Of a DNA stretch of 63,857 nt, positions 1-63,857 are shown one piece after another. Source of the DNA: Gracilinanus agilis (lineage: Eukaryota); the NCBI RefSeq assembly GCF_016433145.1, contig NC_058135.1, forward strand, positions 226,906,238 to 226,970,094. The letters are read 5' to 3'. Position 1 is the first letter of the stretch. Every line of letters begins with the position of its first letter. Under the pieces are notes generated by a model. The model did no database searches, was not told where the DNA came from, and saw only the letters and a program-made list of their open reading frames with translations. Both the position numbers and the translations under genes were made by a program.

Positions 1-358
1 TGAGAAAAGTTCTACTGTGTCCCCATTTCATAGGATAATTGTTTGGATTTTAGATGGATACTTTTTAAAGATAGTAAAAATGTTGCTCCAATGCCTATAC
101 ATTTTTAAAGTTTTAGCAAAAATGAGTGCTACACCTTTTCAAAAGCATTATCTCATTTATTTTTGGATAATCCAAGGAGTTTCTATTGGCAAAATGGAAT
201 TATTGTAGGTTTTTAAAAAGGGATATGGGTCAGATCTATGCATTATCCAGATGGTACTGGAGCTGTGTGGAAAGAGATGGTAGTCAGAAGAGAAAGTTGG
301 TGTTAGGAAGCTGTTACAACAGTCCAAGTAAGATAAGATGGATTCAAGAAATAGTGTA

Positions 359-560
359 GGGGGTAACTGTAACTAAGTGGCTCCGTGGATTGAGAGCCAA
401 GCCAGAGATGGGAGGACCTGGGTTCAAATGTGGCCTCAGACACCTCCTAGCTGTTCCTCCCTGGGGAAGTCACTTAACCCCCATTACCTAGCCCTTACTG
501 CTCTTCTGCCTTAGAACAATATTGCTTCTAAGATGGAAGATAAGGGTTTGTTTGTTTTAA
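359..560 (+). mobile_element. Older marsupial core-SINE inside L2-like sequence
   Basis: gtggattgagagcc...ctgggttcaaatgtggcctcagacac...aagtcacttaaccccc. Confidence 0.75.
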
Positions 561-1476
561 AGAGAGATCATGTGGAGGTAGGATTGACCAAACATGGCAA
601 TGGATTGGGAGTTGAGGTGAGGGAAAGAGCCAGAGAACTCATAATTCAGAAGTGTGGGTAACTGGAGAGATGGCAGTGCCACTTAGGGGGAGGGAAATTA
701 GGAAGCGGGTCAGGGGAAGAAGAATTTGGTTTAGGATATACTGAGCTTAGGCCGGTAAGAAAGGAAGCAAACTCTTCGATCTCATTCATTGGAAGCTGAT
801 CCAAGCTGGGGCTAGCGAAGGGGTAGTTGGGCCATTTAGGGCCTTGCCTGCCACTAGTTCCATCCCCCAAAGTGTTCTGGCTCTGCCTGGCCTCAGCCTC
901 ACATTCTTGGTTTTCCTTCTTGGCGATAAGCCCTGGGCCTGGCTTTGGACCAAGAAGAGAGGTCAGCCGGATTAGCTGATCTGCTTGGGCCTGACCAGGG
1001 TTGGCCTTTCCAGTCCCATCAGCCTGGCTATGGTCCAGATCACACAGTTTCATCCTTGGCCAACATCAGAACTCTGGTCTTGACACCCCCAGCCTCCCCG
1101 AGAGTCTTGATGCAGCCACCCCCAACCTTTTAGCTGACTTAAGATTCTTGGTTCCCATCCTGCCTTCTGGTCCTATCATCCTAGGACAAGAATCCTGTCC
1201 TAAATCTTCAGATATATCCTTCCCCTCCACCTATTCCTAGGCCTTCAGACCCAACCTGGAGTTATGAGGCTCTGTCTGATGTCTTAACTGGGGAAGGGGG
1301 GAATGTTGATCATTTAGCTGCTGGGGACTTCTCTAAACCAAGGAGAGTAGGACAGGAGATGAGAGGGCCCTCTAAGCCACTGGGGAAAATTTCTCCGGTT
1401 CCTGCCCTCCACTGATCCTCTACCTGGTTCTAGGCCCCAGGCTTATCCTTACCCCAGTATTCTCTTGTCCTCACAG

Positions 1477-1542
1477 ACGGTTGAGGAAACGGGCAGCCAA
1501 GGCCTCTGCCCAACGCCGTGGGTCTCGTGGGTCTCGTGGCAG
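1477..1542 (+). CDS. LOXL3: Candidate in-frame LOXL3 cassette micro-exon A (66 nt, phase 2-2), polybasic
   Basis: Acceptor tattctcttgtcctcacag, donor ag/gtaaca. Reads (R)RLRKRAAKASAQRRGSRGSRG(R) in the phase required by exon 5050. Confidence 0.65.
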
Positions 1543-2132
1543 GTAACAGGGCAGGAGGGGGTTGACCTCTGGCTGAATCCAGGGGCCTCCTGATCCTCCC
1601 TGTGGCTCCAGGACCTGGAAGGACACTGTCCTTTCCAGATCCCAAGCTAGTGAATCGGGGTGTGGCCAAGCAGGGTCAAACATGGGGACAAGTGGAAGAT
1701 GCACTTCCTTCTGCTCCCCTCAACACCCCAGGGCTGAGCCCACCAGCCTCGATTCACATTTGTTCCCCTCCACAACCCCCTTTTCCTCCCTTCCCCTTCA
1801 CTTCTTTCCCATGGCTCTGCCTAGATTCAACCAACCTCTCCCCGACTCCTTCCTCTTCCCTGCTATGATCAGGTGTCTCCGGTGGGGCAGCATGGGCCCC
1901 TGGAGCCCCGTTCAAAGTGGCCATGGAGGAGTCAGTGTGGACAATGTTCCCCAACTACCTGACTCTGGTCTCCCTGTCTCCCCTTCCTTCCTCTCCCTCT
2001 GGATCCCATCCCTTAGCCCTGTCTCTTTCTGTAGAACAGAACAGAAAAGACAAGGCATCTCATGGTCCCTGCCCCTTCCTGACCCCCTCCACTTGTTTCC
2101 TACCTTCCTCCATGCCTGTCTCCTTTTTCCAG

Positions 2133-2192
2133 GCCAGTCACCAAGCTTAAAGCCCAACATAAACCCCGTGCAGGCAAGGGGCCCGCCAAGAG
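2133..2192 (+). CDS. LOXL3: Candidate in-frame LOXL3 cassette micro-exon B (60 nt, phase 2-2), basic
   Basis: Acceptor tgtctcctttttccag, donor ag/gtaaat. Reads (R)PVTKLKAQHKPRAGKGPAK(R) with no stop. Confidence 0.5.
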
Positions 2193-5049
2193 GTAAATAA
2201 AGAACCAGATGATTAAAGGGAGACATAGTGACTGAGAGCCCTCTGGTCTGAGCAGGGGACCAGAGGGACCTACCTGTTTGGGGGCAGGAGGAAAGAGGGA
2301 GGGCTTTAGAGGCCAGGGGCTCTGGTGAGTCTAGTTGTACGTTGTTTCTTTCTACCCCCTTCCCCAGCTTATGTTTGCCCAAGTGGGCAGTGAATCTGTC
2401 CTTCATTGTAGATTCTTTCCACTCACCTGGTATGGAGGTGAAATTCAGCATACCTTCTTAAACTCTTCTATTAGAAAGGGCCACGTCAGCCATCCCTCAG
2501 CTTTCTAATGCAGGGGCATTTATAACAAGCTGTGACTTGGTCCTCTCTTCAAGTTACTTAGAGCTCTAGGGCTGTGATAGTAGGCATCTCCTGATGCCTG
2601 TCTTCTTAGGCCTAAAAATAACAATTCCACTCCCATTTATACAAAAAACATTCACTGTGTTAAACACTTCTGTGCAGTAGTTGGTAAAACAGAGATGATT
2701 CCCATTTTAAAGAGAGAAAACCAAGCCTCAGCAGGGAAGGGATTTGCCTGTGATCATAGAAGTAGTGTTAGAGCAGACTTCAATTTAGGTCTCCTGAATG
2801 CAAGTCCAGAGTTTATCCCTCTGCACCACAGTGCACCTCGTCCTACCTCCCCACCCCAGAACAAACGCTTCTACCTCCTTCGTGGCTTCAAAAGACAACT
2901 GGGTTTGGGAATCTCTCTGCTTGGCCAGCAAAGACCAAGGGAAGAAGTCATTATTCTCTTCTCTTCCCATCTTTCCACTCTCCACAACTTGAGCCTCAGG
3001 GATCACAAAATGATTCTCCAGCATGTCTCACGCCAATGGTTGGGAGGTCTCTGGAAGCTCTGCTCCAAGTGTCTTTTTGATGCCTGCATTATTCTCAATG
3101 AGCCCCAGACCTCCCCCAAAGAGCTCCTCTCTCCACTCTGAGATAAGACCATTTCCACTTCTAGGACCCCTGACATCGCCTGGTCCTTGGGGTCCTTGGC
3201 ACCCTTTATTCTGAGCTTCTCGTATGAGGTGTTCTCATTTCCCCCTCCAGTTTGCACTTATCCTCATACCCATCTTCACAGGCAGTCTCAGCCCTGCCCT
3301 ATCTAATACTGAGCAACTACAAGATGAAGTTTTCCCTGCTTTTCCCCAAGCATGAACCTGCCTTCTTAGCCCAGGTCCTGCCTGGTTCCCTCCTCTATGG
3401 CCTTAGGACCTATTGTTCGAGGGAGCAAACACATCTCTCTTGTCCACCCATCAACCCTTATGTGCTTATGCTTCGAATGAACTAAGTCCCACAGCTATTC
3501 CTGGCTCCCTCAAACAACTCCAGCTCCATCCCATGTGGCTGTCTGGCCAAAGTTTCCATTTTATGGGGGCTTTCTCTCATTGTTTTCACTTGAGATGCAT
3601 GGAGTAACCCCTCCTGAGACTCCATTGCAAGTCTCCAGTCCGGCACGTCTTTTTGCCCTAACTTCCCATCATCCTCCCTCTTCCCTGATCCTCTCAGGGT
3701 CTCAGCTCCCTTCCTCTCTCCCTGCCACACCCATCTGCTGCCTGGACCATCTCTCCAGTACTGACTCATCTTGATCCATCCCACATCCTGCTATCCTGTG
3801 TCTCCTTCCCAAGTCCAGTAGTCCCACCTCTCTGTCCTGGAACAGTCAGGAAAACTGCTCTCCCCACCCCTCCCATCATTATCTAGAGCATTTCATGGCA
3901 AAAACAAATATAGTATTCACTGGCATTTATGTAATGCCTCAAGGTGTGCAAAGTGCTTTGTCATCTCCTTTGTTATTCTCAACAACCCACTGAGGCGAGT
4001 ACCTTGGGTATAATTATCAGCCTCGTTAATGGAGAAGACCAGCCCAGAAAGGTTAAGCCCTTGCTCAGAAGTGGCAGAATTTGAATCCAAGTGTCTCATG
4101 GCTTCAAGTCCATTTCTCTTTCCCAAACCATAGCTACTTTGCCTGTTAAAGCGTAAACCTATTTTCCAGCCATTACAGTAGGGCCCCCTTAATCTGAGGT
4201 TTCACTTTCCAGGTTTCAGTGTTTTTTTTCTGCTTTCATTTTCACTTTTTTGAAGGTGTTTCGGGGGGGCAGCTAAGGGGCAGAAGCAGGGAGAGGGCAC
4301 ACATATATAGGGTCAGCAGGTGTCCCCTTCTATTATCCGAGGTTTCAGCCATCCACTGTAGGTCCTGGAACACAATCCCTGCAGATACAGGAGCCATATT
4401 GTATTTCACTTTATTCCCACAATCAGCCAATGAAAGAAGTCCTATGAGTAAGTGCTATTTTATAGCTAAAGGAAATAGGATCAGAGAGGTTTGGCCCTGG
4501 TCACATACCTATTATGCATCAGAGGCAGGATTCAAATCCAGGTCTTTCCTGACAATGCTCTTTCATACTATGCCATCCATCACTTTCTGCTTCTCCGTTG
4601 CTTATTCCTGCCCTAGTGTGGATGCAGAAGCATTTATGTCTACACTCTGGCTGAATGGGCCTCCTGTTTAAGCCAAGGCATGCATTACGTCCTGGCCACC
4701 CCAGCCACATTGGGCTCCCTTGGTCCCACAGTCTATGGCTCTTTCTACTCATCAGCTTCGGTCCTTCTCAGAGCCAGCCTCAGCGGGGGCTGATGGAGGT
4801 AGGGTCAAGGTCACAATGAGCTATCCTTCCTTTGTCTGGAAGGCTCCCTCCATTTCTTTAGTCCAAATTCCTCCTTTCTTTTGGAAACATCCATTGTCTC
4901 TTGCATCTCCTGAGACTCTTTAGTGTTGCTTCTCTTTGAGAATGGGGTGGGAAATTGTGGAAAAGGATGGGAAGGGAATGGAACTGAGGAAATGGGGGAG
5001 GAAGAGGCTAGAGTTTCGGGACTCATCCTCCTCCTCCCCCTGTCCCCAG

Positions 5050-7873
5050 GCTGCTGGCCCAGCGCCAACGTCACTCCTTTGGCCTGCATGGAGTGGCATG
5101 TCTGGGCACTGAGGCTCACCTCTCCCTCTGCCCCCTGGAATTCTATCGTGGCAATGACACTGCCCGGTGCCCAGGTGGGGCACCCGCCGTGGTGAGCTGT
5201 GTGCCAGGCCCTCTCTATGCCACACCGAGTGGCCAGAGAAAGAAGCAGTCATCACAACCTCAGGGAGAGGTGTGTGTGACCCAAGCAGAAGGAGGTCCCC
5301 CCATCCCCATCCCCTGACCAACCCAACCCACCTTACCACAAGGGATCAGTGGGACCCTGACAGTGACCCTCTAGGATAGACAGCAATCCCCTAGGGCTGG
5401 TAAACCCTTGATACTCTCCACCCCTTACCCCAAACAATGCCTACTTTCCTAGTCTATCCCTGTTAATACTCTCCTCCATCTCGTGTCTCTCTTCAGCCCC
5501 GGCTTCGTCTGAAAGGTGGAGCACGGCCGAGTGAGGGCCGGGTAGAGGTCTTGAGGGGTGGTGAATGGGGCACAGTCTGTGACCACAAGTGGGACCTCCA
5601 GTCGGCCAGTGTTCTGTGCCGGGAATTGGGCTTTGGCAGTGCCCGTGAGGCCCTAAGCGGTGCCCGAATGGGACAGGGTAAGCTAGAAGGGCAGGGGGCA
5701 GAGAGCAGTACTTGATAGGGTGGAGGGAGGGGGTACCATAGGGCACTGGGAAATTATTGGGCAGACACTGCAGGGACATGTGGTTCTCTTTAGCCCCTTG
5801 ACCTCTGTCCCCTAACCAGGTATGGGCCCTGTCCACCTGAGTGAGGTGCGATGCTCAGGTCGGGAAGCTTCCCTCTGGAGCTGCCCCTATAAGAACATCA
5901 CTGCTGAGGACTGTTCCCATGCCCAGGATGCTGCTGTCCGCTGCAACGTGCCCTACACTGGGGTCGAGACGATGGTCAGCTTTGTTCTGAGGCTTAATCA
6001 ATAGCTCAGCTCCTTTTGCTGCTTCTTTCCCAGCCTCCCCCCTTCCCTATCTTCTATCCCCCAATCCCTCCTCTCTAACCCCCCTCAGTTTGGCCCCATT
6101 CAGCCTCACCTTTACTCCCTGCAGATTCGGCTAAGTGGGGGCCGTAGCCGTTATGAGGGTCGAGTGGAGGTGCAGGTAGGGGGGCCAGGCTCCCCTCGCT
6201 GGGGCCTTATCTGTGGGGATGACTGGGGAACACTGGAAGCCATGGTGGCCTGTCGGCAACTTGGCCTGGGCTACGCCAACCACGGCCTGCAGGTGAGTAT
6301 GAAGGACAAGGGGAAAAGTAAGGTTCCCCCCCCCTTGTTTTCCTGGGCTCTCATGTGTCCACACATCCGTGTTTCCAGGAGACATGGTACTGGGACTCCG
6401 GGAATGTCACTGATTTGGTACTGAGCGGAGTTCGCTGTACAGGTTCTGAGCTATCCCTAGGAGAGTGTGCCCACCATGGCACCCACATCACCTGCAAGAG
6501 GACGGGCACACGCTTTGCTGCTGGTGTCATCTGTTCTGAGAGTGAGGGGAAATGGGTCAGGGAGGGGGGTCCCTGGCCCAATATGAACCTTCTTTTGAGG
6601 TGGAGAGCTGGGGGACCTGCAGCCCCAATGAAAAACCAGCCCCTATTCATACTGGGAGGGGGTGCCCCCTGCTCTCCACACTCACCAAGGTCATCCTTCT
6701 GCCTCTGCCTTTCTAGCTGCATCAGACTTGATCCTACATTCAGCACTGGTGCAAGAGACTGCTTACATTGAGGACCGCCCCCTGCACATGCTGTACTGCG
6801 CAGCCGAGGAAAACTGTCTGGCCCGCTCTGCCCGGTCAGCCAACTGGCCCTACGGCCACCGGCGACTACTGCGCTTCTCTTCTCAGATCCATAACCTTGG
6901 CCGAGCGGACTTCAGGCCCAAAGCTGGGCGGCACTCCTGGGTGTGGCATGAATGCCATGGGTGAGGAAGGGGGATCTTGGCTCAGGAGAGGGAGAGAAGG
7001 CTGCAGAGCCCTTCCCAGGAGTGGCAGGTCCAGGCCTGTAGGAACCCTGTGTACCCACCCCCCACAGGCACTACCACAGCATGGACATCTTTACTCACTA
7101 TGACATCCTGACACCTAATGGCACCAAGGTGGCTGAGGGTCACAAGGCCAGTTTCTGTCTGGAAGACACTGAATGTTACGAGGGTGAGTCAAAGCCTGGA
7201 AGGGGCTCCCCATCCACCACTAGAATCTAACCCGACCCCAGAGGTCCTTCCCTATCTTGGGTCTCAGAGGCCCTGCCCAGGCCTGGGACTCGTGGCAGCC
7301 TCCTAGGCTGCTCCATCCTCTCAACTCCCCATCCCCCTCAGATGTCTCCAAGCGGTATGAGTGTGCCAACTTTGGGGAACAGGGCATCACTGTGGGCTGC
7401 TGGGACCTTTACCGGCATGACATTGACTGCCAGTGGATTGACATCACAGATGTGAAACCAGGAAACTATATCCTGCAGGTGAGGGCAACAGTGAAGGGCA
7501 TCTGGGCTCTCTAGACCAGGGGAGGGTGAAGGGAATTGACCCCTAATCCTTCTCCACATCAGGTGGTCATTAACCCCAACTATGAAGTGGCTGAGAGCGA
7601 CTTCACCAACAACGCAATGAAATGTAACTGCAAATATGACGGCCATCGCATCTGGGTGCACAACTGCCACATTGGTATCAGGGCTGGCTGGGCCCCCACC
7701 TCCACCCCTCCACCCCCGCCCCAACCCTCCAGCTCAGTCTACCCTCTAGCTCAGCCCTGCTGGGGCCAGGGCCTAACCCCATGGCTATCTCCCCTACAGG
7801 TGATGCTTTCAGTGAAGAGGCTAACAGGAGATTTGAACGGTACCCTGGCCAGGCCAACAACCAAATTATATAA
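5050..7873 (+). CDS. LOXL3: Lysyl oxidase-like 3, 3' part (second half of SRCR2, SRCR3, SRCR4, catalytic domain); 5' exons are upstream of the window
   Basis: GT-AG exons 5050-5269, 5497-5677, 5820-5974, 6125-6292, 6379-6541, 6717-6960, 7068-7183, 7342-7478, 7563-7674, 7800-7873 (TAA). They join in frame: [27 protein letters not shown]..., copper-binding [19 protein letters not shown] and CWDLYRHD (LTQ Lys/Tyr), C-terminus [14 protein letters not shown]. Confidence 0.97.
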
Positions 7874-8379
7874 GGCCCCCGGTCCATCTACTGCCTCAAT
7901 CCTTGGACCTCCCCACCCTCAGGGCACTACTGGAGTCAGACCTTGGCTTCAGCCAAACAGTTTGGCTCCTGGTCTAGGAAGGCGGATTCCCCAGCCTACC
8001 ACAACTGGACTGGAGCAGAGAGAGGAGCTCCTCACCATGCACATCAACATCCTGGGGACACGGTCAATACCTCCAGGCTTTTGGTTTTGGGAAGGAATCC
8101 ATTCCATTCCCCTCACTTTTGGCTACAACATGTCACTAGTTAACATTTTATTTTATTTTAATTTTATTTTATATAAAATGTTTCTCCTGTTTCTTTGGGG
8201 TGTGTAGGGGGGGAGGGCCTGCCCTCCCCTGGCTCATTTCCCACCTTATTCCCCTCCCAAGCTATTCCAGCTTCAAGGAAGAGGGGGTCTAGAGACAGGG
8301 CAGGGGCTATACCCTCCCTTTTCCCTCCACTGGGACAAGCAAGATCATGGAAGTTCTTAGGCCCTTCAGTATGTCCTGG

Positions 8380-11572
<3,193 letters not shown>

Positions 11573-11941
11573 AGCTCACAGCCGGCCCTGGGCCCGACCC
11601 CAGAGGCGGTGCCCCAAGAGCCGACCCGGCTTAGGAGGAGAGACCGAAGCTCAGGTCGCGGGACACGTTGGGTGCTGTAGTTCTGGAGCCCGGGGTGGGC
11701 GGGGCCCTGTGGTGCATGCCGGGATACGTAGTCCCCCAGTCGGCTTTCTACGTTCCGAGACCCACAATCCTGTGCGGGGCCCCACGCGCGGGGCGTGTTG
11801 GGAGTTCTGGGCCCACCAGCCCGGAGGGCTGGCGCCCAAAGGCCGGCCCTATCCTTCCCAGGAGCCCGTGCGGCCGGCCAGGGACGAACATGGCGACGGG
11901 GTCTGGGAGACCCTAAAGCGGCTGCTGCGGCGGCGGCGGCG
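11573..11941. promoter_or_regulatory. Bidirectional CpG-island promoter shared by HTRA2 and AUP1
   Basis: 369 bp between divergent ATGs (11572 minus, 11942 plus). CpG-rich, with a TGTAGTT (ACTACA-type) motif at ~11686-11692. Confidence 0.8.
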
Positions 11942-14835
11942 ATGGAGCCTTCGCCGGCCCCGGGCCCGGAGCGGCTCTTTGATTCCCATCGGTGAGAAGG
12001 CCGCCCCGGCCCTCCCTGCCTGCCTCCCTCCCCGCCCCGAGCCCCGGTCCCTCCCCAGCCCCCAGTCCGGCCCGGGCCCGCGGGCCGCTGACGGCCGCTG
12101 CCTTCCCTCCTCCCCTGCCCCGCGGGGCCCAGGCTCCCCAGTGACGGCTTCCTGCTGCTCGCTCTGCTCCTCTACGCGCCCGTCGGGCTCTGCCTCCTGG
12201 TGCTCCGCCTCTTCCTCGGGCTCCATGTGTTCCTCGTCAGCTGCGCGCTGCCAGACAGCGTCCTCCGCAGGTACCGGCCCGGTCCGGCCCAGCCCGGCCC
12301 GGCCTGGGGGGCAGGGACAGGGGCGGCCCTCCCCGCGGCGGGGTCACACACCACGTCCCGTGTCCCCCAGGTTCGTGGTCCGGGCCATGTGTGCGGTGCT
12401 GGGGTTTGTGGTCCGACAAGAGGCTCCCCGGCTCCGCGATCCCAGCGTCAGGGTCTTTATTTCCAATCACGTGACACCTTTTGACCACAACATGGTCAAC
12501 CTCCTCACCAGCTGTAGCACCGTGAGTGTGTGTTGAAGGGGGGAGGGACCCTAATCCACTCGGCCTTCAGGGGTCCTCCAGCCCTTCCCGATGAGCTTCC
12601 TCTCCTCCCAGGGCCACTCCGAGCCCAACAATCCTTTTTCTTCCTCTCTACCCCTTCCCCTTATTTCTGGTGCCACTCCCTTGTCCCTCCCTCCCAGCCT
12701 CTGATCAACAGCCCCCCTGGCTTCGTGTGCTGGTCTCGAGGCTTTGTGGAGCTGGATGGCAGTGGGGAATTGGTGGAGTCGCTGAAAAGATTCTGCTCTT
12801 CGAGGGGAAATCCACCTACCCCCTTGTTGCTGTTCCCAGAAGAGGAGGCAACCAATGGCCGAGAGGGACTCATGCGTTTTAGGTAAATGGTTAAGAGGAA
12901 CAAGGGTAGGCAAAGCAGACAACAGGCTCAAGAGCCAGTAAACTTTTGTATTGAGGTAACCTAGGAGATGCCAGGGATAGTGGGGGCCTTCCTTTCCCTG
13001 CTATTTCCTGGCTTCCTGGAAAGTAGGTCTCTCATTTTTCTACCTGTCATTTTTTTTTTCTTGATGTTTCCCACTTTCTTTCCCATGGTTTCCTTCCTTT
13101 TAGTGATTTGTTCAGTTTCCTAAGGGGTTCTAAGTACAATTTCTGACAACCCAACCAACCATCATAATTGACTCTTGATTCTGTGATTTTTGTTCCCTTC
13201 TGCAGCTCTTGGCCATTTTCTATCCAAGATATGGTTCAACCACTTGCCCTTCAGGTCCAGAGGCCCTTGGTCTCTGTGGTGAGTGTATGACTAGGGAAGG
13301 TTTGAGTTTGTTTTCTTGGGGTTGGGAGCAAGGGGGTCTCCTTATCGGAGCCTTTAGCTCTCAACATTTGCATTTCCTCCCTTCAGACAGTGTCCGATGC
13401 CTCCTGGGTCTCGGAGCTGCTCTGGTCACTTTTCGTCCCCTTCACTGTGTATCAAGTAAGGTACTAACTTTTTCTTAGTTTCTGGGGAAAAGAGGGAGGT
13501 CAACTCGTAAACTCTGACTTCCTTAACACTCTTCCCCATACATGTGCTCCTACTCCAAACCCAAGGGGATATGGATTGTGGAAGAGTCAGGGAGGTATTT
13601 GCTTTTATGAGATTTCCTCCAACTTTGTTTTAATTCTCTTTTGCAGATGGCTTCGTCCTGCCCATCGACAGCCAGGAGAAGGGGGTGAGGCATTTGCCCT
13701 CCGTGTCCAACAGGTAACGGAAATTGGGGGAGTTAGGGCAGGAGGCGTAGGCATAGTGTTTTGTGGGGGCCTACAGACTCTGAACCTTGGCCTCACCTTC
13801 CAATTGTCCTCAGTTGGTGGCCAGGGAACTGGGCCAGAGAGGGACTCGGCTCACGCCTGCAGATAAAGCAGAACACATGAAGCGGCAGCGACACCCAGCA
13901 ACATATCTCCCCCAGTCAGGTATGTCATCTCCCTAAAGGTTCTCTTTCTACTTAGGTCACCTCATCACATCTCCCATTTCTTTCTTGCAGCTCGATCTTC
14001 TACCCCTTCTTCGTCTGGCCTCACTTCTGACAGGCAGCTGGCAGATCTTTCACAAAGAGTCAAAGAGGTTTTACCCCATGTCCCAATTGGCGTCATCCAG
14101 AGAGACCTGGGTATGGGGAATGGGAAAGACAATTCCAGAGAGACTGGGGTTATGGGATGGGGGAGAACTCCAGACACATTCTCACCTAGAGAATCAGGAG
14201 GAGGAAATATGGGCTGGGGGAAGAAGCCCAAGTAGTAGCAGGGGAGGGGAGAAACCCTCATTCTCCTCTCTTCTGCAGCCCGAACTGGCTGTGTAGACAC
14301 AACTATCACTAATCTGCTGGAGGGAGCTGTAGCCTTTGTGCCAGAGGAAATTGCTGAGGGGTCTCAGACCCTTCCACCTTCTGGGCCCCTTCCCACAACT
14401 TCTGTCTCCAAGGTGAGACCCAGGAAGTCATGGGGGGGAGGGGTGCAAGTCTTAGGCTGGAGGGTAGGGCTTGGGGTACTCCCAAGATGAAACCTTCAGT
14501 TCCCCAGCATCTTTTGTAAGTTAGGTGCTCAATAAATACTCGATAACATCTCAACCCTGTGACCCCTAGTCCCCCGGCTCTGACCCCGTGACCCCTCAGC
14601 CTGCAGCTCTGTTTGCCAAGTCTTCCTGGGCCCGTCAGGAGAGCCTGCAAGAGAGGAAGCAGGCACTATATGAATACGCCCGAAGGTGAGGTTGGAAGGA
14701 GCCTGGGGAATGTGGGGGGAGTAAGAGGGTCAGAAAAATCACACAGTAGACCCATGTATGGGCCAAATTTCCCAATCTCCCTCCTCCCCATCTTACAGGC
14801 GATACACAGAGAGACGGGCCCAGGAGACTGACTGA
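11942..14835 (+). CDS. AUP1: AUP1 lipid droplet-regulating VLDL assembly factor (acyltransferase-like, CUE, G2BR)
   Basis: Exons 11942-11991, 12133-12270, 12371-12521, 12698-12882, 13206-13278, 13387-13460, 13647-13713, 13814-13919, 13991-14110, 14279-14412, 14570-14685, 14799-14835 (TGA). Motifs: MEPSPAPGPERLFDSHR, ISNHVTPFDH, LLLFPEEEATNGREG, ARTGCVDTTITNLLEG, RQESLQERKQALYEYARRR. ATTAAA at 14953-14958. Confidence 0.96.
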
Positions 14836-15199
14836 GCCCAAAGGAGATGGAGCAAGCCAGGGCCGCAGGACGGAAGCCAGGGGGCAGGCCCCCACACACA
14901 GGCCGGATGGGTGGGTCGTGTGAAGGGAGGGAAGGGGGCTCCCCAACTTCCCATTAAATTCAGGGTTTTCACTCAAGACAGCCTCATTTCCTATCTGGGC
15001 TTCTGGAGTCCTTAGGGTAAAATCATGCTCCTCCTCCCCCTTTATTAATTCTAGGGTATTGACTATATTGGGGAATTGGGGGAGGGAGAGGGTCCTTGGA
15101 ATTTATCCGATTTTCCGAAGAGATGGAAGCAAGTTGTCGAGGAAAGTAAAACCGGATTAAAGGCTTAATAGCCCTTGACAAATGGGGCCAAATTTGGTT

Positions 15200-15800
15200 T
15201 TTAACCTCTGCCAAGCGGAAGCACAGAACCTCCTGTCTCTGAACTACAAATCCCAGAATACATTTCACTGATAGGGTCCGGCATGCAAAGCGTTCTGACG
15301 CTGCCGACCTCGCACATGCTCAGTGCGGAGTGGCGGAGCCCTCGTTTCCATGGGTTCCGGGTTCCCAGTCCCCAGCGGGGGTGGGGAGGCGACCACGCCC
15401 CCCACACCGGGCTTCGGGGTGGAGCCGGAATTTACCTTTGTACTGAACGTGAAGGGCGGGGCGGGTTAGGACGACTGGCGCCCGCCGGTTGGGGTAAGGT
15501 CCGCGTCGGAGTGTCGTCTTCTCCAGCTCGCGTCTCCGGTTCCTAGTGCAGGTTTGATTCCATGAGACTGGCTCTGCCATGCTCTCCCGCGCCGCCCCTT
15601 GGCCGCCCCCTATTTCCGAGCCTTCTGCCCGCTGGCCGGCCCGTCTATTTCGGTACCACCTGTCCGGCGAGGGCGAGGCTGAGCATAACCCCGCCCCCGA
15701 GCCCAGGGGTCTCAGGGGCCTGAGCTCTCCAGGCTCCGCCCCAGCTCCCCATCGCCCCTCCTGGAACTTGTCACCTGACTTGTAGCTTAGGGGTTTGCCT
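15200..15800 (+). promoter_or_regulatory. CpG island / probable DQX1 promoter
   Basis: CpG-dense, GC boxes, ACTACAAATCCCAG (ZNF143/THAP11-type motif) at ~15243-15256, upstream of the DQX1 ATG. Confidence 0.6.
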
Positions 15801-15933
15801 CCTTTCCTGTTCCCAATTGGTGTGCCACCGCTGGGTTAGGGTCAGGAGTAGGGGGCGGGCTTGCTCGAGGGGAGTGTAGCACCTCCCTCTTATGATAGCC
15901 TGCTGGACTCCCGTAGGTCCTGCTTAGGCTGCT

Positions 15934-18900
15934 ATGGCCTCGGACGCCCCCGGGCCGACCGAGGAGTCGGGCCCAAGTTCTGATGGGTCGGACCTGGCGG
16001 TGAATCCCTATGACGGACTCCCTTTCTCATCCCGATACTACACTCTGTTGGCCCAGCGTCGTGCCCTCCCTGTCTGGGCTGCACGGTTTAGCTTCCTTGA
16101 GCAGCTGGAGAGCTGCCCCAGCGGTGTGGTGCTGGTGTCCGGGGAGCCTGGCTGCGGCAAGAGCACCCAGGTGGAAAGTGGGGGGATTGCGGGGGGGGGG
16201 GGGAGAGGCGGGGCCTGGGTGAGTGGAAGGGAGGAGTAGGGGCTGAGACAACCCCACCACCACCAGAATGCATGCATTAACGTCCACCCGGACTTCTTGA
16301 GTGACTGAAGAGGTGGAGTTTGGGACAGTGATCTCACCTGCGTAATTAAAAACCTGACAGAAGGCTTGTCTATTGACTCACCAACTAGATTCCTCAGTGG
16401 TGTGCTGAGTTTGCTCTGGCCAGGGGATTCCAGTATGGCCGGGTGACTGTCTCCCAACCACAGCCTTTGGCTGCCCTGAGCCTGGCTCTTCGAGTAGCTG
16501 ATGAAATGGACCTAAGCTTGGGCCATGAAGTTGGCTACAGCATCCCTTTGGAGGATTGCACTGGACCAGACACCCTGCTCAGGTGGGGTGCCCCAAATAT
16601 CTGCCAGTCAGCCCATTCCCCTGTCCAGTAGCTAACCCAGTCTTCCCTTCAGCCCTAACACTTCTTAGAAGAAATCACCTGGACCTTAATTACTATCGAT
16701 ACCAGCCTGTCTCCATCTGCTTTATACTACCTGTCTCTGGTCTCAACCAAACTCTTGTCACTTCACCCAGGGAGGCAAGCCCTTCCCCAGCTATGTCACC
16801 TTTCTATCTGTGGAAGTCAACAGATCTCAAAATTTTCTGAACCAAAAAGGGCATTGTGTAATAAGATCACAACATTGAGGTAGCACAGTCAGTAGGACCT
16901 AGTCAGATCCCACTTCTGTGGTCCTCTGACTTTCACTTAACCTATTCACTTAACCTATCTGGGCCCCAGTTTTTCACCTAAGAGGGAATTAGGCTGTGGC
17001 ACCTCCTTTCTAGTTCAAAATCAGCAATCATATCCTGACTCATATAGCACAAAGCTTAAATACTGGGGAGGTGACTGCCACACCTCTAGGGCAGGCCATG
17101 TTTCAGCCTGGCATCTATCTACTCTTGCCTTCCTTTCACTTTGTTGGCAGGTTCTGCTGGGACAAGCTGCTATTACAGGAAGCAGCCTCAGCTCGAGGAG
17201 CAGGAGGTTGGGGTGTTCTGGTGCTGGACGAGGCCCAAGAGCGATCAGTGGCTTCTGATGTGCTACAAGGTTTATTGCGGGATGCAGGGTTGGGGAATCG
17301 CCTTGAAGGCCCACGAGTAGTTGTGGTCACTGATCCAGCCTTTGAACCCAAGCTCTGTGCCTTTTGGGGTAACCCTCCTGTGGTTCGGGTGGCCCTGGGG
17401 CCTGAAGAGGGCCCTATTCCTGTGTACAAGGATCCTGCTCCCACTGATGTGGTGGGTGCCGCCTGCCAGGCTGTACTGGAGTTACACCAGGGTGGGGCTC
17501 CAGGGGATGTGCTGGTCTACCTGCCCAGTGAGGAGGTGAGTGGGATCATGAGTCACTGAAGTAGAAGTCTTAAGAGTCAGTACCTTCTTTTAACGCCAGC
17601 CCCTTCCCACCTTTCCACAGGACATTTCAAGGTGCTGCGAGTGTCTTAGAAAGGAGGCAGAGCACTTGGGTCCCCAGGTGACCCCATTTCAGGTGCTGCC
17701 ACTGCATACTGGGCTTGGCCGGGAAGTACAGGCTGTGTATGAGGATGTGGAAGGCAGTCCACGGAAGATCGTGGTCACACATTGGCTGGCTAATTCATCT
17801 TTCTCTCTCCCCTCAATCCACCACGTCGTTGACTCAGGACTGGAGCTTCGAAATGTGAGGGACAGGGTCTCTGCCTTTGAGTAGGGAATGGGGATGGGAG
17901 TGGAAAGGCCTGGCTGGGCCATAAATGGTAAACACCGATGTGTGTTTGGGCCCTGTGGGAGATAGGTTTACAATCCTCAAATCAGAGCAGAGTCCCAAGT
18001 GATGAGACCCATCAGCAAAAGCCAAGCAGAAGCCAGGAGGCTGAGGACTAAAGGCTCCCCACTAGGTAAGAGCCCATTTGTTCCATCTGAATTCCAAAGC
18101 AAGGACCCTCCCAAATGAGGGGAGAAATGACAATCTCTCTGAATCCATTTTCTCCCTTCAGGATCCTGCCTCCGCCTATATCCTAAGTCTTTTTTAGAGC
18201 TAAGAACCCCCTTACTTCCTCCACCCCGGATATGTGAGGAGAATCTGAGCAGACTCGTGCTACTGCTGAAGAGGAGACACATTGCAGAGCCAGGAGAGTG
18301 TCACTTTCTGGACCGGCCTGGTGAGACAGCTCCCTCCCTGTGAATAAGGGAGCTTCTGGGCCCTTCCAAAGCTCTTCCTGCTCTGATGCTCTCCCTTGTC
18401 CTTTCCTAGCCCCAGAGGCTCTAATGCAGGCTCTGGAAGACCTAGATTATCTGGCTGCCCTGGATGATGATGGAGATCTGTCAGACCTTGGGGTCATTCT
18501 CTCTGAGCTCCCTCTGCCCCCCGAGCTAGCGAAGGCCCTGCTGGCTGCCTGTGAATTTGACTGCGTGGATGAGATGTTAACCCTAGCAGCAATGCTTACC
18601 AGTAAGAACATGCTCCATGTTTCCAGTCATTACAGCTATCCCAGATGTTCTCTTCCTGTCTTTGTAGCTTAGCTCCAAGAGAAACAACAGTCCTCCCTGC
18701 TCCACCCCTCACCGTGTTCTGTCCCCCCACACCCTTGCAGCTGCCCCTGGGTTTGAGGGCCCCCCACTGTGTGCAGAGGAGGCTGCCCAACGACGAGCAC
18801 TGGAGCATCCAGATGGGGACCACAGCACCCTCATTCAAGTGTACGAGGCCTTTATACAGAGTGAGTGAGTGCCTTTTTCTCGCCCTCCTCCCCCAGCAGT

Positions 18901-19867
18901 CCATTCATGGTTTCCCCAAGGTTTCCTGGTAACAGTAATACGCGTAGGGTTTGTGGGCCGGGGGACTAGCAAAAACACTTAGGAAGGCCTGGAGATGTGG
19001 GGCAGATCGGGACGGCTGTAATGGTCCATTCCTATTTCCTCTAGGTGGAGAAGACGAGAACTGGTGCCGGGCCCGGGGGCTGAGCTGGGCAGCATTGTGC
19101 CAGGCCCGGGCACTGCGGGGGGAGCTCCTGGAACTGATGCGTCGAATTGAACTTCCCCTGTCTCCACCAGCATTTGGCTCTGAACAGAATCGAAAAAATC
19201 TTCAGAGAGCTCTGGTGTCAGGGTACTTCCTCAAGGTGTGGTGGGGGGGGGGGCTGAAGGGGATGAGGACACTTGGGGGGGTCATCTGGGGTCAGTAAGG
19301 CCCACCTCCACCCCGGGGCCTCAGGGCTAAGGGGGTGGGTCATCCCTGTCTCCCAACCCCCTTCTGCCACTACCCTTTCTTCTACCTGCCCCTTTGGCCG
19401 CCCTTACTCAGGTGGCTCGAGACACGGACGGGGCTGGCAATTACCTGCTCCTGACCCACAAGCACGTGGCCCAGCTGTCCCCATCCTGCTGCTATCGAAG
19501 TCGACGCCCCCCAGCCCAGCCCCCACCCTGGGTGATCTACCACAACTTTTCCATCTCCCAAGACAACTGCCTCTCCATTGTGTCTGAGATCGAGCCCCAC
19601 ATGTGAGTCCCTTCCCGCTCGCTTCTCCTCCCCGGGGCCATCTCTGGGGAAAGGGACGTGTAGAGGATAGCAGAGGTGACCGAGCACCTTTCCCGTCTCA
19701 GGCTCGTGGAGCTGGCCCCTTCCTACTTCCTGAGTAACTTGCCTCCCAGCGAGAGCCGAGACCTTCTGAATCAGCTAAGGGAAGAAATGACGGGGGTCTC
19801 CTCAGGGAATGAGCCTCCCACCCAGGACCTCCACCTAGATGACAAGGATGCCTGCGCCTTGCAGTGA
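15934..19867 (+). CDS. DQX1: DEAQ-box RNA-dependent ATPase 1
   Basis: Exons 15934-16170, 16389-16582, 17151-17535, 17621-17854, 17966-18065, 18162-18320, 18410-18601, 18741-18860, 19045-19235, 19412-19602, 19702-19867 (TGA). Walker [10 protein letters not shown], diagnostic LDEAQER, HA2-like [15 protein letters not shown]. Confidence 0.96.
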
Positions 19868-20329
19868 CCTCTGCCTACGGAGATGACCCACCGCCACCAG
19901 TGGCCCCCGCCTGCCCCAGGGACGAGACAGAGGGGGGCCCCCACATCTGTCCTGAGCCTTAGGGCAAAGTCTAAAGCCAACAAGTGGGGCCTGGTAAATT
20001 GTATGACTTGGAGTGACAGAGCATGGGTGTGCAGGGAATACGGTGTAGGGGCTATTACTACTGGGTTCAAACAAGAAGGGGCTCCAGCTGGGGAGGAGAA
20101 GAAGCTCATTAACCCAAAGCCAGACTTCTGTGGGCAGCCAAACCCCCATCCTCAGCCTGTCCTTTGTTGTTGGAGAAGAGTTCACGTGCCCTCTTTCCTC
20201 TCTCCCCTAATCCCCAGCCCCTCATAAAGCTTTTTCTATGCCTAGATTTTTCTGGACTTCTTCTTGGACACCTTATATACTGTGAACATAAGGAGTTGGT
20301 GATCCTGGGGTCAGGGGCAACGGTGGTGT

Positions 20330-20580
20330 ATTGGCAGCTAGGAGCTGAAATGGATAGAGCCACAGGCCTGGAAGAGGAGAAATTCCTGAGTTCAAATCCA
20401 GCTTCATAAACTAGTTGTATGCCCTTAGGCAAGTCACTTAACCTCTGTTGGCCTCTGTTACCTCATCTGCAAAATGGTGATAATAATAGCACCTACCTCA
20501 CAGGGTTGTTGTGAGGATAAATGCAATAATAATTTTAAAGTGTTAGCACAGTGCCCAGTACATGCTAAGCAATATATATT
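20330..20580 (+). mobile_element. MIR/Ther-type SINE downstream of DQX1
   Basis: gagttcaaatccagcttca...ggcaagtcacttaacctctg...catctgcaaaatgg...agggttgttgtgaggataaatg. Confidence 0.75.
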
Positions 20581-23570
20581 AGTTGATGATTATGATTATT
20601 ATCTCCAAGACCCAGGTTCACTCTACCTCATCCTGTCCCAGCCTGTGTCCTTAAGGGCCCCCTGAACTGGTGGTGAAAGCTGATGGATGGTTTGGTGAGG
20701 GCCAGCTTTGGCCTTCCCTAGAAAAACACTTAAGTTTTATAATAGAAGCTGTCAGGTTCCCAAAGGCTTGCTATCAGCCATCACAAGTCCCAGAAATTCC
20801 CTATTCAGCCTTCTTTCCTACCATGCTCAAAACCCAGTGCTACAGCTTTGAAAAGGAAGCAGCAAAACTAAAGTAGACCCAGCCCTGGCTCACCCCATGA
20901 CCAGTCAATAGAGGCTTTGGCCCCATTTAGCTTGCCAGTCTTGCTTCCAGGGACTTGGATCCCCTTACTTACACATCATGTTCAGTCCCTTTATTCTTCT
21001 TGTTTTCAAGCTCCATTTCCATCAAACAAAGACTTGTTTCCCTTGCCTCTGACATCTTTCCCTTTTTCCCAGGTTCTGCCCGACCTTGTACTTGGAGACC
21101 GTTGTAATTAATGCACCCTCTTCACACACACACACACACACTTTTCCTTCTCTGAGCCATCCCAATTCCCTACCGCCTTCACCAGCCAAGGGAAAGATTC
21201 TAACCTCTCTTGTAAGCAAATATCCACTGCCACCATCAGCATAGACAGCTGGAAGAGATTTCAGAGACACGATATCCTCTTCTCGGTCTGCTTTTCTGAG
21301 TCCTTCTCTGGGTGCCCTCTAAGACAGCTCCTCTGTTCTTCTCTTGAACCTGACTGGTCCCCTCTTGCATTTTCCATGACTACATCTCATTCATCCCTAG
21401 ATCCATAACTGTCCCCAGCATTGAATCCCTGGCCTGGGCACTCTACAGCATCTCTGCTGGGCTCATTCAGTTTTTCCCAACTTCACGTCTCTTTCCCCTT
21501 TTCACACCATTGTTCTCCCACACCCACAAGGGGGAATTAGCTTTGATCATCCTTCACCCTCTTATTTCCAGGCTGTCAAAAGGCCAGTGAATGTTAAAAA
21601 GTCTCACAGTTGGCCCTTCTTGAATCCATAACCCAAGCCCTAGACTTTATGGCTCTGTGGCTGGACTGATGTCTCCCTGTTTGCTATCCCAGGAGATACT
21701 TGTGGCTGGCCTGTAATACGTTGGATCTAAATGTTAGCTGTTACTATTAGTCTCTTCCTTTTCTAATCTAGCCGGCAGGTGCTGCAAGTTTTACTTCTCA
21801 ATACTGCTACTCTGTTTGAAAATCACAATGAATGTCTTTGCTGTCAAGCCTTTCTCAGTGATTCTTTCAGATGCACCCCTGCATCTGATTAGACTTGTTC
21901 AGGCACACCCCGCTGTTTTCCTGTCCTCAGTGACAATCGTCTCTCTTTTTTGTCCATCTTAGAGCCTCTGCCTCCACCTTCCTACTGACCCTTCTCCCTG
22001 CCCCCTTTCCCCCCCCCCCCAACCCATCGGGAACTTCCCATCCACATACTTCAGAATGGTCAAGCCCTCCCTTATTGTGGCCCCCAAGTCACAACTGCTC
22101 ATGCCCCAACGGCACCCACTCAAACGTACGCTTCATGGCCACGTGCTCCCCTCTAACGGTCATTAACACCCAGACATAATACACCCCCCCCAGGCCCTAA
22201 GGGTCACGTGCCTTCTACACTGCGACCCCTCTCCTAACCGTCCTGGTCGTGGTCCCTCGAGGCTCCCGACACACGCTCACACCCCCTCTTCCTGCAGTCA
22301 CCCTTCTGCCCAGTGCCCGCTCTGTCCCGTTTCCTCCTCTCCCCTTAGGTGTGCTTGGCAAAGGAACCAGAATGGCAGGTTCCCCAGGGCGCAGGTGGAC
22401 AGACTAGGGCTGCCGGACCGGCATCCTAACCCTCTCACCTCACTGCCCCTCGTTGGTGGCCATTGGCCAATTCTTCTCAGTCAGTCCCACCTCCTAATCT
22501 CATTGGTCTGTTCCGCTCGGCCTAGTTAGTCCAACCACTTCTCTACCACACCAGGTAGAAAGGGGAGCCCGAGGGCAGAAATTTGGGCGTCACAGACTTC
22601 GTGCTGAACCGAGAGCTGAGCCGAGCCGAGGCGTGGAGCGACGTGGTTGCCACTTAGGGAATCCTAGACCTAGGCTCCCCAACTCTTAAAACCATGTGAG
22701 CCCTCGAATCCGCAATGGGAGCAGCGATGCAACAACGGAGGGGAGGAGAGGGAACGGGAGGGAGAAAGGGAAGGGGAGGAACCTCTTCCTTCCAGGGGAG
22801 CGGGGGTCTCCTTTAGGGAACTGAGAAAGGAACCTACCCGGGGCCACAAAGTGTGATCCTGCCTCACGGGCTCTTTATTCCCCGAACTAATCATTTAAGG
22901 AGAGAGGAAGAGGGGAAAGGGGCTCGTAGGAAAGGCATGTCTGGGCCGGTTCCCCGGCCCCCGTGCCCTACTGTTGAATTCCGAGCATCTGTGGCCGCAA
23001 GATGCCAGTGAGCTTGGCCCACCGACTCCAGCTTAACTTAGTGGAGACACGGCGCGGGATCCTGCCCCGTCGAGACCTGGGACTTGGCCTCCAGTAGGGA
23101 GGGGAAAGGGATGAGGTGTCTGGTAAATGATGGAGGGGGGCTGGGACTAGTCTGGGAGAGGAGGACCGTGGGTACAGGAGGGTTGAAGACCGGGTCCTCT
23201 CCCGGCAGGAGTCACAGTGTCTAGCCAGGTCCTGTTAGGGGCGCAGTGTGTTGGTACCTCCGTGCATGGACAGTTGGTGGCCAAGGACCGTCTGGCTCTG
23301 TAAAAGTGGGTATAGGTGACAGGCCAACTCTGCAGGAGGCAAAGCGTCCAACCAGGTCCAGGTAGGAGTCCCAAATCTGACCTGTCTGTGCAGGGGGGCG
23401 GGGGTCTGGTATGACAAGACGAAATGTCCCCCTCCGAGTGGTGTCTGGTCAATCCTACAGAAGGCACAGTGTCCGGTCTATGGAGAGGCTCTAGGGATGC
23501 GGATGCAATGTTTGGCCTAGTCCTGGAGGGTGTGGGAATGTATCGCCCAGGCTCTGAACTAGGGTCCCCC

Positions 23571-26310
23571 TCAGACAACGGAGGCTAAGCCAGACACCGA
23601 TGCGACCTTGTTGTCCTCCGCCCAGGGTTGCAGATTCTGCAGCGCAAACAGTGAGGAGTTGTGGAGACACAGAGGGTCCGGAGGCAGTGGTGGCCGCAGT
23701 GGCCTGGGCAGGGAGTCCTGCTGGAGGTGCAGGAGCAGCCTCCCTGCACGGTGCCTCTCGGCCTCCCGCTCTTCGGCAGTCTGCCGCCTGCATCAGGAGA
23801 CCAGAGTTAGCCTAGAGGGTCGGAAGAACCGCCCCTCCAAGCCTTGCCGCACCCCCCCCACCCCCCAATAGAGAGAGAACGAGAAGATTGCGGCTCCAAG
23901 CAAGAAGACGCAGGCTCAGCAGGCTCCCCGCTGTTTCTGCCCACCTCTGCTTTCCTCCCCTGAATCCCCTCACACCGCAGCGCGCCCTGGTCTCCCCTGC
24001 CGCGGCTATCCTGTCCTCACCGCCACTTGGTCCGCCGGTTCTGGAACCACGTTTTGACCTGCGCGTCCGTCATGCGCAGGGCCTTGGCTAGCGCCGCTCT
24101 CTCGGCAGAGGCCAGGTACTTCTGGCGCAAGAAGCGCCGCTCTAGCTCCAGCACCTGCGCCCGGGAAAAGGATGTGCGCGGCTTCTTTCGCTTAGGAGGC
24201 GTCCGGTTCTGGTAAGGGTGGCCCACGCGACGGGCCCCAGAGAACGGGGACAGCGCAGCTGGGGGGAGGGGAAAGCAGAGGGTCCCAGCTCAGTCTCAAG
24301 TCAGCCCGGGGCCGCTGCTCTCAGCGAGCCACAGCAGGTGGGAGTGCTGGCAATCTGGACTACCTAACCCTCCTCCCATCGCCCCCTGCGCAGGCTCTGG
24401 AGCACCGGACCCGTCACTTAGGTCTCCTTACCAAGCCGACCCCAGCTTAGAATCATGTAACAGGCACTCCTGGTTTCCCCACTTCCCACCCCATCCCCAC
24501 AACACTTCCTGGATGCTGAGCCAGTCCCTATCTCCGGAGCAGTCATTTCTTGACTGAAGGAGATGACTCCCAGAGGCAGGGGAAGGAGACAAATGAATAA
24601 CGTGGGAATGAAGTGCTCGTCCCCAGGACCCAGTTCTGACCCATAGGGCAGACCTGCTGGGGAGCAGAGGATGGTGAGGGTCACATTACACCGAGTTCCC
24701 ATATGTCCATAGCCCCCAGCAGTTACGAGTATTTTAGCACTCATAACTGAACCTCTCCCGGAGACTTCCCCCATCTCGATGTCTAGTCCTAGTGGCTGCC
24801 TCAAACTATTCTGAGTCTCTAAAGCATTTTCGGATTCCCTCTAATTATCTTGACCCAGAAAGGGCCAAACTCCTCCTCCCTTTAATTTGGAGACCCCCTC
24901 CTCTCCCTTCAGTAGAGCCAAGCTGAGAGGATCACGATTCCATTACCAAGGAAGGCCATCTTACCGTCCTACCAGCCTGGCCCATCTCCTTAGGTGTCAA
25001 GGCCTGAGATTAGGGAAAAGTGAAGGAGGGTTTAGTGGGAGTTGGGGTGAGGGGAGAGGGTCAGAAAATTCGGGAGTTAGTAATGTGTAGCTATCTAGCT
25101 GGAGAAATTGAGATTTCAAGAATAATCTGGGGACAGAGGGCTAAATGGAGGCAGGTTCCGATCAGTAGGGGAGGAATTGAGGGCTAGAGAAAGCTGTTGG
25201 TGGGAGAGGAAATGGCATCTTTGGATGGGTCCTAAAATTTGGAGTTGTCAAGAAATGGATTAAGGGTGGAGTATTGTAGAAAGTGGTCTAGCGGTAGAGG
25301 ATTTTAGAATTAGGTGGAGGAGGGCAAAGACGATAAAGGAATGAAAAATCTAATGGTGAAGTTGGGAGAAAGACTAAATCAAGAACAAGGAAGGAAGTGG
25401 GAGTCTTTAGTGTTGAAGAATTAAGGGGCAGAATTTATAGGAATTTCCGTCCATTTTGAGAAGAAGGGTTTTGAGCTAGGTCGTCCTGGATTTGAAGATT
25501 TTAAAAAATGTGTGCCCAGGGATACGGTATTCCTAGGAATACGAATTTGGGGGAGTAAAGGATTCCCCAAGGGCATTTTGAAATTAGGAAAAAGATGGGA
25601 GGGGTGATTTTACACATAAAAGTAGGATTGGAAATTGAAGGCTAGGAAATACTACTTTGGGAAGGTCACTTTGCACTGTGAGGGGTTTGCAGGCCAATCG
25701 GGGGGAAGAGTTTGATGTGATGATTCCTGAGGCTGTCCTGGGATGGATGAGGAAGGGAGGATTAGGAAAGGGAGAACTTAAAAATACTAAAGGAGAGTTT
25801 CAGAGTATCTAGTAGAAGGAGTGATGCACCGGAAAGGAAGGAATCTTGAGTGAAGCAGGATGGGGCTGGAGGTGAAGAAAGCCTGCCCCACCCCACCCCC
25901 TCACCTGTGAGCCGGTCCTTGGCAAAACGGCGGCTGCTGTCCATCCAAGGGAAGGTAAAGCCAGATAGGCCACCTCCAGCGCCTAGGCCGGGGGTGCCTG
26001 GGGCTGCAGCCGGGCCCCCGGTGGGGGGTGGCACGGGGAGGGGCCGATGGGCGGGGACGCGGATGACGCCCCCCGCCGACCCCCCGCCATGACTCCCCGG
26101 AAGAGAGGTTAATGAGCACGAGGGGCCATAGCCCGAGGGCCCAGCGAATCCACCAGTGTACAGAGCACCCTCCGCTTGCCCCACGCGACCGGGACCTGGG
26201 CCAAGGCAGCTGCTGCCGGGGGGCTCGGGGCCGCTCAGGATCTGGTCGATGCCGAAGCTGATGGGCTCATGGTGCTGGAGGGTCTGCGGTGCTAGTCCGA
26301 CCGGATCCAT
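23571..26310 (-). CDS. TLX2: T-cell leukemia homeobox 2
   Basis: Exons 26310-25905, 24258-24021, 23787-23571 (TGA). eh1 motif FGIDQIL, FPWM hexapeptide, homeodomain [20 protein letters not shown]...[12 protein letters not shown]-terminus [11 protein letters not shown]. Minus-strand AATAAA at 22874-22879. Confidence 0.97.
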
Positions 26311-29239
26311 GGGGAAAGGACCTGTCAGTACTTGGTCGTGTGGTGGAGGTGAGGAAGGAGAGTCCGGAGGGCTTGCCGTTATACGGGCGGCCTCGGGCGC
26401 TCAGGGGCCCGCGGGCTCCGGGAGCATCTTCTTTAGGCGCTGCCCGGGTCCGGACCTGTGCCTGTTGCCCTGCGGCCCAAAGGGGCCGCCATCCCTGGTC
26501 GGGACTGGGAGTGGGGTAGCTCCCGGACCCGAGACCCCGGGGCCCTGACCCCGAACTTGGCTGGCGTCCGGGCTCCGGGGCTCGAGACCGATGGACACCC
26601 AGATAGACGGACACTGGGCTGCGGCTGCCCAAGTCCGGGGTGGCTTGGGTTGGCCAGCTCTGGAGAAGACTGACAGCTCGGCCCCCGGGGGCGGGGCGGG
26701 GCCGGACCGGCTCGTTAAAGGGAAAGAGCCGCCTGTTTGCGCCGAGGTGTGTGGGGCGGATGGCGGGTGGGGGAGCAGACGCCGAGCCTAGTGGAGGGGG
26801 AGGCGGGGGAGGTCAGCTGGGGTGGGGGTGCGCTCTGAGCTTAGCTTGGGGCCGCGCCCGGCAGGCAGGAGTAGGGGGAAGGGGGAAGAAGAGGGAAAAG
26901 GTGAAGGCCTCTCTCCTACCAGCCCTTTGCCTCAGCAGCAGGTGCCTTGAAGTTGTCTGGCTAGGAGGTGCAGCCAGGCTGGCATGCCAAGCCCGAGGCC
27001 CCAGCTACATTCGAAAGAGGGCCTGAGTCGGGCAGAACCTCTTAGCGACCCCAGATTCGTTTAGGTTCCAGGCCCGGCTAGCTTCAAGCCAGGATCTCGT
27101 TGGGTCTGGCCAGGAACTGGTGTTACTAGAGGCCCCGGGGGGAAGGAAGGACAGCTGGTGATGGCCTAAACCCTGACTGGGGCCTCTGGGTGCGACAGGG
27201 TGGGGGGTCGAGCTGGGCGCCGATGAGAGATGCTAGCAGGGCCAGATTGTCAGTGCCCGCTGCCACGCAGTTCGAGGGCCCCAGTAGAAGCGAATGGGGT
27301 GGGGCTGGAGAAGCGACCTTGGGGATAGGCTGCACTTGCTGACTTCGTTCGAGGAGGCCCCAAAGTGCACTGTTAGGCTTCACTCGGGGGCCAGTTCCCC
27401 CCATTTCTAGGGATTTCGATTTCTTGGGATCAGACCAAAGGTGACAGTGCAGCGCCGCAGCCTCTATCGCTTGCCACTTGTTCTTGCAGCCAGCAGAGTC
27501 TACCGTGACCCAAGGAGAATCCTTCCCTGCAGGAGCTCATTCCCCATCCAACCTAACTGCGGCTGGGACCCTTTCACCTGCCTTCTCGGGATTTGGGAAA
27601 GGGACTAGGAACTGCCTGGCCTGGGGCCTGTCAGGGATATGGAGTTTTTCCGCAACCCGCGACTCTTCCAGTGAACCGGGAGTCCTATGATATTGGGCTT
27701 AATTCCATCCTCAGTCCTGGTAAAAGGGAGCCGGGAGCTCAACTGGAAAATTGGAATTTAGGAGGTTCGAACCTTGACTTCGGTCCCAAGAGCGGGATGG
27801 TGGGGAGCTGGGAAGGAGTGCGCTCTGCATGCCTGCCCCTCCTTCCCGGGAAGGGGACCCCCGGCCCTGCCTCCGCCCTCACACCCCCACCACCGCCACC
27901 CCCAGACCCGCCCCGCCGCCGCCCGGCCCCGCGCAGGCTGTGGTAATCGGGTTAGCGGCGCTGGAATTACATTACCTTCCCCAGCCCGGCCGGGCCCCGG
28001 GGGGGCCTGGCGCCTTCGAGCCGGTCAGACAGGGAGCGGGGAGGGGGTGCAACTTCTTCTCCCGGTGGACCCCTGTAGTCTCCCCAGGGTCTTTTCCCCC
28101 ATCCTGGCTCTCCTGGCCTCAGGCTACTTGCCTTCCCCAGAGGGGCTGGACATCGTCCCTGTCCCGGTTCCCCATCTTTCCGACCATCTGGGGTTAGACG
28201 CTGGGTCCCTTGGATTCAGATCCCCCATTTTCAGAGAGATTTGGTTCCATCCCGGTGGCACGGAGTGGGCACTCAGGAAGCCCGGAGGGCGGGGGTGGGG
28301 AATTGATTGACTGATTAGTTCATGGCAACCCTTTCCTCCCTTCCTCCTCCCTTCCCAGCAGATGGGCCAGCAGCCGGGGCGCCTGGGGCTGAACAGAGAG
28401 GGCAGAGGCTTCTCTCCCCGGATCCATCAGCTCTTTTAAGCGTCTGGTACAGAAAAAAAAAAAAAGCTGGGATAGGGAGAGTTCCCTAAATTCCTGGGTG
28501 CTACTCCCACCCCACTCATACAATCAATACCCAAACTGTTAAGAATACCAATAATTTACATTTCTTTGGCACTTAAAGTTAACAAGGGGTGTTTGTACTA
28601 CAACCCCGATATGAGGAAACTGAGACTCAGAAGGGGAAGTCACTCGTTTAGGAAGTGGCAGGGTCCGAACAGGTTCTGATATGATGGTAAAATTTAATGC
28701 AGGATGGGTCCAACCACCTAATGTCTGGGGAAATCAGGATGGGTTTAATCCTCTGGGAGAAGAGCCCCATGTGTAGAGCCCTTAAGTGTAGTCCTTAGAG
28801 AGGAGGGAGAAAGAGTGTAGGCTCTAGGATTGACTATCCTAGAACAGGGATCAGAGATGACAAAAGGGTAGCTAATATTGATATTTCCTTCCCATCAGCC
28901 AGTCCTTCTGTAATCCAACGGCCTCTTTGCTCTTTCTTGTCTCCCCTCACTCTGCCTTTTAAGCCTTCCAAGCTCCAGAAAATGTTCCAAATTCTTCTTT
29001 CCTTCTTGGCTGCCCTGGAAGAGAAATCGATCTCACAAGTGACTCCCAACTCATTTTCACTAAGGAACCCAGGGAATGTGCAGCTGATTGGGGGAAAGGG
29101 GAAGACATCAATAGACAAGGAGGAATGAGAAAAACCATGGATGGGGAAAGCAGCAGGAGGAGGAACTGTATGTAACAAACCAAGCAGAACTGCCCCTCTA
29201 TCCATTCATGCTGACCCACTTACACATGGACCCTCCTGC

Positions 29240-32200
29240 CTAGGTAGTTTTTCATCCTTTTGACCCTCTTAATTCCCCATAGGGCTGTTCAGGACCTTAT
29301 CTACTTAAGCTCACGATCCTCACATGCATCCCTCCACTCAGTAAATGATCTTACCTCCTATATCCCAGAGAAGATGGAAACCATCCAGTGGGAGCCCCCT
29401 GAGCTGATTTTGTCTCCCTGAGCTCGTCTTCATCTAAAAATGCCGCTTTCATCCCCACATTTATCCTTTTTCCTGTCTCAGAAGTATGAGTGCCTCTCTG
29501 TCAGGGCTAACCTGTGCTTCATCTTGAAACTTCTTCCCACATTTATCTCCTCCCTTAACAATTTCATGCTCTCTTCTTCCATTGGCTTCATCCCCTTTGC
29601 TAACACATTTCAATTCTCTGCCAGTCTTGCTACTTCTCATGTGGCATACAACTCTCTTTATCCTCACTAGAATTTGATTGTCCTCTGATCACTGGCCTGG
29701 AAGTGTGGGAAGCTACATTTGTGTCTCATTGCTGACACTGGAAAAGGCCTGATTCATCATTTGCTTCTGTCTTCCTCTTTGTCCCAATTGCCATCACCTC
29801 AGTTCAGACTCTAATCATTTTATCAGATTTTTTTAAGTGGTCTATGATGCCTCTAGTCTTTCCTCCAGCCAGAGTTACCTTTCAAAGGTACAGCTTTGAC
29901 CACAACACTTTGCAATTTACCATACCTACAGGATAGAGTAGGACCCTACAAAATCTTGCACCAAAGCCCTTTTCCAAATGTATCTCACTTCCAGATTTAA
30001 ACTTGGTCTCTGACATTTACTGGTGATGTGATGGTGAACTTATGATGTGATGGTGAACTTATTTAATCTTTCTGCCTCAGTTTCTTCATTTGTAAATTGA
30101 GAATAATGCTTATACTTCCTAGTATACAAGACTGACTTGAGGAAAGTGCTTTGTTTTGAACTCTTACTTTTTGTCTTAGAATCAATATCTGTTTCAAGGC
30201 AGAAGAATAATAAGGGCTAGGCAATAGGGGTTAAGTGACTTGCCCAGGGTCACACAGCTAGGGAGCATCTGAGATCAGATCTTAATCTTGTATCTCCAGT
30301 CTCCAGGCCTGGTTCTCTATCTATGAGCCACCTAGTTGCCTCTGAGGAAAACCCTTTGTAATTCTTAAATTGCTATAGGAATGTGAACTTAACTCACAAA
30401 TGAGTAGCCACTGTTTCTACTTCCTCAACATCTTTTGAGTGCTAAAACTTTTGTAATCTGGCTCCCATCCTGCCTATCCTCCCCAGTCTGTGAAACAGCT
30501 CCCTAAAAGCTACCTCCTAAAGGCTTCTCTCTCTTTAACCTTTCACTAGCCTGTTTTTCCCCTACTTCAAAAAAGTATTACTTTTTCAATCACCTTCATT
30601 CCCAAACACATCTCTCTTCCCCTCCTCCCTAGTGAATCATTCCTTAAATGATCATACCAATTGCATCAGATAATACATTCAGTGTTCACTTCTTGGGGGG
30701 AGGGGGAGAAGAAAAGTTACATTTTTTCACCCATTTCCTGCTGCCAAATTGGGTCATTATAATTACATGGTATTTGATTTCTTTTTTGTTCCTTTCATTC
30801 ATATTGAAGACATCATGTATATTCTTTACCTGGTTGTACATATTTTATCCTCTATCAGTATTTATGTTCCAGCTTCTCTGAATTCTTGTTTCTCACCCTG
30901 CATTGCTTTCAGGTTCGGCTGTTCCCCAACTGACAGACATCTTCCATGCCTTCTTTTTTGTTCCCACAAAAAGGACTATGAATCTGGTGAATATGTCTTT
31001 GACCTCCTTGGGATAGACACCTTTCAAGGGAATCCTTGAATCAAAGGGAATAGATATTTTAGTTGCTTTTTTAAAACTGGGTTTCAGATTGCTTTCCAGA
31101 ATGGTTAGAAGCAATTCATATCTCCACCATGTATTGATGTGTGCCTGTCTTTCCATTTCCCCTCCATCATTGCCTATTGCCACTTTCTGTCATCTTTGCC
31201 AGTTTGCAGCCACGTAAGAAAATGTTATATTGATACTGTTCTCACTAACCCTTCCCCACCACTACCAATAGAGTCTAATGACTCAGAATGATCGAACAAA
31301 ACAAATCAACACTTATGTCTGCAAATGCATGGCTTATTATGGATCTCTAGTCACTTCTCTCCCAAGAGACAGAAGGCATGGTTTACCATCCATCTTTGGA
31401 AGTTAGGCTTCATCATTTCATTGATTATATCAATGAAGGCTTTTAATGTTTTCTGTTAGTGGTTTTGGACTCTGTTTACCTACCTACTCTTTGAAATCTT
31501 ACTTTTCCAAGTATTTCACCTAGTTTTCCTCCTACTTTTATGAATGTTCCTATTATGCCTAACCCTCATCTTTTCTCTCTGTCTACTCCCAGATCTTATC
31601 CAGTCACCTGGGTTTAACTATATCTCTGGGCTAATGACGTTGAACCTCTCTTCTTGGTTCCATATCTATATTTCCAACTGCCTGTTGGATATCTTTGCCT
31701 GGTTGTCCCTTTGGCACCTCAAACTTGGCTGAACTCGCAGCTTCCACCCTCCAAATTCTCTCCATGCTTCCAATTTCCTAATTTATCTACTATTTACTGG
31801 GCTCAAAACTTCAGCGTCTCAGTTTTTTTTCTCCTACTTCTATTGTCGATGTGGCATCTTTTCCTTAAAAATTATTCTCAGATTTGGTCTTTCCAGCTAT
31901 ATAGCTAACACCCTTCTAAGTCTTTCTCTTCCCCCACCAACTCTCTTTCTCTCATCCTTTCTTGAACTATTGTTAACAACCCCTTCCAGATGGTTTTCCT
32001 GCTCCTAATCTCCTCTCCCCCACCCCCAACACATCTTGAAACATGATTTCATCAAAAACCACCAACGGCTCCCTAAACTGCCAACAAAGCTTGGGATTCG
32101 AGGTTCTGACTGTCTGACCTGTTCCTGCCTTTCTAGATTTGCCTCCATGATTCTCCTCTGTGCTACTTCTACCCTATCAAAAGAGATCATATTTAAAAAG

Positions 32201-32250
32201 TGCTTAGCTCCATGTCTGGCACATAGTAGGCACTTAATGTTTATTTCTAC
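29240..32250 (+). mobile_element. Cluster of decayed L2 fragments with inserted SINEs
   Basis: Pyrimidine-rich L2-like body; L2 3' tail ctggcacatagtaggcacttaatgtttatt at ~32217-32246; minus-strand SINE at ~30060-30340. Boundaries approximate. Confidence 0.5.
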
Positions 32251-32554
32251 CCCTCTTCTACCTTGCCTGCTCTTCTCTTTAGTCCCTGCATACTTCATGC
32301 AGACAGTGAATGGTATTGATGAGATGAGCTCATGAGCAGTCATGTGATGCTTTATAGTCCCTAAAGCACTGTTTCACTGCCCTGCCTTATGAAGAAGGGG
32401 GCGTAAGTATGACTCCACTCCTTGACACATGTGTGATATCACTTTTGACATTGTCTATACAGATTGCAAAGATTTCAACATCTTAAAAGCTTGAACGGTT
32501 TTCTGATTTCTGTGGTTCCCCAAATCATAACCTGAAGTCCACCCTCTGGTGTTG

Positions 32555-32730
32555 AACCTCCAGGGACTTTACAATTTATTTACAATTAGGAAGGTTAAAG
32601 GTATGGAAATTGAGAGAAACTCTGGCTGGGACCAGAGGCCCAAACCAGGTAAGAATTTAGAGGCCCAGCAGAGGGGCACAGAGGTTAATTAAACAAGGCT
32701 TCTAGCCACAAGGCCTCCTCCAATAAGAGA
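32555..32730 (-). mobile_element. LTR fragment related to the 61921-62640 LTR
   Basis: tttatttacaattaggaagg...gttaattaaacaaggcttctag..a..aggcctcctc matches ~62044-62210. Confidence 0.6.
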
Positions 32731-32915
32731 GTTCCCAAACTTTTTTGGCCTACCACCCCCTTTCCAGAAAAAATATTACTTAGCACCTCCTGTCACATAC
32801 TATCACCACCCCTTTACAGTTATTCACCACCCCCAAATGTACCTGTGGCCATCACCGTGCCCCTGTATCAATGCAGCACCCAACGGGGTGGTGGCACCCA
32901 CTTTGGGAATCACTG
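32731..32915. mobile_element. Second copy of the same hAT MITE, left end clipped
   Basis: Shares ccaaacttttttggcctacc.ccccctttccagaaaaaatattacttagcacc and ends ctttgggaatcactg. Confidence 0.75.
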
Positions 32916-34559
32916 CTCCAGGCATTCAGCTAAGCTGGTCAGTAGCAAACTTGTCTAAAAGTGGTTCATCAAAATCCCATTAGTTGAATGTGATAGGAAA
33001 ATCAATGTTCCGTGCCCATTGTCCCTCATTTGTTTTGTTGGGGACATATGTAGTATCTTTCCAATTTAGTAAGACCTATCAGAGTTCTCTGTCTTTTGAG
33101 AATCCAAAGTTACTTCCACATAAAAAAAAATTCCAATTAGCCTTAGTAAAAAAGTTAAGATCAATCAAATATTAAGTCCCTATTATATTCCAGGCCCTGT
33201 AGACACTCATACAATTTGTATGTATGTTTACCAAACAAATATGAAGCTGATACAAGGTAATCTTGGAAAGGTCTAGCAAATGAAAAGAATCAGGAAAGGC
33301 CTTATATAGAAGGTGGCATCTGAGCTGAGGAAATGAGGGATCCCCAAATGCAACTGTGGGAAGGGTAAGCAGCACTGTAGGCATGGAATATCCAATGCAA
33401 AGGCCTGGCGATGGAAAATGGAGTATATGAGGAATAGCAAGAAAGTCATATAGTTGTATTACAGATTGCTTGGAGAAGAGTAATCTGTAATGAGTTTGAA
33501 AAGGAGAGTTTAAAGTGTCCCTAAGAGATGTAAAGAATGAAATTTTCCATGGGCAGTATTTCTTAAATTTAATTTAATTAGTTGACCATTCAAGACAATC
33601 TAAACTGGCCAGTCCATAATCCAATTGAAGAGAATAAGCTGAACAGAAGAAAGCTTAGCAAAAGAGCCTAAGAAGCCAGAAGAGAGAGCCCCAGGAACCT
33701 TCTAGAGCACCCCAATAAATGCCCTTTGGGACCTCATCAATCAATCCCTCCCCTAGACATCCCAAGACATCTCTGAATGGTAAAAAGCCACTGAGAAAGT
33801 GGCTTCATTACTTCTTCATAGGAAGAGGCAGGTCTTAAGGACACCAACAGGCCCTCTCCTCCCTGCCACTATAATCCAAAATGGCAGCTAGAGCTTTTTG
33901 ATTTACGTGTGTCAAATGGCTGCTTGTCCCTGCTCTAAATCCTGTTATTCTTTTTAGGATATAAACAAAAAAAAGGAGGACCCCACCCAATTTCATAGTC
34001 TGGGATAGAAGCTTTTTCAGTCTTAAAATCAAACTGTTGTTGGGGTGGGTGGGGAGGCTAAAGGAGAAATTATTTCACAATTCAGTGTTAATTTCCACAG
34101 AGGTCAAGACTCCAGTCAGACAATGGAATTGAAAAAAAAACTATTTCCTACTAAAAAGGTACAGGGACATGGACATGAACATGGTCATGGAAAAATTGAA
34201 TTCACTAAATGGGTAGAAGATAGAAGGAACACACTCCAATGAATCCAAACGTTGTCTAGGCAAGAGGATTCACAGGAGGTCAAAACGAAGCTTGGATATA
34301 TATATATAGGTCATTGTTGGGAAACTAATTCTTTCTTGCTTTGAGGTTTCAAATGAGGTTTTAAGTGCATTTTTATTATATATCCTAATTGTCCCCAAAA
34401 TGTTGAGAAACATGCTTCTAAGTACTCATGTGAAGACCTAGAAGAATATCTAATTTCTTAGAGAAGTTCTATATTTGCTTGTTTTCCCTTAATAAGATTG
34501 CTTTGATATTTTTACATGGCAAGAGAAAAAAATGGAGGCCGGAAAGGTATAATGTCAAG

Positions 34560-35400
34560 ATCTAAAAAGGTTTTAAATGCCAAAGAAAGGAGGTGATGTT
34601 AAGCTACTGCAGTTTGTTGAATATGTGTATCACAGGAAAAAAATCACTTTGGCAATTATATTGAAGGTAGGACTAGATAGAGTACAGAGAAACCAAGCAG
34701 GAAGTTATTTCCATAATTTGGCAAGAGGAGATAAGGATTTGAATGAGGGTGATGGATGTTCGAGTGGAGCAAAAGGAACATATGGGAGATGTTATTAGAG
34801 ATTTGGCAAATGAATGGATATGTGAGGTAAAAGACAGTAAAAAGATTTTGAAATCGGGTGACTAGAAGAATAATGATAAACTACAGTAATTGGGAAGTTT
34901 GGAAAGGAGGTTAGCTAAAGGGATAGATGAAATTCTTTTTTGCCTTGTGGTACTTTGAGTTTGTGATGTGTATGTATAAAATTCCAAATGTTGAATAAGT
35001 AGCTAGTGCTGCAGGTCTAGGGCTCGGGAGAAATATTGGGACTAGATGGATAAATCTGGGAGTCCATTGCAAAAATAAGACTGAACGCATTAGACTCATG
35101 GGAGCTGAAGATGTTGCCAAAGGTGGGCAGATAAAGAGAGAGAGGAGCCCAGGGCAACACCTTGAGATAAGCCCAATGTTGGAGTTCTGCAGCCTAGTTA
35201 GCAAATGAGATTTAGAAGGATAGTTGAGGGAGAGGAGAACCAAGAGAACATTGCCAAAAAAAGCTGGAGAGGAAAGAGTATCTTGGAAGATAAGTCCTAG
35301 ATAAAGATGAAGAAGGTTGAGGATTGAGAAAAGAGCAATAGATATGACAGTTCAGACATCACTGGTACTGAATGCTGGGAATTTAATAAACAAGCTTGGC
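34560..35400 (-). mobile_element. Decayed L2 fragment
   Basis: Purine-rich L2-like sequence (gtttgtgatg, gcactagatggataaatctgggagtcc, catgggagctga) resembling 56100-56460. Confidence 0.5.
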
Positions 35401-35459
35401 CCTAAAGAATATATGTGAGAAGATGCCTCCCCCAGGTGATGTTAAAAAAAATCATTTTA

Positions 35460-35670
35460 GGGGACAGCTAGGTGACTCAGAGGTTAGAAAGCCAGGCCTG
35501 AAGATGGAAGATTCTGGGTTTAAATCTATCCTAAGATGCTTCCTAGCTGTGTGACCCTGGACAAATCATTTAACTCCCATTGCCTAGCCATTACAGCTCT
35601 TCTACCTTAGAATCAGAACATTGAAACTGGTTGCAAATGATTCTAAGATGATAGGTTTTTTGGTTTTTTT
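35460..35670 (+). mobile_element. Core-SINE
   Basis: gggacagctaggtgactcag...cctagctgtgtgaccctggacaaatcatttaac. Confidence 0.75.
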
Positions 35671-36774
35671 TTTAATCTTGTTTTAAACTAGGCTAAATTA
35701 CACAAATAAGAGATGCCTGGCAACTTTATATTTTGATAAATGAGTCAAGGTCTTTAGATGAGAAGAGGGACAGCGCTATGGGAGGTTTGAGAATATTTGG
35801 AACACTGGTGAATAGGATAGAGAATCACATAGGGAAAAGTAAAAAGATTGCCTTGCTACGTTTAGAAAGCAATTGAGATTAGATGTAATGGACACAATCG
35901 GCACTGTTGCATGATTTTATCCTTCTCGGTTCAGAGAAGGAGCAGAGGTAGCTCCATCATGAGGAATAATCCAGCCTTAGGGCTTGGCTTGGAAGGCATG
36001 AGCAACAGAAGAAATGGAGTAGGAATTCAAGAGGATAACAAATTGGAACAGTTCCCCAAGGACGAGGGTATTGAGAAGGGAGGAGGTCATAGCAAGAGTA
36101 TGGGTGATGGCCCAGTAAAGTACTGAGGAGTGATGGTGAAGAATTATCCCTATTTTATAAGTAACAAAATAGACTCTGGCTCAAAATCACAAATGTAGCT
36201 AGTGGCATAGTTGAGGCTCACATGCAGGCCTGATTTCCAATGCACTAGTCTTTCTACATCTCTTGTATCTTTGTTCATGTGATCCTCCAGTTTTAGGTGG
36301 CAGCTAGCTGGCACAGTGAAGAGGGTACTGAATCTGAAGTCAAGAAGACAAATTCAAATCCTACATCAGACAGACACTTCCTATCTATGTGACCCTTGTG
36401 CTAGGGTTTTGTTTTTGCCTTTTTTGCCTTGGTTTCCTCAACCGTAAAATGGGTCTAATAGCAGCATATATATAAAGATAAAAACGAGATATTTGCAGTA
36501 CTTTGCAGAATGCTGGCCACTGTAACTACTAACATTAACTTTGTGCCTGTCTTGTCTTCCCAAGTGTTTTTTTAAGATTCTTGAAGACATGGCATGGATT
36601 TTTTTCTGTGCTCAGCTTAGGGCTGGACACATAGTAGATACTCAGTAATTCTTTGAATGGTATGTGTAAGGGATAGTATATCTGTTTATTACGTCTGTGA
36701 GTGTGCATGTGTCTCTGAATTTGGGAACATATGCTTGCAAATGTGGGTTTGTTAGTCTGTTAGTATCTGCCCAC

Positions 36775-36776
<2 letters not shown>

Positions 36777-36810
<34 letters not shown>
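36777..36810. repeat. (TG)n microsatellite
   Basis: Pure TG run seen directly. Confidence 0.95.
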
Positions 36811-36813
<3 letters not shown>

Positions 36814-37045
36814 GTGGGGTGCCTTTGAGTGTGTATGAGTTTATGGATATGTCAACTATGTATGTTAGTATGCAGTGAATGGGTGTAGTGTTGTCTGTGT
36901 GTGGCTGACATTCATACAACATATTGGTATTGTCTCTGTGTGTGGTATGTCTGGGTCTGGGATGTGCATGCGTTTGTGTGTCAAGTTTCTGTGCAATTCG
37001 TCCATAAGGGGCAGGAAAAGATTTTACAGTATGTCTGGGTGTGGG

Positions 37046-37047
<2 letters not shown>

Positions 37048-37103
<56 letters not shown>
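37048..37103. repeat. (TG)n microsatellite
   Basis: Pure TG run seen directly. Confidence 0.95.
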
Positions 37104-37105
<2 letters not shown>

Positions 37106-37939
37106 AGGGGGGTTCTCAGTGTCTCTATAGGGTGTGCCTATCCATGTGTGTGTGGTGTCTGTCTGCTGTGTGCCCTCTGTCCCTTCATCTCCTCCCCACC
37201 CCCTTCAGCATCTGCTCTGCATTAGCTTGTCCCAGGCCTTGGCAGGCGCCAATGATTAAATCACCATCATTAAGCCGGGCCTGCCCCCCAGCAGCAGGGG
37301 GATGGGGGATCACTGCCAGCCCCCCAGGAGCCCCTCCCCTCAGAGGTGCCCGGAGAGACTTCCAAAGACACTCCCCAAGAGACTATGAGATTCCCTCAGA
37401 GAGAAGAGATCTGTTACTGAGGGGGCTGGAATGGAGAAAAGGAGGGAGGGTAGTTTGCAGATGGGGGAAACAAAAGGGAACAACCTAAAGGGAAAACGCT
37501 GAGATATATCGCTGATGAGAAAGAGAACAAGAGGGTGTGATACCTAGGGGCAGAACAATGGGGTGGGTCACTGAGGGGAGCCATTACTAGTGAAGGGGGT
37601 ATCACTAATGGGGCAAATAACTGAGGGGGGAAACGAGATGAGGCCCAGAAGGCAACGCACCGAGGAGAAACAATCGCTTAGGGAGAAGCCCTGGGTAGTG
37701 ATCCACATGCATGCAGTCCCAAATTGAATTGTGTTATCACCCTAACGGTTAGGACAGTTTATTTTCTTGTTTTGCCTTTATCGCCCCCACCCTGCTTAGG
37801 ACAGTGCCTAGCACTTCGTCGGCGCTTAATAAATGCTTATTGATTCGAACTAGAGGAAATCTCCAGCAGATAGGCAGCATCAGAGGTGGGAGGGAGGGGG
37901 TCTCTGAGACCCCCTAGCGTGGCTACTGGAGGTGGGGGT

Positions 37940-38525
37940 CACATGAGAAGATCGTTATAGGGGCGATGCTGCAGCGAGCAGAGGAGGGGTAGGGGTTGGT
38001 CCGCCAGGGAATCCGGAGAGGACGGACACGGGACTACGACTACGCCCCGCGCGTCAAGGATTTGGCCGCGGGAGAGCTCAATCTCCGGCCACGGAGGGCC
38101 CTGTTTTCGGGAGCAGACGTTCGCCAGGCGCCCTACTCGTCCCGCGCTAGACTCGGCTAGGCTGGGGAGGATCCTCGGGGGGGAGCTGCTGGAAGAGACG
38201 CGGGTGCCCTTCTTCCCGGCCGCGGCAGCCTCCGGAAGACGTAGGCACCGCGGCATCCGCGGGGTCTGGCCCAGGGATGCGCGGCCTCGGCCTCTCTAGG
38301 GTAACGGGGCAGCTCGAAGCCCCCTCGGCAGCTCTGACGCCGAGCGAGGCGGGGTTAGGGGCGGGCCGAACTCAGGTGAGCACACGGGAGAGAGGGGTGG
38401 GGAACAGTGGGGCGGAGTACTGGGCGGGGCAACCAATCAGAAAAGGCCTAGGCCCCCTGTTGCCGGGAGACAGGCCCCGCCCAGCAGGCGGCACCGGAAG
38501 TGGCTGGCCGGGCTCAGCCTTTAAG
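37940..38525 (+). promoter_or_regulatory. PCGF1 CpG-island promoter
   Basis: CpG-rich, GC boxes (ggggcggag, gggcggggc), CCAAT (aaccaatcag ~38431), ETS-like ccggaagt, AAGATGGCG (YY1-like) over the ATG. Confidence 0.7.
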
Positions 38526-41113
38526 ATGGCGTCTCCTCAGGGGGGCCCGATGGCGATCGCGATGCGGCTGCGGAACCAACTTCAGTCGGTGTACAAGATG
38601 GACCCGCTGCGGAACGAGGTACGGAGACGGCAGGCTGGAGATGCCAGGCAGCGGGGAGAACCGAGGCCCTGAGGCCAGTGGGCTGCTGGGCAGCTGGCCC
38701 GATGCCCAATGCGCTTGCGCTGCGCCTGGGTACTGGATGCGCGTGCGTGGTGTTTGGAGAGGGGGGCGACCCCCGAGTATAACGCATGCGCTCCGCGACC
38801 CCCTCCCTCGCCCCCCTCCTTACGCCGAGAGCTCCGGTTGAGTGGCGAGCCCCCTGCTGGGCGGAGATGGGGGGCCCAGGGGTGGTGGTGGGGGAGGCAT
38901 AGCCCGGGTGTGGAGCACTCGCCCATCTAAGGGTCGGACGGGGTAGCAGGGAGGGGGCCGGTAACACAAAGAGGTTTTCGTTGGACTGTCCTACGTCGGG
39001 TGTCAGGGTGGACACTTAGAAAGTCAGTGATGGTCAGTTTGGCTGCAGGAGGAAGTCCGAGTGAAGATCAAGGACTTGAACGAACACATCGTCTGCTGTC
39101 TGTGCGCCGGCTATTTTGTGGATGCCACGACCATCACGGAGTGTCTGCACACCTGTGAGGGTCCTCCCCACCCACTAGCCCACCCCACTCTGTGCCCTTC
39201 ATGAGGGAGGGCAGCCCAGGGAACCCTGGATGGAGCTCCCTTTGGGGGGATCCTTCTTCCCGTATCCCTTACCAAGGACAAGGAGGGAGGGCAGGAGGAA
39301 GGCTGCAAAGTATATGACATCTCTCCCTCTATATAGTCTGTAAGAGTTGCATAGTGAAGTACCTGCAGACCAGCAAATACTGTCCGATGTGCAACATAAA
39401 AATTCACGAAACCCAACCGCTGCTCAACCTCAAACTTGACCGGGTCATGCAGGACATCGTGTACAAGCTGGTACCCGGCCTTCAGGACAGTGAGTGTCCT
39501 CTTCCCCACCCACCCCCTGCCCTCAGGGCAGTGAAAAAGCCCCCAGAAAAGCCAGGCATCCAACTTCACTGCCTAAATTTACCACTTAAAGCTTGGGCAA
39601 GTTTTGTTCCCACCCTGGGCCTCAGTTTCCCTCTCAGAGAAAAATGAGGGAGGTAGGCTAAATTTCTAAAGAGCCTTCCAGCTCTGACTTTTTATGACTC
39701 GAGAGCCAGCAGGACAGTGACAAATTTCATTTCCACTAGGATGTAAGTGCACATGTGAGGTTAGGCTATGAAGGATTAGGGGTAGTGACTAGGAATAGAG
39801 ACTAAGGGTCTAACATGAATATCTGACACTCCCCTCCACTCAGGTGAGGAGAAAAGGATCCGGGAATTCTATCAGTCACGAGGCCTGGACCGAGTCACCC
39901 AACCCACTGGGGAAGGTGAGTATAGCCTCAGGAAAGGAAACCATCTCTTTCCCCAGCGTTTTCCATTTTTCCATCTCACATCTCACTCCCTTGTGATAGT
40001 CACCGTGTCTCTCCTAGAACCAGCCCCGGGTACCCTTGGCCTCCCCTACAACAGCTTTGACCATTCAAAAGCCCACTATTATCGTTACGATGAGCAGCTC
40101 AGCTTATGCCTAGAAAAACTAAGGTGAGGGGTGTGATTGGGGGGAGGGGGCATGGAAATGATGGTCTATCCCAAGTTTAGTGCAGAGTCGGGAGGGGGAA
40201 GGAAACCAGCTGATCTCCTCTATAAACAAAGATCTGAAGGAGAGGGGAAGCAGGGCCTGTAGTAAAAAAATGCCTAACCATTGTCTTTGTTCCCCCTTCT
40301 CCACAACAGCTCTGGCAAAGACAAAAATAAAAGCATTTTACAGGTAAGAGGGCTGAGGTGTGGAGCTCTCCCATCTTCCCATCCAAATAACCTAATAACA
40401 CCTCAATTGCACTTATGTAATAATAGTAGCTCTCACATCTAAAGCACTTTAAGGTTTGCAAACTAAACTACAAAGTAATCCTGTAGAAGATTATATAGGT
40501 ATCATCCCCATTACTCAGATGAGGGCACTTGGGAAGGGTCAGGATTTGAACTTGAGAGTTCTTGACTTGGAGTCCGTTGTTTTTTCTCTGTCTTCCCTCC
40601 CTGTCCAGCACAAGTTCGTCCGTTGTTCTGTCCGAGCTGAGGTTCGACATCTCAGGAGGGTCCTGTGTAGAAGGCTGATGCTAAACCCCCAACATGTGAG
40701 TTATTCTTCTAGGAAGAAGCTGTAAAAAAGTAGGTTGAGGGAGGAAGGGCTGAGGGGCTACCTGTCCTAGAGTGACCGTGACCGGGTCTCCCCTCTCCTC
40801 CCTCCAGGTACAGCTCCTGTTTGACAATGAAGTTCTCCCAGATCACATGACTATGAAACAGATTTGGCTTTCTCGATGGTTTGGCAAGGTAGGGAAGAGA
40901 AGGTTTGGGGGCAGTGAGGGACTAGACTGGATTGGAGGTGGGGTTTTATATAGGAAGATATTGGTTTTAGCTAGGAGAAAAGGGTGGTTGTTGGTTCAGG
41001 GAAGGAGGCTAAGGATGAAGGAATGTCGATAGTGTGTAACGGCCCTTCCCTCTTCTCTTCACTAGCCTGCACCCCTGCTCCTGCATTACAGCGTAAAGGA
41101 AAAAAGGAGGTAG
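38526..41113 (+). CDS. PCGF1: Polycomb group RING finger 1
   Basis: Exons 38526-38618, 39049-39154, 39337-39489, 39844-39915, 40018-40123, 40310-40343, 40609-40695, 40808-40888, 41066-41113 (TAG). RING finger CCLCAGY...CLHTFCKSC...CPMC, RAWUL domain, C-terminus [14 protein letters not shown] at 41176-41181. Confidence 0.97.
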
Positions 41114-42529
41114 AAGCTGGCCTCCCTCCCCCACCCCAGATATTTATGTGAGACCCACAGCGGTTTTATTTTTGAAATAAAAGCTGAAAAAGCACCATTG
41201 GCTCCTTGAACTCTCCTTCTTCCCATCCCTTTCACCTCCTTGACTGACATGGCCTCTCTTTCCTTGCCTTCCCTTCCCTCCCTTTCTTTCCCCTGCCTAC
41301 CCACTCCATTCTCCCATTCATTATTCAGCAAATCTCAGTTACTTCTGCTGGACTGTGGGGAACTGAGTGGGCATCGAGGGATTGATGAGAGCCAACAAGC
41401 TGCCTTAGCAGGGCTGAGGGAAAATGGTGTGGAGAACTAAGGCCAGGGAGCAACCTCAAACACTCTCAGGGGAAAGTTAGAGTCTTGCAGGGTAGGGTGG
41501 GAAAGTGTCCAGGTGGGAGGACCCAAGGATATGACTGGAGAAGAGGAGGGGGTGAGCCCTTTGTCAGGAAGTTGGGGAGCCCAGTCTGACACCTCTGGAG
41601 AGCCATAGCCATCCCTTCCCCCATGCTCTTCAGAGAGGCTCCAACCTCTAGACGAGGATCTTCTTTGTGTCTTTCATCGGCAGGGGGGTGGGGGAAAGAT
41701 TTGGCCAAGCTCTTGCTTTGGCAGCTGTTCCCTCCCCACCGCCACTGATTCAGACCAGCTGTAGGGTCAGCTGGGCCCCCCATTCTACCAACCTCCTTTA
41801 TTCCCCTGCAACAAGTACCCCATGGTGTGTCTTCATCTCAGGACCTGTGGATGGGCCTTGTGCTCTGGGTCCCAGAGATCTCAGAACTCCTTTGGGGTCC
41901 AGGCTTGGTCAAAGGAATGGCAGAAAGAAAAGGGACCTGGAGCCCTCGCCACAGGCTCTGTACTACACTGTTCTCCCCTTTGTCTGGCCGGGTAGCTTCT
42001 TCTAGGAAGCTCGGGGAAAGATTGTAAGAAGAGAGCCCTGGTTGCCGTCTGTCCTCAGCTCTCTGCCTTCCCTCTCCCTCCCCCCCCCCAGCTGTTCCCA
42101 GCTGTCGGGGATGAAGGTGACTCCTCCCCTGCCCTTGCCCTCCCCCTGGTGTCCTCAGGAGACCAAAAAGTAAAAGCGTATGTAACACATATGGACACAT
42201 GCACTGTGTTGGGGAGAGAACCCTGGGAGAACCTGAAGCTGTGGGTCTTGGCTGTGTAGACCTTGTTCCAATCACTTCCTATTTTTCTAGGCCTCATTTT
42301 TCCCATAGATAATAGCCAAAAGTTAGTCCATTTAAGCTTCGCAAACTGTTTTAAGGGTTTCATTTGATCTCTACATCTCTACATCTCAAAACCGTGAAAG
42401 TACCCACCAGGGCACTTGGGGCTTATGCCAACATTTACAAACACAAAGAGCATAATGTTTCTAGGCCTCGGTTTTCTCCATTGCTCCAATGCTTCTGCCA
42501 GCATTCCCCCTACTTTCAAAAGAAATTTA

Positions 42530-42725
42530 GGGGTAGCTGGGTAGCTCAGTGGAGTGAGAGTCAGGCCTAGAGACAGGAGGTCCTAGGTTCAAACCCGGCC
42601 TCAGCCACTTCCCAGCTGTGTGACCCTGGGCAAGTCACTTGACCCCTATTGCCCACCCTTACCACTCTTCCACCTATGAGACAATACACCGAAGTACAAG
42701 GGTTTAAAAAAAAAAAAAAAGAAAT
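42530..42725 (+). mobile_element. Young tRNA-derived marsupial SINE (SINE1_Mdo/MAR1-like)
   Basis: ggggtagctgggtagctcagtgg (A box), ggttcaaacc (B box), core gtgtgaccctgggcaagtcactt, poly(A) tail. Highly similar to the copy at 56491. Confidence 0.85.
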
Positions 42726-43285
42726 ACCATCTGGATATCACTTTTAGGTTTACAAAAGAGCTAGTATACAGATTATTCTGGATTTTCTAGTGGGGAAATG
42801 GGTTCGAGAGAGGGAAGGTGATTTGTCACAGTGAGAGCTAGATCCAAATTTTCCTCCCGAGTCTGAGGGTTTTGTGCTATCTGTCTTTGGAAATATAGCG
42901 AAAAGGAGAGGGAAAGAACTGGGATGAGGAAACTGGACCAGGAGTGAGACTTTTCTAAGGCACATCTCCAATGAGTCTTGACCTTGATGTGAATTCTGTT
43001 TAACAATATCTGACATGAAGACAAATGAGAGCCTATCCGCCCTCCGATGGGTTTATCCCAAACTCCAGAGGAATATAGAAAAGTGACTAACTGGAGGTGG
43101 GCCCAAATTAGCTTAGGAATTATTGCCTGAGCTGCATTTGCAGAGGAGGCATGGTGACGACACACAGAAACTCGGTGATGATGGTAAGAGGCCTCTACAA
43201 GGTTGAGATGAGGCGATCAGTCTTCAGGAATACATTGGATCAGTGATGGTTTGCTCTGGATAACTGAGGTATAGTTGGGTTAAGC

Positions 43286-43457
43286 CAGTGGTTTCCAAAC
43301 TTTTTTGGCCTACCGCCCCCTTTCCAGAAAAAATATTACTTAGCACCCTGGAAATTAATTTTTTTAAATTTTAATAGCAATTAATAGAAAAGATAAATGC
43401 ACCTGTGGCCATCACCGCCTCCCTGGATTGCTGCTGCGCCCACTTTGGGAATCACTG
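43286..43457. mobile_element. hAT (Charlie-type) MITE
   Basis: Terminal inverted repeats cagtggtttcc / gggaatcactg; 8-bp TSD ggttaagc / ggttaagg (7/8 match, central TA). Confidence 0.8.
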
Positions 43458-44977
43458 GGTTAAGGGATGATGTTTAGCTCTCCATTGATGGGATGGTAGA
43501 GAAGTGAGAAGGGTGAAGGATGAGCTGGAAAAGAGTAGGCAGTGTTTGGGGGGGGCTCTTAGTGCTGGGGCTGTGACCAGATGGTGAGGTGCTGCTCTCC
43601 AGCTTGGGAAGTCTGACAGAGATGTTTTGGGTGGGGGCTGAATCAGTAACAGAGTAGGGATCAAAAATGGGATCTGAGGTCCATGATGAGTGCCAGGCTG
43701 TGAGATGGTTGATGGGATGTGTGAAAAGGAGCGTGTGGGTCACTAAAGGGCGATGTAGGAGAGGTCATGGAACAAGTTTGTGGTGGTGGTCACAGGGGAT
43801 GAGGGTGTTTTCAGCACTGAAGTTCATGAAGCATCATGGGGGGTGGGGGTCAGTGACCATACTGACCAGGGACTGGAGTGGTATGTTGTGACAGGGAGTG
43901 AAGTTGGGGGTAGTGATGAGTGTCAGGTTATGGGAGGATCTTCAGTTGGTTTCACTCCCTGCCCTCTCCCCTACGAGAGGGACCTTCTCAATTTCCCATG
44001 GTGGGGGGGGGGGAGTGACCTCTGAGCCCTGAGGTTTAATCTCCCTCATTAATCACTCACCCCTCTCTCCTCCCCCAACCCCTTCTCCAATGGATCCGGT
44101 TTCTCTCTGGCTCCTTGACCTGGGGCCAGCAAGAGGCTGGAGGTCGGGGGTTTGGGGGGAGACTGAGAAATCCCTTCAATGGCCCCTCACCAGTCCCAGG
44201 GGAGACTCTCTTCTTGAGAAATGGGGCACCTCCCTTTCTGTGTGAGCTGTCTGGCTGTGTTTCTGTGCATTCTTTATCTTCTGTCCCGATGTCTACTGGT
44301 CTTTACTGGGCCCATGACTATCTTTGTTGCTCAGGTTCTGTGTGTCTACTTTTATCTTTCTCTTTGTTGATGGCTCTCTGTTGGCCCGTTTCTGTATGAG
44401 CCTTTCTAGCTCAAAAAATGGAGTATTTTTGTACATCTGTCTCTAGTCTGTGTCTTAGTTTCTATTGCATACATGCCTTTCCAGGTGTCTCTCATTGTTG
44501 GAGGCTGTTTTTTTTGGGGGGGTCTCTTTTTCCCCCATCCCCAATCCAAATCTCTTCACCATTTTCTTATTCTCTGCATCTCCACCCCTCCCACCACTAC
44601 CCAGGGGACAGGCTAACCCCATTACCTGAGACAGGCACTGAGAGAGGGAGGGGGAGGAGGAGGGGGGGAGAGAGAGAGAGAAGGAAAGAAAAAGCAAAAA
44701 TGGAAAAGCCCCCGGCTTGAAAGCCAGTTCTTATCTGGGGTGACAGATGTGAGTTTGCTTCAGCCCTCAGACTCAGGAGATCACACCCCACTTTTCTCAA
44801 GTCTTCTTCCTTACCCTTGAGCACTGTTTACATCTTAGACTGTCAGACTGAGAAACTATGGCTCCCGATCAGGCTCAGGGCAAGATGTCACCCCTCCAAC
44901 TTGATTCTCCCCAGGTACCTGGGACCTCTGGGGACAGGAATGCATCAGAAGATCAGCAGGGTGGTCTGATAAAGGGA

Positions 44978-45336
44978 NNNNNNNNNNNNNNNNNNNNNNN
45001 NNNNNNNNNNNNNNNNNNNNNNNNNNNNNNNNNNNNNNNNNNNNNNNNNNNNNNNNNNNNNNNNNNNNNNNNNNNNNNNNNNNNNNNNNNNNNNNNNNNN
45101 NNNNNNNNNNNNNNNNNNNNNNNNNNNNNNNNNNNNNNNNNNNNNNNNNNNNNNNNNNNNNNNNNNNNNNNNNNNNNNNNNNNNNNNNNNNNNNNNNNNN
45201 NNNNNNNNNNNNNNNNNNNNNNNNNNNNNNNNNNNNNNNNNNNNNNNNNNNNNNNNNNNNNNNNNNNNNNNNNNNNNNNNNNNNNNNNNNNNNNNNNNNN
45301 NNNNNNNNNNNNNNNNNNNNNNNNNNNNNNNNNNNN
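44978..45336. other. Assembly gap (359 N)
   Basis: Run of N. Confidence 1.
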
Positions 45337-48300
45337 AGGAGTCAGGTAGATGGATGGCAGCATCGGAGGCAGATTTTGGCTTGTGTGTGAGTTGGGTTTT
45401 TGAAAATGTCTATTGTAGATACAAATGTGTAAGAGGTGTGCTGTGAGTGTGCACTTAGGAGTTATGTGTCCATGTTGTGTATGCTTGGGGGAGTTTTGCG
45501 TTGTGCCTAGGAGGTGTGTGTTTTCTACCTTAGCCTCTCGGTGGAGTTGAAAGAGAAGGGATTCCAGGAATGAGGGTTGGGGCTGGGAGGAGAGGCACAC
45601 GGAGACTCTCCCGGGACCCACTTTAATTACAGATTAAGTGAAACAGCATCGATGGGACAGACATTGATTTGAGCGAAGAAAGGCAGCTCCCAGCCTAGCC
45701 AGGGGAGGGGATGGGAAGCGAGGTGTGCGTGCGGAGGCGGGGGTCTCCCCTCCGACATTGAGTAACCTGTGAAGAGGTGCGAGAATCACCTCAGTCGGCC
45801 TGCACACTTGGGTTCATTCTAATCTTTGACCATTAGTCGCCAGTGTGTCCATTGTGTGTCTATTCAACCACGCAGTTGTGTATATGTGTACGGTTGCGTA
45901 TGTGTTTGCGGTCTGTCTGTCTTTGTGTCTGTGTGCATCGGGCTCAGTGTGCGTCCTTGAGGTCTTTAGGGAACTGTCAGGCTCTTCTCAAGGAATGCTG
46001 CAGCTCCAGGGTGCCCCGATGCCTCGGGTCCCTGTCCCTGCCTTCATCCCTGAATGTGTGGCGGGGCAGAAAGCAATGCTGGAATGAGCGCAGCCCGGGC
46101 TCACCCCCTCTGTCGCGGAACGAGGGACACAGACCTCTGCAACACACAGTCACCGACACACTCCCCAAAGGGGGCAGAAGAATGACCTGGAGAGAGGCGC
46201 TACCAACCCCGGGGAGGGGAGGGAAAGGGAAATGGACGTGCAAGCAGGAGACCCGGAGACCCGGAGACCCCGCAGCCAGAACCCGCCGCAGAGGAAGGAG
46301 CAGCTGCGAAGCGGCAGGCAGGAGTTTCACGAATCCCTTGGTTTTTCCGAAGGGACAGGGGCTCAGCGACTCCCAGAAACAGAAGCCACCTCCGAGGTGG
46401 GGATGGAGGGGACACTGGTCTAAAGTGAGGGGATTCAGAGGTCTGCCTTCTGTCCCAGGGAGTAGCTTGACCCGCAGCCTGCGCAGTGTGTTTGGTGCGA
46501 TTGTGAATATAATTTGGCGTGTGAGAGGGAGGACTGGAGATTGTTGTGCCTTCTTAAGCCGGGTGAAGGCTCTGGAGGCGAGGGAGCAATAGGCTGAGAG
46601 TAGGAGGCTTTGGGATTCAGACAGAGCAACTGAGGGACCCCCACGAACCTGGCTCTCTGCTGGGAAGGAGCTAAGCCAGGGGGGCTCCAAGCCCTCCCTG
46701 CCGTCCTGAGGCCTAGGAGGATTCCATTGTAATTCGCCTGAGGCGGGTCTCTGCTAGGTCGACAATGCTAGGAGTCAATGCCCTGACTCTGGCCAGAGAA
46801 GAGCAGTGAGGAGCTTTTGCCAGGTATGGGTGTGTGACTGTCCAGCTCCATCCCCCCCCCATGTCTTTTTGTGTATGTGTTCATGTGTGAGGGCTCTTGG
46901 GGGACAGTAATATTCCTGAGTCAGACACCTACATCAATCTGAGGCTTTGAGGTCCTGGAGTGAGTGACTCCAGGCTTTGGGGCTCAGTCTAGCCTCTGAA
47001 AGCTTGGTTCAGGCCAGACCCCTAGCCCTGGGGTGGCCAGGTCAGTTTCTGCCTTATATAGAAGGCCCCTTCTCTATCTGAAGCATTAGGCTGGCCAGGG
47101 GGAGCTCCCATTCATTATAGAGCCAGAACTAGAGAGACCCACGCTCTGTGGGAAGCCTGGACTGCCCTCACCTTGGAGCATCAGGGTTGTTTGTGGCTCT
47201 CTGTCCCTGCCCCTTTGTAGCACTGGGTTTCAAATCTGGGGGGGGGTGTGGACAGACTCTTCGAGGGTCCTCTTCTAGCACCCAACCCACCACTTCATCC
47301 TCCGACTACTTGTCCCATTTTGGGGGGGTCTCCAAGTTGGTCCTGTAATTGTTTTGTGAGATGGGATAGATACTGAGTCCCAGGTCTTGAGACAGTCTAG
47401 AACAGAAGTCAGAACCTTGGGAAGTCTAGTGTGCAGCCTCCAGAGCCCCAGGGAGCCAGTTCTGAAAGTTGGGATTGGGGGAAGAGGAGAGGGGTATTAC
47501 ATGTCTGGGAAATGGGATCAGAATAACAGGAAAGGAAGGGATAGAAAACAAGAAGAAAGAAGAGGTAGAACCGACAGGGCTTGGGGATGGGGAGGAGTAC
47601 TGGGCCTGGGGCCCAAGCAGTGAAGAGTGGAACTGAAAGAAATGGGACAGTACCAAAGGAAGAGGATTGAATAGGCAGAATGTCCATGGGTTCCCCTCAC
47701 CTGCCTCCTCCATTAGGTTCAGCCCTTCACCCCCAACCCCCACCCTTGGCTCAGCCAGCCCTGAGCAATCTCTGTTCCCAGGGTCTGAGAAGGAGTGCTC
47801 CCTACTGGCCAGGTGGTGGAGCCTCGGACCTCCTCTGTTTGCTGGGCCCAGCCATGGCGGATCTATTGGGCCTGAACAGTGCCCCTACTCCCTACCCCCT
47901 CATTCCCAATCACTCCCAGCCCAGTCATTCCCATCGCCTTATGGACCCATTCTCTCAGTGGAGCTGGAGAGGAAGGTAGATTTAGTAGAGTTGAGTGCAC
48001 AGAGAAGGGGAGCTAGAACCAGAGGCAGGGAGGGTGGCAGATGCAGCTGCCCCCTAGGTCTAGTCACAGCTGGATCCAGCCCCCTCTTCCTTCACAGCTG
48101 GTTTCAACGCCCCCCCCCCCCAACTTCTGCGCTGGGAACTTTTAAAAGCCCTTGAGGCCGCGGAAGGAAAAACCCTTTTATCGCCCGCAGTTTTATGGGC
48201 CAGAGAGGCTGCTCCCATTACGGATCTGGGGCCCAGGCTGGACAGCGGTGAGGGGCACGGTAGGGGGGACTGGGTCTGGGGATTAAGGGACAGGGGTGAG

Positions 48301-48888
48301 GGCTGGAAGAGTAAGGAAGCTGGCTGGAAAGGAGAAAAGAGCCGCTAGGCCCTAGGCAGTGGCCACAGGAGAACAGGAATCAGAGGAGGGCTGTGGAAGG
48401 GGTGCTTTGGGGGTAGTGCAGTGTCCCATCCCGTGGCGTCGCCGAAGGGTGCTTGGACTAGGTCACTTCCTCAGCCCGCGTCAGGGTCACCTGGGCCCCA
48501 GCCTGAGGCGGGTGGACGATCAGATGAGTTGGGGGATCCTTGACGTGGGGGTGGGTCTGGAGGAAGGAGACGGGCCCCGGAGCTAGGGGGCCGCCGCAAG
48601 CTCCGCCCCCCCACCCACCCAGTTGCCGCCTCCGGCCCCGCAGTCCTTTAAGGCAGGGCTAAGGCTCTGCCGGCAGGCCCGAGTAAGGGAAAGAAGCTGC
48701 TCCAGGCTTGCCCAGCACCGTCTTCTGGGCTTAGATCGGGGCCCCGGGGGGCGGTGAGGGGCGGTCCCGGGGCCCGGGGCCCAGAGCATGAGCCGAGGAG
48801 CGGAGGAGGTGGGGGAGGAGGAGGAAGAAGCGGAGGCGCGGAGCTGGCGGCCCCGGCAGCGGGGACCCCTTGGCCCGGGGCCCCCGAC

Positions 48889-51329
48889 ATGACCTCAGCC
48901 CAGGAGCCCGGGCCGCCGCCCGCCGCCTCCAATAAGCCGCTGACGCCCTTCAGCATAGCTGACATCCTGGGCCCATCAACCCGTCCGACCCCAGCCCCAG
49001 CCCCAGTGCCGGCCCGGGGCCCTACTTCGCCTCTCTGCGCCCTAGAAGAGCTGGCCAGTAAGACGTTCCGCAGGCTCGACGGCAGTGTCTTGCAAGCGGC
49101 CGAAGGTACGCGGTCAGATGCTTAGCTGGGGTTACAGTTAGAGGGACGGCAGGCGGGAGGGGGCTTGGTTGGGGTTCTTAAACTGCTTTGCTTGTTACTG
49201 CGCCTCCCTGCTACAACCTTCTCCTACAGCTCCTACTTTCTCCTTTTTTCTACACCGTTTCCTCTCTGTCCATTCCCAAATCCCTTCTTCTTCCCCCAAA
49301 TTTTCCTCCCGATTCCCCTTTTTTCTAGACCTCCTTTCTCTTCCCTCCTTCCCCCTTTTCCCTCCTTTCTCTTTCCCCTGGTATCTCCTTCTCTCCTGAC
49401 CTCCTCTACTTTCCCCTCGATCCTCACCCCCTTTTCTCTCTTTCCCTGGAGTTCCTTTCTCCCCTGATTCCTTTCCTGGATCTGTTCTTTTCTCCCCCCT
49501 GGCTCTCCTCTTTCCTCCGCCTTATTGAGCCTCCTCTTTCATTCACTGCCTCCCCTTTAATTGGTTCACCCCCTCTTCCAACACCCTCCCCTTCTCCAGT
49601 CCGGCTCCATCGAAAACGTGGGCCGCGAAGAGCCTCCTCCTGGGTGAGCTGGCCTCGAATTGCCTAGGGTCGCTTTTTCCTCTCCCCTGTGTTCCAGGGA
49701 TCTGGCCAGGTCCCCATCAGGTCTTATTCCGTCCTTACTTCTTCGGCCCGGACTCGGTCCCACCAAAGCCTGCCCTAACTGCGCTTCCCTCTGGACAGTT
49801 CCGACCCTTGGAAAATGCCCTGGCGCCCATATGGACACGAGCGCATACACGCACACAACACACACAACCACACAATCGCAACCACACTGAACCTAGGGAG
49901 GAACAATCATATGGGGGGACTCACTGCTCCTGTTAATCTGTGTACTGCGGCAGAGATAATAGAGATCCTGTAGGGCTGAGAAAGACAAAGGGACAGATCG
50001 AGACAGAAGAGGAAGAAAGAGCAAGAGCAGGAGATCTAACCCAGTTTGGGATCCGCCTTCGCCTCTTCCCAGGCCTGTAGGGTTCAGAGACTTCAGGCTC
50101 ATTCCTCCCCCGCTGTGTTTGTGTCTCCACCGCTCCGGCCCCTGCAGAGACCCGTTTGGCTACCCGGAGGTGGAGGAGGGGCACGGGAAAGGTGTGAGCC
50201 AAACCATTGGGATAATAAGGGGGGCCTGGGAAAGGCACCGAGGTCCTCAGAGGAGCTCCCAGGCCTGGGGGAAGGCCATAGGGTTAGATCCCTGGTCTCT
50301 TTTCACTCACCTGGCTTGGAAGCCCAGGGCAGTCCCATCATCCAGTTCTTCACTTCTCTCTCACTCATCTCTATCCTACAAAACTTCCTTTTCAAAACCG
50401 TCTGGACCTCCAAAAGCCTGCTCCCCATTTCCTTGTTGCCTTGTCTGTTCTTCCCATCTCCTTTCTCCCAGCTCCCTTCCTCTTTGTGCCTCCCACTCTA
50501 ATTCTAACCCTAACCCTGCCTCAGACCCTCAGTTCTAGTTCTACACCCTTCTGACCTTCGTCTCAGTCATCGCAGACACCTTGGTATGGTCCCAATCAAT
50601 CAAACCATCAACAAGTCTTTCCAGTGAATACTCTCGACCCTTTCCCTCCCTTCCCCCCGCCAGGACCTCGCATTAGCCTCCCGGCCTAAGCTCGGACCTT
50701 GCCTCAGGGAATTCATAGATCACCACCCCCCTTTCCCGAGTTAAAGCTCGGCTCACCCCTTGGGACCCAGAGAGCTTCCAGATTCTGAGCCAGGGTCAGC
50801 CTTGTCGATGCGGACAAGGTCCGAAGTTCACTCCACTCCGCTTGTCCGAAGAGTGCTGCAAGGCCGACCTGTCTGCTCTCCGGGAGGTCCTGGCCTAGAC
50901 TTGATCACACCGCTGCTCCTTCCTGTTACTGCAGGTCGGGAGGCACTGAGCCCGCTGAGCCCCAAGCCTGTGACCCGAAGGCGTCGGAAGTCCCGTACAG
51001 CGTTCACCGCGCAGCAGGTGCTGGAACTGGAGAGGCGCTTCGTCTTCCAGAAGTACCTGGCTCCAGCTGAGCGGGACGGGCTGGCAGCTCGGCTGGGCCT
51101 GGCCAATGCCCAAGTCATCACTTGGTTCCAAAATCGCCGGGCCAAGCTCAAGAGAGACGTGGAGGAGATGAAGGCGGACGTAGCCTCCTTGCGTTCGCTG
51201 CCGCCCGCAGCTCTTCGCCGGTTGAGCCTGTCTCTGCCAGAATCAGGCTCTAGTCCTCCGGTTCAGCCAGAACCCAGCCCTGAACCTAGGCAGGAGCTTT
51301 CAGATGAGGAGATCCAAGTGGACGATTGA
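48889..51329 (+). CDS. LBX2: Ladybird homeobox 2
   Basis: Exons 48889-49105 and 50935-51329 (TGA). eh1 FSIADILG, TSPLCALEELASKTF, homeodomain [26 protein letters not shown]...WFQNRRAKLKR, C-terminus LSDEEIQVDD. Candidate AATAAA at 52184-52189. Confidence 0.96.
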
Positions 51330-54300
51330 AGAAAGGCTGGCCCCTTGCCAGCAACCTGAGGGCTAGCCCGATGTTAGACTCTTTTGAGACCCACGTTTAC
51401 CCACTGCGCTAGCTCAAACAGTTTAGGTCCCTGAGACTTTCATTGCCCAGTTTTCCCCACACTGTTCCTCTTCCATTCGTGGTCCCCCACTCCTAGCCTC
51501 TACTACCCAATCCTCCATTCTTTGGGGTCATCCGATTACTCCACCATTTAATCCTACAGTGAGGGTGTGGGGCAAGATGGCACAGTCCATCCTGCCACTC
51601 TCCATTTTTCCAGGCTCTCGATCACTGCTCAAAGGCCTTCCCGCTCCCCTTTTTCCAGTCCCAGGGAGGGAGGGATCGCAGACACATCTACCGAGCTAGT
51701 TTCTTTACTTCCCACTCTTGTTCCTGGAATATCCCGGGTTCCTCACTTCTCTGGAAAGCCTAAGGCTTCTCAGAGAGTGCTGCTCCTTATTCCAACCGCC
51801 TCCCTGGCTCTGTGTTATCCATTCACCCTCGTTTTCCGTAACCTAGAACCCAGATAGATTCTATACTGCCTGGTCTCCCCAATCCCCACTCTTCCAGGCT
51901 GAGGAAACCCTTCTGGCTCCAGGCTGCGGTGCCTCTCCCTCCTGAAACCTAGTGCCCTCTGGCCGCTATAGACTTAGCCTATCCAGTACCCTCCCTCCCT
52001 TTCTTGGGCACCTTTTGTTTTCTGTGGTTATGTCCTAATCCGGTCCTCTGCCCGGAGACTTCTCCCAGCAATGTCAGTTGCTCAGGAGATGGACAGCGAG
52101 CCTGGGCCAACCAGATCTTTTCTGCCTAGGATAGGTATCCCGCAGCCTGTAGCGGCCTGCCTCTCTTCCACCCCCGCAGTGTGAATAAAGACGATTCGAA
52201 GGGGCATTTCGACTTTTCTCTCTTGCTAGAGGAGAGGACCCGGCAGGCCCAGATGCCTGGAGTTTGTGTGTGAGTTCGGCCACCTCTGGGTACTCACGAA
52301 TTGCAGGCCTGAAATGGGGGGTGGGGGAGTCCGTTCCCCATCACCTTTACCCCCACTCAGTTTTTCTTGTTACGGAGCTGACTCGGACTGGAGCTTCTTC
52401 TCCCCCTCACCTTATAGGATAGGAGGTCTGGGTCCTCGAGGGCATTTCTCTGACTTCCTTTCTACAAACACGGCTCCCTCCTCGCGCGCGGCCCCCAAAA
52501 GAGTTTATTAGGATGGCCCTGACTCTGCCCTGGACCCCAGCCAGACCCCCGTGGGCTGCGCAGAAACTGCCGAGAGGTCAGAGGAAAGGGCGAAACTTCA
52601 CGGTGTAGGGGGCCACACACCCCGCCCCTGGCTACGCACTCCGCGATGGACAAACCGGCAGTCCCTCTGGGCCAACCATAGAGGCCGTAGCGCATTAAAA
52701 GGGCCTCTGGGGGGCACTATGGCTACCCGAGGGGAACGCATGCGGCGACGTTCTTCGGTCACGCGTATAGCTGGAGCCCTGCAGTCAGCAACGTGGGACA
52801 CACAACACACATAGACAACCACAGTGGACAGAAAATAACCCACGCTGTTGTAACACAATAACCACGCGACCCCCACAGTGACGCGGAACAACGTGCTCCA
52901 TTGCGCATCACACATAACCCAGACAGCTGCACGGTCACACACGGCAACGCAAGAACACGTAAGGACACATACCGTAACATGGTCAACACAAAGACAGTCC
53001 CTTGGAGAGCCCAGATTGCTTCCCACCCCCACCTCTATCCCCTACATAGGAGCGCGCGCGAGCGTGCGGGAGGGGGAGACTTGGGAAGATTGCCCCACCC
53101 CCACACGGTGGAGTGGCTGTACCCTTCCCCCCCTCGGTAATTTCCCGGGTGACCGAGCCGCCGCTGGCTGCTGACATCCGCCGCTGAGTTTAATTCCTTT
53201 AACTTGTGATTAATTACCCGCCCCCGCCCCTACCCCTCCCTCGGGCCTGTCTGCACATCAAACGCCGAGGGGGAGGGGCTGCCGGGAGTTCCAGGACCGG
53301 AGAGAAAGGAAAAGGGGGAGGGGAAAAGCTGTGACTACCCACCGACTCTAGGCCAGGTAAGGTTTCTCCCACTCACTCACTGCCATACACTTGGCCTTTC
53401 TCTCGACTATGCAAAATCTCCCCCAATAAACACCTTAGCCCGTACTCCCTTCTGCTCTAGCGGACTGAGGTTCTGTTAGGCCCATTTCCTCATGGGTAAA
53501 ATGAGGGGTTTGGGGTAGACCCATGATCCTCCGTGGGTTCCATCCCCAGAAGAAAGTGAATGAAGAGAACAAAAGCAGCCCCAGGTCGGAGTCAGGGCAC
53601 CTAGCTTCAAATACTAACTTGGCAGCTTTTCTGGGCGATAGCTCCAGATCCCATCACCCCGTAGTCCTCTTTCCCTCTTTCTAAAATGAGGGGGGGAGGG
53701 GCGGAGCAGCTCAATTGCACCGATAGAGAGCTGGCCCCCTACACAGTGCGACCTGGCTGTGGGACTTAACCCCGATGGCCTAATCCCTGTCATTCTTGTC
53801 TTAGAATCGATAGGAAGGCAGAAGGCGAGGGCTTTACAAATAAAAACGTGAGGAAGGACCTCCTATAAAAGTTGTAATAGTCGCCCATAAATGCATAGTT
53901 CACAAAGGCTGGCTTCCGGGAGTTAAGAAAGAGATCTGTGCTGGCCTGGTGGCCAGAGAAGACTTCCTTAAAGAGGTCAGTTTAAGTTGGGTTCCTCCTT
54001 CATAGGAGGAGAGGGAAGTAAGAGCTGGGAGAATGAGGTAACCTTTGGGACTTGGCAGGCTGGATGTTGTAAGGGTCTTGAAGCCAAGGCAGGGTAAGAG
54101 CAATGAAGAATCGGTGTCTCTACAGTCGATAAACATTAAGCACCTACTATTTGCCAAGCACTATGCTAAGCACTGAGGATACAGGAGGAGACAAAGGACC
54201 TGCCCTTAAGGAGCTCATAGTCTAACAAGGGAGACAATGTGCAAACCACTCTGTACAAACAAGTTATATACAGGAATAAGTGGAAATAATTAACAGAGGG

Positions 54301-54793
54301 AAGGCACTAGAATTCAGGGGGACAGGGAAAAGCTTCCCGTAAAAGGTGGGACTCTATCGAGGATAGGACATGAAGGAAGCCAGGGAAGTCAGGAGGCAGG
54401 AATGCAGAGAGAGAGAGAGAGCATTCTAGGCGAGGGAGACAGCTAGTGAAAATGCTCAGATGACATGGCATGTCTTGTTCAAGGAACATCAAGGAGGCTG
54501 GTTTTTCACTCCCAATTGTAGGAGAAAGGGGGAAGGGGGTGCTGGTGGTAAGCTTTTAAGAACACTGGGAGTTGAGGGGGTGGGGAACAGGTTAAGAATG
54601 ATAGCCCTGAATGACAAAAGATTTTATACTTTCGCCATTAGAATAACAGAACTGACACGGTAAGAGCTTACCTTTAGGAAAATTGCTTGGATAGCTAGGT
54701 GGAGGACAGCCTGGAGCAGGGAGAGACTTGCATCAATTTTTCAGGTATGAGGTAATGAGGGTCTCTGCCAGGGAGAGAAGGTGGGGTATTTGA

Positions 54794-55927
54794 TTAAAAA
54801 AAAATTTTTTTTTTATTATTAATGGTCTGTGGATGCCCTTCCTGATAGGATCTCTATGAGCTTGGTGTAAATGCTGCCTCTGTAGAGCTCAGAGAATCTC
54901 TTCGGCTTGAGTATGCAAGGATTTCTTCTTTTGTGACACTATAGACTGTCATAATTGCTTCTTCATGCTGGTGCAAGACTGTGTTGTTTCAGGGGAGGTT
55001 GAGACACAGCATCTTCTACTTCTTTATCCATTAAGTTGGATAGTGATTCTACGGTTAACCTATAATCCCTGAAAGAGATCTCTTTTTTCCTTTTCTGAGC
55101 TTTTGCAACTTTGCACAGGTTCAGATATTTAACCGGTGCCAGTGCTTCATGGCCCAGGAGCTTCAGGGCTTTTATATACGGGAAATTATCCACAGCGTGT
55201 TGTGCTATCAGCTGTTTTTCGGCATTTAGGAATGAACCCATCTCAGTTGCAACTCTAGGCAGCATGGCACCTCTTGAGAGTCCTTTATCAATAAAGCCTT
55301 TCATAAAGACATATGGAGTCATCTGAGCATATTTGGCAATCAGCTTGACTTGTCTTATTAAAGCCTTTCCAGTTTCTTTTGTAGATTCATGATTCTGTAA
55401 TTCAAATAATGATTTAATAATGACTCTACTAGCCCTTCTCAGAAAGAGCCATTTGGATGCTTCTTTCATGTTTAGGAGAGGATCTATGTCAACTGGAGGA
55501 GTTTGAAGGCTTTTTATAACAGTTGTATACATTGCATTAAATCGTTTTGTGATTTGTGCCATAGGATTTCCTTGTGGCTTTCGAATAACATGATATAATA
55601 ATCCAAGGGTTAATTTAAGGATAACATTTTCTCTTGTTCTGTAATGACCATGTTGTCAGGAGTTCAGGGCATTTCTTGCCCAGATGTTTTGGGAACACCC
55701 CTTGGTTTGCTTGATAAATTTATTGGTCTGCCATCGAGTTCGTAAAGGGCAGGAAGCGATGTGAACAAAAAGTTAAGAACTATTGCAACTTCTTCTCCAA
55801 GAGTATATTTAACCACTTTGCTGAGTCCCTTAAGAGCTGTGGATTCCGATAACACAGCCTTATTCGGAGGTGGTAGTGCAATTGTTTTGGTGCCACCAGT
55901 CTTCCGTGAGTTTGCCATCGTGTCCTA
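54794..55927 (-). pseudogene. Endogenous bornavirus-like nucleoprotein element (EBLN), near full length, retroposed
   Basis: ORF pieces 55918-55664 and 55562-54963 plus a C-terminal piece ending TAG at 54856-54854. Motifs VLNFLFTSLPAL, AQITKRFNAM, RQVKLIAKYAQMTPY, FPYIKAL...LAPVKYLNL and AIMTVYSVT are colinear with recalled Borna disease virus N motifs [44 protein letters not shown]...LAPRSFPNL and AIMKMIGVT. Flanked by direct repeat gggtatttga (54784-54793, 55928-55937); poly(A) at 54805-54814. Confidence 0.88.
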
Positions 55928-56490
55928 GGGTATTTGAGAGATATTGCAATGGTAAAATCAATAGGCCTTGGCAACAGATTGGGCAAAGAAAGGGGAAGAG
56001 TGACCCAGAAAGAGAGGAGATGAGGATGAGGACAACACCTAAAATATGAACCTGGGGGAACTGGGAGGATGCTGATGCTCTGGACAGGAACAGGGAAGTT
56101 TGAAAGAGGGGAGGGCCTGGGGAAACAACTGAGTTCAGTGTTGGGCATGTTGTGTTTGAGATGTCTACAGGACATCCGGTTCAAGATGTCCAATAGGTAG
56201 TTGGAGATAAGATACAAGACTAGTCAGCAGAGAAGTTGGGGCTGGATAAGCAGATTTGAGAATCATTAGCATAGAGATGATAACAATCCATGGGAGCTGA
56301 TGGAAAAGTATAGAGGAAGAAGAGAAGAGGGTCCAGGATAGAGCCTTGGGGGATCCCCACTGTTAGCTGGCATGACCTGGATGAAGATCCAGCAAAGGAG
56401 ACTGAGGAGCAGTCAGATAGTTAGGAGGAGAACCAGGAGACAGTGGTGTCTTGAAAACCTGGAGAGGAGAGTATCAAGAAGAGGAGGTCA

Positions 56491-56680
56491 TTGGGGGCAG
56501 CTGGGTAGCTCAGTGGATTGAGAGTCAGGCCTAGAGACAGAAGGTCCTAGGTTCAAATCTGACCTCAGACACTTCCCAGCTGTGTGACCCTGGGCAAGTC
56601 ACTTGACCCCCATTGCCCACCCTTACCACTCTTCCACCTAGGAGCCAATACACAGAAGTTAAGGGTTTAAAAAAAAAAAA
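56491..56680 (+). mobile_element. Young tRNA-derived marsupial SINE with TSD
   Basis: A/B boxes, core, A12 tail; TSD ggaggtca at 56483-56490 and 56681-56688. Confidence 0.88.
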
Positions 56681-59600
56681 GGAGGTCAAGATGGATGATG
56701 ACTAAGAAAAGGTCATTAGGTTTGGCAAATAAGAGATCATTAGTAACTTTGGAGAGAGTTCTGGTCTACTGATTGAGATCAGAAGCTTGATTTCTGAGAG
56801 TTATGAGAGTGAAAGTAAGGGAAGTAGAAGCACCTATTGCAGATAGCTTTTTCTAGGAGTTTAGCCACAAAAGGGAAGAGATGAAATGATAATTAGTAGG
56901 GATGGATGGATCAAGTCAGGGTTTTTTGAGGAAGAAGGAGAAATGGACATGTCTGTAGCCAGTAGGGAAGCAGTCAGTAGACAAGGAAAGATTGAAGATA
57001 AATGAGAAAGGGAGAAATCTACTGGAGATGGAGGAATGGAGTAGGATCATATGAAGTGGCTTGCCAAGGCAAAAAGTACCTCTGTATGTGAGATGGGATT
57101 TGGATAGTGGGAAATGAGGAAGAAGAGGGAGCTCTCAGTGGTAGGAGAGCTCAATTTTTGAATACTTTCAATTCGCTTAGGAGAAATAGAACTGGCACCA
57201 GCAGTTCAAATGAAACCTAAATATTCTACTTTTGGGAGACACCACTGAGCCTTTCCCTTTGAGATCTTATGACCTCTTTCATGTAATTCTAAAAGATGTT
57301 TACTATCTTCTTGACATGTTTTGGCATCTGGTGAGGCCAAGAGCAAATCACCCACATATTTAATTAACTTACTGTTTTTAAATTTTATATTATCTGTATC
57401 TTGGCTCAAAATTTGTGCAAAAAGGGTGGCACTTTCCATGTACCCCTGGGGCAGTCTAGGTCCAATGGGAATTTTTCCAAGTTAAAGCAAATATATGTCT
57501 GGAATCTTCATGAATAGGAATTGAGAAAAATGTGGAGCACAAGTCCACTACTGTAAAGTAAGTGATTGTACTGGGAATAGAGGAAATTATTGTTTGGGTT
57601 GGAAACCACAGTATGTCTTTTTTATGACATGATTGTTTACAGCCCTTAAATCTTGAACAAATTGATATTGGGCTTTTCCAGCTGGGCCTATTTTTGGCTT
57701 TTTAACAGGTAAAATAGATGTATTATATTCTGATTTACATGGAATTATTATTCCTTGCTCAATTAATGAATTTATTACTGGGGTGATTCCCTCAACAGCT
57801 TCTTTTGATAAGGGGTACTGAGTTGTTTTAATCTTAACAGGAACAGCTGATTTAAGTAGGCCTACATCAGAAGATGTGGCCCAGAGAAACTTAGGGATAT
57901 CTGGGATTTCAAAGGTGGGAAGCTCTTTCACATCCTGGCTCTCTGAGAGAAGTACAGGGAGCAAATTTAAAGATTCCTCAGGTAATTCTAATGACATAGA
58001 GCTGTCTGGAGCACAAATTATTGTGGCTTTAAGTTTATATAATAGATCCCTTCCCAGAAAACTTGTGGAGGATCCAGGCATTAAAAGAAAGGAATGTTCT
58101 ACAGTTAGGAGTTCCATGCTTACTATACAAGGAGAGTTTTGGGACCTTTTGAGGTGTTCCTGATACACCTACTACATTTAGAGAGCCAATAGTTACAGTT
58201 TTCATGTGGTTTACTCACCAGGACTGATCTTGAAGCTCCAGTGTCTAATAAACAATTGTAATATGAATTTCCCACTTTTAGGGTTACATGAGGTTCCTTA
58301 CTATGTGTGTGTGTGGAATGTATGAGGATAATTGGCATAAAAATATCAGGGTCTGGAAAATTAAAGGTTTCCCTTTTTTATTCCAAGGCCCTTGCCCCCT
58401 CATCACACCTTCATAAAGATGCTTGGGCATTTCCTTGGGCAACCCCCCCCCAGGGGCATTAGTCCCCTGAGTAGTTCAGGGGCAAGCTCCACTTAAGATA
58501 TACTGTTTTGGAGTCATTTGGTACGAGTACCCCTGATTTTTATTCCTAGCATTTTTATCACTCCTAGAGTTGCTATTCCTAGAATCATTGTTATGGTTAT
58601 TATTCCTATAGTTATCTTTCAACTGGGTATTATTTCTGATTACTCTTAACAAATTCCTACAGTTCATCATTGTATGGCCCTTCTTCTCACAGAAGTGGCA
58701 GGTAAGGGATTTCAATAGTTAATTCTTGGATAGGTGCTATGGTCTCTCCCTGATTTTTCAGTTTTTCTCTTAGCATTTTATTTTCTATTTTTAAAGCTTC
58801 TACTGAGTCACTGTTTTCCTCATGTCTTTGTGCATGGCCCTTAAAAACATAAGATGCTATCCTCCTCCTCAATTCCTCAAGATCCATAGAGTCCCAGTTT
58901 GGGCAGTCAGTTTTAAAGTAGTCTTTGACCACTTTACAATTCTTAAACTGTCTACGTATTTGTCTAAAATCCCATTCTCTGGTCAAGTAAAAGTCTCTCT
59001 CTCTCTCTCTTATATATGTTGCCCATCTCAATAAGTGTGTCCATAAACTGGGAGGGAGTTTAATATTTTGTTTGGTCTCCCTGAATTTTGACCAGCTTTG
59101 AGGCATATCAGAGCAAGCTTTTATAGATGACAATAATGCTTCTCTGCCCTAGTATAGTTTTGTGTAATCTAGGTCTGAATTGTAATTCCATTTAGGATTT
59201 TGGACCCACCAATTAATTGCTCCTCTACCTTGCTTCTTATTGACAAGAGATATGATTCTATTTTTCTCACTTCTTGTTAGAAATATTTCTAATAGATTTT
59301 CAATTGTGGTCATAAGTTTGGAATATATTCTCCAATTTTCTCATAATTAAAATGGGTACTGACTCAAAAGTAGGCATATCTTCTCTGAATCTGGCTAAAT
59401 CTTGGGGGTCGAAGGGTATATGGTGTCTTATAGGCACCAACTCCCCATTTTTATTGAAGGTGGGTACTACCTTTAAGGGAAATAAGTGTTGGGCTGCATC
59501 ATTTTGTGTTCCTGCCTCTAGCCTCCCAGTCTGGTGATTCGTGGGGTAGGTAAGGGGAGGGGGAGGAGTAGGTAAACTGGGAGGAAGGGGTTGGGGGCAG

Positions 59601-61203
59601 GAAGGGTCAGAAGGATAAGAGATAGGAGGAGCAGGATGGGAAATGAAGTGAGCAGGTGGGGGAGGGAGGGAAGGGTTAGGGGCTGGGGCTGGGGCTGGGG
59701 CAAGGGAGGAGGAATAGGAGGCATCAGGGACTGGGGAGGGAAGGAATTTGGGAGAGGCTGGAGTTGGAGCCACAGTAGGGATAGGGTATGGGATGGGTTG
59801 AACAGGGGGTGTGTCAGTAGCAGGAGCAATAGGTTGAGTGGAGGGTGTGCCAGTAGCCGGGACTGGGGGAGGGATGAGTGGAGTAGTGGGAGGAGGAACA
59901 GAGTTTTGTAGGGCAGGGTGGGACAAAGACTCATAATGAGGAGGTATGTAGAGAGAAGTCTGCTGCTGTCCCTTATTCTGGGGTTTTTTAGAGTTGTTTC
60001 ATGAAAGCCATTAGCTTCCCTAACTTCTCAATATTGTCCAGTCTACCTGAAGTGTGTTCCTCATAGAGAAGCTGAGATAAATCTCCTAATTGTACCTCCA
60101 GCATACTTAGGTTATTTCTCAAGTCCCTGAAAGAAAAAAAAAAAAAAAGATAAAAAACTCCACATCCTATTATTATAATTATACCCAGGAACAGCAGTGC
60201 TAAGTATATTCATTGTGGTATACTCTCTGGGAGTATAAGCCAATTGGAAATGCTATCAAAAATTATTTTGAATAGTTTTCTTATGTTTAAATTTAATTAT
60301 TAGTGTTTGTAATTTTGTTTTTTGTCAGTAGATGGCGCTATTGACTAGGGCTACGGGTCTTTTGTCTTCAGGCCTTAATCCAATTTTAATTTCTGGCTGG
60401 CGGAAAACAAAGCCTTTAGCCTGAAGACTGAGTTTCTTTCAGAGGCTAAGTTTAGGAAAGGCAACTAGATACAGCTGAAACTTTTTGCAGCTTAAAAGTT
60501 TAATTTTAAAAGTCTGAGAGAGCTCCCCCCCCCAGGCTAAAACTGCTAAACCCAAGTGCTTCCCTCTTTTGGGCAAAAACACCACTTTTTCTAGCTGGCT
60601 CCACCAGGCTTTTGCTTCTCACTTAAGCTTTAAAAAACTAGAGACATATGGGGCTTGGAAAAAGGAAGTAGACTCCCAGAAGTAAAACTAGGCTAAGAAT
60701 TGGTTAATTTCAGCTTAAAATGCACTCTCCCTAAAGAAACTACTAACAAGCCAACGTCCAGTACCTTCATCAAAAAAATTTTTTTTGGGGGGAGGAGATT
60801 TTTTTTTGCTTCAGGATGGAATTTCTGCCTTTGGGCGTGGAGCAGAGCTGCTTCTAAGCTTTTTCCAGGTGTGTGTGGCACTTGGTTAGTTAAGAGACCA
60901 AGCAGTCCACTAGTCACCACTAAGGCAACTGAAAGAATTCCTCTCCAAGTGAGGGTCTGCTATTTGGCTTGTTTGTTCCCAGAGGCGAGGCGAGGGGGGT
61001 TGGAAACAGCCTCCTGGGCTGAGGTCTCAGGGCCCTGCCACTAAGATTAAAAATGGCTGCTTCCTAATTTATTTTAAGGATAAAAAAAAAAAGTTTGATC
61101 TTACCCATCTGGCAGCTTTATGTGAATTGTAGATCCAAAACAAGCTGTTAAAAGGCTGACTTGGGGATAGTAACAAAAGTAAAGGAAAAGTCAAGAAAAT
61201 TTA

Positions 61204-61873
61204 TGTAAGGGTGAAAAGGAGTTTTTATTGTGTAAATATTAAAAGGTTAGGTTGCCAGGGAACTGAATAATTATCCATCCCCAAAATGATCTTAGTGATT
61301 TGTTTACAAAAATATAAGAGAAAGTAGAAGTAGGGAAATGAGAAAAGAGGGTAGAGTAAGAGACCATATTCAAGTCTGGGCTTTACTCTGGTGGGTCTCC
61401 AGAGGCCAAGCCAGAGCCTAAAAGTCAATTAACAAGGGGTTTAGCCACAAGGGCTTCTCCCAATCAAGGGAGCCTCCAGGAGGCTAGTACCTCCTGGGAG
61501 GAGGTTAAAGGAGTCAGCTTTCTTCACTCACCACGTGTAGTTCTAAGAGAGATTTAAAAGCAGTCTCACTAAGGTCTCAGGGTCCCAGCTGGCACTCCTC
61601 CAAGAACCAGAAGAGCTCCTTCTCCGGAAGACCCCCTCACTCACTCCACTCTCTCTTTTTAAAAGGGTCACTTATGCTGTCACTTCCTGTGCCTTCCTCC
61701 TAGTCCAATCACAATAGATGATTCTCATAGTACTGCCTAGGGGGCAGTCAGTCGATTCTGATTGTCGTCCACTCTAGCATATGTGGGTTACAGACCTCCC
61801 AAAAATGGAGATGTTTTCACCTTTGGTGATTAAATCTAAAGATGGGCAGTGTAGATTTGATCTAATTATCACA
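61204..61873 (-). mobile_element. Solo LTR of a related ERV family nested in the proviral leader
   Basis: tgt...aca ends flanked by the 4-bp TSD ttta (61200-61203 and 61874-61877). Shares motifs (ggggcagtca, tagca..tgtg..t.a.agacctccc) in the same order with the adjacent LTR. Confidence 0.8.
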
Positions 61874-61920
61874 TTTAGGAAGATTGAGGGCACTAGTCAC
61901 AACCTTCCAGTCAGCCAAAA

Positions 61921-62640
61921 TGTAAAAGGGGAAACAAATTATGAATGGATTGGATATTTAAGCGTTTTAGTGTGGTCCCCAAGGAATTGAATAAATATCA
62001 ACTCCTAATAAAAAAGACCCAAGTCAGGATGACTTTTATGGTGGTTTATTTACAGTTAGGAAGGGAGAAGGTAGGAAAAGAGTAAGAGAAAGCGAGAGAG
62101 TTACTCTGGCCTGGTCTGGATACCCGAACCAGGAAAGGCTTGCTTCAGAGGCCCCAACAAAGGCGGCACAGAAGTTAATTAAACAAGGCTTCTAGTCATG
62201 AGGCCTCCTCTAAGATGAGAGGCCTCTTTTGAGGCTAGAGCCTCCAGAAACACCAAGGAAAGTGAAAGGGAGTCAGCCTAACTTACCCACGTGACAATTC
62301 AAAAGGAATTGTCTGAGGTCTCACCAGAGCTCCTTCAAGGCCAGGTTCAAAAAGGCAAAATCCTCCTCACAGGAACTTACCATCATATTTAAAAGACAGT
62401 TCATTTTGTCACTTCTTGCATCCACTCTCCAGTTCTACTCTGAAAAATGACAGTCTCAATTTTGTTTTGGACTACCCAGGGGGCAGTCACTTGTTTCTGA
62501 TTTGTCACTTACTAGCACATGTGAGTCATAGACCTCCCCCTTCCCCACTTAATTCTAAGATGGGTGGGGTGATATTATTCCTGGGGGCTAAAGTAAAGAA
62601 TGAATAATTGGTGAGCTAATTCCAATTATATACTTTCTCA
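61921..62640 (-). mobile_element. 5' LTR of the provirus
   Basis: TG...CA ends (TGAGAAAG...TTTTACA on minus), AATAAA at 62044-62049, TATA-like ~62386-62394. Followed on minus by TTTTGGCTGACTGGAAGG in the PBS position (tRNA not identified). Confidence 0.7.
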
Positions 62641-63307
62641 TTGCTGCTCCCCTGACTAGGACTCTGGGGGTTGGAGTTAAAGTTGCTTGTCTCTGCTGGT
62701 GGGCCTGCTGCCACTGCAGCATCTTCTATACCTGGTTAGAAGCAGTGTTGGTCCCTCCATGTAGGCCAACCACCTTGAAGTTTTAATCTCAATGTTCCCC
62801 ACCCCTGTCCCTTCTTGCTCAATACTGACCCCATGCCCCTTCTACCCTGCTACATGTGCTCAGCAACCCTCTTCCTTGTATCCTTTTTCACTCATTCCCC
62901 ATCAAGCATTCATCCTGTCCATCAAACCCCACACTTACCTTGCCTCTGCCACTTTCTTGTTCCATTCGTTCCTGTCATTTCTGCTCCTTCTGTCACTGTA
63001 ATTCACCCACCAGGTGAGGGATCCCCTCCAAGTAGTTCCCCATGGTTATTCTCCCCCCCATATCAAGAAGCCTGGTTGGAGGGCAGAGGGGCCCCTTCCT
63101 TGACTTTCCCTCTCTACCTGCCTCCTCCTGCCCACCTCCTCAGAGGGCCCCCTCCCCTCCCATAATCACATACAATAGGAAGGTCTGGAAGGAGAAAAAG
63201 AGTAATGGGTTTTTCACCCTTGCTTTGTGCCTGCTGTTCCAACTCAGTCTTAGATGTAACACTTTTGCCAGAATTTCCTACATGTGAAAATACAGCCACA
63301 TTGCCAG

Positions 63308-63775
63308 TATTAGGAGGACCAAGAGGTTGACTAGAAACACCACCATTCTGCATGTATGATTCCAAATTATTTAGTTTGATTTGCAATAACCATAACATTT
63401 GTTTAGTTTCAGAATCCCTAAAACACCAGGTCACTATGATCTTAAAACAATACATAATATGGAAGAACATCCACCTTAACTTATATACAAAATAACCACT
63501 AAGGATCAGGATTGGCATATGTTCCCATCATTGCCCAAACCATATTAGGAGGACCAAGAGGTTGACCAGAAACACCACCATTCTGCATGTACGATTCCAA
63601 ATTATTTAGTTTGATTTGCAATAACCATAACATTCATTTAGTTTCAGAATCCCTTAAACACCAGGTCACTATGATCTTAAAACAATACATAATATGGAAG
63701 AACATCCACCTTAACTTATACACAAAATAACCAGTAAGGATCAGGATTGGCATATGTTCCCATCATTGCCCAAAC
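63308..63775. repeat. Tandem duplication of a 233-bp unit (period 235)
   Basis: Copies 63308-63540 and 63543-63775, both running tattaggaggaccaagagg...catcattgcccaaac with only a few substitutions. Confidence 0.95.
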
Positions 63776-63857
63776 CGACTAGCTGTAAACAAAATCAGTG
63801 TTATTATTAGCCACAATTACTGACTAATAACAACTAATAAAACAATCACAAGTACAA

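Follow-up and report, generated by a model that had tools for sequence, protein, structure and literature searches.

Genomic context of the element

The window analysed here is a 63,857-nt stretch of the Gracilinanus agilis genome (contig NC_058135.1). On its minus strand, from 55924 to 54805, lies an endogenous bornavirus-like nucleoprotein (N) element (EBLN), a germ-line fossil of a bornavirid N gene (Table 1). An earlier note, made from the sequence alone, had proposed a germ-line fossil of a negative-strand RNA virus N gene at this place, and this identification is confirmed because the Pfam profile, the structural comparison and the insertion anatomy agree. On the opposite strand, a homeodomain exon (50745-51329) that we take, from its sequence and neighbours, to be LBX2 ends approximately 3.5 kb from the element. 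On the element's own strand, approximately 1 kb upstream, lies a degraded retroviral remnant (56900-60200, minus). Its fragments are presumably gag-, protease- and reverse-transcriptase-like, judging by their motifs; none of three frames gave a Pfam match, and a search of 52000-63857 revealed no LTR pair. At 63308-63776 there is a tandem pair of 234-nt copies that are 97% alike, representing either a recent duplication or an assembly artefact.

Table 1. Features of the bornavirus-like N element and its flanks in the window
Feature	Position	Strand	Basis or remark
Host interspersed repeat, 5' flank	55938..56300	-	genome-wide matches
5' copy of the 10-bp target-site duplication, TCAAATACCC	55928..55937	-	identical to the 3' copy
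Viral transcription start motif and 6-nt 5' UTR	55919..55925	-	GACACG from 55924, with preceding G
N segment 1, from ATG	55632..55918	-	in-frame stop 55666-55664; frame switch near 55630
N segment 2, conserved nucleoprotein core	54966..55655	-	230-codon open stretch
N segment 3	54870..54988	-	between frame switches near 54985 and 54870
N segment 4	54819..54870	-	ends at stop 54821-54819; translation and frame scan against P0001
Termination site T1 into poly(A) tract	54805..54823	-	10 A at 54814-54805
3' copy of the target-site duplication	54784..54793	-	after 9-T run 54804-54796
Same host repeat continued, 3' flank	54600..54783	-	repeat-copy continuity test

Nucleoprotein homology and reading frame

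Segment 2 has the conserved domain BDV_P40 (PF06407; E-value: 1.7e-18, 67.1 bits against a cut-off of 26.3) and in a sequence search matches the BoDV-1 N chains in the PDB (E-value: approximately 1e-11). The BoDV-1 motifs that the earlier note listed in order, from QIKKRF to GYRAS, align within this segment in the PDB sequence match. An AlphaFold2 model of the natural segment 2 only, made from a 47-row alignment, has a pLDDT of 93.6. In a fold search of the PDB it matches BoDV-1 N (9jzl; TMq up to 0.82), so that the structural comparison with BDV N suggested earlier comes out in favour of the proposed homology. In a library of predicted viral folds, the N protein of Wuhan sharpbelly bornavirus ranks first for the same model (E-value: 4.3e-9); nyami-like N does no better than approximately 3e-4 and chuvirus-like N is also lower, in keeping with the family label Bornaviridae over nyamivirus or chuvirus. 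Bornavirid N is represented in Pfam and the PDB by orthobornaviruses only, so the best matches there are orthobornaviral.

The outer segments have no Pfam match and no significant pairwise match to BoDV-1 N, and the profile comparison with Mononegavirales N that had been proposed therefore succeeds for segment 2 but not for them. Their support comes from P0001, an intact relative, and from the sister copies described below. Segment 1 is 41% alike to P0001 (E-value: 4e-15) and 46-53% to the sister copies. Segment 3 is 54-73% alike to the sister copies and is also supported by a frame scan against P0001.

Translation finds the three minus-strand segments of the earlier note where it had placed them (55918-55667, 55655-54966 and 54988-54857), and its joining of the three into one N holds insofar as all are N-derived, but it missed a fourth segment and a third frame switch near 54870. 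It had also set the end of the N frame at 54854. The stop in fact lies at 54821-54819, and the last residues that had been claimed are an out-of-frame tail. The first stretch of segment 1 (55918-55667) encodes 84 aa before the stop at 55666-55664, and the N-like part of segment 2 runs from approximately 55630 to approximately 54985. The frame is thus broken not in three places but in four, by one stop and three frame switches (near 55630, 54985 and 54870). The first switch is marked by a gap at 55628-55632 in all three sister alignments; gaps near 54870 are present in both of the sisters that reach that end, and in the C6:109.6M copy the frame matching segment 4 ends alike.

No intact full-length N frame of the kind expected of a co-opted coding EBLN is present, and the same breaks occur in sequencing run X1, one contig of which spans 54470-55980 with one differing letter and no gaps. 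Because this contig reproduces them, the breaks probably do not stem from assembly error, X1 being possibly the source sample of the assembly and hence no independent individual. Runs X2 and X3, from another organism, give almost no cover of the element at 80% likeness and carry no weight either way.

Insertion anatomy

The insert spans 55924 to approximately 54805 (minus strand) and lies between the direct repeats 55937-55928 and 54793-54784. In sense order, its 5' part reads host repeat, TCAAATACCC, three bases, GACACG (55924-55919), ATG and N frame; its 3' part reads N stop, overlapping an A-rich termination site, 10 A, 9 T, TCAAATACCC and host repeat. A 10-mer is shared by chance in such a geometry in 195 of 200000 random window pairs. 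The insert carries the hallmarks of an mRNA retrocopy, namely a viral start, poly(A) at the stop site and a target-site duplication, and its boundaries are those of a whole N mRNA. The extra G before GACACG may derive from the mRNA cap. G-GACAC opens all four copies examined (the window copy, C6:109.6M, C2:155.6M and C7:31.9M), and the start motif of fish bornavirids has been published as 'GAM' (PMC10645145). T1 has the same position and lead-in as in the sister copies; its agreement with published T/S motifs is only 11-12 of 18 letters and is insignificant alone. At 54796-54814, the A tract abuts the 9-T run that precedes the direct repeat, giving a short inverted A/T block.

The 5' flank is an interspersed host repeat that we take to be L2-like. 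Of 890 candidates, 40 were scored and all match it: one is the copy in the window, and the remaining 39 are 69-78% alike. In the continuity test, five of 11 other copies of the repeat exceed the maximum of 200 shuffles in the 3' flank and six fail. A loose-end consensus at 55931/55937 also resembles the 3' flank repeat. Because other copies of the repeat continue into the 3' flank, the insert has divided one old host repeat. The element is integrated in a host chromosome: it lies on a 299-Mb contig inside the divided repeat, and one X1 contig crosses both junctions. The CpG content of the element (15 observed, 44 expected) was judged uninformative.

Sister loci in the same genome

The genome contains four more related loci: C6:109.6M, C2:155.6M, C7:31.9M and the more distant C2:697.4M. 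The window copy is 69-72% alike in DNA to the three closest. Among the four copies without C2:697.4M, three have an A tract and a direct repeat of their own (window, 10/10 bp; C6:109.6M, 15/16 bp; C2:155.6M, 9 bp exact). The copy at C7:31.87M (L013) has the start motif and is cut off after approximately 600 nt, with no poly(A) seen nearby. Pairwise dN/dS between the window copy and the three closest sisters is 0.22, 0.16 and 0.12 (95% intervals all below 0.31), and third codon positions are the most changed. The DNA similarity among the copies is restricted to the viral part and the flanks differ. Because of the low dN/dS and the unshared flanks, the three sisters are separate insertions of sequences that diverged as replicating viruses. 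Three more decayed EBLNs, L027 (C2:62.10M), L029 (C1:112.07M) and L030 (C1:219.07M), are nearest to orthobornavirus N.

Lineage of the source virus

Sequence comparison places the source virus on the fish-bornavirid (Cultervirus/Cartilovirus) side, away from ortho- and carboviruses. The earlier note had suggested a lineage distinct from modern orthobornaviruses, and the scores and tree sharpen that suggestion. An unindexed protein search with E-values up to 0.001 returned 68 proteins; ten were looked up and eight of these are named (five fish bornavirids, a pipefish protein, a skink bornavirus and an anole EBLN). Segment 2 scores 130, 111, 107, 107, 98 and 91 bits against six named fish bornavirids, compared with 50-67 bits against six named orthobornavirus-side bornaviruses of reptiles, birds and mammals and 39.7 bits against two N proteins (L036 and L048) labelled carbovirus-like from N length, divergence and gene layout. 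Because no relative turned up when viral contigs were searched with an orthobornavirus-side N, reference genomes were fetched by a degenerate pattern.

A first, quick tree had 35 rows; a second, more careful one had 22, after 15 rows that were redundant or gappy had been removed and two carbovirus-like ones added. The broken copies were entered with X at the breaks. In the 22-row tree, the fish side is separated from the ortho- and carboviruses at 100/100. The window element falls in an eight-row clade (100/99) made up of copies from its own genome and unnamed proteins, apart from every named virus sampled. Forcing this clade with the ortho- or carboviruses is rejected by the AU test (p = 0.0027), the two such tests being effectively one (same log-likelihood drop) and the clade having been defined after the first tree. 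Neither an orthobornaviral grouping of the N (scores and trees) nor a carboviral one (39.7 bits, separate clade) was obtained. Branching within the fish side, cartilovirus included, has a support of 85/69, and the snake and frog culterviruses are absent from the tree. The genus of the source is not fixed because the fish side lacks internal resolution and includes the cartilovirus; given these limits of the tree, 'culterviral' is used here, as in the catalogues, for nearest by similarity and tree side.

Three proteins met in this comparison deserve separate mention. P0008 (XP_077432608.1, pipefish, annotated as 'uncharacterized') has a long bornavirid N-like frame and groups with finepatterned puffer bornavirus N at 100/100; it is probably an intact fish EBLN. 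P0001, from Logan, is an intact 361-aa N of the element's clade on a 3.3-kb contig and is 57-59% like the element. P0025, also from Logan, has 163 aa and is 89% identical to P0001. These two may represent either an intact EBLN or a living virus.

The N-X/P copy and viral transcription

The sister copy at C6:109.6M (L011) occupies C6:109619253-109617382 on the minus strand and measures 1871 nt between its start and the A tract. An 18-nt signal at its N stop agrees in 16 of 18 letters with the T1/S2 motif of snake culterviruses (table S5 of PMC13293379), and none of 400 random stretches reaches 14. Only in this copy was S2 found immediately behind T1 with the culterviral motif; in an ungapped scan with another published motif, the same site tied with a chance site. 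After T1/S2, disrupted frames extend for approximately 750 nt and lead to an A tract and a 16-bp direct repeat in which one position differs. L033 (C56697, approximately 520-1420, minus strand) is a stand-alone X/P-like element that starts with a GAC motif and has an A tract approximately 900 nt later. It is without a clear direct repeat, and its coiled-coil frame is 56% like that of L011. In L033, the P-like end is overlapped by a short hydrophobic frame that might represent the beginning of G.

The coiled-coil frames of L011 and L033 both score best against Wuhan sharpbelly P (E-values of 0.001 and 2.5e-5, respectively, in a small database), with 0 of 500 shuffles for each. With orthobornaviral P proteins, one also gives 0/500 for L033 and several give 2-10/500. 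For the L011 downstream frame, Pfam returns only generic coiled-coil matches below the cut-off and the ESM Atlas only unrelated coiled coils (top score 0.89); pairwise comparison of the sister's downstream frames showed no X homology. The coiled-coil frame is likely to encode P, a label that is not proven because Pfam and the Atlas are silent and orthobornaviral P proteins score modestly too.

In the two P-like elements, the terminal A tract is reached 752 and 898 nt beyond S2, as against approximately 2105 nt between S2 and T2 in the genome of the Wuhan sharpbelly virus; these distances tend to speak against X/P and G having shared one transcript with T2 after G. In extant culterviruses, the X/P transcript continues to a stop beyond G (PMC10645145, PMC12646013), whereas in orthobornaviruses it ceases just past P and a 1.9-kb N/X/P transcript is produced (PMC10288550). 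Because both fossils end early but at different distances, and L033 has no clear repeat, a true T2 after P is plausible and internal priming on an A run is possible. A stricter and less sensitive first pass over the genome found no cultervirus-like G, and only N and X/P-like fossils were found.

These observations allow a tentative reading, which we think somewhat less probable than its opposite: an undescribed mammal-infecting lineage on the cultervirus side, with at least four germ-line entries, might have combined a stop/start signal like that of snake culterviruses with an X/P transcript ended just after P and a 1.9-kb N/X/P read-through as in orthobornaviruses. Were this so, the genome would also contain culterviral-type X/P fossils (C6:109.617M and C56697), of which we found no earlier report, and P0001 would be a conserved host gene or a living member of the lineage.

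Proposed origin of the element and alternatives

The element is best explained as a complete but broken copy of an N mRNA, made by a host non-LTR retrotransposon and then decayed (probability roughly 0.88). A bornavirid of the fish-type side would have infected a germ-line cell of an ancestor of this mammal. A host non-LTR retrotransposon, probably LINE-1, would have reverse-transcribed the monocistronic N mRNA of this virus, begun at S1 and polyadenylated at T1, at the site of a chromosomal nick. The copy would have been inserted into the old repeat, approximately 3.5 kb past the LBX2 stop codon and on the opposite strand, and would then have decayed, acquiring one stop and three frame switches and becoming most likely inert. 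Related viruses of the same lineage would have repeated the process several times in this genome. The age of the insertion can be estimated roughly. With assumed lesion rates, the four lesions correspond to a divergence of about 3% (0.9-8.5%), which would give approximately 7-65 million years at 0.13% per million years (a rate quoted in PMC2912400) or 4-34 million years at an assumed 0.25%.

Two features count against LINE-1 as the enzyme: the direct repeat lacks what we take to be the classic A-rich start of a LINE-1 target, and a 9-T run stands between the poly(A) and the direct repeat. RTE elements are active in marsupials, and the atypical target site and the unusual stretch of T behind the A tract would suit a copy of the same mRNA made by another non-LTR element of this type. 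The published route for EBLNs is, however, insertion of LINE type, marked by direct repeats, a start site and poly(A) (PMC2912400), and the poly(A), the 9-16 bp direct repeats and the full-length 5' ends in three copies fit LINE-1, so that an RTE origin appears improbable. Hardly any credence can be given to the view that the locus arose by DNA-level duplication of a single older EBLN. The four related loci, with the closest three 69-72% alike in DNA, speak for it, but the dN/dS values of 0.12-0.22 (95% intervals below 0.31) oppose it, as does the finding that each copy has its own direct repeat and no flanks in common with the others. In the form of a retrocopy of a host-transcribed, conserved EBLN it retains a slight probability, although no intact parent was found in the genome (best 55%). 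It is likewise very improbable that the source was an orthobornavirus, carbovirus, nyamivirus or chuvirus. Orthobornavirus N is the best match in the PDB and Pfam, though it is the sole representative of the family in those libraries; the bit scores and the tree (AU p = 0.0027) oppose such a source, as do the first rank of a cultervirus N among viral folds (E-value: 4e-9, against only 3e-4 for nyami-like N) and the T1 with S2 immediately behind it in the sister copy, 16/18 like that of snake culterviruses.

The element is most likely a neutral fossil. Host use, as a source of non-coding RNA or piRNAs or through a truncated N-core protein begun at an internal ATG, has an outside chance; the RNA could come, for example, from antisense read-through from the LBX2 side or from sense transcription out of the upstream retroviral remnant. 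The 230-codon stretch containing the folded core is still open, the remnant lies about 1 kb upstream in the same orientation, and EBLN-derived piRNAs and an antiviral squirrel EBLN have been described (PMC12112416, PMC5834213). The frame nevertheless has four lesions, and by hand arithmetic four random breaks in approximately 1095 nt leave so long a run about one time in six. Three AATAAA signals stand on the plus strand between LBX2 and the element, few small RNAs come from a koala EBLN (PMC8449507), and EBLN-knockout mice are not more susceptible (PMC12112416).

Comparison with known elements and viruses

A survey of vertebrate genomes counted 372 culterviral elements among 1465 (Kawasaki et al., bioRxiv 10.1101/2020.12.02.408005; for EBLN context, see also PMC11521997). 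The dated-locus table of PMC11089739, which contains only loci with ages, lists culterviral N in Australian marsupials, opossum N of orthobornaviral type only and no X/P loci. In the literature searched, nothing was found on this locus or on culterviral N or X/P in opossums; this absence is unproven, and catalogue supplements may list the locus. Because its class is already known, the element alone is a good catalogue entry. It resembles the culterviral EBLNs of other mammals (EBLN-Cultervirus.76-Dasyuromorphia and EBLN-Cultervirus.101-Gymnobelideus; PMC11089739) in being a single germ-line bornavirid N nearest to Cultervirus, and differs from those catalogued in keeping both transcript ends and the direct repeat. 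The fossil thus retains the start and stop signals of a lost virus. Human EBLN-1 to -4 share its layout of direct repeat, viral start, N frame, poly(A) approximately 1.1 kb downstream and direct repeat, but they start with GAA and were found with Borna disease virus N (PMC2912400), whereas the window element starts with GAC and its core is only 25-29% alike to orthobornavirus N.

The best named matches of the N are the fish bornavirids (finepatterned puffer, electric eel, Wuhan sharpbelly, Murray-Darling carp and little skate; 29-38% over approximately 210 aa). Culterviruses living today have been recorded in fish, snakes and a frog, those of snakes and the frog having been described in 2026 (PMC13293379), and a cultervirus tested in culture did not replicate in mammalian cells (PMC12646013). 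An mRNA fossil with both ends, together with its sisters, is direct evidence that a lineage related to culterviruses repeatedly infected ancestors of this mammal. The T1/S2 motif of the snake culterviruses TRBV and ASBV is like that of the C6:109.6M sister. Extant culterviruses terminate X/P after G (PMC10645145, PMC12646013), whereas this sister ends approximately 0.75 kb after S2.

The closest parallel to the C6:109.6M sister in layout is miEBLN/X/P-1 of bats, which is nearly the same size; the window element, in contrast, has N only. PMC10288550, which describes the bat element, covers orthobornaviral elements only, with no mention of marsupials or opossums, and states that before these only a few carboviral P elements were known. 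The added value of the present genome lies in the sister N-X/P copy, through which the evolution of bornavirid transcription maps and gene order becomes testable from genomes.
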